Source: an uncultured Thermoproteales archaeon (GTDB lineage: Archaea > Thermoproteota > Thermoprotei > Thermofilales > B20-G17). From it: a stretch of 58,954 bases of DNA. The position numbers and the translations under genes are program-made. Below the pieces are notes generated by a model. The model did no database searches, was not told the origin of the DNA, and was given only the letters and a program-made list of their open reading frames with translations. Shown here one piece after another: positions 1-58,954 of this stretch; positions within the stretch are counted from its first letter, which is position 1, and every line of letters begins with the position of its first letter. Location of the stretch: the NCBI GenBank assembly GCA_964522205.1, contig CAZFTG010000003.1, positions 24,433 through 83,386 on the forward strand. The letters are read 5' to 3'.

Positions 1-1
1 T

Positions 2-679
2 ACTGTTAGAGGGACTTCAGTGGTTAAAGTAGTAAGTCCGCTTAAGATAAAACCTATGCCACTTCAGGATGTAGTCTCCTTAATAGGTGTTGAGGGTCTT
101 GCTATTCTCCTGACAGCTATAGCCTCTGAAGAAAAAGTTCTTCTTCTCTCTCACTCGGATTCTCTTACTAGAGGTCTTCTTGCAAAGATTGGAGAAATCG
201 TGAGGCCAGTGAAAATCTTAACAGCCTGGGTAGAAGAACCTAATGAGGCGTTAGCTATACTACGTAGCCATAGAGGAATGGCTACTATTATCGGTGTCCC
301 GAGAGTTTCATATGCCCTGGTACCTAGTAATACATTAATTCTTAAAGTTGGAGAGCCATATAATGCAAGAAAAGATGAGAAAAAGGCACTTAAGTATTTA
401 ATAAAGGTGATAAAATCCTCTCTTTCCCTTATAGATGAGTATTCCAGGGTTGCCCTTTTGAACAATACATTTCTGAGACTTAAAAAACTAATCAGAGATA
501 CTATTAGAGTATTAATTGAGCGACGGAGAATTAGTAAATCTGAACTTAGAGCACTTATAAGTCCAAATATGCATATGGATGAACTAGACCTCGTACTATT
601 TGCACTCAATAGATTCAAAGGAATAAATATCAAAGAATATATTATAACGGGTGTCGAGGAATTCTTCATGCCTATATAG
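2..679 (+). CDS. 5'-truncated protein with DENN-like alpha/beta core and probable C-terminal helical/HTH region
   Basis: Frame is open from position 2 (ACT GTT AGA GGG ACT TCA GTG), so the gene probably starts before the window. Stop at 677-679. IGVEGLAILLTAIASEEKVLLLS...RP...IIGV resembles the cDENN consensus. Confidence 0.6.
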   Translation, partial: TVRGTSVVKVVSPLKIKPMPLQDVVSLIGVEGLAILLTAIASEEKVLLLSHSDSLTRGLLAKIGEIVRPVKILTAWVEEPNEALAILRSHRGMATIIGVPRVSYALVPSNTLILKVGEPYNARKDEKKALKYLIKVIKSSLSLIDEYSRVALLNNTFLRLKKLIRDTIRVLIERRRISKSELRALISPNMHMDELDLVLFALNRFKGINIKEYIITGVEEFFMPI

Positions 680-762
680 TTACTAGTTAAACACTTATCT
701 TACCTCTTGAGGGATAAGTATAAATTTCCAAAAATCGCTTAAATCTTAAGCTGGTGGTTTAC

Positions 763-1854
763 ATGTACAATATAGGTGAAAGAGAGCTAGAACTCTTAAA
801 AAAACTCTCTGAAGCCTTTGGACCACCAGGCTTTGAGTTTGAAGTACTGAAATTGGTAAAGGAGTACGCTTCAAGGTATACTGACTATATGGAAATGGAT
901 AACTTAGGCTCTCTTGTGATGGTAAAGAAAGGAACTAGCAGTAGACCTAGAGTTGCAATAGCCGGACATAGCGATGAGGTTGGTTTCATAGTGTCTGGGA
1001 TAACTAAAGAGGGATATGTAAAGTTCATTCCACTCGGCGGATGGTGGAGTCAGGTACTACTAGGACAGAGAGTTCTAATTAAGACAAGGAAAGGAACAGT
1101 ACATGGAGTTATAGCTAGTAAACCTCCTCATGTACTAAAGCCAGAGGAGAGAGATAAAGTGGTTAAGATAGAGTCTATGTTCATAGACGTAGGGGCTACT
1201 AGTAGAGAAGATATTGAAAAGTTGGGAATACGAATAGGAGATCCTATAGTACCCTGGTCTCCCTTCACGATATCATCCATAGGAACTACCATATTTGGAA
1301 AGGCCTTTGATGATAGAATAGGAGTATTTATGGCAGTGGAGACGCTAAGAACACTGTATGAGAATAATCTAGAGCATCCTAATGTACTCATGTCGATAGC
1401 AACAGTTCAAGAGGAAGTAGGAGGAAGGGGTGCCCAGACAGTATCCTACGTAGCTGAACCTGATGTGGCAATAATAGCTGAGGTAGATATAGCTAGAGTT
1501 CCCGGTGTAGAGCCTCATGAGGCTCCAGCAGTACTTGGTAAGGGACCAACTATACTTACATATGATTCCTCTATGATACCGAGTCAGAAGTTTAAAGAGT
1601 TTGTAATCGATGTAGCTGAAGAGAGTAACATACCATATCAGCTCTCCATAGTTCCCAAAGGAGGAACAGACGCTGGACGATTTCACCTCTATAGGACAGG
1701 TAGACCTAGTATAGTAATAGGAGTACCGACTAGATATATACATTCACATGTAGGAGTGATTCACTTAAAAGATCTAGAAAATGCAGTTAGACTACTAATA
1801 GAAGTAGTAAGGAGATTAGATGAAACTACAGTCAAAAACTTGACACCACTATAG
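763..1854 (+). CDS. M42 family (TET-like) aminopeptidase
   Basis: Metal ligands GHSDEVG, KAFDDR, QEEVG, RYIHS. ATG 763 follows GGTGG; the ORF track starts at GTG 754. Confidence 0.93.
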   Translation: MYNIGERELELLKKLSEAFGPPGFEFEVLKLVKEYASRYTDYMEMDNLGSLVMVKKGTSSRPRVAIAGHSDEVGFIVSGITKEGYVKFIPLGGWWSQVLLGQRVLIKTRKGTVHGVIASKPPHVLKPEERDKVVKIESMFIDVGATSREDIEKLGIRIGDPIVPWSPFTISSIGTTIFGKAFDDRIGVFMAVETLRTLYENNLEHPNVLMSIATVQEEVGGRGAQTVSYVAEPDVAIIAEVDIARVPGVEPHEAPAVLGKGPTILTYDSSMIPSQKFKEFVIDVAEESNIPYQLSIVPKGGTDAGRFHLYRTGRPSIVIGVPTRYIHSHVGVIHLKDLENAVRLLIEVVRRLDETTVKNLTPL

Positions 1855-2117
1855 TTCCTTTTTCACCTTCTATTAAAATATATGGTCAGAGGAGGTAGAT
1901 ATCGTCATCGCTCTGTGCAGGTCAGTATCATCATTCCACAGTATAGTATACGAAGCGAATATTAATGGATTTTTACTCGACGTTCGGAAACAGGCTATTA
2001 TACTTGACAAGAATACTTAAGACAATTGAGTACACATCTAACTCGCAGAGAATAGACATACACTATTAAATAAAGAAGAAATAAGTTTATAATATACCAT
2101 AATGGGAATATTATTGG

Positions 2118-3455
2118 ATGACATTTGTGATCTCAAGAAAAGCGATTTCAGCTATATTAGCAGTAATGCTTCTGATCATTATTTCAGTAGTATCCTCCAT
2201 AATACTGTACTTAATGATCACGTCTTATATGGGAGAAATGACATCATCAGAAGGTGCATCTAGCTCACTCAAGGGTAGGATAAAGATAGAGGGCGTAAAA
2301 GTTCAAGAGTCACAGCTGATAATCTACACCCGAAACATTGGAAATACGAGAGCGAGGATCGATAAAGTCTTTATAGAGAAACATGGAGTTGTACTACACG
2401 CCCTTGATGTAAAGGGGGAAGTGGTAGAGATAGCTCCAGGTGATGTTGAAGAAGTAGTGGTCTCATTACCTGAGAGTTTGGAAACTGGAAGCTACGCAAT
2501 AAGAATAGGCAGTATTACAGGCGTTTCATCATATTTTCAATTCAATTACTACGAATCTACAGGTGTTGAGAGTCCACAGGACTGGCTTCAGGGATGGAAG
2601 TATAGGAGAGGAATAATTATAATCGAGATGAGTGGAAATGATCTGTTAGGCTATCAGATTAGGATGGTATTGACTCCTGACAATTTCGATTATACTAAAG
2701 CCAGGGGAGATGGAGGTGATATCCGTTTCACTAGTGATGATGGAATAACCCCTCTCCCATACTGGATTGAGAAATGGGTTCAAGGAGGAGATTCTATATT
2801 ATGGATTAAAATACCAGAGATACCAGCTAATGGTCAAGTAAAAATATACATGTACTACGGCAACCCCTCAGCAAGCTCATTATCTAGTGTAGATTCGACA
2901 TTTGACGATGGTATTCTTATGCATACTAAGCATAACATTCTGGGAGATCCTAAGAATTTAGATCAACAGAAACTCTACTGGGAACGAGCGAAAGATGAGA
3001 ATGGCTACGGCTGGAGGATAATAGAGTCATTCGATAAGGTTAGTAACCATGGTACAATAGGTGGTGTTAAAACAGATATAGCATTTAGGTGGTGGTGTAT
3101 ATTCTATGCTAATGAGGAGGGAGTATGGAACTTTAGATATGGTCCAGATGCTGGTCTAGCATCTTCTGAGTTCGTAGATGGAAATGTTAAAGAACAGACG
3201 TATAATGATCGTTGGTGGAGCTATAATTGGAACGATCCTGATATCATATACTTTTCAGCATACCTCGAAAAGGGGTGGCATACAATTGAAATCCTAGCCT
3301 TCGAGGGATGTTGTGATGGAGGGCAATCACTCCAGTTCAAGTCACCCTCAGATTCTACTTGGAAGGACTTTTCAATATCTAACCTTCCAATAAAGACCTG
3401 TAAGTACATATCTCCTGAACCAATGGTGATTATTGGTTCGGAAGAAGTCCCTTAG
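2118..3455 (+). CDS. Type IV pilin/archaellin-like signal + Ig-like + DUF2341-like + C-terminal PA14-like (CCxG) domain surface protein
   Basis: Class III signal SRKA|ISAILAVMLLIII. WKYRRGIIIIE...DIRFT...LPYWIEKW...LWIKIP...IYMYYGNP is DUF2341-like. C-terminal GPDAG...FVDG...FEGCCDGGQSLQFK. Confidence 0.8.
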   Translation: MTFVISRKAISAILAVMLLIIISVVSSIILYLMITSYMGEMTSSEGASSSLKGRIKIEGVKVQESQLIIYTRNIGNTRARIDKVFIEKHGVVLHALDVKGEVVEIAPGDVEEVVVSLPESLETGSYAIRIGSITGVSSYFQFNYYESTGVESPQDWLQGWKYRRGIIIIEMSGNDLLGYQIRMVLTPDNFDYTKARGDGGDIRFTSDDGITPLPYWIEKWVQGGDSILWIKIPEIPANGQVKIYMYYGNPSASSLSSVDSTFDDGILMHTKHNILGDPKNLDQQKLYWERAKDENGYGWRIIESFDKVSNHGTIGGVKTDIAFRWWCIFYANEEGVWNFRYGPDAGLASSEFVDGNVKEQTYNDRWWSYNWNDPDIIYFSAYLEKGWHTIEILAFEGCCDGGQSLQFKSPSDSTWKDFSISNLPIKTCKYISPEPMVIIGSEEVP

Positions 3456-3515
3456 ATTCCAATGTGTTACCTTAGTATACTTAACTTTATTAGTGCTTAG
3501 GGAGTAGTTAAAAAT

Positions 3516-4550
3516 ATGAAATCTTTAGCATTATCATTGATAATATTACTGACATTAGCATTATCCTTCCATATGGTTGAGACTAGGCCTCTCTATTCAA
3601 AATGGAACACTAACCACTACGAACTTACACTAATATATGATGATGAGGCTATACTTGATGAATCCTATACTGTGACTGTAGACTTTACAGTGCTCGTAAA
3701 TATGACTATCCAAGAGCTAAAGGTAAGTCTATGGATTGTATATGACTCTAGTTGCAGGCTTCTGCACGAACAAACGATCATAGAAAATACCTATGTAAAT
3801 AGTGGATGGAGTATAGGAAAGACTTTTACAACCACTATTTCAATAACTCCTCCACCTGAACCACTACTTATACTTAAGATTCATTTGAAGTATAATGTTA
3901 ATTCTAAAACGTATACTCTTGAGTACAATGGAGGTATACTACCAGTAAGGACTGAAAGCTACGAGGAGCTAACAGATAGAATAGCAAATCTATCCTCCGA
4001 GCTTAAAAATCTGAAAGAGGAACTAGAGACTAAGGAGGAGGAGTTAATTAAAATTAGAGAGGAACTAGAGGAGGTAAAATTAAATTACTATACCCTCTCT
4101 GGTAACTACAGTGAGTTAAACAGAGCATATAATGATCTAAAACAGTATTTTGAGAACATTTTAGATGAATATAAGGAATTATTAAAGAAATATGAGGATA
4201 AATTGGCTGAATTGGAAAAGCTTAGAGGAGTCTATGAGAAGCTATGTGAAAATTACAGAGCCCTAGAGGAGGACTATTCTAAGCTAGGTAAAGAGTATAA
4301 AGAAATCTATGATCTATACATGGACTATAAATCTAAATATGAGGAACTATCTAAGAGGTATGGAGAATTATTTGATACCTACAAAGAGCTGGGAAGTAGG
4401 TACTCCTACTTATCAAATGTAACTACAGTTCTCTCATTTCTACTACTGATTTCAATTGTTATAGCTCTCTACATGGGTAAGGAGAGAATACGAATTCCAG
4501 TAAAGTTAAAGGAAGGAGGAGAAAAGTTAAAGAGTAAATCGACTATGTAG
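3516..4550 (+). CDS. Secreted, C-terminally membrane-anchored coiled-coil protein
   Basis: N-terminal signal peptide, beta-rich domain, about 150 aa of YxxL heptads, TM helix VLSFLLLISIVIALYM, basic tail. Confidence 0.8.
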   Translation: MKSLALSLIILLTLALSFHMVETRPLYSKWNTNHYELTLIYDDEAILDESYTVTVDFTVLVNMTIQELKVSLWIVYDSSCRLLHEQTIIENTYVNSGWSIGKTFTTTISITPPPEPLLILKIHLKYNVNSKTYTLEYNGGILPVRTESYEELTDRIANLSSELKNLKEELETKEEELIKIREELEEVKLNYYTLSGNYSELNRAYNDLKQYFENILDEYKELLKKYEDKLAELEKLRGVYEKLCENYRALEEDYSKLGKEYKEIYDLYMDYKSKYEELSKRYGELFDTYKELGSRYSYLSNVTTVLSFLLLISIVIALYMGKERIRIPVKLKEGGEKLKSKSTM

Positions 4551-5205
4551 TAGAGGATTTTCTTATAGCTCTCAATAATCTCTTTAGGAATATCCTCTCT
4601 GGAACTAGACCTTCGAATTCCACTTTATCATTAATCACTACCTTAGGTACTGCAAATATATTGTACTTTTCAACTAGTTCTGGAAATTCAGATGCCTCAA
4701 TAACATCTGTAGTTATCCTCCTATTGGCAAGGGCAAACATACATGCTTTCCAAGCCATATGAGGACAGTAGGGACATGCTGGAGTTACAAATACCCGAAT
4801 ATGTACATTTTCCTCTATCCTCTTAATCTCTTCTATAGTACTCTTGTTAAGATATATATTACCAGTAGATGCAGCTAATATCGTGTTCACAAGTACTCCG
4901 AATTCTTCTCCAGCCGGTATTCCAAAGAACCTTATATTGTATTCTTCTTCACTATGAACCACTATAGCTGGATACATGTTGATGTTAAATCTTTTATCCT
5001 CCTCTTTCCTTTCCTCGTGTTTAATGGTACTTATGAGGGGGGAAAGGTTTGAAATAGTATCAACTATATATTCAACATCCTCACAGTACTTACACTCTCT
5101 AATACTAGTCTTGAAGAAATGTAGAGTTACAGGTCTCTTTAACCCATTGAATATTCTCTTTACCTCATCTATTACTTCTGGATCTATTTTTATACTCATA
5201 CTCAA
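4543..5205 (-). CDS. Protein disulfide oxidoreductase (double thioredoxin fold, PDO/AhpF N-terminal-like)
   Basis: CKYC and CPYC motifs, GIPAGEEF, AVPKVVIN. Confidence 0.9.
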   Translation of the reverse strand: MSMSIKIDPEVIDEVKRIFNGLKRPVTLHFFKTSIRECKYCEDVEYIVDTISNLSPLISTIKHEERKEEDKRFNINMYPAIVVHSEEEYNIRFFGIPAGEEFGVLVNTILAASTGNIYLNKSTIEEIKRIEENVHIRVFVTPACPYCPHMAWKACMFALANRRITTDVIEASEFPELVEKYNIFAVPKVVINDKVEFEGLVPERIFLKRLLRAIRKSSTT

Positions 5206-5305
5206 AGAAACACTATAGTACTTAAAGATATATCGCTGATTAGAAAGAACTTGAAGTGCATCAGTATTTTTAAAGTTTAAATCTTAAAAGAGAAAAGGTG
5301 TTCGT

Positions 5306-6004
5306 ATGAAGTCTACAGCTATTGATATAGCCAAGCTCAATGCTGCTAAGAAGGCTATAGAACATGCGGAGAAGTGTAATATTATTGGAATCGGTACGGG
5401 CTCTACTGTAGAGAAGTTTATAGAAGCAATATCAAAACTAGAAGCGTTTAAAGAGAAGCTCTACATAGCCTCATCTTTTGATACAGTACTTAAACTCACA
5501 GAGTTGGGATTTAGAGTACTAGATCCCATGAACGTGAGTACTATTGATGTATATATCGATGGAGCTGATGAAGTAGATCCTGAACTCAACATGATTAAAG
5601 GTGGTGGAGCAGCATTAACCACTGAGAAGATGCTTACGTTCTACTCGAAAAAGAGGGTATTTATAGTAGATAGTAGAAAAATTGTAAGAAAGTTAGGTGA
5701 GAGAGCTCCGGTACCCCTAGACGTACTACCTAGAGCAACAAACATGGTGGTCAGATATTTGAAAGACTTGGGTTATAAAGTGGAGTATAGAATGGCCGCT
5801 AAAGGAAGGTGTGGTCCAGTAATGTCTGATGTAGGTGGTGTGATTCTAGATCTGTACACTGGTCCAATAGAGAACGTTAAGAATTTAGATCTACTACTCA
5901 AGAGCATTCCAGGAATAATAGAGCATGGACTCTTTGTGGAACTAGCGGATATCGTAATAGTTGGATATGTCGATAAAGTAGAAGTGCTATGTAGATCTAA
6001 ATGA
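5306..6004 (+). CDS. rpiA: Ribose-5-phosphate isomerase A
   Basis: GIGTGST, DGADEVD, KGGGAALTTEK, PGIIEHGLF. Confidence 0.97.
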   Translation: MKSTAIDIAKLNAAKKAIEHAEKCNIIGIGTGSTVEKFIEAISKLEAFKEKLYIASSFDTVLKLTELGFRVLDPMNVSTIDVYIDGADEVDPELNMIKGGGAALTTEKMLTFYSKKRVFIVDSRKIVRKLGERAPVPLDVLPRATNMVVRYLKDLGYKVEYRMAAKGRCGPVMSDVGGVILDLYTGPIENVKNLDLLLKSIPGIIEHGLFVELADIVIVGYVDKVEVLCRSK

Positions 6005-6046
6005 AGGTTTTTAATAAATGATATCCAAATATTAATGGGTGAGGAA

Positions 6047-6229
6047 ATGTCGTTGAAGCCCACAGAAATAGCTGAGGCGATATCTACTATAATTGAAAGG
6101 CTTGCTGGTAGAGGATCAGATATAGTGCTGTCCCTGGAGGATTTGACTTTGAATATAGCAGGAAGGTCCATTAAAATTAGTGGAAAAATAAGATTAGACG
6201 TCACATATGTTAGAGAGAGCAAGGAGTAA
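6047..6229 (+). CDS. Small hypothetical protein
   Basis: GGTGAGG RBS before ATG 6047 (ORF track starts 6035). Host-like codons; 6 bp gap to the next gene. Confidence 0.65.
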   Translation: MSLKPTEIAEAISTIIERLAGRGSDIVLSLEDLTLNIAGRSIKISGKIRLDVTYVRESKE

Positions 6230-6235
6230 AAGATA

Positions 6236-6637
6236 ATGTCCTCAAATTTCTACTCTTTTTTGCTAAATTTTCTTAAGATGATTAAAGGAGGGAAATTCTC
6301 TCTAGAAATTAGAGGTAAAAGCATAACAGTACTGATGTTTAAAGAGAATAGCCTACTTTTAGATCTTAGAGATCCAAATGCAATAGCATCCTTACTTAAG
6401 ACCATAAGGACAAGAAGAGAGACTAAGAAGATATCATGGTATCCTTTAGGGTTCAGGAAAATTGCTAATATATTAAAGGAGAGAGGCTACACAATATCTC
6501 TTCTACTTGGAGGAAAGACCATAGCAGTTCTTGGAGAAGAGGCTAAACCAGATCTTCTTACGAGACTCATGGGCTTAGAATCCATAGAGATTAGAGATCT
6601 AAAAAGCATTCTAAAACTCATGATATATTCCAGATGA
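6236..6637 (+). CDS. Hypothetical protein
   Basis: 133-aa ORF tightly coupled to the upstream small ORF; host-like codons. Confidence 0.7.
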   Translation: MSSNFYSFLLNFLKMIKGGKFSLEIRGKSITVLMFKENSLLLDLRDPNAIASLLKTIRTRRETKKISWYPLGFRKIANILKERGYTISLLLGGKTIAVLGEEAKPDLLTRLMGLESIEIRDLKSILKLMIYSR

Positions 6638-6688
6638 AGTCAAACTCCCATTCTCATAAGAGTATATAAGTAGTAGGACTATTAGTGC

Positions 6689-9343
6689 TTGATGAGAAAA
6701 GTAAGATGTATAGTAGTATCCCACACCCACTGGGATAGAGAATGGTACCTAACCTTTCAAGAATATAGATTACGCCTCTTAAGAGTAATAGATAAAGTGA
6801 TAGATCTACTACTAAGCAATCCTAAATTCAAATACTTCACCTTGGACGGACAAACTTCTGTTATAGAGGACTACCTTGAGTTGAGGCCTGAAAAAGAGGA
6901 ATTGGTGAGAAAGCTTGTAACTGAAGGAAGACTTCTAATAGGACCTTGGTACACGCAGTCCGATGAATCTATAGTAAGTCCAGAAAGTCTAGTAAGGAAT
7001 CTACTGATAGGACATAGAATAGCCAAATCCTATGGTAAAGTTATGAAAGTAGGATACCTTCCTGATACCTTTGGACATACAAGTCAATTGCCACAGATTC
7101 TGAGGGGATTTGGTATCGATAATTTCATCTTCATGAGAGGAGTAGGAGATGAATTCGATGGCATGGAGATAGAGTTCATATATGAAGCTCCAGATGGTAG
7201 TAGAGTGCTTTCGTGCTATCTTATGAGAGGATACTGTAATGCGAATATGCTAGGCGTAGAGAATCCATATCGAGGAAAATTATGGCGTAGTCCAGATGGA
7301 TGGAATACCGTATTTCTAGACATATACTACACAGAGCCTAAGCACGACATGGAAAAAGCATATAAGAGGATTAAAGAAATAGTAGATCTAATAAGTTCGA
7401 GATCTGTAACTGGTTTAGTATTATTAATGAATGGATGCGATCATCAACCTCCCCAAGGAGATATACCCTCTATAATAGAATTTGTAAATTCACATGACCG
7501 AGAATTATTCCTATATCATGGTACACTCGAAGAATATGTAAAATCCTTAAGAGAAGTTAAAGAGAAGCTAAAGGTGTTTAGGGGTGAGCTTAGAGGTGCG
7601 AAAAGACATCCATTACTAGTAGGAGTTCTCTCAAATAGAATATACTTAAAGCAATTAAACTACAGAAGTCAAGTTATACTGGAAAATTACGCTGAACCAA
7701 TATCCACTCTCTCTTACATATTAGGATCTAAGTATCCTTCCAGAGAACTATTGAAGGCCTGGAAAGAGCTATTACGTAATCATGCCCATGATAGCATCTA
7801 CGGATGTGGTATTGATCAAGTACATTTAGAAAATGAGGTGAGGTTCTATAGAGTTATAGGGATAGGTAGTAATATAGCCTATGAATTTGCTCAAGAAATA
7901 TGTAAGAAAATAAGGCCTAACGAAGATGGAGTACTTAGGTTATTAGTCTTTAATCCATTGAACTGGAAAAGGACAGATTACATAAGAGCTGTACTACCTA
8001 TTCCTAAGGGAGATTACGTCTTAGTAGATCCAGAAGGCGAAGAGTATCCCGTACATATAGTAAGAGAAATAGATACCATGGGAGGAGGAATCGATGTTGT
8101 TTTTACAGTAAAGGATGTTCCCCCTATAGGATATAAAGTACTGAACCTAGTAGAGAAAAAGAGCAAACCTAGTAGTTCATTAAAAGCGGGAGAGAATTGG
8201 ATAGAGAACGAGTACTTTAGAGTATATGCTGATCCTGAAAAAGGAGGGGCGCTTACTGTACTGGATAAGACTACAGGATTTGTGCTAAAGGATTTAAACG
8301 TATTTATAGATGAGGGAGATGCTGGTGATGAGTACAATTATTCACCTCCTAAAGAGGAGGACATGGTAGTAGAGAGTTCAGAGTTTAAAGCTGATGTTAA
8401 ATCTAGATTAGAACTCAGTAGAGTCCTGCTAACAGTCTATATCAATATGGAGATTCCACGAGCGTTGGAAGGGCAGAGAAGAAGCAGGGAATTAATAGAT
8501 ATGCCTATAAAAGTAGAGGTAAGTCTCTATCCAGGTGTCAGAAGAATAGATGTTAGTGTTGAAGTCGATAACAAGGCCAGAGATCATAGATTTAGAGTTA
8601 AATTTCCAACACCTCTTATGACAGAGGTTTCATATGCAGACTCACACTTCTATGTAGTAGAAAGACCAATAGAGCCTGTCAGCAAAGGGGTAAATTGGGT
8701 AGAACGACCACCAACTACTCATCCACAACTTCACTGGGTAGAAATAACAGATGGGAAATATGCTCTAATGATAGCTAATAGAGGATTACCAGAGTATGAA
8801 GTGAGAAGAGAGCCTGGAGCCACCATATATCTTACACTATTCAGGGCTGTAGGGTGGCTCTCTAGAGATGATTTGCTGACGAGAAAGGGACATGCAGGTC
8901 CTCACATACCCACACCTGGAGCTCAATGTATGCGTAAAATGAGATTTGAATACTCTATAATACCACATCATAGCACTTGGAGTGAGTTTAAAGCCTACAA
9001 ACTAGCTAGAGAATTTGCAATACCCCTATTTTATGTACCCTTCCAGAGGAGTAAGGGATCCTTACCTGAGGAAATGGAGTTTATCAGAGTTAAACCTGAC
9101 AACCTGATAGTAACAGCCCTCAAGAAGTCCGAAGATAATGAAAATATCGTATTGAGATTCTATAATATACTAGGAGAGACTACCAATGCCGAGATCTTCA
9201 TAAACTTTGACTTTAAAGAGGTATGGTTAGCGAACTTAAATGAAGAACCTATAAATAGGTTAAGAACAGAAAACAGATCAGTTAAATTAGAGGTAGGACC
9301 CCACAAAATTGTAACACTAATGATCAAACCCGGTATCAAATAG
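6689..9343 (+). CDS. GH38 alpha-mannosidase / mannosylglycerate-hydrolase-like protein
   Basis: SHTHWDREW, LDGQ, IGPWYTQSD, LPDTFGH, NHAHDSIYGC, DAGDEYNYS, LTLFRAVGWLSRDD. Confidence 0.93.
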   Translation: MMRKVRCIVVSHTHWDREWYLTFQEYRLRLLRVIDKVIDLLLSNPKFKYFTLDGQTSVIEDYLELRPEKEELVRKLVTEGRLLIGPWYTQSDESIVSPESLVRNLLIGHRIAKSYGKVMKVGYLPDTFGHTSQLPQILRGFGIDNFIFMRGVGDEFDGMEIEFIYEAPDGSRVLSCYLMRGYCNANMLGVENPYRGKLWRSPDGWNTVFLDIYYTEPKHDMEKAYKRIKEIVDLISSRSVTGLVLLMNGCDHQPPQGDIPSIIEFVNSHDRELFLYHGTLEEYVKSLREVKEKLKVFRGELRGAKRHPLLVGVLSNRIYLKQLNYRSQVILENYAEPISTLSYILGSKYPSRELLKAWKELLRNHAHDSIYGCGIDQVHLENEVRFYRVIGIGSNIAYEFAQEICKKIRPNEDGVLRLLVFNPLNWKRTDYIRAVLPIPKGDYVLVDPEGEEYPVHIVREIDTMGGGIDVVFTVKDVPPIGYKVLNLVEKKSKPSSSLKAGENWIENEYFRVYADPEKGGALTVLDKTTGFVLKDLNVFIDEGDAGDEYNYSPPKEEDMVVESSEFKADVKSRLELSRVLLTVYINMEIPRALEGQRRSRELIDMPIKVEVSLYPGVRRIDVSVEVDNKARDHRFRVKFPTPLMTEVSYADSHFYVVERPIEPVSKGVNWVERPPTTHPQLHWVEITDGKYALMIANRGLPEYEVRREPGATIYLTLFRAVGWLSRDDLLTRKGHAGPHIPTPGAQCMRKMRFEYSIIPHHSTWSEFKAYKLAREFAIPLFYVPFQRSKGSLPEEMEFIRVKPDNLIVTALKKSEDNENIVLRFYNILGETTNAEIFINFDFKEVWLANLNEEPINRLRTENRSVKLEVGPHKIVTLMIKPGIK

Positions 9344-9344
9344 G

Positions 9345-9560
9345 TTATTTACCCACCTCAATTTCAGTCGTTTCTTTACATACTCCTTTTAACTTCTCTA
9401 TTAACTCCTCACCCTTCTCGGGTTCTACTTTCATGGTGTACAGCTTCCTTCTAGTTTTTACTTTTATCTTAACTATGTCAGGATATTTAACTACCTTACA
9501 TCTCATAGCTACCTTAGCTAGTTCTAGTAGCCTATTCTCATCGAAGATCTCAACAGGCAT
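9345..9560 (-). CDS. rpl38e: Ribosomal protein L38e
   Basis: 71 aa; MPVEI...VKIKVKTRRKLYTMKV matches the L38e pattern. Confidence 0.88.
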   Translation of the reverse strand: MPVEIFDENRLLELAKVAMRCKVVKYPDIVKIKVKTRRKLYTMKVEPEKGEELIEKLKGVCKETTEIEVGK

Positions 9561-9640
9561 AGGGATCTCAAGGGATATTTAATTACCCTATTTTTAAATA
9601 TTAAGGTATATAGCAAAAGCATCATAACTGAGGGTAGTAA

Positions 9641-10888
9641 ATGGAATTTAATATAGTCTTCAAGTTCACAAAAGAGAATAGGAATAGTATAGCCTACTTA
9701 CTAGGGGCTCTAGAAGGAAGAGATTTTTCATATAATATAACGCTCTCGAGTAATCCCGTTAATACTATTATGAGACAGAGTGGTAAGAGCATAGTACTCT
9801 ACTCATTAATGGTCACCCAACTTCCAGCTTTATACGAGGAGATAAGAGAATTACATCATTTAAAGAAGAGATACGACTTGGTGATGATATCTGGTGGACC
9901 ATACCCCTCTGGGGATCCTTTAGGAGCTATCAAAATGGGATTTGACTATGTTGTGGTAGGTGAGGGTGAAAATGTCCTTCCAGAACTATTAGAGAGATTA
10001 ATTCATGAAAGATCCATAGAAGATCTAAAGGGTATAGCCTTTAAGAATAGAGGTAAAGTAGTAGTAAGACCAAAAGCGGAGCCTGTAGATCTCGAAAAGT
10101 ATCCCCCTTGCTTTGATAGATTTAGATTATACCCACCTATAGAGATTAGTAGGGGCTGTACTTATAGATGTAAATACTGTCAAGTACCCGCGCTCTTTTC
10201 ATGGACTGTAAGACATAGGAGTATAGACTACATAGTGAAGTATGCTAAGCACTATGCCAAAATAGGTATCAGAAACCTGAGATTTATAGCTCCGAATGGA
10301 TTTGGCTACGGATCTAGGGATGGTAGATCACCATCTCCCAAGGCTTTAGAGAGATTACTTAAATCTCTTAAAGAAATAGGCGATGTTAGAATATTTCTTG
10401 GATCCTTTCCAAGTGAGGTTAGACCAGATTTCGTAACCCGAGATGTCATGGATGTAATTTCAAAGTATGTCTCAAATAAGAGGATAGTGATAGGGGTTCA
10501 GAGTGGTAGTGATAGATTACTGAAGTATATAGGTAGAGGGCATACGGTAGAGGATTGCTATAGAGCTGTAGAGATGGTATTGGAGTACGGATTTACACCC
10601 TATCTGGATTTCCTCTTTGGATTACCTACCGAAAGCGAGGAGGATGTAGATATGAGTATAAAGACAATAAAGGACTTCATAGGTATGGGGGCTATTATAA
10701 GAGGACATACTTTTATACCACTACCCGGTACTCCCTTCGAGAACAGTCCTCCAGGAAGAGTACATCCTAAGCTCAAGAAATTTCTAGAGCACATGACGGG
10801 CAAAGGTGTAGTTAAGGGTGAGTGGAGGCGACAGGAAAAATTAGCACATGATGTTGTCAAAATATTGAAGATGATAAGAGGATTGTAG
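9641..10888 (+). CDS. B12-binding/radical SAM protein (TIGR04013-like)
   Basis: GGPYPSGDP, VGEGE, EISRGCTYRCKYCQ (CxxxCxxC), GSFPSEVRPD, GVQSGS. Confidence 0.88.
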   Translation: MEFNIVFKFTKENRNSIAYLLGALEGRDFSYNITLSSNPVNTIMRQSGKSIVLYSLMVTQLPALYEEIRELHHLKKRYDLVMISGGPYPSGDPLGAIKMGFDYVVVGEGENVLPELLERLIHERSIEDLKGIAFKNRGKVVVRPKAEPVDLEKYPPCFDRFRLYPPIEISRGCTYRCKYCQVPALFSWTVRHRSIDYIVKYAKHYAKIGIRNLRFIAPNGFGYGSRDGRSPSPKALERLLKSLKEIGDVRIFLGSFPSEVRPDFVTRDVMDVISKYVSNKRIVIGVQSGSDRLLKYIGRGHTVEDCYRAVEMVLEYGFTPYLDFLFGLPTESEEDVDMSIKTIKDFIGMGAIIRGHTFIPLPGTPFENSPPGRVHPKLKKFLEHMTGKGVVKGEWRRQEKLAHDVVKILKMIRGL

Positions 10889-10923
10889 TGCTAAGTTGGA
10901 ATTGAATCTTTAGATGATCTCAA

Positions 10924-11472
10924 ATGACACCAATTGAAAAGTATATAAGGTCGAGTTTAGGTGACCACATAGTGGTAAGAGAACAGCTCATCATGGAAGC
11001 ACTAAAGAATATAAGAGGAGTTCTGGAAGTAAGGCTACTGGATAGATCAGATAGGGAGACAATCAGTAGAATTGAGAGAAGATACACTAAGAATATAATT
11101 AAGGGAATAGGAAGACCGAGAAATCTAGGTGTTGAGGAAAGCCTAAAAAGAGAATATGTAGTAGTGATATTCACGACACCGGAATTTGAGTGGTCTAAAG
11201 GTCCATATGCAGTAATTAAATTAGGCGAACACATTATAGGGATAATCGATGAGAACGGTCTCAAATTAATTCCAGATAGACTCAGAACAGCTCTGAGAAG
11301 GGGCATTCCTGAGGTAGTATTCTTACCGCTGAACGTGAAGCTTAAGATACCCGCAGCGCGTAACTTAGTAGTAGCACCTACATCTCCACCTACTGATAAA
11401 TATCTAAAAAAGAAGTTTAAGGTAAAAAATAGAAGGGACATAGGAACTATGTTAATAGGCTTTGATCTATAA
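10924..11472 (+). CDS. Conserved hypothetical protein
   Basis: 182-aa ORF co-oriented with the radical SAM gene; host-like codons. Confidence 0.75.
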   Translation: MTPIEKYIRSSLGDHIVVREQLIMEALKNIRGVLEVRLLDRSDRETISRIERRYTKNIIKGIGRPRNLGVEESLKREYVVVIFTTPEFEWSKGPYAVIKLGEHIIGIIDENGLKLIPDRLRTALRRGIPEVVFLPLNVKLKIPAARNLVVAPTSPPTDKYLKKKFKVKNRRDIGTMLIGFDL

Positions 11473-11599
11473 GGTAAATTCCTCCCAGTAATTTGGATCC
11501 TCCTTCTAACACTACTCTTATATCACTTAACATTCAAGCAAACTCCATCCTTAAAGAGAGTTAGGTATACATTTACAAGGTATAGGGTATACTTTTAAG

Positions 11600-12472
11600 A
11601 TGTATTATCAGCAGATTAGCGAGGTGAGGTCTATACTTAAGGTAGGTATAGATACCTGGATCTATCATCCAGCACTTAGTATCGAGGAGATTCTAGAGAG
11701 GATAAGGAGTCACGGTTTCAAGTATATAGAATACGCCTACGAGCACTTTAAGACCACTAAGGAGCCAGAGAAACAATTAAAAAGACTTATAGATATTTCA
11801 ACCTCATATGATCTAAAGCCCATTCAGATACATGCTCCTTATGGTAATGAAGAATATCAATTAGGGGCAGAAGATGAGAGCTTGAGAAAGTGCGCATTAA
11901 AAAAGATGACAAAATGGTTAGAATACGCAAGTATGTTGAACTGTGAGGTCTACGTTATTCATGTTGCTATGTCAAAGTTTTCGTTAAATCGCTCTAGTAT
12001 TGAGACCTTTGAAAAGCTTGTTAAGAGAAATTTAGACTATATAAGAAGACTTGCTAGGGTGGCCAATGACCTAGGCATCAAGATAGCTGTAGAGAATCCG
12101 CTTCAGAAGACATTTGGAGCAACAGTTACTGATTTAATCTACCTGAATAAATATACAGAACCTGAAATTGTAGGTGTATGTCTCGATATGGGCCATGCAT
12201 TTCTACATGGTTTTGATATAAATAGTATGATCAGAGAGCTAGGAAGTATAATCATAGCTACTCATGTTCATGATAATGATGGAAGATCTGATCGTCATTG
12301 GCCACCTGGCATGGGATGTATAGACTGGAAGTCCGTATTAGAGGCTTTAAAGAGTATAGGATATGATAAACCACTCATACTCGAGGTTGCAGGAAGCGAA
12401 GACCTTCGTATGTGTGAGAATAGAATTCATCTCATAAAAGCGTGGTTAGAGTATATGAAGCTTGAGCTTTAA
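11600..12472 (+). CDS. Sugar phosphate isomerase/epimerase (AP-endonuclease-2 TIM barrel)
   Basis: IHAPY, IAVEN, CLDMGHA, THVHDNDGRSDRHWPPGMG, LILEV. Confidence 0.9.
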   Translation: MYYQQISEVRSILKVGIDTWIYHPALSIEEILERIRSHGFKYIEYAYEHFKTTKEPEKQLKRLIDISTSYDLKPIQIHAPYGNEEYQLGAEDESLRKCALKKMTKWLEYASMLNCEVYVIHVAMSKFSLNRSSIETFEKLVKRNLDYIRRLARVANDLGIKIAVENPLQKTFGATVTDLIYLNKYTEPEIVGVCLDMGHAFLHGFDINSMIRELGSIIIATHVHDNDGRSDRHWPPGMGCIDWKSVLEALKSIGYDKPLILEVAGSEDLRMCENRIHLIKAWLEYMKLEL

Positions 12473-12765
12473 GCTTTTATCTATCTTTTCACGAAAAGTA
12501 GAAATATATAATAATTAAAAGCAGTCATGTTAGTTTACCTTAATCCTTCAGAAGCCAGTGTACTTGGCGAAATAGTGAATTTAGACAGGTCTTGTGAGAC
12601 TTTTCAGAGGTTATTGAGGATATTATTGAAGTGTAAATAAATGAATAAGACAGTTGAATACTAAGTCTATCAGAGTATAAAATCACTCTTGAGGAATGTA
12701 AAGTCTGTTGGAATAATTAGTAATAGTTAAAGTATATTACTAAAACTGTAAAGTTATTTTAATCT

Positions 12766-13596
12766 CTACTTTAACGAGGGAAATGGAGTAGATGTGATGG
12801 GTCTAAACATTTCCATCCTGATCTCTCTACTCTGTAGCATTGCTCTTATCACCATTCTCCCTAGGTTAGTAAGCTCTACCATTCTCTCCCTACCCCCTCT
12901 ATATTTTACTATTAACCCTCTCTTCTCTAATGAGCTCACCACTCTGGAGAACTTGTTTTTTACAGCAGGTAGTTTAGGATCTTCATTACACCATATTATG
13001 AGTTGGGAAAGTGATTTAGCCTTTCCCCCTCTATCGTAGAGGACCTTTAGGATCATTACGGAGACCTCTCTATCTTCTCCTCTGAAAAGATCGAGTCTGG
13101 CCATGTGACCAGGTAACTCTATTCCTTTCGGTTCACGTCCCCTTACATTATCCTTTTCTTCAACCCAATCTTCAAAGGCGGGAGTATCAGGTGGAGGTAT
13201 GAAATCTCCTCTGCTCTCCGCTGGAACATAGTATAGGTACGCCCTAGGAAACATTAAGGCTACCATGGTTGTAGAGGAAACGGCTATAGGGGGCATATCA
13301 GTTACATCTATGAGTACCTCGCACTTATTCTCCTGGATCTCGTTCCTTACAATAGCGTATATAGTAGAGAAAATATTCTCTTGGGATAGTGGGTTAACTG
13401 GTACTAGTCTTGGCTCAAAAAAGGCTAACATCTCTTTTAGTTTATTAGCATTCCTTCTCGACACTCTACCATAGCTGTCATCTTTCCTATCATATAATAT
13501 GTATATCCTCTCTATACCCTTAGTCTTCATAATATGCCTAAGTCCATCTAATATGAGTGTTGGGTGGAAGCCTACGTAGTTTATGGTGATTGCCAT
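12766..13596 (-). CDS. CARF-like Rossmann + winged-HTH regulator (Csa3/DUF6293-like)
   Basis: YVGFHP, IERIYILYD, VLIDVT, LYYVPAE; C-terminal wHTH FSRVVSSLEKRGLIVKYRGGRERMVELTNLG. Confidence 0.8.
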   Translation of the reverse strand: MAITINYVGFHPTLILDGLRHIMKTKGIERIYILYDRKDDSYGRVSRRNANKLKEMLAFFEPRLVPVNPLSQENIFSTIYAIVRNEIQENKCEVLIDVTDMPPIAVSSTTMVALMFPRAYLYYVPAESRGDFIPPPDTPAFEDWVEEKDNVRGREPKGIELPGHMARLDLFRGEDREVSVMILKVLYDRGGKAKSLSQLIIWCNEDPKLPAVKNKFSRVVSSLEKRGLIVKYRGGRERMVELTNLGRMVIRAMLQSREIRMEMFRPITSTPFPSLK

Positions 13597-13640
13597 GGTA
13601 GCTCAACAGTACGCTATATTTGATACTGTAATTATCTATG

Positions 13641-13674
13641 TGTTACTAAAATATATATCTTTCTAACAGTAACA
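13641..13674. promoter_or_regulatory. 7-bp inverted repeat flanking a minus-strand BRE/TATA-like element upstream of the CARF-wHTH gene
   Basis: TGTTACT 13641-13647 and AGTAACA 13668-13674 surround AAAATATATATCTTTC (minus strand GAAAGATATATATTTT). Confidence 0.4.
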
Positions 13675-13684
13675 TTACTTGATG

Positions 13685-13754
13685 TATTGTATCTATTTTA
13701 TGATATCATGATCATCAATTCGTCCATCTTTAATATCATAATATAGATACAATA
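13685..13754. repeat. 22-bp inverted repeat (21/22 match), 26-bp spacer, in the divergent promoter; putative operator
   Basis: TATTGTATCTATTTTATGATAT (13685-13706) versus ATATCATAATATAGATACAATA (13733-13754); single mismatch at 13697/13742. Confidence 0.85.
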
Positions 13755-13856
13755 ACTGGCATATTGGTCTTTCACAAAGTAGGGATATTGTAGTAGAGTT
13801 TGAAATACCATAGTGTCCTTTTTAGCTATTCGTTCGTAAGTAGAGAGAGTGAGAGT

Positions 13857-14894
13857 ATGGTGAAAGTATACGCTCCATGTACTGGGATGACAGAGAAACT
13901 GAGGATAGATGGGATTACAAATGTAATTAAAGAGCTTAAGAGAATGTATAACGCTCCTAGGTCTATGGAGCTTACACTAAATGGAAAGGTTATACTATCG
14001 CCTTATCCTATACTAAGGATAGGTTCTAGAATTCTAAGAGGTTATTACATCTCGTATAGTAGGTTTAAAAGTTTAGATCCCATTCCGCACGCTAAAAGAG
14101 TCCTAGCAGTAGATGCATCTATAAAAGTACTGTACAACTGCGGTCCTTATAAAATAGTAGTATCTAAGATAGCCTGGGGACTATGGAGGGGGTTCAATAA
14201 GAGGATTGGAGGAAAGAGATACGCTATTGCTATAGTCTTGAATAGATCTGAAGCTGCTGAATGGCTTTTAGAGATAGAGCTACAAGAAGTTCTCAAGAGA
14301 GTTAATCTAGTAGGAAAAGGGGACTACATTCTTTTGGATAGAGCTTTAATGGCAGTTCCTGCACTCAGAAGAGCTACTAGGGAGAGATTCGAAAAACTGG
14401 ACAAACTTGTGAATTTGAGAAGAGCTATTCTCGTGGGTATATGTAAATCATCTAGACTTAAGCTAAATACGGGGGAAAGCCTCATAGGATACCTCGCATA
14501 TTTAGCCACAAAGAGATTGAAAGGAGTATCATGGTACTACTATCCTATATTCAGGCACTCTACACTGCCTCCATGGTACATAGGTGACATAGTAGTATCT
14601 AAGTTAGGTGAAGACTCCGAGGAAGTGTTCAGAGTAGATATCTCTAGGAGAGCTCTCCTCACTAGGGATATTGAAATAGTACTTGGAGAGTTAGCATTCA
14701 TGCAAGATCACGGTATTCCTGGATATCCTTACCCCCTAAAGGGGGTACACGATGAGTCTAGAATAAGTGATGATGAATTAAAGTGGATAGCCTTGAGATT
14801 TCTAGATGAACTGAAAGAGGAAGGCATACTAGAGAAGTTTATAGTGACTACTAGATCCTCCTCATTCAGAGAGAGATACTTATGGGGTGTGTAG
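13857..14894 (+). CDS. nurA: NurA-family 5'-3' nuclease
   Basis: LAVDAS, ILLDRAL, VGICKSS, GYPYPLKGVHDESRI. ATG 13857 preferred over TTG 13800. Confidence 0.88.
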   Translation: MVKVYAPCTGMTEKLRIDGITNVIKELKRMYNAPRSMELTLNGKVILSPYPILRIGSRILRGYYISYSRFKSLDPIPHAKRVLAVDASIKVLYNCGPYKIVVSKIAWGLWRGFNKRIGGKRYAIAIVLNRSEAAEWLLEIELQEVLKRVNLVGKGDYILLDRALMAVPALRRATRERFEKLDKLVNLRRAILVGICKSSRLKLNTGESLIGYLAYLATKRLKGVSWYYYPIFRHSTLPPWYIGDIVVSKLGEDSEEVFRVDISRRALLTRDIEIVLGELAFMQDHGIPGYPYPLKGVHDESRISDDELKWIALRFLDELKEEGILEKFIVTTRSSSFRERYLWGV

Positions 14895-14895
14895 T

Positions 14896-16497
14896 ATGAG
14901 AGTGGGAGTAGTAGTATGGGTTGAAGGGCTAACACTAAAGTTCAGAATAGTGGAGGGTGTCAGGATTGATAGGGGGCAACTCCTCAAGATCATAGATGGA
15001 GATAAAAAGTTCATATTAAGAGTCTTTGACTTTAAACCCGAATCCTTACTTACTCCAGCGGAGATATCCAGATTAAGTCATAGGAGAGAACATGGTGAAG
15101 ACGTTATACTCTACGATAAATCACTAAGGTTGTATGATACCGCACTAGCCATTATACTCTGTCAAGTGGAGGAAGATGGAATTGTACATGGACCTACCTC
15201 AGTACCAGCTTTATTTACTGAAGTTGAGGAACTGGATAAGGTAGACTTACAGCAATTAAACCTAGATGATGGAGATATCATATTGGGTACTGTAAGATCA
15301 GGGCATAGAGCTACCGATGTAAGGATTACTATAAAGGGCGATGCCGCATTTCCACATCATATACTCGTATGCGGTGTAACAGGAGCTGGTAAGAGTAATC
15401 TCGGTAAGGTCTTAGCCTTCTCTGTTCTAATGAACCCTGAACCAAAGTATAGTCTAGTACTTTTCGACTCGGAGAGTGAGTATTTTAAGGGTTCTCCTCC
15501 TGACCAGTACGGATTAGCTCACGTACCGGAGTCTGAGGTAAGACTACTTTACGTAACCTCCTCAGTAGATGAGCCTGGTAGGTATACTGTGACTCTCAAT
15601 TTCGAGGGTGATGTCATAGAAAGAAGTATACTAATGCATCCTCTAGAAATATCATATTCTCAATTACACCCACTTGATTTCATACTCACAGGAGATTTCA
15701 CAGCTCCACAGGAGGAACTATTATGGCTAACATGGAAAGTGAAAAGAGATGATTGGTTAAATTTCCTACTAGAATCTCCCTCTTCACTAATATGGAGGGT
15801 TCTGAGGAAGATGATTCATATCAATACTATAAACACAGCTAAGAGGAAGTTAAAGTATATGCTAGGAGATGGTGATATATTTAAACCAGAACCTCTAGAT
15901 ACTCATCTTCTTCAGACGATAGTAGGTTCGGTCGGTAGAGGGAGAGTAGTAATCCTTGATACTCCACATGCTACTGAGGGAGAGGAAAAGCTCCTAGCGA
16001 CTGTAGTAGCTAGAAGGATCTTTAGTATATACGAAGAGATGAAAAAGAGTATACCTAAGGAGTGGAGCAGGCTTCCTTACGTACTCATAATGGTAGAAGA
16101 AGCTCATAAATACCTCTCAAGGAACCCAATCGGTGGGAGTGATTTTAGGGAGAATATATTCTCCATAATAAGTAAACGTGGTAGGAAGTATAAAATAGGA
16201 GGTCTATACATAACTCAGATGCCTGGAGAGCTCATAGAACCCGTTATAAGACAATCTTTAACCAAGATAATACTATCACTACCTACAAAACCCGATTATC
16301 AAAAGATCATCCAGTATAGTCCTTATCTGGATGAGGCTGAACAGGAGATCAAGACCTTAGATAGAGGAGAGGCTCTCCTAGTATCTCCCCCCTCTGGCAT
16401 AAGATTTGCAGTACCGATAACGATATTTGACTTTAACGAACTCGTAAGGTATAGGTTAACAGAACAACCAAGGCAGGAGGTCAGTATGCCTATTTAG
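14896..16497 (+). CDS. herA: HerA/FtsK-family ATPase with N-terminal HAS-barrel-like region
   Basis: Walker A GVTGAGKS, Walker B IMVEEAH, arginine finger KRGRKY, ITQMP. GGGGTG RBS before ATG 14896, 1 bp after the nurA stop. Confidence 0.92.
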   Translation: MRVGVVVWVEGLTLKFRIVEGVRIDRGQLLKIIDGDKKFILRVFDFKPESLLTPAEISRLSHRREHGEDVILYDKSLRLYDTALAIILCQVEEDGIVHGPTSVPALFTEVEELDKVDLQQLNLDDGDIILGTVRSGHRATDVRITIKGDAAFPHHILVCGVTGAGKSNLGKVLAFSVLMNPEPKYSLVLFDSESEYFKGSPPDQYGLAHVPESEVRLLYVTSSVDEPGRYTVTLNFEGDVIERSILMHPLEISYSQLHPLDFILTGDFTAPQEELLWLTWKVKRDDWLNFLLESPSSLIWRVLRKMIHINTINTAKRKLKYMLGDGDIFKPEPLDTHLLQTIVGSVGRGRVVILDTPHATEGEEKLLATVVARRIFSIYEEMKKSIPKEWSRLPYVLIMVEEAHKYLSRNPIGGSDFRENIFSIISKRGRKYKIGGLYITQMPGELIEPVIRQSLTKIILSLPTKPDYQKIIQYSPYLDEAEQEIKTLDRGEALLVSPPSGIRFAVPITIFDFNELVRYRLTEQPRQEVSMPI

Positions 16498-16505
16498 GAG
16501 GATTA

Positions 16506-16784
16506 CTATAATTCAATACCAAAGGCTTCAGCAAAACGTTCTATCTTCTTAAATTCTGATAGAAAGTCAAATCCCTTCTTGGTCAAGTAGTATAAGGTAT
16601 GATCCTCAATCTTCCTCTCAACTATTAATCCTCTGCTTTTTAATTCTTCTAGGTACTTTAGTAGCCTATCATATGGCATATTGGCTTCACACATTATCTG
16701 TGTTATTTTAGCACCACTACTCATCTGCAAAACTCTCATTATATCTACCATAATCCTTATCTTAGATCTTCTACTTTTCCTCAT
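16506..16784 (-). CDS. Small winged-HTH transcriptional regulator (COG3432-like)
   Basis: RRSKIRIMVDIMRVL, ITQIMCEANMPYDRLLKYLEEL, YYLTKKG. Confidence 0.85.
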   Translation of the reverse strand: MRKSRRSKIRIMVDIMRVLQMSSGAKITQIMCEANMPYDRLLKYLEELKSRGLIVERKIEDHTLYYLTKKGFDFLSEFKKIERFAEAFGIEL

Positions 16785-17400
16785 GATACGAGATCACCTT
16801 AGATAATATATAGAGTATCACTAGTGATCCTATGAAGTACGTACATCGAGATGCTATGTAGAATTCTTCTACTAATGAGAGAAGTGCTATTAAATTAATT
16901 ATATGAGCGAAGAGCATAAGAGTGAAACCTATAGGTAGTAATAGAGATCCCCTTTTCTCGCTAAAGTGTATCAGGATGAGTTGAAATATTATATAGAGTA
17001 GAAGTAGTATACTTAGAATACTAGTGAACATATGTATTTTGATCTGTAGTAGTAATGGTAGTATGCTCATCATTTTCTTACTTCTCTTTAATTCCGTAGA
17101 GTAACTTACTGCTATGAAGATGTAAGCTATAACTTCTGATATAGATGATATCATGCTGGAGTAGGTGGATACTAATGCTATAAATATTCTTGCGGGTCGT
17201 AAGAAAAGAATAGATATGAGTACTAATGCATGACTTATGAATCCTGAGGTCAGCATTAAAAATCCTATCGAGATCAGAAGGAATGCTTTCTTCTCTGAAA
17301 TTCTATAAGCCTTAAGTGCATAGTAGCTTACCAATACTGTTATACATCCGGAGATCAGATCGAAGATCATGGTCGATAGATAGAGTAGTAGTCCTGACAT
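16771..17400 (-). CDS. Multi-pass (about 6-7 TM) membrane protein
   Basis: Successive hydrophobic helices; 14-bp overlap with the wHTH gene. Confidence 0.8.
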   Translation of the reverse strand: MSGLLLYLSTMIFDLISGCITVLVSYYALKAYRISEKKAFLLISIGFLMLTSGFISHALVLISILFLRPARIFIALVSTYSSMISSISEVIAYIFIAVSYSTELKRSKKMMSILPLLLQIKIHMFTSILSILLLLYIIFQLILIHFSEKRGSLLLPIGFTLMLFAHIINLIALLSLVEEFYIASRCTYFIGSLVILYILSKVISYHEEK

Positions 17401-17517
17401 ACCCTTAAGCTATTTAATTTTGCTAATATTTAAGAGTAAGTGTTAAGAGTAGTAAGAATTCCTCCCTAAAACTTAAACTATAAATACTTAGAAATCTATA
17501 GTAGAAAGGGTGTTCTC

Positions 17518-18213
17518 TTGAGTAGCCCTACGGTAGAGGATTTCCTAACCGAAACTCCAGAAGCTGGAGAGGTATTAGCACTCTATTTAGGATTCTCCGG
17601 AATACTTCTAAAAAGTATAGACTTTACAATAGCATTCGATATCGCAAACCTGCTTAAAAGTGGGGTTATAAATAGGCTAAAAAGGTTAGATGTACTACTG
17701 TACACGCATGAACACTATGATCATTATCATCTAGAGACTGCTATGAGGGTTTTCGAGACACTAGCCCCTATAATAGTGGCGGAAGAAAAAGTACATAAGG
17801 ATCTCTCACTCTACATACCCTCAAGTAGTCTTCTACGAGCATATCCAGATACCACTATCAAAATAAGAAACATATCCATAACCACTATAGCTGGAAGACA
17901 TGTAGGCCCAATAAACCTATATCTACTTGAGATCGAAGGAATGAAAATATTTCATGGTGGAGATTCGGGATATGTAGATTTATCCAAGTACTCAGCTGAT
18001 ATAGCCATACTACCCACGGGATACCCCTCGCCAACAGCTAGTCCTGAAGATGCATTAAGAATGGCAGTAGACCTCAGGCCTAAGATAGTTATTACTACAC
18101 ATGGAAAGAAAGAACAGATGGAGAGATTTAGGAGAATGATAGAAGATGAGATCCCTGGGATCACAGTATTCACTCCTGATAAGGGGGATGTCTTAAAATT
18201 CAGAGTACGGTAA
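17518..18213 (+). CDS. Metallo-beta-lactamase-fold hydrolase
   Basis: YLGFSG, THEHYDHY, GRH, FHGGDSG, ITTHG. Confidence 0.88.
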   Translation: MSSPTVEDFLTETPEAGEVLALYLGFSGILLKSIDFTIAFDIANLLKSGVINRLKRLDVLLYTHEHYDHYHLETAMRVFETLAPIIVAEEKVHKDLSLYIPSSSLLRAYPDTTIKIRNISITTIAGRHVGPINLYLLEIEGMKIFHGGDSGYVDLSKYSADIAILPTGYPSPTASPEDALRMAVDLRPKIVITTHGKKEQMERFRRMIEDEIPGITVFTPDKGDVLKFRVR

Positions 18214-18297
18214 TAATATAGAAAATATGTAGAGAAGATAGAGTATGATAGTATATAGCATGTTATATATTTCATCTATTATTATCTAAGGATTTAA

Positions 18298-18939
18298 GTG
18301 ATGACTGTGTACCCTGTAGAGGACTTAGTAGATCGGCTTTATAAGAATAATATAATATTGATAGGTAGGTTTAGACTTAGTTCGGGTATGGAGAGCCCAT
18401 ACTATATAGATCTTAGAAGAGCATACTCCAATCCCCCTCTTTTCAAGCTCATAGTGAAATCTCTATTAGAGGTCTTAAAATCTATAGAAAAGGAATTTGA
18501 TATCATTGTCGGTATAGAGACTGGAGGTATACCCATAGCGTCTGTACTATCCTACACTATGGGAAGACCCTTTGCATACGTGAGAAAAGGGACTAAAGAA
18601 CATGGTACTAAGAAAATAGTAGAGGGGACAATAAATCCTGGAGATAGGTGCATCATAGTCGATGATGTCGTAACCACGGGAAGTAGTATAGCTAGAGCAG
18701 TCTCCATCCTTAAGAATCTAAGCGCAAGAGTTGACTATGCTGTAGTCTTCATAGATAGAGAGCAGGGAGCTTACGAATTATTAAGTAGTATGAATGTTAA
18801 GTTACTATCAGTACTAAGAGTAAGCGTACTACTGAAAACACTACGTTCTCTTAATTTGATAAATGAGGAAACCTATCATATAATATTGAATTACATACAT
18901 ACTGCTAAGGTAGATCGTAAGTCGGGGGAAGAGGTATGA
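18298..18939 (+). CDS. pyrE: Orotate phosphoribosyltransferase
   Basis: [37 protein letters not shown]. Confidence 0.95.
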
Positions 18940-19859
18940 AAGGGTTTAAAAATAGGGATATTCTCACAATTTCAGATTTCAACATAGAGGAACTAGAACT
19001 ATTATTTAATGAAGCTATGAAAATGGAAAAATATTCGAAGGATTTTCTAGAGACGTTAAGAGGGAAAATAATAGCACTAGCCTTTTTCGAGCCAAGCACC
19101 AGAACTATGTTCAGTTTCCAAACAGCTGTCCATAGGTTAGGAGGTAGTACCCTAGTACTGTCAGATGTACAGAGGACTTCTATAGCTAAAGGTGAAAACC
19201 TAGGTGATACTATTAGAATGCTGGACTCGTACTCTAATGCTATTGTGATCAGACACAGCTTGGAAGGTGCTGCGACCTATGCTGCTGAAATAGCAGAGGT
19301 TCCTGTTATAAATGCTGGAGATGGTGCCCACAGACATCCCACACAGGCTATGGTGGATTTATATACTATATGGAGGGAGAGAGGGAATCCTCAAGGACTC
19401 ACCGTAGGGGTACTTGGTGATCTTAAGTATGGCAGAGCAGCTACTTCCTTTATCCTAGGTATTATGAAGTATAGACCACGAAAACTTTACCTAATATCCC
19501 CTCCAGAGCTGAGGATTAAAAGTGAGATTAAGAGGATCTTGAGTAGATCCAATGTGAATGTTATAGAGGTTCAGAATATAGAAGAAGTGATCAGCGAATT
19601 AGATGTACTCTATGTTACTAGAATTCAACGGGAGAGATTCCCAGATCCAGCTGAGTACGAAAGGGTAAAGGGGACTTATCGCATAACTACAAAACTGCTA
19701 GAAGAGGCTAAAGAAGACCTCATGATACTACACCCTCTGCCTAGAGTTGATGAAATCGCACCAGAAGTGGATAGTACTAGATATGCATACTACTTCAAGC
19801 AAGCTAGATATGGCATTCCTGTAAGAATGGCATTACTAAAATTAATACTGGGTGATTGA
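18936..19859 (+). CDS. pyrB: Aspartate carbamoyltransferase catalytic subunit
   Basis: [33 protein letters not shown]. Confidence 0.97.
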
Positions 19860-20330
19860 ATGAGTAGAGAACTAATAGTAAGAAAAATTAAGCATGGTAC
19901 AGTAATTGATCATATCCCAGCAGGAAATGCTCTCAACGTATTAAGGATTCTAGGGATAAGAGGAGATGAGGGATTTCGAATAGCCGTAGTTATGAATGTA
20001 GAGAGCAGAAAATTGGGTAGGAAAGATATAGTCAAAATAGAGGGGAGAGAGCTGGTCTCAGAAGAGGTTAGTATTATAGCTCTGATAGCCCCAACAGCTA
20101 CGATAAACATCATCAGGAACTATGAGGTAGTACACAAGGAGAGAGTGAAGCTACCAGATACTATCGAAGGTATAGTGAGATGTTCAAATCCAAATTGCAT
20201 AACTAATCAACCTAGAGAAAGTGCTAGACCTAAGTTTAGAGTAGTATCGCGAGATCCCCTACTCCTCCAATGCACCTACTGTGAAAGGTATACTACGAAG
20301 GAGGATATACTAAAGCAGTTCCGTAGATAA
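19860..20330 (+). CDS. pyrI: Aspartate carbamoyltransferase regulatory subunit
   Basis: [26 protein letters not shown]...CTYCE zinc site. Confidence 0.96.
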
Positions 20331-20333
20331 GCA

Positions 20334-21608
20334 ATGGACGAGATTGTCCTCATAGAAGGGCTAGCCTATATAAGTGGACTACTTGAAAGGGTACAAATTC
20401 TGATAGAAGGACAGCGTATTGTAGAGATAGGTAAGAGTATACCACGTTATGTGGCTGACAAAGTATTTGACTTTCACGAAAAGGGACTTATAATCTTACC
20501 TGGAATGATAGACGTTCATGTACATATGAGGGACTTTAGACTATCCTACAAGGAGGATTTCTACACAGGAACTGTAGCAGCTGCCGCCGGTGGAGTTACG
20601 ATAATAGTTGACATGCCTAACACCCTACCTAATGTGAATAACCTCGAGATACTAAAGCTGAGAGACTGGTTAGCATCTACAAGGGCTATTGTAGACTATG
20701 GACTCTACTATGGCGTTCCAGAGAGAGCTGACGAACTACAAGGATATGAAGAAGTAGCAATAGGTATGAAGGTATATCCAGAGGACCTTCGTAAAGAATG
20801 TCTTTCAAAGGTGTTCGAATATAACAGTCAAAGGAAGATCCTTACAATATTCCATGCAGAAGACCCTAGCTATAAAGGAAAAGAACATACTCCAATCTCA
20901 GAGCTCAGAGCAGTAACTCAAGTACTAAAGCTAACTAGTAAGATGAACTTGAAATCGCATATAACTCATGTAACACTGCCCCAAAGCATAGATATGATAA
21001 GGGTAAAGATACCTGAGGTAACTGTGGATACATGTCCCCATTACGTTCTACTTTCCGAAAAATATAGGAGTTCAAGATACTATAGGGTAAACCCTCCACT
21101 GAGAGCTGAGAGTTGCAGAAGAGAACTACTAAAATACCTCATAGATGGTAAAATAGACATACTCAGTACGGATCACGCTCCGCATACTCTAGAGGAGAAA
21201 TTAGAACTTGAAAGACCGGGATTTCCTGGACTTGAGACAGCACTACCACTAATGTTAACACTAGTAGCTAAAGACATAATAGGGCTAGATAGAGTAGTGG
21301 AGTTGTACTCCATGAGACCTGCCAGATTACTAGGATTGAGTAATATCACAGGGAAAATAGCCAAGGGATACTACGCTAACCTAGCGGTAGTGGATTTGAA
21401 AAGGGAATGGAGAGTAGATCCTCAGAACTTCCTAAGTAGAGCTAAGCACTCACCCTTTGAGAACTGGAAAATTAGAGGAAAAGTATATGCTACCTTTGTC
21501 AGAGGGGTTATGGTTTATGAGAACGGTGATATAACTACACGCTGGGGATACGGCATGAATATAAAAACTTATAAGCCTTCTCCATCACTTCCTTCTTCAA
21601 ATCAGTGA
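20334..21608 (+). CDS. pyrC: Dihydroorotase
   Basis: PGMIDVHVHMR, AAAGG, DMPNT, VNPPLR, TDHAPH; operon context. Confidence 0.92.
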   Translation: MDEIVLIEGLAYISGLLERVQILIEGQRIVEIGKSIPRYVADKVFDFHEKGLIILPGMIDVHVHMRDFRLSYKEDFYTGTVAAAAGGVTIIVDMPNTLPNVNNLEILKLRDWLASTRAIVDYGLYYGVPERADELQGYEEVAIGMKVYPEDLRKECLSKVFEYNSQRKILTIFHAEDPSYKGKEHTPISELRAVTQVLKLTSKMNLKSHITHVTLPQSIDMIRVKIPEVTVDTCPHYVLLSEKYRSSRYYRVNPPLRAESCRRELLKYLIDGKIDILSTDHAPHTLEEKLELERPGFPGLETALPLMLTLVAKDIIGLDRVVELYSMRPARLLGLSNITGKIAKGYYANLAVVDLKREWRVDPQNFLSRAKHSPFENWKIRGKVYATFVRGVMVYENGDITTRWGYGMNIKTYKPSPSLPSSNQ

Positions 21609-21787
21609 GATTTTTCTCTATGTTCTTTTTATAATCTATCCTGAAGGAGTATTGTAGCTATAATTATTGTCGACCAGTAGTGTAGTCTGTTGTCTCTGAG
21701 ATCTACTAGTCGGATTAATTAAAATAGCTAAGTCGATCTAGGTAGTTACTTAAGGAGTGAAAAACTTCAGTCGGTTAGTTCATTCGA

Positions 21788-23131
21788 TTAAACTATTTCA
21801 GGAGACAGGCCTAAGATCTCACATAATTCCTCTAGATCTGAGGAATAATCTCCATAGACCAATGAAAAGTGATGACCATAGTTAGCAACTCTCTTCATAA
21901 GCCTTCTAGCATTCTTTACTCTTATTTCAAGAGTTTGTCTACAGGCTATTCCCTCATAAGATTCAACTACAGTTCCTGTGGATACCAGTATCTTGTTTAA
22001 ACTAGCATGAACTCTAGCAAATGTAACTGGTTTATTTAGCTCTACATGAACGTAAAAAGAGGCCCCATATTTCTGATCGTGGAAATCAAAGATTTCATAG
22101 GGCAATTTCTCTTCTTTAAATCCCTTAACTTTGAGTGGAGGAACATCATGAGAGAATCTAACTAGGTTTCTCTCCTCATCATGTAACCATAGGTTACCCA
22201 TGAACGTAGGCTTATCGGTTAACCACATTAATATCATCATGGCTAATAATGCACTTAAGTCAGCTTCGCATGAAGCAGGCACTCCTTCATCTTTAAGTAA
22301 TGAGAAAGCTAGGCATGGAGTTACTTTATATTTAAAGAATATGGATTCTGCACAGTTGATAGTAACAGTATTTGCTCTATACTTTTCCATCATTCGTTTT
22401 ATTGCAATATATAGTTGAACTGCTCTTTCAACATCAGTTCTATCCACTTTAACACTTAAAGCACCATCCATAAGTTTACTTGCAAGACTCCTCACTTCAT
22501 TGCTTGATCCTATGGTTTTATATACATTAAATAATTGTTCACTAGGTACTAATGTACTTTCGATTCCAAACTTAGTCTTCATTTTATCTAGGTCGTAAGC
22601 GCTACTAATAGCGGAGAACGATGGAAGTTCCATAGAGGAAACTATGAGAATTTGAGAACTCCTTATAGCTTTTCTTACCTTAAGATATCTAATCAATTTG
22701 TTGAGATCTCTATAGTCAAATGGTGCATAGGCCTCGCTTCCTCTATGTCTCAAGTAGGCTACAATATCGTGATTTAAAACCCCAGAGCCGAGCATGATAA
22801 ATGGGACTCCAAGGAGACCTACTGATGCTATTAACCTATGTGCCATTCCACCTACTCTCCAAACTATCACCGCATCTACATCTCTCGTTAATTCCTTTTT
22901 TAAGTCCTCGATCCCCTCAGGACTAGTTAAGATAAAAGGCTCTAATACTACTACATCTCCACTGATGTTAGCTTGGAATTCTTTGAGTATTTTCTCGGCT
23001 CTTCTTTTTACCTCATCGAGAGTTGGTAATCTTCTGAAGAAGGCCTCTTCAAATGATACGAATACGGGCTTTAAGTTAATCTTCATGGTCATCCTATAGG
23101 AGGAGAGGGTTATTAATTTAAGCATTACCAT
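21788..23131 (-). CDS. L-fucose/L-arabinose isomerase-like protein
   Basis: PCLAFSLLKDEGVPASCEADL, FSHD, PVTFAR, CRQTLEI, YGHHFSLVYGD. True start may be a downstream ATG near 23092. Confidence 0.75.
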   Translation of the reverse strand: MVMLKLITLSSYRMTMKINLKPVFVSFEEAFFRRLPTLDEVKRRAEKILKEFQANISGDVVVLEPFILTSPEGIEDLKKELTRDVDAVIVWRVGGMAHRLIASVGLLGVPFIMLGSGVLNHDIVAYLRHRGSEAYAPFDYRDLNKLIRYLKVRKAIRSSQILIVSSMELPSFSAISSAYDLDKMKTKFGIESTLVPSEQLFNVYKTIGSSNEVRSLASKLMDGALSVKVDRTDVERAVQLYIAIKRMMEKYRANTVTINCAESIFFKYKVTPCLAFSLLKDEGVPASCEADLSALLAMMILMWLTDKPTFMGNLWLHDEERNLVRFSHDVPPLKVKGFKEEKLPYEIFDFHDQKYGASFYVHVELNKPVTFARVHASLNKILVSTGTVVESYEGIACRQTLEIRVKNARRLMKRVANYGHHFSLVYGDYSSDLEELCEILGLSPEIV

Positions 23132-23382
23132 ATCTTCACTATAGCTTATGCGAATCTATTTAATCCGGTAGTTCGAGATTCTCAGTCCAGTCCATATGAC
23201 AAACTAAGATAAACATATCCTCTTAAGTTACCAAGTGCATTAGAAATGATAATCAAGTAATTTCATCTAATCGTTCATTTTCCAAAATACATGTTAATTC
23301 ATATGAAAGAGCGAGTCTTAGATCAAGAAGGGGTTTCTACGATTATAGAAAAAACTATTAGCATCTATGAAGGTCTATCATT

Positions 23383-24300
23383 GTGAGTACTGTAGACCTC
23401 ACTGTAGAGGTAGCTAGTATAAAACTCTCAAATCCACTACTACTAGCCTCGGGCATTCTGGGGAACACGGCGGGACTTATACTGAGACTATTCAGGGAGG
23501 GAAATGTAGGAGGGGTAATTACTAAGAGTTTCACTAAAGAACCTAGAGAAGGATATGCAACTCCAGTAATAGCCTATACCAAGTCCGGGTTAGTAAATGC
23601 AATGGGACTGCCTAATCCAGGTATAGAGGGTATGGTGGAGCTTCTCAGATCTCTAAGAGGTTTGGATAGACCCGTAATAGTGAGTATAGCAGGCTCAGAT
23701 GAGAGAGATTTCTGCGAACTTGCACAACTTGCAGAGGAACACGGAGCTAGTGCTGTAGAGCTTAACCTAAGCTGTCCACATGTGGCTAAGAGAGGATTAG
23801 AGATAGGACAGGATCCCCAATACGTGAGCAAGATTGTCAACTCTGTTAAGTCTACTCTAAATATTCCTGTTTTAGTCAAGATAGGGCTCTCGGATAGACT
23901 TGTTGAAATAGCCAAAGCTATAGAGAAGAGTGGTGCTGATGCTATCTCCGCTATTAATACTATTAGGGCTGTAGTCATAGATGTCTACGCGAAGAGACCT
24001 GTCCTCTCTAATGTATATGGTGGATTAAGTGGTCCAGCTATCCATCCCATAGCCGTTAGAGTAGTATATGATCTATACAGAACAGTATCCATACCGATAA
24101 TAGGTATAGGTGGTGTCATGGATTGGAAGGATGCCATAGAACTCATACTGGCTGGGGCAACTGCAATAGGCGTTGGGACGGCTATAGCACTGAAGGGTAT
24201 AGAGGTATCCAGAGAAATACTAAGAGGAATGGAGGAGTACCTAAAGGAAGAAGGATTCAAGAGCATTAGAGAGGTCATAGGATATGCTCATAAAGCATGA
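23383..24300 (+). CDS. pyrD: Dihydroorotate dehydrogenase (class 1)
   Basis: NPLLLASG, NAMGLPNPG, ELNLSCPH, INT, GGLSGPAIHP, GIGG. Confidence 0.96.
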   Translation: MSTVDLTVEVASIKLSNPLLLASGILGNTAGLILRLFREGNVGGVITKSFTKEPREGYATPVIAYTKSGLVNAMGLPNPGIEGMVELLRSLRGLDRPVIVSIAGSDERDFCELAQLAEEHGASAVELNLSCPHVAKRGLEIGQDPQYVSKIVNSVKSTLNIPVLVKIGLSDRLVEIAKAIEKSGADAISAINTIRAVVIDVYAKRPVLSNVYGGLSGPAIHPIAVRVVYDLYRTVSIPIIGIGGVMDWKDAIELILAGATAIGVGTAIALKGIEVSREILRGMEEYLKEEGFKSIREVIGYAHKA

Positions 24301-24383
24301 TCACTATTTTCCTCATTCTCAAATCCTCTGAGGCAAGTTTACGGTTATAACCTCAAAACTGAGAAGTACGTGAGTGGGCATGT

Positions 24384-25913
24384 TTAAAACGCTATCTTTC
24401 TCACTATTCTAGCTATTTGTAGATACTTCTTGTAGATATTCTCATACTGTTTACTGAGCCTCTCTCGAGGTTCGTATGTTTCAACAATCCTACACATAGA
24501 GTTAACAGCTTCTCTAGCGCTACTGTACATTCCTATACCTAAGAAGGCAAGTATTCCTGCACCTACAGATGTTGTCTCCATCCTAGCACTCGGCACAGTT
24601 ATCCTTAACCCTGTAACATCAGCCTTTAACTGTAGCCAGTATAGAGATTTAGCTCCTCCTCCTATAGCTCTAACCTCATCTATTCTGATACCATAGCCTT
24701 TCATGACCTCTATATTTGCTCTTAGCTCAAATGCCAAACTCTCCAGTATGGACTTTATCATCTCCTTCTTTCCATGAGCCAGCGTGAGTCCTATAAAACA
24801 TCCTCTTACATCTCTATTCCACTCCGGAGTACCACTACCCTCTAGGTAGGGGTAGAAGAAGAGTCCTAGAGCTCCTGGGGGCACTGTACTAGCCTCTTCT
24901 ACCATAATATCATAAACGCTTTTTCCTTTAGTTTCAGCAATACGCTTTTCCTCAAGTGCAAAATTATCTCTATACCATCTGAGAGCTGCACCACCTGTGG
25001 GAGTAAAACCAAATAGGAAATACTTATTCCTAAGGGTATAAGGGTGAAGGGCATAGCCCTGTTTCCTCATCTCATCTTTAAGGACCAACTCATCTTCCAC
25101 TACACCATAGCATTCTACAGTTCCAGTAGCATCCATTAATACTCCTTCTTCCAGTAATCCAGAACCCAATGCTCCTAGAGGTTGATCGTGACCTCCTGTA
25201 ACTACTAGAGTTCCCCTGTTTAAACCTACTTCACGAGCTCCCTTTTCACTCACTTCTCCTATGAGGGTTCCTGAGGGGGCTACTTCTGGTAGTAGATCTT
25301 CGCTCAGATCAGCTAGCTCTAGAATAATGCGAGACCACTTTTTACTCCTTATATCTAATAGCATAGTTCTACTGGCTATAGTGTAATCTGTCACACACTC
25401 GCCAGTAAGCTTGTAGTTAAAGTATTCCTCCCAGCACAGGAACTTCCATGTTTTGGAATATATCTCTGGTTTGTTCTCTCTAATCCATAATATTTTATGT
25501 AATGTATATATTGGAATTTTAGGAGAGAGAGGTTGTCCTGTTATCCTGAACATCTCCTCTGGAGATATGAGCTCCATCCATTCTTCGACCTGTCTAACAG
25601 CTCTAGCATCAAATGTCGTCATGCTCCAATAGAGAGGTTTTCCTTCTCGATCTACTGGTACGAAGGCCTCTCCTAGGACTGCTGTACTGATAGCCTCTAT
25701 TTCCTTAGGCTCTATAGAAGCCCTTTTAATACAGCATCTTATAGTCTCCTTTATAGCAGTCCAAACTTCTTCTGGATTTAGTTCCGAGAGATGGGGTTCT
25801 CTGTGGTACAGTTTATACTCGTGGTACCATGTCGAGTGTATGTGTCCATTTTCATCAATTACTGTCGCTTTTACACCAGTTGTCCCTATATCAACTCCCA
25901 TTACAAAGACCAT
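24384..25913 (-). CDS. FGGY-family carbohydrate kinase (xylulokinase-like)
   Basis: GVDIGTTGVKA, DYTIASRTML, GGHDQ, ATGT, PYLEG, GGGAKS. Confidence 0.92.
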   Translation of the reverse strand: MVFVMGVDIGTTGVKATVIDENGHIHSTWYHEYKLYHREPHLSELNPEEVWTAIKETIRCCIKRASIEPKEIEAISTAVLGEAFVPVDREGKPLYWSMTTFDARAVRQVEEWMELISPEEMFRITGQPLSPKIPIYTLHKILWIRENKPEIYSKTWKFLCWEEYFNYKLTGECVTDYTIASRTMLLDIRSKKWSRIILELADLSEDLLPEVAPSGTLIGEVSEKGAREVGLNRGTLVVTGGHDQPLGALGSGLLEEGVLMDATGTVECYGVVEDELVLKDEMRKQGYALHPYTLRNKYFLFGFTPTGGAALRWYRDNFALEEKRIAETKGKSVYDIMVEEASTVPPGALGLFFYPYLEGSGTPEWNRDVRGCFIGLTLAHGKKEMIKSILESLAFELRANIEVMKGYGIRIDEVRAIGGGAKSLYWLQLKADVTGLRITVPSARMETTSVGAGILAFLGIGMYSSAREAVNSMCRIVETYEPRERLSKQYENIYKKYLQIARIVRKIAF

Positions 25914-25972
25914 TTTACTCCCTTTATGGTAACATTTTACTCTATATTAATACCTAATAGCCCTCTCAGTTT

Positions 25973-26461
25973 TTAATCGAGAATATGTTTACAAGTTAGA
26001 CTATTAGTTATTATTAGAAATAGTATTACTAACAACAGTACTAAATCTACTCTAATAGCTTCTATAAAATAGGAATAGGGACTTAATCGAAGTAAGTTGA
26101 TTATGATAGAATCCAGAAGCCAGCTAAACTGATAGCCGTGGTCTATGAGAGGGAATAAAATCTTTACTGGAATACCCCCCGTGCTTAGATCCATAATTAT
26201 GTGGATTAGGGGAAGTATTGATAAGGATAATCTTTGATATACTCTATATCCGTGTTTTTTAGAGATCAGATCTATAATTACGATTAAGGGGATTAATATA
26301 ACGAAAGAGTGGAGGAGTCCTCTATGCAGTGAAGGGAAGAAGACATCGATATCTGGGAATGTGGATAGAATGACTGCTACTAGGAAGTCTCTACCTCTCC
26401 TTCTCTTCCAAGTAAGGGGTGTTATCATGCCAATCAAGCAATGGGCAAAGAAATCGGGCAA
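25973..26461 (-). CDS. YdjM-like membrane metal-dependent hydrolase
   Basis: H near the N-terminus, FPDID, HRGLLHS, HIIMD; TM helices; GGTGG RBS before TTG. Confidence 0.8.
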   Translation of the reverse strand: MPDFFAHCLIGMITPLTWKRRRGRDFLVAVILSTFPDIDVFFPSLHRGLLHSFVILIPLIVIIDLISKKHGYRVYQRLSLSILPLIHIIMDLSTGGIPVKILFPLIDHGYQFSWLLDSIIINLLRLSPYSYFIEAIRVDLVLLLVILFLIITNSLTCKHILD

Positions 26462-26565
26462 TATCCACCACCTGTACTTTTAATCTTAGGTATCAAAAAT
26501 CTATTTCTAATACATGGTATTTTATAGCAGAGGACATCAACATAGTCTTAATCTCATTCAGGGGT

Positions 26566-27429
26566 TCAGTGATCTCTAGCCAGCTTAGGTTGTCTATCTT
26601 TTACTATGTATGGCATTTTAGCCCTGAAGATTACAAGCTTTATATCAGTATTCATCAAGTAGGTAAATGCTAGTCTTCTCCCCAATTCTGTGAGTATGAA
26701 TACTGGTATAGATACACCTAACTGGAGTATGGCTTTAGGTCCTATTCGTTCTCTTATCAGTCTGGATGCACTAGAACATACTATATCTGCTTTCTCTAAG
26801 TGTACTAGATCTTCCTCCTTAACAAGAGTGTTACAGGTCGAGAATATGGCGATCTCGACCTTCTTGTACCTCTGTTGTATATTCCTAATCTTAGTTATAT
26901 CTCTAGCATTACATCCTATCACGGTTACAGCTATTCTCTTAAATCCCATAGATATAGCTCTCCTAACACCAAGAGGTTGATCTACTAAAGCTCTGTCTGG
27001 ATTTAGAATTTCACCTCCGTTGCTCTTTATGTAATCTACAATCTCTTTGATAGGTGATGTCTTCAGTATGCCAGTAAGTCTAGCTCCTATGCCTTGTACT
27101 AGATCTGAGTTCCAAGAGATCACTGTTCCAGCACCTTCACATACTGTTACTGCACAGTCCAACAACCCTCTTCTCATACAGGTACTAATAATCTCTGAGC
27201 TTCCAAATGGGACTACTACTTTAGTCTCAAAACATCTATGAGGGCTACAGAGACCATACTTCTCCATTTTAAGCCTCATTATACGCTCTACAGCATGCTT
27301 ATCTATACTCTTTATCTCATAGACAGACTCGACATATGGGCAGTAGCAAACAGCTGGCTTAGTAAGTACTTCTATTCTACCATCACAGATCCTTACTCTA
27401 GCCCCTCTACATAGAAACTCATGCTCCAT
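26566..27429 (-). CDS. DUF2099-like protein (methanogenesis marker 8 family)
   Basis: CYCP, FGSSE, DCAVTVCEGAGTV, VQGIGARLTG, DIVCSSAS. Confidence 0.8.
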   Translation of the reverse strand: MEHEFLCRGARVRICDGRIEVLTKPAVCYCPYVESVYEIKSIDKHAVERIMRLKMEKYGLCSPHRCFETKVVVPFGSSEIISTCMRRGLLDCAVTVCEGAGTVISWNSDLVQGIGARLTGILKTSPIKEIVDYIKSNGGEILNPDRALVDQPLGVRRAISMGFKRIAVTVIGCNARDITKIRNIQQRYKKVEIAIFSTCNTLVKEEDLVHLEKADIVCSSASRLIRERIGPKAILQLGVSIPVFILTELGRRLAFTYLMNTDIKLVIFRAKMPYIVKDRQPKLARDH

Positions 27430-27656
27430 AGTTCTGTTCCTAGTTTACTGTATAGGTTAAATCTGTTATGGTTATTGATATTGATAAGTTCATGTCAATA
27501 TCAAGTATGAGGTTATGAAGAAAATATCGATCTCAAGGTACTCTACTCATCACATTTTATTGATTCTCATAGTACTCTAAAAAGTGTAGGGTTACTATAG
27601 AGATCTCAGTTTTGTTTACAAGAAAAAGTGCAAAAATTCTATTTAAGGAAGGAACT

Positions 27657-28427
27657 TTAATATATCTTCAGGTAGTCTAGATCAAGATAGCTCCTTTTTC
27701 TATTTTCTTGTGTCACATGCCTATAGACTCTTCCAGGATCATTCCTTCTGATTTCAAAGACAGCATTATCTATCCATACATCGGCTCTAGCCTTAGGAGG
27801 AGTATACCTTTCATACGGTATCTCTGCTATTTCGACTTGGTCTATGTAAAATTTCACTCTATCCTCTCTCCACTTCACCTTATATACATGCCACTCTCTA
27901 AGCTTCAAACCTGGCATCTTCGGTCTTGTTGATAGAATATCTATCCCTATGAGCTTAGGAGATATTTTAGATAACATATAAGCTAGTGTAAAGGCTCTTG
28001 GTTTTTCGAAGAGAACTATAGGTTGCACTTTTGTACCTACTTGAACAAAGAATCCTTGAAGAGGATAAGTTCCTCTGCTCCTCAGATATATGAACCATAT
28101 TGGTATGCAGTAGTCTAGTATCATACTATGGTTCCAGAAACCCCAACCTGCACTTCCGTAGTGATCTCCTTCTAATCTTGCCTTAACCTCTAGAGTTTTG
28201 AAGCTCCAGGGTAGGTCATCAAAGAACCCATCGGATATTTCAGCGTTGGAGTAGTACAATGCTTCAGTCGGTCCCATGAACATCCTAAGTACACCCTTTT
28301 CAAGTTCAAATCCAGCATAATTATCTACTCTCCAATCCCAGTATGGCGACTTTTCTTCGAAATTATCGTAAAATATTCCTTCTTTTACTGCCTTCTTCCT
28401 TAGAGATCTTCTCTCAGCTTCTCCCAT
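27657..28427 (-). CDS. Concanavalin-A/GH16-like beta-jelly-roll protein
   Basis: YDNFE, LEVKARL, GWGFWN, WHVYKVKWREDRVKFYIDQ, WIDN. Confidence 0.65.
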   Translation of the reverse strand: MGEAERRSLRKKAVKEGIFYDNFEEKSPYWDWRVDNYAGFELEKGVLRMFMGPTEALYYSNAEISDGFFDDLPWSFKTLEVKARLEGDHYGSAGWGFWNHSMILDYCIPIWFIYLRSRGTYPLQGFFVQVGTKVQPIVLFEKPRAFTLAYMLSKISPKLIGIDILSTRPKMPGLKLREWHVYKVKWREDRVKFYIDQVEIAEIPYERYTPPKARADVWIDNAVFEIRRNDPGRVYRHVTQENRKRSYLDLDYLKIY

Positions 28428-28539
28428 AGAACCCCTTATATTATGCCTTTAAATATCTTCTAAATGTTTCTACACGTCAATATCATCAGATTAGAGGTAG
28501 CTTAACAACCTAGTATTTCAATTTAATAATGGTAAGGAT

Positions 28540-29661
28540 TCATAGGATTCTATCCATTTTCGTAATGTATTCGAACCCTCTCTTCTTCACTAATATCAGA
28601 TCTTCTATTCTCACTCCTCCTACACCTTTAATATAAACTCCAGGCTCTATGGTAATTACCATGTTCTCTTTTAGGACTGTATTTTCGTCCGCCATAGATA
28701 TCCTAGGATACTCGTGAACCTCTAGACCAACACCATGACCTAGACTATGATTAAAGAATTTCAATAACCCCTCTTTCTTCAGTACTTCTCTAGCCTTCCT
28801 ATCCACCTCAGCGACCCTAACTCCATCCTCTACTAGATCTAGTGCTTCATCATGTGATCTAAGCACTGCTTCTATCAGCCGCCTTTTCTCTCTATTCATG
28901 CTATGGTAGAGGAGAGTTCTAGTCTCATCTGAACAGTAATAATTATACCTAGCGCCAATATCGATGACCACGAGATCTCCAATTTTTAATCTCCTACCTC
29001 TGGTGGGATGAGCATGGGGATATGCGCTATATTCTCCAAAGGCTATTATAGGCTCGAATGCCAGTTGTCCACCTCTTTTCCTTATAGCATAGGTTATCTC
29101 TGCCAGAATGTCGTGATCCTGAACACCCTCTTCTAGCATTGGTATGGTTTTAGAGAGAGCTTCTTCACATATCGATGCTGCTTTTCGTATCATATCTAGT
29201 TCAATTTCACTCTTTATAGCTCTCATCTCGCTAAGGTATCCATCAATGTCTTTCACTCTCTCACTAGTTAGTGAGCCCGTTAGTACATCATACAGTCTTT
29301 TAGATATGGTTTTTGATAGTGCAAGCGCACCTCTTTTAAGGTATTCACTAATGATATCCTTTAGTACTTCATCAAATTTCTTGAAAAGTACTTTTTCATC
29401 TTCTACTGTAGGAGACTTTACGTCTGAGTAAGCTAATACTTCTACTTTAGTAAGTTCTAGAGCCCTGTAGTACTCTAATCTCGGTACTATGAGTATAGGT
29501 TCGTCGGAGATAGGAACTACTAGTGTCCCTCCTTCAAAGCCCGTTAAGTAAAGTACATCACCACTCCTAGTTATCACAGCTACATCTATATTATCCAGAT
29601 TCATCCTTTCTTTGAGTCTTTTTATTCTATCCCTATAGTTTAGGTTGGACAAGGTACTCAC
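28540..29661 (-). CDS. M24 Xaa-Pro aminopeptidase/prolidase
   Basis: IDIGA, CSDETRT, FNHSLGHGVGLEVHE, TIEPG, GVRIED. Confidence 0.95.
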   Translation of the reverse strand: MSTLSNLNYRDRIKRLKERMNLDNIDVAVITRSGDVLYLTGFEGGTLVVPISDEPILIVPRLEYYRALELTKVEVLAYSDVKSPTVEDEKVLFKKFDEVLKDIISEYLKRGALALSKTISKRLYDVLTGSLTSERVKDIDGYLSEMRAIKSEIELDMIRKAASICEEALSKTIPMLEEGVQDHDILAEITYAIRKRGGQLAFEPIIAFGEYSAYPHAHPTRGRRLKIGDLVVIDIGARYNYYCSDETRTLLYHSMNREKRRLIEAVLRSHDEALDLVEDGVRVAEVDRKAREVLKKEGLLKFFNHSLGHGVGLEVHEYPRISMADENTVLKENMVITIEPGVYIKGVGGVRIEDLILVKKRGFEYITKMDRIL

Positions 29662-30332
29662 CAGCTATAAAATACTTTAACCGTTACTACATCACCATCT
29701 CTTAATTTTAATATCTCCCTAAGATAGTATTCTGATATCACTTCCAGTACTTCACGCCCGTAGTGAGTTCTATCAATTAATAGTACTGCACCCGGTACTT
29801 CATTATTTATAGTAGCCTTAAAGACTTTAGCGCCCCCATACTCTATACTCCTTTTTCTGAAGCCCTTTATAATTACCCCAGGCAGTATCTCTAGAATCCT
29901 CTTCATTTTACTACTCTCCTCATCAAGTCTTAAGTTAAGAGTTCCTGGATAAGGATCTATGTTTAACTTCTCTATAAATTGCTTTCTATACTCTTCTATT
30001 GATAGATACTTACGTCCTTCCCCAAGTCCCGTGAATACTCTTCCTCTTAGTACTAGTCCCTCGGTCCTCTTCTCTAACAAGTCACTAAGTATTTTATGAA
30101 AATGTAAGAGTAGTTCATACCCCTCTCTAGTCACCACTACTAACTTACACCTACCTGAGGGAAAGCGTTTAATTAATCCTTCGTTTTCCAACTCTATTAA
30201 TTTCCTAGAGATACTTTGAGGTGTTAACCCTAGTCTTTTACCTATTTCTCCAGTAGTTACACTAATGGGTTTCGAATGAGCACCGAGAAGAGCTAGCGTG
30301 TATATCATGAGTACTTTCTCCCATACCTTCAT
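29658..30332 (-). CDS. ribK: CTP-dependent riboflavin kinase with N-terminal wHTH (RbkR-type)
   Basis: GRVFTGLGEG, PYPGTLN, LEVISE..LR..LKLRDGD; N-terminal HTH. Confidence 0.92.
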   Translation of the reverse strand: MKVWEKVLMIYTLALLGAHSKPISVTTGEIGKRLGLTPQSISRKLIELENEGLIKRFPSGRCKLVVVTREGYELLLHFHKILSDLLEKRTEGLVLRGRVFTGLGEGRKYLSIEEYRKQFIEKLNIDPYPGTLNLRLDEESSKMKRILEILPGVIIKGFRKRSIEYGGAKVFKATINNEVPGAVLLIDRTHYGREVLEVISEYYLREILKLRDGDVVTVKVFYSW

Positions 30333-30404
30333 GCTAATCCCAGGTTACTTTAAATCCATGCCTATATTTATAAGTCTACACTACTTTTAGCCTCTGGTGA
30401 GAAA

Positions 30405-31100
30405 ATGTCTGAGGAATTCGATAGGTATAAGACCATTTGTATGATAGCTAAGCATAGACTAATACACATGTACGATATAGCCTTTGCATTAGATAGAGAT
30501 ATTACTACTATTGAACGCATACTCCATAGATTAGAAGCACTAGGTATAGTATCTATGGATGGTCTCTTCGTAGAGTACATAGAAGAGGTAGAAGAGGGGA
30601 AAGAAGATTGGTGGATAATGGTGTCCACTATAGACCCCGAGTACTATACACAGAGAGGTTTTATAAAAGTGGGAAACGTAGTGGTAGCCCCCTTCTCTCC
30701 AGCCTTATCTAAGCTGGTTAGAGCCTCGGACATGAGTTTTACTGGAACCTCTGAGGCTGCTGAGAAAGAGTGGTATACTAGCTATGGAGGTCTAACTCCT
30801 ATTAAATATATGATGGAAGCTGAAAGAATACTAGTACAAGCGATAAAGACTAGAGAAAGAGAGGGAAGAGGAGATATTAAGCTTCTAGAAAAGGCATGTA
30901 AGGAATTGAAGAGAGCATCTATAATAGCTAGAGAACGCTATGTCCCTCCTGAGAGAGAGCTAACACTGGATATATCCATGGAGGGAGGGTTTGAAGATAT
31001 ACTCAGACTAGTTAAACAATACTTCAAATCAAAGGAGTTAGAAATAGTTAAATCCGTACTAAGTAGGATAAGAGGAGTGGGCTTTACTCCTGAACAATAA
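30405..31100 (+). CDS. Hypothetical protein with N-terminal wHTH
   Basis: MYDIAFALDRDITTIERILHRLEALGIV; remainder not recognised. Confidence 0.7.
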   Translation: MSEEFDRYKTICMIAKHRLIHMYDIAFALDRDITTIERILHRLEALGIVSMDGLFVEYIEEVEEGKEDWWIMVSTIDPEYYTQRGFIKVGNVVVAPFSPALSKLVRASDMSFTGTSEAAEKEWYTSYGGLTPIKYMMEAERILVQAIKTREREGRGDIKLLEKACKELKRASIIARERYVPPERELTLDISMEGGFEDILRLVKQYFKSKELEIVKSVLSRIRGVGFTPEQ

Positions 31101-31374
31101 GTCTTCCATATCTACCCACATTCAACTGTAGCTTCCCTCTGAATGAGGTAACGTATCCATTTTCGATTCTAACCCTATCGCCTATATCAACCCTATCTAT
31201 ATCATCATTCCATAGAGTGAGAGTAATAGTTCCAGAGTCATCTTCTATAGTAAAATTAGCGACACGAGCTGGTCCCCGATAGGTCATAACTTCACGGACT
31301 CTCCCCTTATCTACTATCGTTGCCTCTACATTCACCTTACGCATACCATCCCTAAGATCACTTATCTTGGTCAT
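31084..31374 (-). CDS. ssb: Single-OB-fold single-stranded DNA binding protein
   Basis: VNVEATIVD, IEDDSGTITLTLW, VRIENGYVTSFRGKLQLNVG. Confidence 0.9.
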   Translation of the reverse strand: MTKISDLRDGMRKVNVEATIVDKGRVREVMTYRGPARVANFTIEDDSGTITLTLWNDDIDRVDIGDRVRIENGYVTSFRGKLQLNVGRYGRLIVQE

Positions 31375-31535
31375 ACACTCACCTGTAACTGGGTTTAAAT
31401 GCCTTAACCCCTATATAATCTTTATGTGTTAGAAGTTAGACAGATCATATGGATATTACAGCAGGGAAGAATAAGGAACTTGAGTTGAATTTAAAACTAA
31501 GTTCAATAAAATATTAGTCAGAGGGAAGATTTCAA

Positions 31536-32129
31536 ATGTCCTTCATATCTAAACGGGCAATAAGATGTCTTGGCATAGCTGAGAGCTTTGTGAGGAGTGA
31601 AGGTGTATCGATATTAGCTGGTGTTGTGATGAGAGGAGATCTCATAGTAGATGGTATCACCTTTACTAAAATATCCCTAGGGGGACTTGATGCAACAGAT
31701 GGGGTCATAAGAATATATGAAAACCTAGACAGGAGTGATATAAACCTGGTTATGATAGGAGGAGCTATAATAGCATTATATAATATTATAGATCTTGAAA
31801 AAGTATACCATCATCTCAAAATACCTACCATATGCGTGACCTATAGGAGATCGGAAGGAATTGAAGAGAACCTCAGAAGACTTCCGGAAGCGAATAAAAG
31901 AATAGAAATCTACAGGAGATTAGGAGATAGAAGAGAAATGGTGCTCAAAACAGGGTACAGAGTTTTCGTACGCTGGTACGGATTAAGGGAGAGAGAGGTC
32001 ACAACCTTATTAAATAGGTTTACGAGGTTTGGCAGAGTTCCAGAGCCTATAAGAGTGGCTAGACTATGTGCAAGAGCTATACTTAAGTTCATACTTAGAA
32101 TGAATTTGAAGAAATGTGGAGTAGGATAA
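31536..32129 (+). CDS. DUF99/UPF0215 endonuclease-V-like protein
   Basis: LGIAESF, GVVMRGD, GLDAT, YNIID, VPEPIRVA. Confidence 0.88.
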   Translation: MSFISKRAIRCLGIAESFVRSEGVSILAGVVMRGDLIVDGITFTKISLGGLDATDGVIRIYENLDRSDINLVMIGGAIIALYNIIDLEKVYHHLKIPTICVTYRRSEGIEENLRRLPEANKRIEIYRRLGDRREMVLKTGYRVFVRWYGLREREVTTLLNRFTRFGRVPEPIRVARLCARAILKFILRMNLKKCGVG

Positions 32130-32180
32130 GGGCTCTCCCTAAATCCTTTTATACACCCTTCTGAGAGATCAATTAGAAGG

Positions 32181-32960
32181 ATGATAAGGGTATTTGAAGG
32201 ATTTAAGTTTAAAGTAAAGGATACTCCAGTCCATAGACTGGACCCCAGGTGTAAGGCTTTAATAACTATAGCGATGATGACCCTTTCTCTCGTATTCTAT
32301 GAACCCATACCACTACTATTGATACTAGCGGTCAATTTAGCAATAATATGTCTAGGGAGATCCTTAAGAGAGTGGTTATACTCTATGAAGGGAATGGTAT
32401 TGCTAATGCTAATGATCTTAGTACTAAATTACTTCTTCTCTGTAAGCGAGAATAGACTTAACTACTCAGTTGTCATGGTTCTCCGTTTTATTAATGTAGT
32501 ATCTTCATTCTCACTATTCTTTCTAACAACATCTCCTGATGATTTTGCTGATGCACTTTTAAAATTAAAAATACCTTATGAATACGTATTAATGTTTACT
32601 ATGGCCTTACGCTTCGTTCCAACACTCGCTAGAGACCTTCAGATAATATACGATGCACATAGGAGTCGTGGACTTGAAATAGATACTGGTAATTTCATAG
32701 AGAGGACGAAAAAACTATTGCCTATACTTATAACACTGTTTATATTTGAGATAAAGAGGAGCCTTAGTATAGCAGAGGCTCTTGAAGCGAGAGCGTTTGA
32801 TCCTAGAGTAAAAAGAACATATTTTAAGGAATTGAGAATGAAACCTACCGATTGGCTTACAGCATTATTAACATTACTTCTACTGATAGTAGTAATAATG
32901 ATGAAAGTGTACGGTATCATACCCGATTTTCTATTAGTGGAAATACCCGATTTCCTTTAG
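32181..32960 (+). CDS. ecfT: ECF transporter transmembrane component T
   Basis: HRLDPRCK, ALRFVPTL, AHRSRG, ALEARAF. Confidence 0.92.
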   Translation: MIRVFEGFKFKVKDTPVHRLDPRCKALITIAMMTLSLVFYEPIPLLLILAVNLAIICLGRSLREWLYSMKGMVLLMLMILVLNYFFSVSENRLNYSVVMVLRFINVVSSFSLFFLTTSPDDFADALLKLKIPYEYVLMFTMALRFVPTLARDLQIIYDAHRSRGLEIDTGNFIERTKKLLPILITLFIFEIKRSLSIAEALEARAFDPRVKRTYFKELRMKPTDWLTALLTLLLLIVVIMMKVYGIIPDFLLVEIPDFL

Positions 32961-32984
32961 TAGGGTAGGAACTAGGATCTATAG

Positions 32985-33650
32985 CTAAGTAGAAGAAAGT
33001 CTAGAGAGGATGTCAGGTAATTCATGTAGGTTGCACAGTACAAATTCTCCTTGTGTTTGTTTACCTTCACTTAAGAGATAAGCTCTAATACCAACCTTTC
33101 GGGGTATTTCTAAATCGTATAAAGGATTGTCCCCTAGGTGCAGGACTTCTGGAGGTGCTATTCCCATATTTTGACATATTAGTTTAAAGAAAATTTCATT
33201 TTTCCTAGGTATGCAGAAGTTTGACACACAAGAATACACTCTAGAGAATATATGCCTAAGTTCACCCATGTTCTCGAGTACTAATTGAATAAATTCAATG
33301 CTTGCATTTGAGACTATAATCAGCTTGTAGTCTTTACTAACCTCAGGTAATACCTCAAAAACTCCTGGTTTAAATCTTATCAGTGGTCTTACTGACCTTA
33401 GTGCATCTTTCACACTTACTTTTAAGTCAAATCTTCTCAACCAGTATTCTGGTAGATACCATCTTATATCGTCTTCACCTATTCTATCGTACTCTGATAG
33501 TACTATAGCTCGAGCATGATCAAGATCCACTCCATGTCTCTGAGCATACAGTAGTGGTATTAACTCCAGCCAAAAGTAATCTACATGGTCTCTATAGACT
33601 AGAGTACCATCTAGATCAAAGGATATGATCTTCACACTTCCAGGTGGCAT
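32985..33650 (-). CDS. HAD-superfamily hydrolase
   Basis: FDLDGTL, VSNA, K, HLGDNPLYD. Confidence 0.92.
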   Translation of the reverse strand: MPPGSVKIISFDLDGTLVYRDHVDYFWLELIPLLYAQRHGVDLDHARAIVLSEYDRIGEDDIRWYLPEYWLRRFDLKVSVKDALRSVRPLIRFKPGVFEVLPEVSKDYKLIIVSNASIEFIQLVLENMGELRHIFSRVYSCVSNFCIPRKNEIFFKLICQNMGIAPPEVLHLGDNPLYDLEIPRKVGIRAYLLSEGKQTQGEFVLCNLHELPDILSRLSST

Positions 33651-33731
33651 TCTTTAACCGTGTGTTAGAGTATTATTCTCTATTATTATTGTACTTATGA
33701 GGACTACAATAGTACTTAAGTATTATTACTA

Positions 33732-33961
33732 CTTTCCTTTTAGCTCTCCTCAGCAGCTCTTTTTCGAGCAATACTGGAGCATTTATCTTCGCTACCAAGC
33801 CCTGTCTCATGTTTCCTCCATGTTTACTGCCACGAATGTAGCAATAGATGCAATTGAAATCACAAAACTGGTAGGGATTTAGAGAATAATCATCCAAAAA
33901 CCATACATCCCTTTTCCTATGCTTGTTCAGGATTGTTTTTCGCAAAGATTTCCTTTACCAT
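33732..33961 (-). pseudogene. Radical SAM (SplB-like) gene fragment, frameshifted and 3'-truncated
   Basis: ATG at 33961 gives MVKEIFAK; one extra A in an A5 run shifts to TILNKH...LNPYQFCDFNCIYCY...KINAP..LEKEL. Coding character ends at about 33732. Confidence 0.75.
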
Positions 33962-34523
33962 ATTTTATTTCACATCTTCTCAAACATGGAATCAGAAATG
34001 GTACTTTCCTCTTATACTCTTCGTATTCCTTCCCAAACCTTGCTTCAAGCTCCTTTTCCTCAATGAGTTTTATGTATACTATGCTACATAGCAAAAACGA
34101 TGCAGTTATTATCACAGCAGATAGAGAATTAAGCCATAAGCTAATGCCCGAGTAATAAACCACAGATCCCAAGAGCATTGGATTTCTGCAAAGTGCATAA
34201 GGACCTGTGGTTACCAATTTCTGCGTTGGTATCACTGGAACAGGAGTTCCCCTACCGATCCTAAACTGAGCAAAACCACTCCATACTGAGAATGAAAGCC
34301 CGAATACGATAAAAAATGAGGCAATAATAAGATTAAAAGGCTCTGGAATGAGTTTTGGTAAATTTAGCTTTGTGTCGATAAAAGGAGATGTTGAAGCAAG
34401 AATAAAAGGTATTACTACAAGGAAGACTAATCCCGCCATAACGAGTCCGACTATCTTTTGTTTTTTAGTGTATTTCCTTTTAGACCATTCAATGATTTTG
34501 CCTATCATAGTTACTCCTCTCAC
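33927..34523 (-). CDS. Isoprenylcysteine carboxyl methyltransferase / PEMT-family membrane protein
   Basis: GRGTPVP, LVTTGPYALCRNPM, EEKELEARFGKEYEEYKRKVP. Confidence 0.9.
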   Translation of the reverse strand: MRGVTMIGKIIEWSKRKYTKKQKIVGLVMAGLVFLVVIPFILASTSPFIDTKLNLPKLIPEPFNLIIASFFIVFGLSFSVWSGFAQFRIGRGTPVPVIPTQKLVTTGPYALCRNPMLLGSVVYYSGISLWLNSLSAVIITASFLLCSIVYIKLIEEKELEARFGKEYEEYKRKVPFLIPCLRRCEIKYGKGNLCEKQS

Positions 34524-34641
34524 GTATTATAGAACCTACATGTTTTGAATATTTAAAATTTCGAAGTACTAACAATAAGCTAACAGAACCTATTACCACA
34601 TAGATTAATTAATCTCCTTCTAATTTACTTTCGGTGATATT

Positions 34642-35232
34642 ATGAGTGAGTACTTGTTCGAGCTGTTTGTACTTACTGTTAGACTATATGCTGTTATGGA
34701 TCCTATGGGAGCGATTCCAATATTCATATCACTAACATCTAAGAAGAGCACTGAAGAGAGAATGAAAATGCTGAAGCTAGCTACAGGAGTTGTAGTAACC
34801 ATAGTTTCAATATTGTCTATAACTGGTAGTACTATCTTGGAAGTACTCGGCATAACACCTCCATCCATCAAAATTGGTGGTGGAATACTGTTAATGGTCT
34901 TAGCAATAGATGAGATGAGAGGGATTTTGAGAAGCAGAATGCCCCTTGAAGAAGAATTAGCAGTAGTTCCACTAGCAATACCACTCCTAGTAGGACCCGG
35001 TACCATAGCTATGATATTGATGCTTACATCAATAATGCCCTGGTACATAGTGCTCGTAGCAGCTCTAATAGCATCTCTGCTCTCTTTTCTCACACTCCTC
35101 TCTTCAGAACTCTTGCTTAGAGTACTGGGGAAGAGTGTGACAGCAGCTTTAAGTAAGTTTATGACTATAATACTGGCCGCATTTGCATCTGAAATGATAT
35201 TTTCGGCACTAGTAGACTGGGGAGTAATATGA
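34642..35232 (+). CDS. marC: MarC-family membrane protein
   Basis: MDPMGAIPIF, KIGGGILL, VPLAIPLLVGPG. Confidence 0.92.
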   Translation: MSEYLFELFVLTVRLYAVMDPMGAIPIFISLTSKKSTEERMKMLKLATGVVVTIVSILSITGSTILEVLGITPPSIKIGGGILLMVLAIDEMRGILRSRMPLEEELAVVPLAIPLLVGPGTIAMILMLTSIMPWYIVLVAALIASLLSFLTLLSSELLLRVLGKSVTAALSKFMTIILAAFASEMIFSALVDWGVI

Positions 35233-35822
35233 GAATCGTCGTAGGTACTAAAAATCCTATTAAGGTAAGAGGAGTTGAATTAGCCTTCAGGAGAATGGGA
35301 TTTTCCCCTATAGAAGTGGTATCTATTCCTGTGGAGACTAGTGTAGGACCACAGCCTATAGGATTAAAAAGGACGATCTTAGGTGCGCTAGAGAGAGCTA
35401 CTAAATCGCTTTCAAAAATATCTAATGCGAAGTTTAGTGTTGGATTGGAGGCTGGTTTAATCGAATTTCCTGGAACTATAACAGGTTTTATAAATCAACA
35501 AATCGCTGCTGTAGTGGATAGAAATGACAGAGTAAGCCTAGGTCTAAGTGCTGCATTTGAATTCCCTCCAATAGCTGTTAAAAAAGTATTAAGAGGAGAG
35601 GTTGAAGAACTGGAAACTGTGATGATAGGAATAAGTGGTATTGAGAGTATAGGGAATAGTGTCGGTGCTATAGGTTATCTTACGGACGGCTGTATGACTA
35701 GGTTAGATCTATGTTTTCAAGCAGTTTTGACGGCATTAATACCTAGGAGAAGGCCGGATCTTTATCCGAGTTTACCTAGAGTTAGCGAGGTTAGAACTAG
35801 GATACTAGAGTCCTTAACATAG
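35229..35822 (+). CDS. yjjX: Inosine/xanthosine triphosphatase (YjjX/DUF84)
   Basis: VGTKNPIKV, SVGPQP, GALERA, GLEAG, GAIGYLT. Confidence 0.88.
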   Translation: MRIVVGTKNPIKVRGVELAFRRMGFSPIEVVSIPVETSVGPQPIGLKRTILGALERATKSLSKISNAKFSVGLEAGLIEFPGTITGFINQQIAAVVDRNDRVSLGLSAAFEFPPIAVKKVLRGEVEELETVMIGISGIESIGNSVGAIGYLTDGCMTRLDLCFQAVLTALIPRRRPDLYPSLPRVSEVRTRILESLT

Positions 35823-36963
35823 CAAATAGTATTAGTGGATTTTTAACAAACCCCTTTATTATCCTATGTTGCTCATCCATATCACCGTACGCTACTAACG
35901 TATTCTCTATATAGTACTCCTTAAGATTTAGCATTATTCTCTCAAGTGTATTATCATCTAATAAATCCAGAACTCTTCTTATCAATAGCATGAACTTCAA
36001 TTTTCTTCCAAACTCGCTTCTCCAGAGCTTATCATATACACATACAGTAGTGCCCCTACTTAGAGTATTGATTATTACTCTAGAGGCCACGCATGCTCCT
36101 TTGATGCCATATACGATTCCTCCGCCAGTAGTAGGCTTGACATGTCCAGCAGCATCGCCAACTAGTAGAACTCTATTCTTACAGGTTCTTTTTAAAGGAC
36201 CATGTGTAATTACAAAACCTGTTGTAAGCCTAGTAATCTTAGCTTTATTCAATCTATTCTTTAAGATTGGATGAAATCGAATCATATGATTAAATCTATG
36301 TACTACGCTACCAGTAGATGCTAATCCAATACGTGCAGAGTTCTCCGACGTAGGTATAAGCCAACCGAATAGTCCTCTAGCCCACTTTCTTCCAAGGTAT
36401 ATCTCTACTACATCCATTTCTATGTCGTGTACTCCTTTGAACTCTGCTTGAATTGCTGGTAAGATGCCCTTACTTGGTACTTTGAATCCTAATCTCTTAG
36501 CGATTTTACGTCTTCCTCCTTCGGCATCTACTAATACTTCAGCACTATACTTTCTATCACTACACATTACCTTTACTGAGTCATCATGTACTAGGGCATC
36601 TACAGCCCTCCTTTCTAGGACTACTTCAGCCCCTTCGCTTAGTGCTTTTTGATAGATCTTTTTATCGAATCTTTCTCTATCTAACACGCATGCTTGTATA
36701 CTCTTTCTCTTCACCTCTAATATGGTTTTACATGAGGGTGAAAATATTCTAGCACCTCGTACTTTATTAAGAATAATATCATCCCAATAAAGATTGAGTT
36801 CCCTTAGGGATCTATATCCCACTAATCCAGCACAGTGCACTGGTACTCCTACCTCTCTATGCTCTTCTAGTACAACTACTCGATAACCAGCTTTAGCTAC
36901 TCTGTAGGCAGTATAGAGACCTGTAGGTCCTGCACCCACTACTATGACATCAGCATGGCTCAT
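35797..36963 (-). CDS. Geranylgeranyl reductase-family FAD oxidoreductase
   Basis: VGAGPTG, HCAG, DRERFD, FGWLIP, VGDAAGHVKPTTGGGI. Confidence 0.9.
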   Translation of the reverse strand: MSHADVIVVGAGPTGLYTAYRVAKAGYRVVVLEEHREVGVPVHCAGLVGYRSLRELNLYWDDIILNKVRGARIFSPSCKTILEVKRKSIQACVLDRERFDKKIYQKALSEGAEVVLERRAVDALVHDDSVKVMCSDRKYSAEVLVDAEGGRRKIAKRLGFKVPSKGILPAIQAEFKGVHDIEMDVVEIYLGRKWARGLFGWLIPTSENSARIGLASTGSVVHRFNHMIRFHPILKNRLNKAKITRLTTGFVITHGPLKRTCKNRVLLVGDAAGHVKPTTGGGIVYGIKGACVASRVIINTLSRGTTVCVYDKLWRSEFGRKLKFMLLIRRVLDLLDDNTLERIMLNLKEYYIENTLVAYGDMDEQHRIIKGFVKNPLILFAMLRTLVS

Positions 36964-37111
36964 TTTCGCTCTTCTGAACCCCTTATTCTATCCCTTCTCT
37001 CTAAAAGTTACTTTTTATATTCTTTTCGCTCTTCTCCTTCTAATTGTAGTATATCGGTTATTTTTATTCTAATGTATAAATATATTAGTAGTACCTTCCA
37101 TACTAAGAGAG

Positions 37112-38416
37112 ATGGTAGAATATTATAGTAATGATATTAGAGCCATCAGAGATAGTAGAGGGGTATATTATTGTAAGACCTTAGTAGACATAGGATTTTA
37201 TCCCAATTACTCATTTGAAGTCGGGGATATAGATGGAGATGGTATAAAGGAGATTGCAGTACTGACTACTGATGGGGGTACTCTAAGGGTGTTCAGAATT
37301 GATGGATCTCTACTCTTTGAACGCACACTGGGAAACCATGGTTGTTGGGGAACGCCTACAATAACCTTTTCCGATCTAGATGGAGATGGTAAAGAGGAAC
37401 TTATTGTTCCAGATGGTAGTATGGTTATAGCCCTTGATGATCATAACGATATAGTAAGAAAAACTAGAGTACCTACGAGTACTGTCGATGATTACGGTAT
37501 CGCTATTCCATTAATAGGAGTGTTCAAGAGAGAAGGTAAGACAAACATATGTGTTGCAGCTGCGGGAGGAGGGGTATTTGCCTTTGATGATGAGTTCAGA
37601 TTACTATGGAGTATTAAAGGACTCAGGAAGGATTTCGGCCATGAGTTTAATATTTCCGAAATTCCAAACAACGAGAGTATAATAGCCTTTTCAAATGTAG
37701 ATCATATAAGGTATGCTAGTGCTCAAACCGAAGGAGAATTAATACTTGTGGATTCCTCTGGCAGGCTCCTCTTAAAAAAGCGTGTAAGGGATCTTATAGA
37801 TGATACACACTTTGATGATGTAGCTATAGCAGACTTTACAGGAAATGGAAGGTTAGAAGTTCTAGTAGAAAAAGGTATTCTAATGGATCTTAAAGGTAAT
37901 GTAATATGGAATGCTTCCAAATGCTTTGACCACGGACAGTGGATAGCCCACCTTCCAGATCCTAGAGGTCCAGGTAGGCTTTCCTTTATAGCAGAACTCT
38001 GGGGCTATAAGGGTAAGAGTAGAATGTTAGATTCGAAGGGAAAAACTCTATGGACTCTTGGTGAGCATAGACACACTAAAATTGACCAGAACCTATATCC
38101 AGGATGTAAAGTAGCCCCTACGAGAGTTCATGCTATCGACTGGAAGAATAATGGAGAATATGAGATTGTACTAGCAGAACAGATAGTCCCTAGCAGGGAA
38201 TTTCAAAAAAAGAATATTGTCCATAAGCTTAAGATCTTCGTATTCAATCCTATGGGAGAGCTTTTAGCAGAAATCCCCTTCGTAGATACTAGGAAAGGTG
38301 AGTTCTTCTATAATGGTGAAGTACACTCTAGGGCTGTAGATATGGACAATGATGGTAACATGGAGTTCGTATTTCCACGACAAGATGGAAAGGTCATGGT
38401 GATTGGAAAAAGTTGA
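37112..38416 (+). CDS. FG-GAP-like repeat beta-propeller protein without signal peptide
   Basis: Five Dx[DN]xDG-type loops: GDIDGDGIKEI, SDLDGDGKEEL, ADFTGNGRLEV, IDWKNNGEYEI, VDMDNDGNMEF. Confidence 0.8.
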   Translation: MVEYYSNDIRAIRDSRGVYYCKTLVDIGFYPNYSFEVGDIDGDGIKEIAVLTTDGGTLRVFRIDGSLLFERTLGNHGCWGTPTITFSDLDGDGKEELIVPDGSMVIALDDHNDIVRKTRVPTSTVDDYGIAIPLIGVFKREGKTNICVAAAGGGVFAFDDEFRLLWSIKGLRKDFGHEFNISEIPNNESIIAFSNVDHIRYASAQTEGELILVDSSGRLLLKKRVRDLIDDTHFDDVAIADFTGNGRLEVLVEKGILMDLKGNVIWNASKCFDHGQWIAHLPDPRGPGRLSFIAELWGYKGKSRMLDSKGKTLWTLGEHRHTKIDQNLYPGCKVAPTRVHAIDWKNNGEYEIVLAEQIVPSREFQKKNIVHKLKIFVFNPMGELLAEIPFVDTRKGEFFYNGEVHSRAVDMDNDGNMEFVFPRQDGKVMVIGKS

Positions 38417-38439
38417 GAGAGGTATACTGTACGGTTGCT

Positions 38440-38700
38440 TTAAGCACGTGGATTATAATATTCTAACGCTCCTGTTCTCTTATTACGTATGGATATTATC
38501 CTATGCATAGGTATGTACTTTACTCCATCTTTAGTGAAGAAGACTACGAAATCTCTTGTAACCTTTATTATAGAACTACCCTTTAGACTTTCCATATCTC
38601 CCCTAGAACCTCTTGATCTAAAAGTTATAATGTAATCTTTCGGATCTATATTTCTATTCCAGAGGAGTCTATTCAGTAGGTTACGTAATGGATTCGACAT
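38440..38700 (-). CDS. DUF504/MJ1316-like small RNA-binding domain protein
   Basis: LRNLLNRLLW, IPMHRIISI. Confidence 0.8.
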   Translation of the reverse strand: MSNPLRNLLNRLLWNRNIDPKDYIITFRSRGSRGDMESLKGSSIIKVTRDFVVFFTKDGVKYIPMHRIISIRNKRTGALEYYNPRA

Positions 38701-38833
38701 GATGACTCGCTATGATATTACCTCTCGATAATTTAGAATTAACGATCAGATCATGAGAAGTCAATTTTCTTTCAAGATCGTCTCATTCTCTGCTAGAAGA
38801 AGTTATAAGTTTCAAGGATAGTGGAGATAAAGG

Positions 38834-39385
38834 ATGAGTATGAAGGAAGAACTTGAGTACTTCTACATGGCATTACATCCACGTGTAGTTATACTAGTAG
38901 TAGCCATAGATAGAGAAGGTAAGCCTAATGTAATGCCAGCCAGTTGGACCACTCCAATATCCGAAGAACCGCCCCATGTAGCCTTGGCCATGTGGAGAGA
39001 GAATTACACATGGAAATTGATAAAAGAGAGTAAAGAGTTCACGCTAAATACTCCTACTGCTGAGCTCATCGATCTGGTTTGGAAAGCTGGCACTATTAGT
39101 GGTAAGGATGTGGATAAGAGTAGAATTTTAAAACTCACTTTTAGTAAGTCTAGAAAACTTAAGACACCTATAATAGAGGAGTGCATAGCACATCTAGAGT
39201 GTAAGGTCGTAGATGAGGTCGATGTTGGCGAGTCTACCCTATTCATAGCTGAGGTAGTTGAGGCTTATGGAAGTAAAGAGTATCTCGTAAGGGGTAAATG
39301 GAATGTTAAAAAAGTAAATGTCCTAGAACATCTAGGAGGAAGAGTATTTACGATAGCAACAAAAGTACTATACCCAAAGAAATAG
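38834..39385 (+). CDS. Flavin reductase-family protein
   Basis: PNVMPASW, KEFTLN, AGTISG, PIIEECIAHLECKV, LFIAEV. Confidence 0.92.
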   Translation: MSMKEELEYFYMALHPRVVILVVAIDREGKPNVMPASWTTPISEEPPHVALAMWRENYTWKLIKESKEFTLNTPTAELIDLVWKAGTISGKDVDKSRILKLTFSKSRKLKTPIIEECIAHLECKVVDEVDVGESTLFIAEVVEAYGSKEYLVRGKWNVKKVNVLEHLGGRVFTIATKVLYPKK

Positions 39386-39761
39386 TACACTTTCATAGAA
39401 GTCAAAAACGAATATTAGAAGTCCACTATAATCTATCCTCAAGTACGGAATTACAGGCTAATATAGTACAATTAATAGAGAGTTATACTGTGATCAATAA
39501 TAAATACAGTATTAAGTGTGTAGTTATGAGTTATTAAATTTAAAAGAGAATGAGTACTTAGAAATCCACGTTTTTACTACTCTGTAAAGGTGGCTACAGA
39601 GATATTAGACTATTTTTTAACTACGGCACACCTAGCTCTTTAATGAACTTGAAAGGGTATCCCATGCTTCATTGGAAGGAATAGTAATGGACAATACACC
39701 CGTAGTATATAAGCCTTTTATAACACGGATATTAAATTTTAAAAATAGAGACTAAGATGAG

Positions 39762-39944
39762 GTGTTGAACTTGTCCAAGGTTAGTGAGGAAAGCCCTGAG
39801 GAGTTCCTAACGTGTATACTAAGGAGATTGGATGAACCGACCAGTAGAGACGTCAAATTTCACGTAGATACTATAGAGGGTGAACTTCCTCTAGAGGAAT
39901 TAGAGTATACCCTTTACACCAACCATAGAAGTTACTATTTCTAA
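39762..39944 (+). CDS. Small acidic hypothetical protein or gene fragment
   Basis: GAGGTG RBS before TTG; 60 aa; no recognised motif. Confidence 0.4.
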   Translation: MLNLSKVSEESPEEFLTCILRRLDEPTSRDVKFHVDTIEGELPLEELEYTLYTNHRSYYF

Positions 39945-40017
39945 CTTCATTCTTCACAGAAGCTGATACGTAGCTAGGCTTATAGTCTCTAATTAAATTC
40001 ACCTATTAGAATTAGAA

Positions 40018-41244
40018 TTATAATAGTTTCAGTGTAATGCTCTCTTTGGAACTTGCTAGTTTAAGAGTTTCCAGTACTGCTAGACCTGTTGGAGTAATAG
40101 TGTATAATGTTCGTTTTCCAAATTTAACAGGTCTTATTAGCTCATTCTCTTGTAGTAAATCAAGGTGCCTTTGAACAGCCCACCAACTCAGCCCAAGACT
40201 TTTCGCTATGCTGTTACAGGATAGTCTTCTGCCCAGTAGAGTCTCCAATATGCTTACTCTGGTCTTAGCCCCTGGGCTTTCGACTAACAATATCCTTAGC
40301 TCATCCGATATCTTTACCTCTTCCTCTCTATACAGGTGCTTTTCATCTGGTAAAGCCTTCTTGAGCAGACTGACTGGTATGGGTGTAGTGGTTCCAGTGA
40401 GAATGAATACCCTATCTTTACCTAAAGTCTCTGAGAGGAACATGGCTATTCTGACTACCTCACTTCTTCTAGGAAGTACTACTGTAGCATAGGGCAATGG
40501 AGGCACCTCTAGATGTACTTGATCTGGATTAAGTTCCTCTAGAGTTTTCGAAAGTTTTTGTAGATGAGATCTCTCCATATTGGTTGATCCAAGTGGAGTC
40601 CTAGTTAGCGTTACGGAGATTATTAAATTTGAATTTCTATCTGAGAGTTCTCTTCTCAATACTGAGAGACCACGAATGATTTCAGCTAGTGGTGCTATAT
40701 CTTCATGAGGCCTATTGATAATAGTCCTTAATTCTTCAGTTACAGCATCTAATTTGGCTACTACATAGTCAGCTTCAGCTAATCCTCGGATAACATTAGC
40801 ATTGTCCAACAATGATGAATTCGTGAATATAGCTAGTTTTACCCCAGGAGATAGAGAATTTACTATCCTACGAATTTCACGCATTACCTTATCGAACTCG
40901 GGGTGAAGAGTTGGCTCACCATTACCTATTACTACTATTGAATCCAGCAGCACCTTATCCAGTATCTCTAGAGCCTTAGCTAGACTTTTCGTGATCTTAT
41001 CAACCGAGCACCAACTATATTTATCAACCTCATTCCAGGAGGAGATGCGGATAAGCACTGATGCTAGGGGACAGTATATACATCTAAAAGTACAAATTAC
41101 TCTACCTAAAGGTAAGATGTTAACTCCTAACACTCTATTAAGCCTTCTAGATATATTGGGCCCAAATACTACAGAGTCTATGACTTGTGAGGTGTCTAGT
41201 AGAGGATTGTACATCGTACTCTTAGGTAGATCCTCGCTCATCAA
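40018..41244 (-). CDS. Radical SAM protein (COG0731-like) fused to a C-terminal ArsR-type wHTH
   Basis: VFGPNISRRL, CTFRCIYC, GNGEPTLHP, KLDA; C-terminal KTRVSILETL...IAKSLGLSWWAVQRHLDLL...YTIT. Confidence 0.85.
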   Translation of the reverse strand: MMSEDLPKSTMYNPLLDTSQVIDSVVFGPNISRRLNRVLGVNILPLGRVICTFRCIYCPLASVLIRISSWNEVDKYSWCSVDKITKSLAKALEILDKVLLDSIVVIGNGEPTLHPEFDKVMREIRRIVNSLSPGVKLAIFTNSSLLDNANVIRGLAEADYVVAKLDAVTEELRTIINRPHEDIAPLAEIIRGLSVLRRELSDRNSNLIISVTLTRTPLGSTNMERSHLQKLSKTLEELNPDQVHLEVPPLPYATVVLPRRSEVVRIAMFLSETLGKDRVFILTGTTTPIPVSLLKKALPDEKHLYREEEVKISDELRILLVESPGAKTRVSILETLLGRRLSCNSIAKSLGLSWWAVQRHLDLLQENELIRPVKFGKRTLYTITPTGLAVLETLKLASSKESITLKLL

Positions 41245-41324
41245 TACATGAAGAAGCTGATAGTTATTAATCTTTTCAATTTGAGCTCAAATTGAAGATA
41301 CGCTTATTTCAAGCTAAGTGAACC

Positions 41325-42095
41325 ATGAAGGGGAACTGTATGGAAGCTAAAGAGAGATCAAGTTCGCGTATAACTGTTAACATGGGTATACTTGTAATCT
41401 CGATATCACTAGTCTGTATCGCTACAATGGCTCTTACAGTCTACGTACCTGCGACAAGGGGATACTTCAATCTCGGAGAGACCATGGTCTACACTGTAGC
41501 AATACTATTTGGGCCTTATATTGGGGCCTTAGCTGGTGGCATGGGTTCAGCACTCGCCGATCTGATATTAGGTTATCCTCACTATGCGCCAGCAACGCTG
41601 GTGATAAAGGCACTAGAAGGTCTAGTCGTAGGATATCTTACTAGAAGAGTACTTAAGGCTAGTACTATTGTCTGGAAATACCTAGCTATCGTAGTGGCAA
41701 TAATATCCGGCCTTCTCCTGTGCCTGATAGGAGTCCACTATTATAGTGGCCATGTAGATTTAACTCTAGGAGTTACCGAGAATACTAGTCTGACTTTTTC
41801 GCTATACGTTCCAATATGGTTCTGGATGGCTATTGGTACATTGTTTGCTTTCGCGGTAATTTTATTCAGTCGTACAGTAGATCCTAGAGTAGGATGGACT
41901 ATAGTATCACTCATGGCTGGGGGATCTTTAATGGTACTAGGTTACTTCATATACGAGACACTACTATTTGGCGTATGGGCAGCGCTAGTCGAAGTACCAG
42001 TCAACATAGGTCAGGTAACTGTCGGGCTTACTGTGGCTGTTCCTTTGACAAAGGCTCTTGAAAGCAGAGTAAAGACACTATTAATGATGAAATGA
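41325..42095 (+). CDS. ECF transporter S component
   Basis: GYFNLGE, AGGMGSALADLILGY, ATLVIKALEG, VEVPVNIGQ. Confidence 0.88.
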   Translation: MKGNCMEAKERSSSRITVNMGILVISISLVCIATMALTVYVPATRGYFNLGETMVYTVAILFGPYIGALAGGMGSALADLILGYPHYAPATLVIKALEGLVVGYLTRRVLKASTIVWKYLAIVVAIISGLLLCLIGVHYYSGHVDLTLGVTENTSLTFSLYVPIWFWMAIGTLFAFAVILFSRTVDPRVGWTIVSLMAGGSLMVLGYFIYETLLFGVWAALVEVPVNIGQVTVGLTVAVPLTKALESRVKTLLMMK

Positions 42096-42166
42096 GTTTT
42101 GATTACTTCTCATTTAGTAGCTTATATATTAATTTTTAATCTAATTAGAAATTAAGGTGCAGTGAG

Positions 42167-43096
42167 TTGATAGTGGTAACTGGTGGTGCAGGCTTTATAG
42201 GATATCACACTGTTAAACGACTGACTGAGGAAGGGCTGGATGTGAGTGTTATAGATAATCTTCATAGTGCCACTGCTCTAGAGGAGTTGAAAAAACATGA
42301 AGTTAAACTATACATCGCAGATATTAGGAACTTAGACGAACTAAAAATCCTTATGAGGGATGCTGAAGCAGTACTGCACCTAGCTGCACTAATAGATGTT
42401 GAGGAATCCTTCAGGAATCCGTACTTATATCATCAAGTAAATGTCTGTGGTACAGTAAATATTCTAGAGGTAGCTAGAACCTATGGTAGTATAGATAAAG
42501 TAATCTTAGCATCTAGTGCTGCTGTATATGGGGAACCAGACAGAGTTCCCATAAGCGAGAATACACCTCTAAGACCCATCTCTCCTTATGGCTTGAGTAA
42601 GGTGATAGCTGAGAGGTACTGTAAAATGTACCATGAACTCTATGGGTTGAATGTGCTCATTCTGAGATACTTTAATGTATATGGTGAATACCAGTCTTCA
42701 GAGTACGCTGGTGTAATCACTAAGTTCATAGAGAGATTGTTAGAACATAAGCCACCAATAGTGTATGGGGATGGTAGACAAACTAGAGATTTCGTTTATG
42801 TAAGTGATGTAGTGAGTGCAAACCTTCTAGCTCTGAAGAGTAAAGTAGACTTTGGAATCTTCAATATAGGTACTGGTAGAGCTGTATCGATAAATGAGTT
42901 AGCAACTATGTTAATGGAGATGGTAGGCCTAAGGTTAAAGCCTGTGTACCTACCACCTAGACCTGGAGATATACCTCACAGCGTAGCTGATATAAGCCGT
43001 GCTAGGGAAGTACTGAAGTACTACCCTAAGGTAAACCTAAGGAATGGGTTAAGAAGGGTTCTAAAGTGGTATAAAAGTAGACAACATGTGCACTAG
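42167..43096 (+). CDS. NAD-dependent epimerase/dehydratase (GalE-like)
   Basis: TGGAGFIG, HLAA, ASSAAVYG, PYGLSK, RYFNVYG, QTRDF. Confidence 0.93.
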   Translation: MIVVTGGAGFIGYHTVKRLTEEGLDVSVIDNLHSATALEELKKHEVKLYIADIRNLDELKILMRDAEAVLHLAALIDVEESFRNPYLYHQVNVCGTVNILEVARTYGSIDKVILASSAAVYGEPDRVPISENTPLRPISPYGLSKVIAERYCKMYHELYGLNVLILRYFNVYGEYQSSEYAGVITKFIERLLEHKPPIVYGDGRQTRDFVYVSDVVSANLLALKSKVDFGIFNIGTGRAVSINELATMLMEMVGLRLKPVYLPPRPGDIPHSVADISRAREVLKYYPKVNLRNGLRRVLKWYKSRQHVH

Positions 43097-43698
43097 GGGA
43101 GCTCTACATTACTATGCCTTCTTCTTAAGGTCTCTTCATCTACTCCAAGCCTTTTCATCAGTTCCACTATTATTCCATCTAAGAAGGCCATTACCGTATT
43201 TTCGAATAATGTGCCTAGAGGGACTAATGGCTCGTGCATTCCTAAGATCTGTCTAGCTATATAATTACTCTCCTTCGCTATCTTAGTTCTACCAGGGACT
43301 TTGATAGTCAGTTTTGCTAATCTACCCAGTGGAGAATCTGGATATGAGGTTATAGCTATAATCTTAGCTCCCAATCTCTTAGCTATTCTAGCCACAGTAA
43401 CTGTGAGCTCTGTTACTCCTGAACCGGAAATAGCTATTAGAATATCTCCTTTATCAACAGGTGGTGTTATAGTCTCTCCGATAACGTATACTCTAAAACC
43501 AAGATGCATCAATCTCATAGCGAATGCCTTTCCTACTAAACCAGATCTACCTGTTCCGACTACTAGGATCTTAGAATTGGAGTTATATGCATCTATAAGA
43601 GTGTTCACAAAAGTCTCGACTTCATACGAAGATATTCTGAAGGTAGCCTCTTCCACATACTTAGAGATTTCCTTCATAGCTTCAAGTACACCACTCAT
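43093..43698 (-). CDS. hxlB: 6-phospho-3-hexuloisomerase
   Basis: GTGRSGLVGKAFAMRLMHLG, ISGSG, PLGTLFE, RRHSNVE. Confidence 0.93.
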   Translation of the reverse strand: MSGVLEAMKEISKYVEEATFRISSYEVETFVNTLIDAYNSNSKILVVGTGRSGLVGKAFAMRLMHLGFRVYVIGETITPPVDKGDILIAISGSGVTELTVTVARIAKRLGAKIIAITSYPDSPLGRLAKLTIKVPGRTKIAKESNYIARQILGMHEPLVPLGTLFENTVMAFLDGIIVELMKRLGVDEETLRRRHSNVELP

Positions 43699-43789
43699 GC
43701 ATATCCCTACTACTTTGATACTAAATATTAAAAAGGATATTCATGGAAATTCAGCGGGTAAACTTATTAGATCCCATCCTAGGTAGAAA

Positions 43790-44383
43790 TTGATGCACTA
43801 TTTCTCTAGAAAACCAGAGGGAGAATTCAGGATCTATAGGTTTAGCGTACAAGTAAGGGGGATCTCATTAAAGCTGGTAAGTGCTAGTGGAGTATTCTCG
43901 GCTAGAAGAGTAGATCTAGGTACTAAAGTCCTTCTAGAAAACATGATAGTGAAGGACTTCTGGCGTATTCTTGACCTAGGCTGCGGATATGGTATTATAG
44001 GTCTAGTAGCAGCTAAATTAGCTCCTCACGGCCTTGTGATAATGACTGATATAAACAAGAGAGCTATAAAGTTAGCTAGAATTAATGCAAAATTGAACAA
44101 AATCAAGAATGTAGAGATTAAACACGGAGACCTTTATGAACCAGTAGAGGGAGAGGTTTTCGATACCATAATCAGTAATCCTCCCCAGGCTGCTGGTATG
44201 AGGATTATTAAGAGGTTGATAGAGGGATCCATAAACTACCTAAAGGAGGGAGGATTACTACAGCTAGTAGCTAGGCATAATAAGGGCGGGAAGAGGATGT
44301 TCGATATAATGGGACAAGTATTTAAAGACACTTATATTCTCGGAGGAAGAGGAGGTTATAGAGTATACATAGCTCGTAAGTAA
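43790..44383 (+). CDS. Class I SAM methyltransferase (MTS/RsmC-like)
   Basis: HYFS, GVFS..RVDLGT, LDLGCGYG, SNPP, LQLV. Confidence 0.9.
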   Translation: MMHYFSRKPEGEFRIYRFSVQVRGISLKLVSASGVFSARRVDLGTKVLLENMIVKDFWRILDLGCGYGIIGLVAAKLAPHGLVIMTDINKRAIKLARINAKLNKIKNVEIKHGDLYEPVEGEVFDTIISNPPQAAGMRIIKRLIEGSINYLKEGGLLQLVARHNKGGKRMFDIMGQVFKDTYILGGRGGYRVYIARK

Positions 44384-44408
44384 TTCTACTCTCTTCACAT
44401 AACATAAG

Positions 44409-44439
44409 TTACGGGGCTCTAGCATAGCCCTGTAATTTT
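44409..44439 (+). terminator. Hairpin with T4 tail between convergent genes
   Basis: TTACGGGGCT-CTAGCAT-AGCCCTGTAA-TTTT: 10-bp stem with one G-U pair, 25 bp after the methyltransferase stop. Confidence 0.45.
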
Positions 44440-44545
44440 CATCCATCGCTAATATACCATAAAATTCCCTAGAAGCTATTTATAAGAAACATCTATGATA
44501 ATTAGACCTAATACTGCTGTGGATTATTGAATAAATATGGAGGTT

Positions 44546-44890
44546 TTAGTAAATTCTAATACTTTTCTTAATATGTCTCCAGTACCACTTAGCTTCCTCT
44601 CTGGTTACTAGGTGTATTTCAACAGGGCTGTAGAGGGGTAATCCTGCTTTCTCCTCAATGAGTGCCTTTAATTCAGCTCGATCTTTACTACTCCTGGGAA
44701 GTTGATCACAAATCACTAGTATATCTAGATCGCTTCCACTCGTCCACTCACACTCGGCTATACTTCCAAATACATAGACCTCACAAGGTCCTAGGACACT
44801 TTTAGATGCTTCTGCCACTCTATGCGCCCAGTATCTCCAATTCTCCAAGAACTCTCTCATCTTCAGATTAAACTTGTATATTTGATACAA
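44546..44890 (-). CDS. Minimal nucleotidyltransferase (MNT), antitoxin-like
   Basis: VYVFGS(x10)DLDILV, VEIHLV. Confidence 0.9.
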   Translation of the reverse strand: MYQIYKFNLKMREFLENWRYWAHRVAEASKSVLGPCEVYVFGSIAECEWTSGSDLDILVICDQLPRSSKDRAELKALIEEKAGLPLYSPVEIHLVTREEAKWYWRHIKKSIRIY

Positions 44891-45266
44891 AATGTATCAC
44901 CTCCTCACTAAACTCTATAAGTTCTCTAGTCTCTTCCTTCTCATATCTTCTAAACAGATACCTCAATGCTATGTAAGCCTCTTCAAGTCTTATGAAGAGA
45001 GACCGCTTCTTCTCAACATAGTCGTCTATAATACTAGCTTTACTTCCTACAAGCTCTCTTAGAATTCCAAATAAATGTCGGATTGTATGGGTTCTTGGCA
45101 TTTCTCCTGTGAGCTCTAGAATCTTGTATTTAGTGAATAACTGTACTGCTTGCTCAGCCATAAAAGCGGCTAGGTCATAATGTCCCCTTTTTAGATGGAA
45201 TTTAGCCGCCTCTAACATGTGTAGTGCCCTAGACTTTATGAGCTCAATATCCTCTTTTCTAGCCAT
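44868..45266 (-). CDS. HEPN-domain protein, toxin-like
   Basis: YDLAAFMAEQAVQL..K, RTHTI, LEEAYIALRY; 23-bp overlap with MNT. Confidence 0.9.
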   Translation of the reverse strand: MARKEDIELIKSRALHMLEAAKFHLKRGHYDLAAFMAEQAVQLFTKYKILELTGEMPRTHTIRHLFGILRELVGSKASIIDDYVEKKRSLFIRLEEAYIALRYLFRRYEKEETRELIEFSEEVIHFVSNIQV

Positions 45267-45273
45267 ATGATCA

Positions 45274-45323
45274 CTCTCAGTACTGTATCAATTTACCACT
45301 CTTGATAATAAAATTACTGAGAG
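45274..45323. promoter_or_regulatory. Nested inverted repeats immediately upstream of the HEPN-MNT operon
   Basis: CTCTCAGTA 45274-45282 / TACTGAGAG 45315-45323; inner TATCAA 45286-45291 / TTGATA 45302-45307. Confidence 0.5.
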
Positions 45324-45568
45324 AAGGTTAAATCAATACCTCTTACTTTTGATAGAGTACTCCCCTGAAAATACTAAAACATTGGTAGGAGTAGAGCTTT
45401 AACTTTCATCTTTTACTACGAGTAGACTGGATTAAGGGAGGATAATCTTTGAAGTGGTTCTAGTGCTCACTATATCTTCCTTCAAGCCCTTAAAGTAGAT
45501 CTCTGTCTCCACTTTTTTGGATTGATGGAGTCTCTCCTCGTTCTCCCTCTATGTCGGTGTGTCATTGT

Positions 45569-46006
45569 TCACTCTTCCTTAGAGTATTTTAGATACTCTA
45601 TGAACATCCTAAGAGTTTCGTACCAGAGGATTGCTACTGAGAGTATACCTATCATAAGTCCCATAACGTAATGGACATCCACTATGAAAGGAGGGTTTAA
45701 TATGTACTCTATAACTAATATGCTTACAAGAACCGAGTAAAAGAGGTATCTAGGTATCGATATCCTACCTATAGTTATAAAGTTTCTGAGAATATCTACC
45801 TTCACGTACTTCTTCACCATGTACTTCCTCTCGGGCGTTTTATCCACTAAATCCATATCCTCTAATTTATTCAAGTGGTACAGTATAAGACTCGGTGTAG
45901 ATACTCTAAGCTTTCTTTGGAGTTCTCTAACACCCCATGGTCTATTTGAAATAGCTAACACCTTATAGATCTCTAGAGTAAGCCCATTCAGATCCCTGAT
46001 CCCCAT
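45569..46006 (-). CDS. wHTH regulator with two C-terminal TM helices
   Basis: WGVRELQRKLRVSTPSLILYHLNKLEDMDLV, followed by two hydrophobic helices. Confidence 0.82.
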   Translation of the reverse strand: MGIRDLNGLTLEIYKVLAISNRPWGVRELQRKLRVSTPSLILYHLNKLEDMDLVDKTPERKYMVKKYVKVDILRNFITIGRISIPRYLFYSVLVSILVIEYILNPPFIVDVHYVMGLMIGILSVAILWYETLRMFIEYLKYSKEE

Positions 46007-46019
46007 GTACTATAGCCTC

Positions 46020-46724
46020 CTATCTCAGCTTTTTCCTGGCTATAAAATAGAATATAGAAGCTATAGTTATGGAAATAACTAGTAGAGGCAGTAATTTTGG
46101 TAGTTCCTCTATGAGGGATACTGGTTTATACACGGATATTTCAGGGCCATATTTCCCATACTCCATCACTATAGCTCTTTCTACACTTTTCATCGGAGCT
46201 TTAGTCATGGGATATAGTACCTTAGTTATTCCCTTGGGAAGAGTACGGATTACAATGATAGAGGTTTTAGATGCTTTAACAAGGATATACTCTCCTTCCG
46301 CGCGAATATAGCGTGTGTATTCCTCATAGGGTTTTATTTCTCTTACCATCACTATAATTGGTGATCCTGCTATATTTACTTTGTATACTACCTCTCCTTT
46401 ATAGGTATCTATACTAGCCATATCTATTAATATCTCAGAGGGCCTATTAATATGAATATTTTTGATACCTAAGAGCTTATCCGTCGGAGAGTAGACTAAT
46501 ACTATGTATCTCCCCATTTTTATGGATAGTTTTACTGTAGGTAAATCGGTTACATATCTTTGAACCTCGCCACTCACTGTATTGACTATTGTGATTATAG
46601 CTACATTACGTAGTTTAGGAATTCTTAGTACGACTTCATATAGAGGTTCTGATAGTAGTACACATATTGGATTTAGTAGTATGAGTATAATGGTAGAAAG
46701 TACTATTGATATATTCCTTTTCAC
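46020..46724 (-). CDS. Secreted/membrane-anchored hypothetical protein
   Basis: Signal peptide, beta-rich body, C-terminal TM plus RKKLR. Confidence 0.72.
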   Translation of the reverse strand: MKRNISIVLSTIILILLNPICVLLSEPLYEVVLRIPKLRNVAIITIVNTVSGEVQRYVTDLPTVKLSIKMGRYIVLVYSPTDKLLGIKNIHINRPSEILIDMASIDTYKGEVVYKVNIAGSPIIVMVREIKPYEEYTRYIRAEGEYILVKASKTSIIVIRTLPKGITKVLYPMTKAPMKSVERAIVMEYGKYGPEISVYKPVSLIEELPKLLPLLVISITIASIFYFIARKKLR

Positions 46725-46801
46725 ATGACTTCTTTAATATCAATACTAAAAAATCTTATCGTGTTCTAGAGTTTGAACATTAGAGACCAGTATTGGCGGT
46801 C

Positions 46802-47959
46802 TTATAGTGTTCCTATAGGCATGACATAAGTGGGTACGAGATCTACGTCGATTATACTCTTAACTTCTTCATCATAGAATGCCCCTATAGCCACAGTCCC
46901 CAACCCCATGGATGCCACAAGAAGATACACATTCTGTCCAATCATACCTGTCTCCAAATGAGCTAAAAACTGATCTGCATCTCTACTTGTTGTGAATACT
47001 AAACTACACTGAGCACTTCTTACATAATCTTGGTGTAGGCATGCCCTATACAAATCATCAAGATAGTAGCCTCTTTTAACTAGCTTTAATTCATTTCTCT
47101 GAGAATCATAGTGATATATTCCCTCCTCTAGTCCTTCTACGTCTCTCACTGATACTATACACTCTACTAGATAGTTATCACTCACTTTCGGATAAGGTCT
47201 CTTATCTCTATAGATAGTACCTATACTATACTTTAGGATTAACATGAGCCACTCTAGTGATAATGGTTTTCTGGAATAGCTTCTTATAGATCTTCTATTT
47301 ACTATAGCTTCTTCAAGCGGTACTAGTGAACTGTTTTCGTGTACTTTAGTGTCTCTAGAAGGGGTAAGGGGAATTCCTATTTGTAGTAGTGCTAGAGGAT
47401 CTCCTTTTGTCCTCAGAGATTCTCTTAGGTTTTTTCGTACACTCTCATCAGTTAACACTTTAACCCCACAGGACATACCCAGAACCATAGCCTCTAATAC
47501 TACATTTTGTATGCAATGTCCAACCTCATTATACACATATCTATAACCTCTATGCCCATATGTGCTAGTGGTTCTTTCATAGTGCGCAACTACTACTATA
47601 TCTAGAGGTCTAAGAGGGGGTGATTGAAACATTGTACTTATGGGAGCTACTTCCTCTATTTTCCCTTCAAAAGGTTTGTGTGACCTGTATACGTAGATAG
47701 CTGGATTCACTCTCTCTACACTATAGCATACAGCAAAGACCTCTAAAGGAAACGTAGCTCCAGCTGAGGGGACCGTTTTAAAACACAAGCCCCATCTCTT
47801 CCTCGTACATCCCTGTGCAGCGAATAAAAGCTTGCTCAGCTCACCTATACTAATGCTTTTCCTGGGACTAAACTCACTTTTAGCATATCTTAGTACAGCA
47901 TCTATGAACGTATAATCTATTGTCACCTCAAACCTAGGTAGTACTATCTCATTACGCAT
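46802..47959 (-). CDS. Tandem SagB/ThcOx-type nitroreductase-fold protein
   Basis: Domain 1: PSAGATFPLE, YGHRGYRY..NEVGH..QN. Domain 2: RRSIRSYS, GMIGQNVYL, GTVAIGAF. Confidence 0.88.
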   Translation of the reverse strand: MRNEIVLPRFEVTIDYTFIDAVLRYAKSEFSPRKSISIGELSKLLFAAQGCTRKRWGLCFKTVPSAGATFPLEVFAVCYSVERVNPAIYVYRSHKPFEGKIEEVAPISTMFQSPPLRPLDIVVVAHYERTTSTYGHRGYRYVYNEVGHCIQNVVLEAMVLGMSCGVKVLTDESVRKNLRESLRTKGDPLALLQIGIPLTPSRDTKVHENSSLVPLEEAIVNRRSIRSYSRKPLSLEWLMLILKYSIGTIYRDKRPYPKVSDNYLVECIVSVRDVEGLEEGIYHYDSQRNELKLVKRGYYLDDLYRACLHQDYVRSAQCSLVFTTSRDADQFLAHLETGMIGQNVYLLVASMGLGTVAIGAFYDEEVKSIIDVDLVPTYVMPIGTL

Positions 47960-47992
47960 ATATATTAAAGATTATTGACATCTAAATAGTCT

Positions 47993-48727
47993 ATGATGGA
48001 GAGTTCAGCCAAATATGTTGATGCACACTGTCACCTTCACGAGTTTCCAGATGATTACATCGAAAAAGTAGTAGAGAAAGTAGTAATACTGGCCGTATCT
48101 GATGATATAGAGTCCTCGAGGAGGACTATAGCACTAGGTAATAAGTACAGTAATGTCCATGCATGTATAGGAGTCCATCCATGGGATGTAGGAAAGGAGG
48201 AAGTGAGAATTGAACTATTTAAAAAGCTCATAGAGGAGAATAGGGAGGTAACCTGTATAGGAGAGGTAGGTCTCGATAAGATCTTCGTTCCCCATACCTA
48301 TGAAGTACAACTAAAGGTATTTGAAGAGTTCTTAAAACTCGCTAAGGAGTACGACTTAGCATTGAACCTTCATACTGCAGGGGCGTGGAGGGAAGTGTTT
48401 GACTTAGTCGTAAAGTACGATATTAATAGAGCAATATTCCACTGGTATACAGGACCCCTAAACCTACTAGACATGCTGGTAGAGGCTGGCTACAAAATCT
48501 CCATAAATCCCTCCTTAGTGTTTCAGAAAAAGCATAAGAGAGTACTAGAGACATGCCCATTAAAGGCTATATTAACTGAAAGCGATGGCCCCTATAAATA
48601 CAGAGGACTAGAGCTAAAGCCCGACTTAATACCAGAGCTTGTAAAAACCATAGCTTTAGTAAAAAATGTATCCACAGAGCAATTGTTAGAAATAATAACT
48701 CGTAATCTAGGAGCTATAATAAAATAA
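47993..48727 (+). CDS. tatD: TatD-family nuclease
   Basis: DAHCHL, GVHP, IGEVGLD, HT, FHWY, TESDGP. Confidence 0.92.
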   Translation: MMESSAKYVDAHCHLHEFPDDYIEKVVEKVVILAVSDDIESSRRTIALGNKYSNVHACIGVHPWDVGKEEVRIELFKKLIEENREVTCIGEVGLDKIFVPHTYEVQLKVFEEFLKLAKEYDLALNLHTAGAWREVFDLVVKYDINRAIFHWYTGPLNLLDMLVEAGYKISINPSLVFQKKHKRVLETCPLKAILTESDGPYKYRGLELKPDLIPELVKTIALVKNVSTEQLLEIITRNLGAIIK

Positions 48728-48811
48728 CGACTCATAGAGTAACCCTAAGACTATCTCTATCTCTCAACCGTTGTAGAGTAAGGAATATAAAACATACCTC
48801 TAGTATTTGAC

Positions 48812-49699
48812 ATGATAATTGTAGGCGGTCCTGCGGCAAACAATATAGACTTAGAAATAGCTAAGCTCATTAATGCTCCATCTGTAACCCTAGAATATAA
48901 GAAGTTCCCTGATGGAGAGTCTTACATAAGGTATCCCGTAGAAGAAGTGGATATATCCGGAGAAACTGTAGTAGTAGTACAATCACTATATCCACCCCAA
49001 GATAAGCACTTTCTAGAACTACTATTAGCCCTATCGACAGCTAAAGACCTAGGAGCTAAGGAAGTGATAGCAGTAGTACCATACTTAGCCTATGCTAGAC
49101 AGGATAAGAGGTTTAGAAGAGGAGAGGCGATAAGTGTAAATGTGGTTCTAAAGGCTATAGAATCAGCAGGGGCCGACAGATTTATAACCATAGATATACA
49201 TAAGGAGAAAAGTCTCGAAGTACTATCCATACCCCATGAAAACTTGACAGCTATGAGGGAACTAGCAAAGTACTTACTTAAGAGAAACTATAAGAATCCC
49301 GTAATCTTGGCTCCGGATAAGGGAGCTATTGGGCATGCGAAAGAAGTAGCTAAAATTCTCGAAACAGAGTACGATTATATTGTAAAAGTGAGAGATAGGA
49401 AAACAGGTGAAGTACGAGCCGAAGCCAAGTCTCTGGATGTACAGGGTAGTACTGTGATAATAGTCGATGATATTATAAGCACTGGAGGAACCATGGCACT
49501 AGCAGCTAAATGTTCACTAGCCCTAGGAGCTAGAGCAGTCATAGCAGTATGTACACATGCACTATTGGTAAATAATGCGCTTACAAGACTTAAGGAAAGT
49601 GGGATTTCTGAAATAATAGCTACCAACACTGTCCCATCTCCGGTCTCAAGAATTAGTGTAGCCAATGTATTAGCAGAGTACCTCAGAAGAATACTCTAG
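48812..49699 (+). CDS. prs: Ribose-phosphate pyrophosphokinase
   Basis: FPDGE, PYLAYARQD, APDKGA, VDDIISTGGT. Confidence 0.96.
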   Translation: MIIVGGPAANNIDLEIAKLINAPSVTLEYKKFPDGESYIRYPVEEVDISGETVVVVQSLYPPQDKHFLELLLALSTAKDLGAKEVIAVVPYLAYARQDKRFRRGEAISVNVVLKAIESAGADRFITIDIHKEKSLEVLSIPHENLTAMRELAKYLLKRNYKNPVILAPDKGAIGHAKEVAKILETEYDYIVKVRDRKTGEVRAEAKSLDVQGSTVIIVDDIISTGGTMALAAKCSLALGARAVIAVCTHALLVNNALTRLKESGISEIIATNTVPSPVSRISVANVLAEYLRRIL

Positions 49700-49756
49700 T
49701 AGCCACTCTTATCCTGGTTTAGCACAAGTTTAATACAAACCCCGATTTGATACTCG

Positions 49757-49894
49757 AAAACTCTCTCTTTCTTAGCTCATAGATATGAATCTGAACTTGA
49801 GAACTACATCAGAAGCAATTTAAAGATAATTGAAAGTCATGTAAATGCGAGCTTCTGGAAGAAAAGAATCATAGATTACGATAACTATAACTAA
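49757..49894 (+). pseudogene. Possible remnant of a NucS/DUF91-like endonuclease
   Basis: Start-less frame reads KTLSFLAHRYESELENYIRSNLKIIE..., resembling the ExxLExxLxxNxxxIE start of that domain. Confidence 0.3.
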
Positions 49895-49993
49895 TAACAG
49901 CAATGAATAGTGATAATGATGATAAAATATAAGAACAATATTAAAGCTTCATTAATTACTTATAGTTGGTATTAAAAAGTTAAAATATTTATT

Positions 49994-50758
49994 ATGATAG
50001 ATTTGTATTTTGAATGTGAAACCATGATTAGTATTGCTTATAATGTCAGGGGTTGGAGTGGTTGGCCCTCCTTTAAGGGATTAAATTTCTCTGAGATTGG
50101 AGAAAGATTTGCTGATGTATTGGGTAGATATAGTCCTGATATCATTACTTTTTCTGAAGCTCCTCTATGTTCTATTACTAACATTATTGCTGATAAACTT
50201 GGCATGAATATCTTTGTTTTTCCGAGTTCTTGGAATTGGCATGGTGTACTTTTAACAAAGTATAAGGTTTTAGATGTTAAAGCTTTTTCTTTCGATAGAG
50301 ATTATTGGTCTAGAGATTTGTTTAGTAGGCATTGGGGTAGATGTATTATTGAAACAGAGTTTGGAAAAGTTGTTTTACACAGCTTACATCTTTTTCCCGA
50401 TCCTTCATCTCAAAGACATAGGGATGAGGTATTAGAGGTACTAAAGATTTTGAGAAGAGATATAGATCTAGGATATCCAATATTATTACAGGGAGATTTA
50501 AATCATGAACCTATTCATGAATCATATAAAAGATGGTTGGAAATAGGATTGATTGATTTATTTACTGAGGCTGGAATAGGAGAAGAAAACACTTTTAGGT
50601 CTGATAATCCCAGTCAGCGTATCGACTATATTTTTACCAATAATATTCTAGTTGATCATTTAATTGAATGTCGTGTTTTAAATATTTATCCATTTACACC
50701 AGGAGAAGATGGAGTAGCTTTAAGTGATCATCTTCCAATTATCGCTATATTCAAATAA
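49994..50758 (+). CDS. Endonuclease/exonuclease/phosphatase (EEP) family protein
   Basis: AYNV, PDIITFSE, SLHL, GDLNH, RIDYIF, SDHLP. T-rich codons differ from neighbouring genes. Confidence 0.9.
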   Translation: MIDLYFECETMISIAYNVRGWSGWPSFKGLNFSEIGERFADVLGRYSPDIITFSEAPLCSITNIIADKLGMNIFVFPSSWNWHGVLLTKYKVLDVKAFSFDRDYWSRDLFSRHWGRCIIETEFGKVVLHSLHLFPDPSSQRHRDEVLEVLKILRRDIDLGYPILLQGDLNHEPIHESYKRWLEIGLIDLFTEAGIGEENTFRSDNPSQRIDYIFTNNILVDHLIECRVLNIYPFTPGEDGVALSDHLPIIAIFK

Positions 50759-51125
50759 TTATTAGCTTAGAGTTGGAAGTAGTGCTACTTCTCTCTACCC
50801 ATTGGTAAAGTAGTGGCTTCATCTCTCTACTAATCAAGAGATAATTGAAAGTAGCTCTTGATGAACTAAGAGTTGAATTAATAGAAAAGTTAGAGATGAC
50901 TATGAATATTAGAAGCAGGCCAATGCATGGTTGAAATTAAATCAAAACTTAAACTCAAGAGTTAAATGTAGAGGTGATAATGCGGAATGGAGCAGTTGTA
51001 CTTCAATTACTATTCAAGATCCGAGCCATAAGGGGCTAGTCTGAAGGAGATCTAAATCCAGAGGTCATGGATTAGGGTTGTATAATAAGATTTAAGTAGT
51101 GAGAGAATTAATCTCAGGTGGGCTC

Positions 51126-51974
51126 ATGAGAGCTTTCATATCAGTTGATATGGAAGGAATGCCCCATATAGTCTCACCCGAACACCTCTCATTGAAGAGA
51201 GCTCTCTACGGAGAGGCTAGGAAGATAATGACTAGAATTACAAAGTGTGTATGTGAAGAACTTCATAATAACGGTTTTGACGAAGTGCTGATAGCAGATA
51301 GTCATGGACCTATGGTAAACCTCCTGGTAGAGGAACTTCCAGATTACACTCAAGTAGTAAGGGGCTTTCCCAGGACTACTAGTATGGTTTCACTAATCGA
51401 AGAGTGTAACGTTGCAGTATTCCTAGGATACCACGCGAAGTTCGGTACCCGAAGGGCGACAATGGACCACACGTATAGCGGTGCCAGCATAAGATATGTT
51501 AAGGTAAATGGAATTGAGGTAAGCGAACTCCTATTGAACTCCTATGTAGCTGGTCACTATGGAATCCCTGTTATACTAGTAGCTGGAGATGAGAAGCTTA
51601 TTAAGGATGATGTAAAAGAGTACTTGCCGTGGGCTGAATACGTGATCCTGAAGAGGAGTATTGGAAGGTATTCAGCAGTATCTCGCTCAATAAAAGCCAT
51701 AGAGAGCGAGCTTAGGAGTAAGACTAAGAGTGCCTGTGAGAACGTGAAGACTACCAGACCATTAAGAACAGAATACCCAGTTAATTTAGAGATAAGACTC
51801 TTGAACTCTGCCTATGCGGATACTGCTGAGCTGATACCTGGAGTAATGAGGCTGGATGCATTGACCATAAGATACCAAGCGAGAGACATAATCGAAGCTT
51901 ACAAGGTCATGGAGCTCGTAGCACTCTCAGCAGCAGGTACTAGAGCAGTAATCTCAGACCTAAGCTCTTTTTAA
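51126..51974 (+). CDS. dppA: M55 family D-aminopeptidase (DppA-like)
   Basis: ISVDMEG, DSHG, GYHA, MDHTYS, NGIEVSE. GGTGG RBS before ATG 51126. Confidence 0.92.
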   Translation: MRAFISVDMEGMPHIVSPEHLSLKRALYGEARKIMTRITKCVCEELHNNGFDEVLIADSHGPMVNLLVEELPDYTQVVRGFPRTTSMVSLIEECNVAVFLGYHAKFGTRRATMDHTYSGASIRYVKVNGIEVSELLLNSYVAGHYGIPVILVAGDEKLIKDDVKEYLPWAEYVILKRSIGRYSAVSRSIKAIESELRSKTKSACENVKTTRPLRTEYPVNLEIRLLNSAYADTAELIPGVMRLDALTIRYQARDIIEAYKVMELVALSAAGTRAVISDLSSF

Positions 51975-52561
51975 GAGATACTGAGTGGGCATACGGAACT
52001 TCTTTAGTTTTTTAAACCCTGGCTCTTGATAGCCCTTAACAATGAACTATAATATATGATATGTCTTAGAAGTCAATTGCACTCTATAATTAGATCTAGT
52101 AGGTATACCATTAAAGTTCATAGGGATTATGGTGAGATGTCATAGAAGGTCATGCTATATCTTTGTTATCGGAGATCTAATAGAGGAGATAAAGGGATCA
52201 CATATATAATGACGACTAAATTTAACGATAGTACTCCACCTAGAAACTGAAAAGTAGAAAGCAAAACAGTTAAGGCTCATGGAATTCAAACAACTACTAG
52301 AATACTCTTTGGCCACGTATATCGCATAGTGCACTATTGTGATTAATGGATTCTGATCTCGATATAGGAGACTAGTAGACACTTAGGAATTCGTACAAGT
52401 TCTTCATCGGGAGAACTACTATTGTTATAAAGTATATCCTCACCCAGTACTAAATATCTGATAGTTAGTAAGGTATATAAGTGTAAGAGTGGATAAAGTA
52501 TAAAGGTATGTTAAGCGTAAAAGTTGGTAGAAAAACCAGGTATTACATTCTTCAAAATGGT

Positions 52562-52638
52562 GCCGGGGTAGCTCAGCCTGGGAGAGCATCCGGCTGAAGA
52601 CCGGAGGGTCGAGGGTTCAAATCCCTCCCCCGGCACCA
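52562..52638 (+). tRNA. tRNA-Phe (GAA), intronless, CCA encoded
   Basis: Acceptor GCCGGGG/CCCCGGC; anticodon arm TCCGG-CTGAAGA-CCGGA; T arm GAGGG-TTCAAAT-CCCTC; ACCA end. Confidence 0.97.
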
Positions 52639-52866
52639 GAGTTCAATTCTAATCCTCCTTAAGAGATTTATTAACTCCCATTTACTTTTAATTAAAGATA
52701 CTGAATGATAGTATATATCATAAATGTCGAATATCTCCACCCTACACTAGAGTTTTAGCACTAATTCCCTTAGAGCTCTCTCTTGTAAGCTTTCTAAGTG
52801 AGGTAGAACAATGACTCTTGCTCTCCCACATCTTACCTCTTACTTCCCAAGGAGTGCCATTTAAAG

Positions 52867-52943
<77 letters not shown>

Positions 52944-53276
52944 TTGCAGTACATAAGAGAGATCTATTTAATGGGATATAAACGTTACTTTTCGACTCTT
53001 AAAAAGTTAAAGTTCAAAAGATGAAAAAAGGTCCTTTCTATGCTGCTTTTAGTTAATGCTACTTTTACTTTACTCATCGTTAAATATAGGCTAATTACGA
53101 TAGGATGAGTAGCTGGCATAGGAGAAGAGCAGGAGTAATGAAGCCTAGAGTGTAGTACCAAAAACGCACTTTAAGAGGAACTCTGGTAGACTCCATAAGT
53201 GTCCTACTATTAGGGTATTAATAATTCTTAGAAACGTTTATAAGGACTAGGTTAATGCATTAATTGAGGTATAAGG

Positions 53277-54509
53277 TTGAAATCAAATGTATTCTTCTCT
53301 CGGTTAGCTCATAAAATCAGGGCATCAGAGGTAAGAGAACTCCTAAAGTGGCAAGAAAAGAAGAGGATCATAAGCTTTGGTGGAGGATTTCCAGACCCAG
53401 AATTATACCCAGTAGATGAACTAGCAGATATAGCTCGTGATGTAATACTGTCATATAGAGATGAAGCGCTTAAGTATGGAACTACAGAAGGACTAGATGA
53501 GCTAAGAGAGGAAATTCTCAAATTCATGAAAAGATTTGGGATTAAGGTAGGAGGATTAAATAACATAATAATCACTAGTGGTAGTCAGCAAGCTATAGAC
53601 ATTTTAAGTAGAATACTTATAGATCCTGGAGATGTAGTAATAGTTGAAAAACCAACATATTTAGCAGCTATCAACGCACTTAGTCTTAGTTCTCCAAAAT
53701 ACTACGGAGTTCCAATGGATCGAGAAGGCATGAAAATTGATGCTCTTGAGTCTCTGTTGAAGGAGATCAAAAGGAGAAATGAAAGAGTGAAGTTTATTTA
53801 TACCATTCCAACAGCACAAAATCCCACAGGATTAACTATGAGCAACGAGCGTAGACATAGATTAATAGAACTAGCCGAAGAATATGATTTTCTAATAGTT
53901 GAAGATAATCCATATAGCTACATACTTTTTGAACCCGTTAAGTACGAACATCTTAAATCCCTGGATAAGACAGGAAGAGTTATACATTTAAGCACACTGA
54001 GTAAAGTACTAGTACCAGGTCTCAGGATTGGTTGGGTTATAGCTGAAGAGGAGATTACTAGGAAAATAGTGTTAGCTAAACAGTCTATAGATATCTGTAG
54101 TTCGACTCTCTCTCAGTACATAGCTTATGAGGCATTTAGAAGGGGTTTAATCGATAAGCAGTTGAAAATTCTACCGAAATTTTACAAGAGAAAAAGGGAT
54201 ATAATGCTATGTGCTCTAGAGGAATATATGCCCGAGAGGACTCACTGGATCAAACCAATAGGAGGTATGTACATTTTCGTCAGCTTACCCGATGTAGTAG
54301 ATACTAGAGAGTTACTCATAGAGGCTCTAAATAGAGGTGTCTGTTACATACCTGGGGATAGCTTCTTTATAGATAGGAGTGGGAGAAACACTATGAGATT
54401 AAACTTCAGTTATCCTAAAGCCCATGAAATAGAGAAAGGTATTAAAATACTAGGAGAACTCTTTCGAGAAGTAATGGATAAGCACCTCTTTACTAAAGTC
54501 GTAGCTTAG
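53277..54509 (+). CDS. PLP-dependent class I aminotransferase (LysN/aromatic-type)
   Basis: ISFGGGFPDP, GSQQA, AQNPTG, EDNPY, TLSKVLVPGLRIGW, MRLNFS. Confidence 0.93.
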   Translation: MKSNVFFSRLAHKIRASEVRELLKWQEKKRIISFGGGFPDPELYPVDELADIARDVILSYRDEALKYGTTEGLDELREEILKFMKRFGIKVGGLNNIIITSGSQQAIDILSRILIDPGDVVIVEKPTYLAAINALSLSSPKYYGVPMDREGMKIDALESLLKEIKRRNERVKFIYTIPTAQNPTGLTMSNERRHRLIELAEEYDFLIVEDNPYSYILFEPVKYEHLKSLDKTGRVIHLSTLSKVLVPGLRIGWVIAEEEITRKIVLAKQSIDICSSTLSQYIAYEAFRRGLIDKQLKILPKFYKRKRDIMLCALEEYMPERTHWIKPIGGMYIFVSLPDVVDTRELLIEALNRGVCYIPGDSFFIDRSGRNTMRLNFSYPKAHEIEKGIKILGELFREVMDKHLFTKVVA

Positions 54510-54535
54510 CCTATATATTATGAAGAGGTGAGTGT

Positions 54536-55093
54536 GTGATATATGAAATACGTTTTCATGGACGCGGAGGACAGGGAGTAGTCACAGCTGCAACTCTCCT
54601 TGCTGAAGCTGCAGTTTTTGAGGGTCTATGGTCTCAAGCTATACCGTTCTTCGGAGCTGAGAGAAGAGGTGCTCCTGTTGTTGCCTTTACAAGAATCTCT
54701 GATAAACCTATTAGAATCTATAGCCAGATTTACAATCCAGATGCGATAGTGGTGTTGGATGAAAAGCTATTACAACTTAAATCCATTCTTCAAGGGCTTA
54801 AGAGTAATGGAATAATCGTGGTTAATTCGAGCGGAAAATTAAAGTTACCAAAGATCTCCTCTCAGAGGATCTTCACAGTTAATGCGACTTCAATAGCTTT
54901 GAAGCTAGGTTTAGTAGTAGCTGGATGGCCTGTCGTCAATACAGCTATGCTCGGAGCTACTGTGAGAGCACTCAATATTATTTCTATAGAATCTATAGAG
55001 GAGTGTATCAAGAGGAAGTGGAGAGAAGAAATAGGAGAGAAGAACTCGCTAGCCGCTCGTTTAGCGTACGAAAATGTCAGAGAGAGGGAATAG
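54536..55093 (+). CDS. porG: 2-oxoacid:ferredoxin oxidoreductase gamma subunit
   Basis: EIRFHGRGGQG, FFGAERRGAPV, NTAMLGA. Confidence 0.93.
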   Translation: MIYEIRFHGRGGQGVVTAATLLAEAAVFEGLWSQAIPFFGAERRGAPVVAFTRISDKPIRIYSQIYNPDAIVVLDEKLLQLKSILQGLKSNGIIVVNSSGKLKLPKISSQRIFTVNATSIALKLGLVVAGWPVVNTAMLGATVRALNIISIESIEECIKRKWREEIGEKNSLAARLAYENVRERE

Positions 55094-55095
55094 AA

Positions 55096-55350
55096 TTGAG
55101 AGAGAGAATAGCTCCTATATCAACTCCAGCAGAGGGAGTTATGGGAAAAACGGGGTTTTGGAGAGCATTTAAACCTATCATAGATAGGGAGAAATGCATT
55201 AAGTGTCTGTTATGCTGGCTCTACTGTCCAGAGGGTGCTATACTCAGAACAGATGACGATATTACCATAGACTACGATTACTGTAAAGGTTGTGGAATAT
55301 GTGCCAATGAGTGTCCTAAAAAAGCTATAAAAATGGTCCTAGAGAGGTGA
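55096..55350 (+). CDS. porD: 2-oxoacid:ferredoxin oxidoreductase delta subunit
   Basis: KTGFWR, CIKCLLCWLYCP, CKGCGICANECP. TTG 55096 just after the porG stop; the ORF-track extension to 54925 overlaps porG. Confidence 0.92.
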   Translation: MRERIAPISTPAEGVMGKTGFWRAFKPIIDREKCIKCLLCWLYCPEGAILRTDDDITIDYDYCKGCGICANECPKKAIKMVLER

Positions 55351-55354
55351 AATC

Positions 55355-56536
55355 TTGGAACAAGTAGCTGTATTAAGTGGAAATCATGCAGTTGCATATG
55401 CAGTGAAGTTATGTAGACCTCATGTCATAGCCGCCTATCCTATTACCCCTCAGACCCAGATCGTTGAGAAGTTAGCAGAATTCGTTGAAAGGGAAGAGCT
55501 TAAGGCTAAGTACATTAGAGTAGAGAGTGAGCACTCAGCTATGGCTGCACTTATTGGAGCCTCGGCTACTGGAGCTAGAGTCTTTACTGCAACTTCAAGT
55601 CAAGGGTTATTATACATGCATGAAGCTATCTGGTCTGCAGCTGGTGCTAGACTTCCAATAGTAATGGCAGTAGTGACTAGAGCTATATTCCCTCCATGGA
55701 GCATCTGGACAGATCATTCAGACCTTCTAGCTCAGAGAGATACTGGTTGGATCATAGCTATGGCAGAAAGTAATCAAGAAGTCTTCGATATGACTATCCA
55801 AGCCTATCGTATAGCTGAAGATGAAAGAGTACTACTCCCAGTGATGATAGGGCTAGATGCATTTTCCCTAAGCCATACAGCGGCTCCTGTTAGTTTATTA
55901 GATCAAGATAAAGTTGATAAATTCTTACCTCCTCGTAGAGCATTCTCCTTCTTATTAGATGTAGAGAATCCAATAACCATGGGAAATGTAGCCTTTCCTG
56001 ATCACTATATGGAATTCAGATATCTCATACAGAGAGCTATGGAGAGAGCAAAACAGGTTATACGAGAAGTTGAAGAAGAATTCTATGAAATCTCTTCTAG
56101 AAAATACGGAGGACTAGTCGAAGAATATAGATGTAATGATGCAGATATAATTCTAATATTGATGGGTGCCTGGTCTGGAGATGCTAAGGTGTGTGCTGAC
56201 AAGCTAAGAGAGGAAGGTCTTAGGGTAGGAGTATTGAGAATACGTTTTATTAGACCTCTTCCTATAGAGGAAATTAAGAGAGTTTCATTGGGAAGGAAAG
56301 CTATTATAGTTGTAGACAGAGATATTTCGTTTGGAGGAGCTGGAATACTATTTACTGAAGTATCATCAATTCTTCAACAGAATAATGTGACTGTGAGGGG
56401 ATTTATAGCTGGTTTAGGCGGTAGGGATGTAACAGCTAAAGACTTCACTCAAATGGTTAGACAAGTCTATGCAGATTTAGAAGTAGGAGAGAGAAGGAGT
56501 AGAGTTGAGTGGTACGGAGTTAAGGAGGTAATATAA
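55355..56536 (+). CDS. porA: 2-oxoacid:ferredoxin oxidoreductase alpha subunit
   Basis: AAYPITPQT, VESEHSA, TATSSQGL, GLGGRD. Confidence 0.94.
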   Translation: MEQVAVLSGNHAVAYAVKLCRPHVIAAYPITPQTQIVEKLAEFVEREELKAKYIRVESEHSAMAALIGASATGARVFTATSSQGLLYMHEAIWSAAGARLPIVMAVVTRAIFPPWSIWTDHSDLLAQRDTGWIIAMAESNQEVFDMTIQAYRIAEDERVLLPVMIGLDAFSLSHTAAPVSLLDQDKVDKFLPPRRAFSFLLDVENPITMGNVAFPDHYMEFRYLIQRAMERAKQVIREVEEEFYEISSRKYGGLVEEYRCNDADIILILMGAWSGDAKVCADKLREEGLRVGVLRIRFIRPLPIEEIKRVSLGRKAIIVVDRDISFGGAGILFTEVSSILQQNNVTVRGFIAGLGGRDVTAKDFTQMVRQVYADLEVGERRSRVEWYGVKEVI

Positions 56537-57429
56537 TGACAGTCACTATAAAGTCTCTACCTAAAGAAGAGTATCTATTACCGGGAAATGCCTCCTGTCC
56601 AGGGTGTCCAGCATCTTTAGGACTTAGATTACTAGGTAAGGCCCTAGGAAAGAACATGATACTGGTTGTACCAGCCTCATGTACTTCGATAATTCAAGGA
56701 CCCTACCCTAAGACATCAATAAAACTCCCTCTAATCAATGTAACATTTGCCTCATCAGCGGCTACTGCCTCTGGGATCGCTACAGCTCTCGAAATCCTTG
56801 GTAAAAAAGAAGTGCATGTAGTATGTTGGAGTGGGGATGGTGGAACTGTAGATATAGGGCTACAAGCCCTTAGTGGAGCAGCTGAGCGAGGAGACAATAT
56901 ACTGTACATATGTTATGATAATGAGGCTTATATGAATACTGGAATTCAACGTAGTGGTTCTACTCCTTATGGAGCTTGGACCACGACTACGGTATTAGGT
57001 AAGAGAAGACACAAAAAGAACTTACCTATGATGATGGTAGTTCATGATGTACCCTATGTTGCTACAGCTTCAATAGGTTATCCATTAGATTTTATAGAGA
57101 AAATAAGGAAAGCTACAAGGTACAAGGGATTCAAGTATATACACCTCCTAGCTCCCTGTCCAGTCGGCTGGAGATTTCCTCCAAGTAAGACAATAGAGGT
57201 GGGTAGACTAGCAGTACTCACTGGAATGTGGCCACTTTACGAAGTTGAAAGAGGAGAGTTTAAATTAACTGGAGTTAGTAGGTCGTTATTAAATAAGAGT
57301 AAGAGAACTCCCATAGTTGAATACATTAAAATCCAGGGTAGGTTCTCCCACATATCAGAGGAGGAGATAAGAATTCTCGAAGAGTACGTAGATAAATTAT
57401 GGAATGATATTAGGAAAATTATCTCTTAA
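56536..57429 (+). CDS. porB: 2-oxoacid:ferredoxin oxidoreductase beta subunit
   Basis: SCPGCP, GDGGT, YDNEAYMNTGIQRSG, APCPVGW. Confidence 0.94.
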   Translation: MTVTIKSLPKEEYLLPGNASCPGCPASLGLRLLGKALGKNMILVVPASCTSIIQGPYPKTSIKLPLINVTFASSAATASGIATALEILGKKEVHVVCWSGDGGTVDIGLQALSGAAERGDNILYICYDNEAYMNTGIQRSGSTPYGAWTTTTVLGKRRHKKNLPMMMVVHDVPYVATASIGYPLDFIEKIRKATRYKGFKYIHLLAPCPVGWRFPPSKTIEVGRLAVLTGMWPLYEVERGEFKLTGVSRSLLNKSKRTPIVEYIKIQGRFSHISEEEIRILEEYVDKLWNDIRKIIS

Positions 57430-57546
57430 ACTCGTGATAGTTTAAACAGCGCCCTCTACACTCTGTCTAATACTATCTCGGACATGTTGCAATGTCATTC
57501 TAAATTCTTTGTAGTTGCTGAAAATTTTCCTTAGTTTAAGTAGTTT

Positions 57547-58488
57547 TTACTCTTCTCTCTCTTCGACAATGCTCGACATTACTTCAAAGAGAAAACCTAT
57601 GTCCCCTGTATTATTTATCCACCTTACGAACTTTCTAATTATCATATTCTCGTAGTGTTCATATGCACTCCTTTCACTTTTTCCCCAAAAATAGCTAAAG
57701 CTTAATCTTTCTCCTCTTATCTGTAACCTAAATACGACTATAAGTGAACTATTCAGTAATTTCTTTAATTCTTGAGCCGTATATGAATGTCTACCTATGT
57801 ATATCTCTATGGGTTCATCTTCTTCGAGTAACTCTAGTCTAAGCTTAATATTATCCCCCTCTATTATAGGGATTATCGGACTTTCATTCAGATCTTCTGT
57901 TCTCATAGGACCTATTACTATAGAATTCTCTACGAGGAAGTCATAAAGTTCAGCTGCTAAGGCTACTAGCTCCCTGGGGACATCTATATACCCCTTCTCA
58001 AAATATACTCTGTATACATTCCCTCTCTTCCTTATCCTCTTGAACTCCCCTAGCTCTACATTCAATCCTATTTCTTCTGAAATTCCTTCCTCTAACTTAC
58101 TTCCACATATTGGACATTTTGTATAGTCATCTACACTGGATTCTATGAGTTCTAATGGAGCTTTTCTAGATAGAAGTGCTCTTACTAGTGGAAATGCCTC
58201 ATTAACTAGTTTTATCTTTTTCTTCCATCCATGGTTTTTAATGCTCCTTACTCCATCTACTTCCTTTTTAAGTTGATTTAATTTATTGGGGTTTTCTAGA
58301 ACTACATGACGAATTTCATATTTTTCAAAAATAGAGTTAAGTTCCTGTATAAGATCACTAAGTTTAACATCTATTGGTAGATGACCATCCTCTACTATTC
58401 TTCCACTATGGTCTATTACTACATAGGTTAGAAGTCTCATTTCATCAAGTCCCCATACTATAGATAGGGCTGGTTTTCTAGGTAGCAT
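57547..58488 (-). CDS. Hypothetical protein with RuvC/TnpB-like N-terminal half and unknown C-terminal domain
   Basis: SIVWG...YVVID.SG, YEIRHVVLEN, RKAP...DYTKCPICG. Confidence 0.6.
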   Translation of the reverse strand: MLPRKPALSIVWGLDEMRLLTYVVIDHSGRIVEDGHLPIDVKLSDLIQELNSIFEKYEIRHVVLENPNKLNQLKKEVDGVRSIKNHGWKKKIKLVNEAFPLVRALLSRKAPLELIESSVDDYTKCPICGSKLEEGISEEIGLNVELGEFKRIRKRGNVYRVYFEKGYIDVPRELVALAAELYDFLVENSIVIGPMRTEDLNESPIIPIIEGDNIKLRLELLEEDEPIEIYIGRHSYTAQELKKLLNSSLIVVFRLQIRGERLSFSYFWGKSERSAYEHYENMIIRKFVRWINNTGDIGFLFEVMSSIVEEREE

Positions 58489-58562
58489 GGCTTACCACTA
58501 CTATAGGAGTGCCCCCCTATATTAGTATGTCCATGAAAGTAGCTAGCGTACGGTTGAGAAAT

Positions 58563-58600
58563 GTACTTTTAAGAGACCTTATGAGTTCTCTTAAGCGTAC
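58563..58600. repeat. 14-bp inverted repeat (12/14) with 10-nt spacer upstream of the RuvC-like gene
   Basis: GTACTTTTAAGAGA 58563-58576 / TCTCTTAAGCGTAC 58587-58600. Confidence 0.55.
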
Positions 58601-58954
58601 TAAGTTCATTCTCATCCACTTTTATTCTATTTAATAAGTTTAATACATCGGAATTTTTCTAGGAAAAGAGGATTTTATAAATGTTTTCCTTGCATACAAT
58701 TTAATTTCTCAATAAATTCATTTTTTACATACGGTCTCGACAAGAATCTATGTATGTAACGAGAAATCTAAATGCTATGTCTATAATATAGTCTAACGCC
58801 TTTACAATTCTCCAGATCTTTTACTCCTTTCCTAATACACCATAGGAGGTAAACGTATAGCTTCTAAAGTGCTAAAGTTAATATCTTTTGAGAGTATTCA
58901 TATACGGGTCAGACTATGCCCATAAAGATAGGTTTCTTCACGATAGCGTTCAAT

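Follow-up and report, generated by a model that had tools for sequence, protein, structure and literature searches.

Organisation of the locus

In the window, by which the whole analysed stretch of 58,954 nt is meant, a gene for a regulator of the DUF6293/HFX_2341 type stands back-to-back with a two-gene operon encoding paralogues of NurA and of a HerA-type ATPase (Table 1). The divergent control region between them carries an inverted repeat with arms at 13685–13706 (TATTGTATCTATTTTATGATAT) and 13733–13754 (ATATCATAATATAGATACAATA), each 22 nt long and separated by 26 nt, with 21 of 22 positions (95%) complementary, in agreement with a preliminary description of this DNA. That description had proposed either an operator for the neighbouring winged-helix protein, possibly occupied by two dimers, or a cruciform-forming site, and had pointed to a TATA-like sequence overlapping the right arm. 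The latter (TTTAATAT, 13729–13736) is present but unconserved in relatives, and the conserved TATA boxes are the two listed in Table 1, from whose positions transcription starts were deduced. The regulator TATA box lies 50–59 nt from the ATG in all loci, and a purine-rich AGAAAG is situated on its upstream side (minus strand). Ahead of nurA, a block conserved in relatives (GTTATTAT) precedes the TATA box by 15–16 nt.

Table 1. Genes, promoter elements and candidate binding sites of the control region (positions within the window)
Feature	Position	Strand	Remarks
Regulator gene, 276 aa, DUF6293/HFX_2341 type	12766–13596	-	CARF-like Rossmann domain and C-terminal winged helix; presumed to bind the sites below
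O3, weaker full site ACAGTACGCTATATTTGATACTGT	13606–13629		Between regulator TATA box and ATG; probable transcription start region
Isolated half-site GTTAC	13642–13646		Just downstream (in the regulator's direction) of the regulator TATA box; conserved TAC columns, 27 genomes
Regulator TATA box ATATATAT	13651–13658	-	Invariant or nearly invariant columns, 20 and 27 genomes
Isolated half-site ACAGTAAC	13666–13673		Upstream of regulator BRE/TATA; conserved columns AC.GTAAC
O1, putative operator ATTGTATCTATTTTATGATATCAT	13686–13709		Core GTATC-N8-GATAT at 13689–13706; left arm of the repeat
O1–O2 spacer, 20 nt	13710–13729		Length constant, sequence unconserved
O2, putative operator TTAATATCATAATATAGATACAAT	13730–13753		Core ATATC-N8-GATAC at 13733–13750; right arm of the repeat
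Unconstrained stretch, ~50 nt	13754–13803		Between O2 and half-site AATACCAT
Half-site AATACCAT	13804–13811		Consensus GTTAYYAT; adjoins BRE position of the nurA promoter
nurA-herA TATA box TTTTTAG	13819–13825	+	Conserved TTTTTA block
nurA paralogue	13887–14894	+	Pfam NurA, E 2e-8; start probably ATG 13887
herA-type ATPase paralogue	14887–16497	+	Pfam DUF87/HerA, E 1e-14; overlaps the nurA stop codon by 8 nt

Composition and uniqueness of the inverted repeat

Within the assembly (1.70 Mb, 105 contigs, 39% G+C), this was the sole inverted repeat with ≤1 mismatch in 22 nt and a spacer of ≤60 nt, and no repeat of such quality arose in five local-block shuffles that kept the local composition. The preliminary description had called it the longest inverted repeat in the window; it is the best near-perfect one there, but two longer pairs exist, which reach just 75–79% complementarity. 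A search of the whole genome allowing up to four mismatches returned nothing else resembling an arm, and the 12-mer TATTGTATCTAT occurs genome-wide in the two arms alone, so the element is not a dispersed or mobile repeat. The same 12-mer had been suggested as a half-site with which a regulon could be defined, an approach that yielded chance-level matches with one mismatch only.

Comparison with 27 related genomes resolved each arm into a palindromic site, GTAWC-N8-GWTAC, with an extended 24-bp form, ATGGTAWC-N8-GWTACCAT. The cores of both window copies depart from the shorter form by one mismatch each, leaving one degenerate pentamer per copy (GATAT in O1 and ATATC in O2). On this comparison, the inverted repeat is composed of two head-to-head copies of one putative 24-bp palindromic operator with an 18-bp pentamer-N8-pentamer core, and it presents itself as a single large inverted repeat because two sites with asymmetric, A/T-rich 8-bp cores face each other.

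Conservation of position, spacing and orientation

An alignment of the intergenic regions (20, then 27 genomes) was almost gap-free, with sharply bounded conserved blocks and unconstrained DNA between them. At 17 of 20 loci O1 and O2 were in identical positions, and further loci had them there with variant half-sites. The start-to-start distance between the two sites was 44–46 bp in 23 loci and 35 bp in one (approximately one helical turn less), the distance between the regulator TATA box and O1 was 38–41 bp, and the distance from the start of O2 to the nurA TATA box was 84–88 bp in all loci where that TATA box was located. Compared with the same-genus relative, O1 (24/24 positions) and O2 (22/24) were identical or nearly so, while identity was 75% in the spacer and 52% in 13754–13803.

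The information content of the spacer was approximately zero in the 27-genome alignment, and the spacer was GC-rich in GC-rich relatives. Dyad symmetry was absent from it (66 of 273 symmetric pairs complementary, compared to 72 ± 7 in shuffles). By eye, the spacers of several relatives seemed to contain small palindromes, as if a hairpin extended inwards from the arms, but the pooled symmetry was below the shuffled expectation and such an extension was rejected. In three loci (L013, L014, and L044), the 8-nt cores are direct repeats of each other rather than inverted (direct matches 6–8/8, inverted matches 1–3/8), and in three others (L009, L016, and L018) the orientation of the cores is ambiguous. 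The direct-repeat lineages and the asymmetric, unconserved spacer argue against a hairpin or cruciform, contradicting that part of the preliminary description, and for protein binding. Judged from these alignments, the universal feature of O1 and O2 is position and phase, rather than head-to-head orientation.

Two groups of relatives depart from the common form of the sites. In the Thermofilaceae (L019, L036, L037, L040, and L045), variant operators (GGTACGCTTTCCCnGAAACC) occur ~90–165 nt upstream of the regulator ATG. These sites (GTACG-N8-GAAAC) are internally asymmetric, yet still mirror images of each other, an arrangement that simply placing one homodimer on each site does not account for and that hints at a higher-order symmetric assembly instead of two independent dimers. 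In a metagenome-assembled genome (MAG) from the Methanomethylicia (L042), GTWAC-type full and half-sites fall within 1–170 nt upstream of the regulator ATG in a different arrangement, with one full site 10 nt and another 49 nt before the ATG and three isolated half-sites. The recognition helix predicted for this regulator is nearly identical to that of the window regulator.

Genome-wide specificity and linkage to the regulator gene

A symmetric position weight matrix (PWM), built from the sites of relatives and scanned over the whole genome, ranked O1 first (21.9 bits) and O2 second (19.4 bits), and the next match (12.7 bits) was at shuffle level; beyond the two arms, this search for a regulon found nothing above that level. 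Taken alone, O3 does not rise above background (PWM score 10.5); its position is conserved, as are its GTA...TAC.GTA columns, and it is 92% identical to its counterpart in the same-genus relative.

The exact double-site pattern (GTAWC-N8-GWTAC-N26–28-GTAWC-N8-GWTAC) was searched in 41 related genomes, among which are Thermofilales-type and ‘Thermoprotei’ MAGs, some from Guaymas Basin. It was present once per genome in 13 of the 41, and a reversed control pattern gave no matches in the same set. The double site adjoined the regulator gene in 12 of these 13 genomes; in the 13th it was located at a contig edge, where the regulator was undetected. The occurrence of strong sites at one locus per genome indicates a strictly local circuit. 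Together with the phylogenetic footprint and the adjacency of a Csa3-like CARF and winged-helix gene (see below), this uniqueness supports the suggestion of an operator for the neighbouring protein, and a pair of 5-N8-5 palindromes, constant in position and in helical phase, fits the idea that two dimers are accommodated.

The regulator gene itself was detected in 35 of the 41 genomes, spanning the order, and almost always as a single copy. It was back-to-back with nurA-herA in every locus with sufficient flank, including the Methanomethylicia MAG, a member of another class. Beyond this regulator-nurA-herA unit, synteny held within the genus only. An HTH_45 winged-helix gene and an overlapping gene for a protein with multiple transmembrane segments (16506–17400), convergent on herA, adjoin the module in the same genus only and, from this distribution, lie outside the conserved three-gene unit.

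The regulator as a Csa3-like protein

In a Pfam scan, the window regulator matched PF22665, the C-terminal winged helix, with E 2e-5 and 25.2 bits, just below the cut-off of 27, and nothing in this genome reached E 1e-5 with PF19810, the N-terminal domain (now named HFX_2341_N). Precomputed domain assignments give PF19810 together with PF22665 for a 99%-identical cluster and for many homologues. An AlphaFold2 model from a 26-sequence alignment (pLDDT 88.5, pTM 0.83) had its best fold matches in the PDB with two structures of Csa3 from Sulfolobus solfataricus, 2wte (E 8e-9) and the cA4-containing 6wxq (E 5e-8); CARF ring nucleases, Csm6, Card1, and Can2 came next. Identity to Csa3 in the fold alignment was 16–17%. 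A sequence search of the PDB recovered matches for the C-terminus only, to MarR-type winged helices, and the CARF domain emerged by fold search. By its best matches, the protein is predicted to be a Csa3-like CARF and winged-helix regulator of the DUF6293/HFX_2341 type, and from the linkage of sites and gene we infer that it binds O1 and O2.

The second residue of the predicted recognition helix varied with the half-sites, GTATC/GATAC half-sites being present in 14 of 14 loci with Asn and in 1 of 12 loci with Ala, a correlation confounded by phylogeny, as the Asn/Ala split coincides with the family split and counts as one or two evolutionary events.

The presumed target operon, nurA-herA

The herA paralogue is 55–91% identical and syntenic in all related loci with a flank that reaches it. 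A canonical operon of nurA (335 aa; C4:71700–72707), herA (498 aa), mre11 (377 aa), and rad50 (898 aa) was located at C4:66371–72707. As this operon resides on another contig, the pair in the window constitutes a second, divergent paralogue, with a NurA score of 31.8 bits compared to 116.8 bits for the canonical copy. A third, weak NurA-like match was observed at C9:25599–26033.

The open frame of the window nurA reaches back to ATG 13857 or TTG 13800. The start codons of relatives and the coding conservation align near 13887, and the ATG at that position is probably the start. In the same-genus relative (L002, 1150–1260), an in-frame TAA follows the ATG equivalent to 13857, so that its first usable ATG corresponds to 13944; nevertheless, 13827–13886 is 85% identical between the window and this relative.

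Comparison with characterised CARF regulators

The pair of sites has a close formal parallel in the binding sites of Csa3b, which recognises a pair of 18-bp imperfect palindromes (TTTTC-N8-GAAAA) ahead of a basal promoter (PMC5389559). Like these sites, RI and RII of the type I-A cas promoter (Pcas) of Sulfolobus islandicus (PMC5389559), the window sites are two 18-bp palindromes of pentamer-N8-pentamer form, here GTAWC-N8-GWTAC, which are positioned upstream of a basal promoter, adjoin the gene for a CARF and winged-helix regulator and, among relatives, are retained together with it. The layouts differ: RI and RII form a direct tandem immediately upstream of the BRE/TATA, whereas the sites described here have starts 44–46 bp apart, stand between two divergent genes and are accompanied by additional weak sites covering both promoters. 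The regulator is of the DUF6293 type and not Csa3 proper, it acts without a Cascade partner in the scheme proposed here, and its target would be nurA-herA and not cas genes. The inner half-site of the Thermofilaceae variants (GAAAC/GTTTC) resembles the Csa3b half-site.

A second parallel is offered by Csa3a, for which S. islandicus has two binding sites ahead of its stand-alone nurA-herA operon, at −136 to −52 (PMC5587795). Both cases combine a CARF and winged-helix regulator with two sites upstream of a second nurA-herA that is separate from the mre11-rad50 operon. Csa3a, however, is an activator encoded in a CRISPR adaptation locus and acts on many promoters, while the regulator in the window is back-to-back with its presumed target and has strong sites at that locus only.

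To our knowledge, DUF6293/HFX_2341 proteins are widespread in archaea and only one of them has been studied. That protein, HFX_2341 of Haloferax mediterranei, is the founding member of DUF6293/HFX_2341_N and mainly a transcriptional repressor; it resembles Csa3a by HHpred, is vertically inherited and is unlinked to CRISPR (PMC11434293). It was described as a global regulator, with no binding site or direct target defined and with nurA and herA unmentioned (PMC11434293). The window regulator appears to belong to the same family (PF19810 and PF22665 in close homologues), shares the Csa3-like predicted structure, the vertical inheritance and the lack of a CRISPR link, and differs in having, as proposed here, a single local target, nurA-herA.

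In crenarchaeal thermoneutrophiles, pairs of HerA and NurA also occur as accessory genes of type III CRISPR systems (PMC6546367). No cas genes were found at the locus in the window. A model for Cmr2, the Cmr2-type Cas10, had no match in this genome and had matches in 12 of 41 relatives, compared to 35 of 41 with the regulator. Without Cmr2, it is unlikely that the sensor depends on Cas10-made cyclic oligoadenylate in this organism, and the absence of a Cmr2-type system raises the question of which signal the sensor reads.

Proposed control of the divergent promoters

The reading favoured here, to which a probability of roughly 0.7 is assigned, is that O1 and O2 are paired operators of the neighbouring Csa3-like (DUF6293) regulator, which would control its own gene and the divergent operon of nurA-herA paralogues. 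Each operator copy would be occupied by a dimer of the regulator encoded directly to its left. O1 and O2 would be the strong sites of a control region of fixed geometry, which would also contain O3 over the probable transcription start of the regulator gene, the half-sites flanking the regulator TATA box, and the half-site at the nurA BRE. Conservation of the helical phase points to dimers in mutual contact or on a common bent path of the DNA; the O1 and O2 dimers may interact on a defined helix face and promote cooperative occupancy of the weak sites near the promoters. In this way a single protein could place both divergent promoters under its control, combining autoregulation with control of nurA-herA, and a ligand at the CARF-like domain would alter the occupancy of the sites.

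Cooperativity, ligand and regulatory sign are what we infer from this layout and from characterised relatives. For the sign, repression relieved by a ligand is favoured over activation at slightly better than even odds, since O3 and the half-sites lie across core promoter elements and HFX_2341 is itself a repressor. O1 and O2 precede the two TATA boxes by ~40 and ~85 bp, an activator-like location, and repression would therefore depend on the weaker promoter-proximal sites. A more specific version can be put forward only tentatively: the operator pair may nucleate a repressor complex of fixed geometry, looped or wrapped, by which a CRISPR-free, vertically inherited CARF-type sensor of a nucleotide signal gates a dedicated NurA-HerA machinery for DNA-end processing. 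Were this to hold, ATGGTAWC-N8-GWTACCAT would be the first DNA-recognition code for DUF6293/HFX_2341 and could be used for target searches in other archaea.

Alternative explanations

The same protein and sites could serve activation, with O1 and O2 as an upstream activating sequence at which the ligand-bound regulator recruits TFB/TBP and turns nurA-herA on. A position adjacent to the BRE is a common seat of archaeal activators, and the nurA-proximal half-site abuts the BRE; O1 and O2 are upstream of both core promoters, and Csa3a activates nurA-herA through two upstream sites (PMC5587795). However, O3 covers the probable start of the regulator transcript and half-sites bracket the regulator TATA box, a layout typical of repression, and the one family member that has been studied, HFX_2341, acts mainly as a repressor. 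On this evidence activation is less probable than repression, yet a serious alternative.

It is improbable that the operators serve another transcription factor, encoded elsewhere, while the DUF6293 neighbour has a different target. The location of the sites upstream of both promoters would suit such a factor, and further winged-helix genes are nearby (HTH_45 at 16506–16784), but the sites and the regulator gene are kept together across the order and into another class, whereas HTH_45 and the flanking genes are syntenic in the genus only. The uniqueness of the double site in each genome, its place beside the regulator gene in nearly all genomes that possess it, and the match of the 5-N8-5 geometry to Csa3b also oppose this explanation.

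A function through base-pairing, whether in a DNA cruciform or in the RNA hairpin of a transcript across the intergenic region, appears very unlikely. The single-stranded DNA fold is stable (−12.7 kcal/mol, z = −4.5), 77% of the cells in the pairing matrix over 20 genomes are paired, and 15 pairs have double changes; the arms covary more than shuffled columns (0/500), in a test inflated by relatedness and by the shared motif. Against pairing, the cores are direct or of ambiguous orientation in the six loci named above, the central pairs fail in 5–7 of 20 genomes, the spacer has no symmetry, and the loop varies in length by no more than ±1 bp or one helical turn, a constraint for which a hairpin has no need. 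The element is upstream of both conserved TATA boxes and hence probably not transcribed. Rfam offered no credible match, its sole hit (13686–13753) being to the plant miRNA precursor MIR6224, with 18 bits compared to a gathering score of 171 and an E-value of 0.33, an artefact that any long A/T-rich hairpin would produce.

Practically no weight can be given to a MITE remnant (or other terminal inverted repeat) or to a pair of replication-origin ORB elements: inverted arms do flank a short spacer and the element is, like origins, unique and intergenic, but it exists as a single genomic copy, a target-site duplication is absent, which the preliminary description had rightly taken to speak against a MITE, its position is orthologous and fixed over the whole order, all three orc1/cdc6 genes lie elsewhere (contigs C45, C14, and C1), the 20-nt spacer is GC-rich in GC-rich relatives and supplies no AT-rich unwinding element, and the local skew merely tracks the coding strand, without a skew feature.

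Significance and other members of the family

The element is best read as an ordinary but well-preserved genetic switch, and neither as a hairpin nor as a mobile element. As gene regulation it is conventional; its value is the annotation of a family of unknown function with a concrete DNA motif and presumed target, the locus supplying a precise and testable candidate operator motif, a fixed promoter architecture, and a single clear presumed target, the second NurA-HerA pair. The Csa3 pattern of a CARF sensor, paired 5-N8-5 palindromes, and control of nurA-herA would be extended to organisms in which a Cmr2-type type III CRISPR system is undetected.

In other families of the Thermoproteota, no BLAST-detectable nurA or herA was present within 1.5 kb of PF19810 homologues (L046, 2404–3369, and L062, 2–1078), and the linkage to nurA-herA is thus confined to particular lineages. 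The neighbour of one such homologue is a Cas4/RecB-like nuclease with a C-terminal Cys cluster, and another adjoins a likely DNA methyltransferase (NPPF motif, judged by eye). The family of DUF6293-type regulators seems to partner with different DNA-processing genes.
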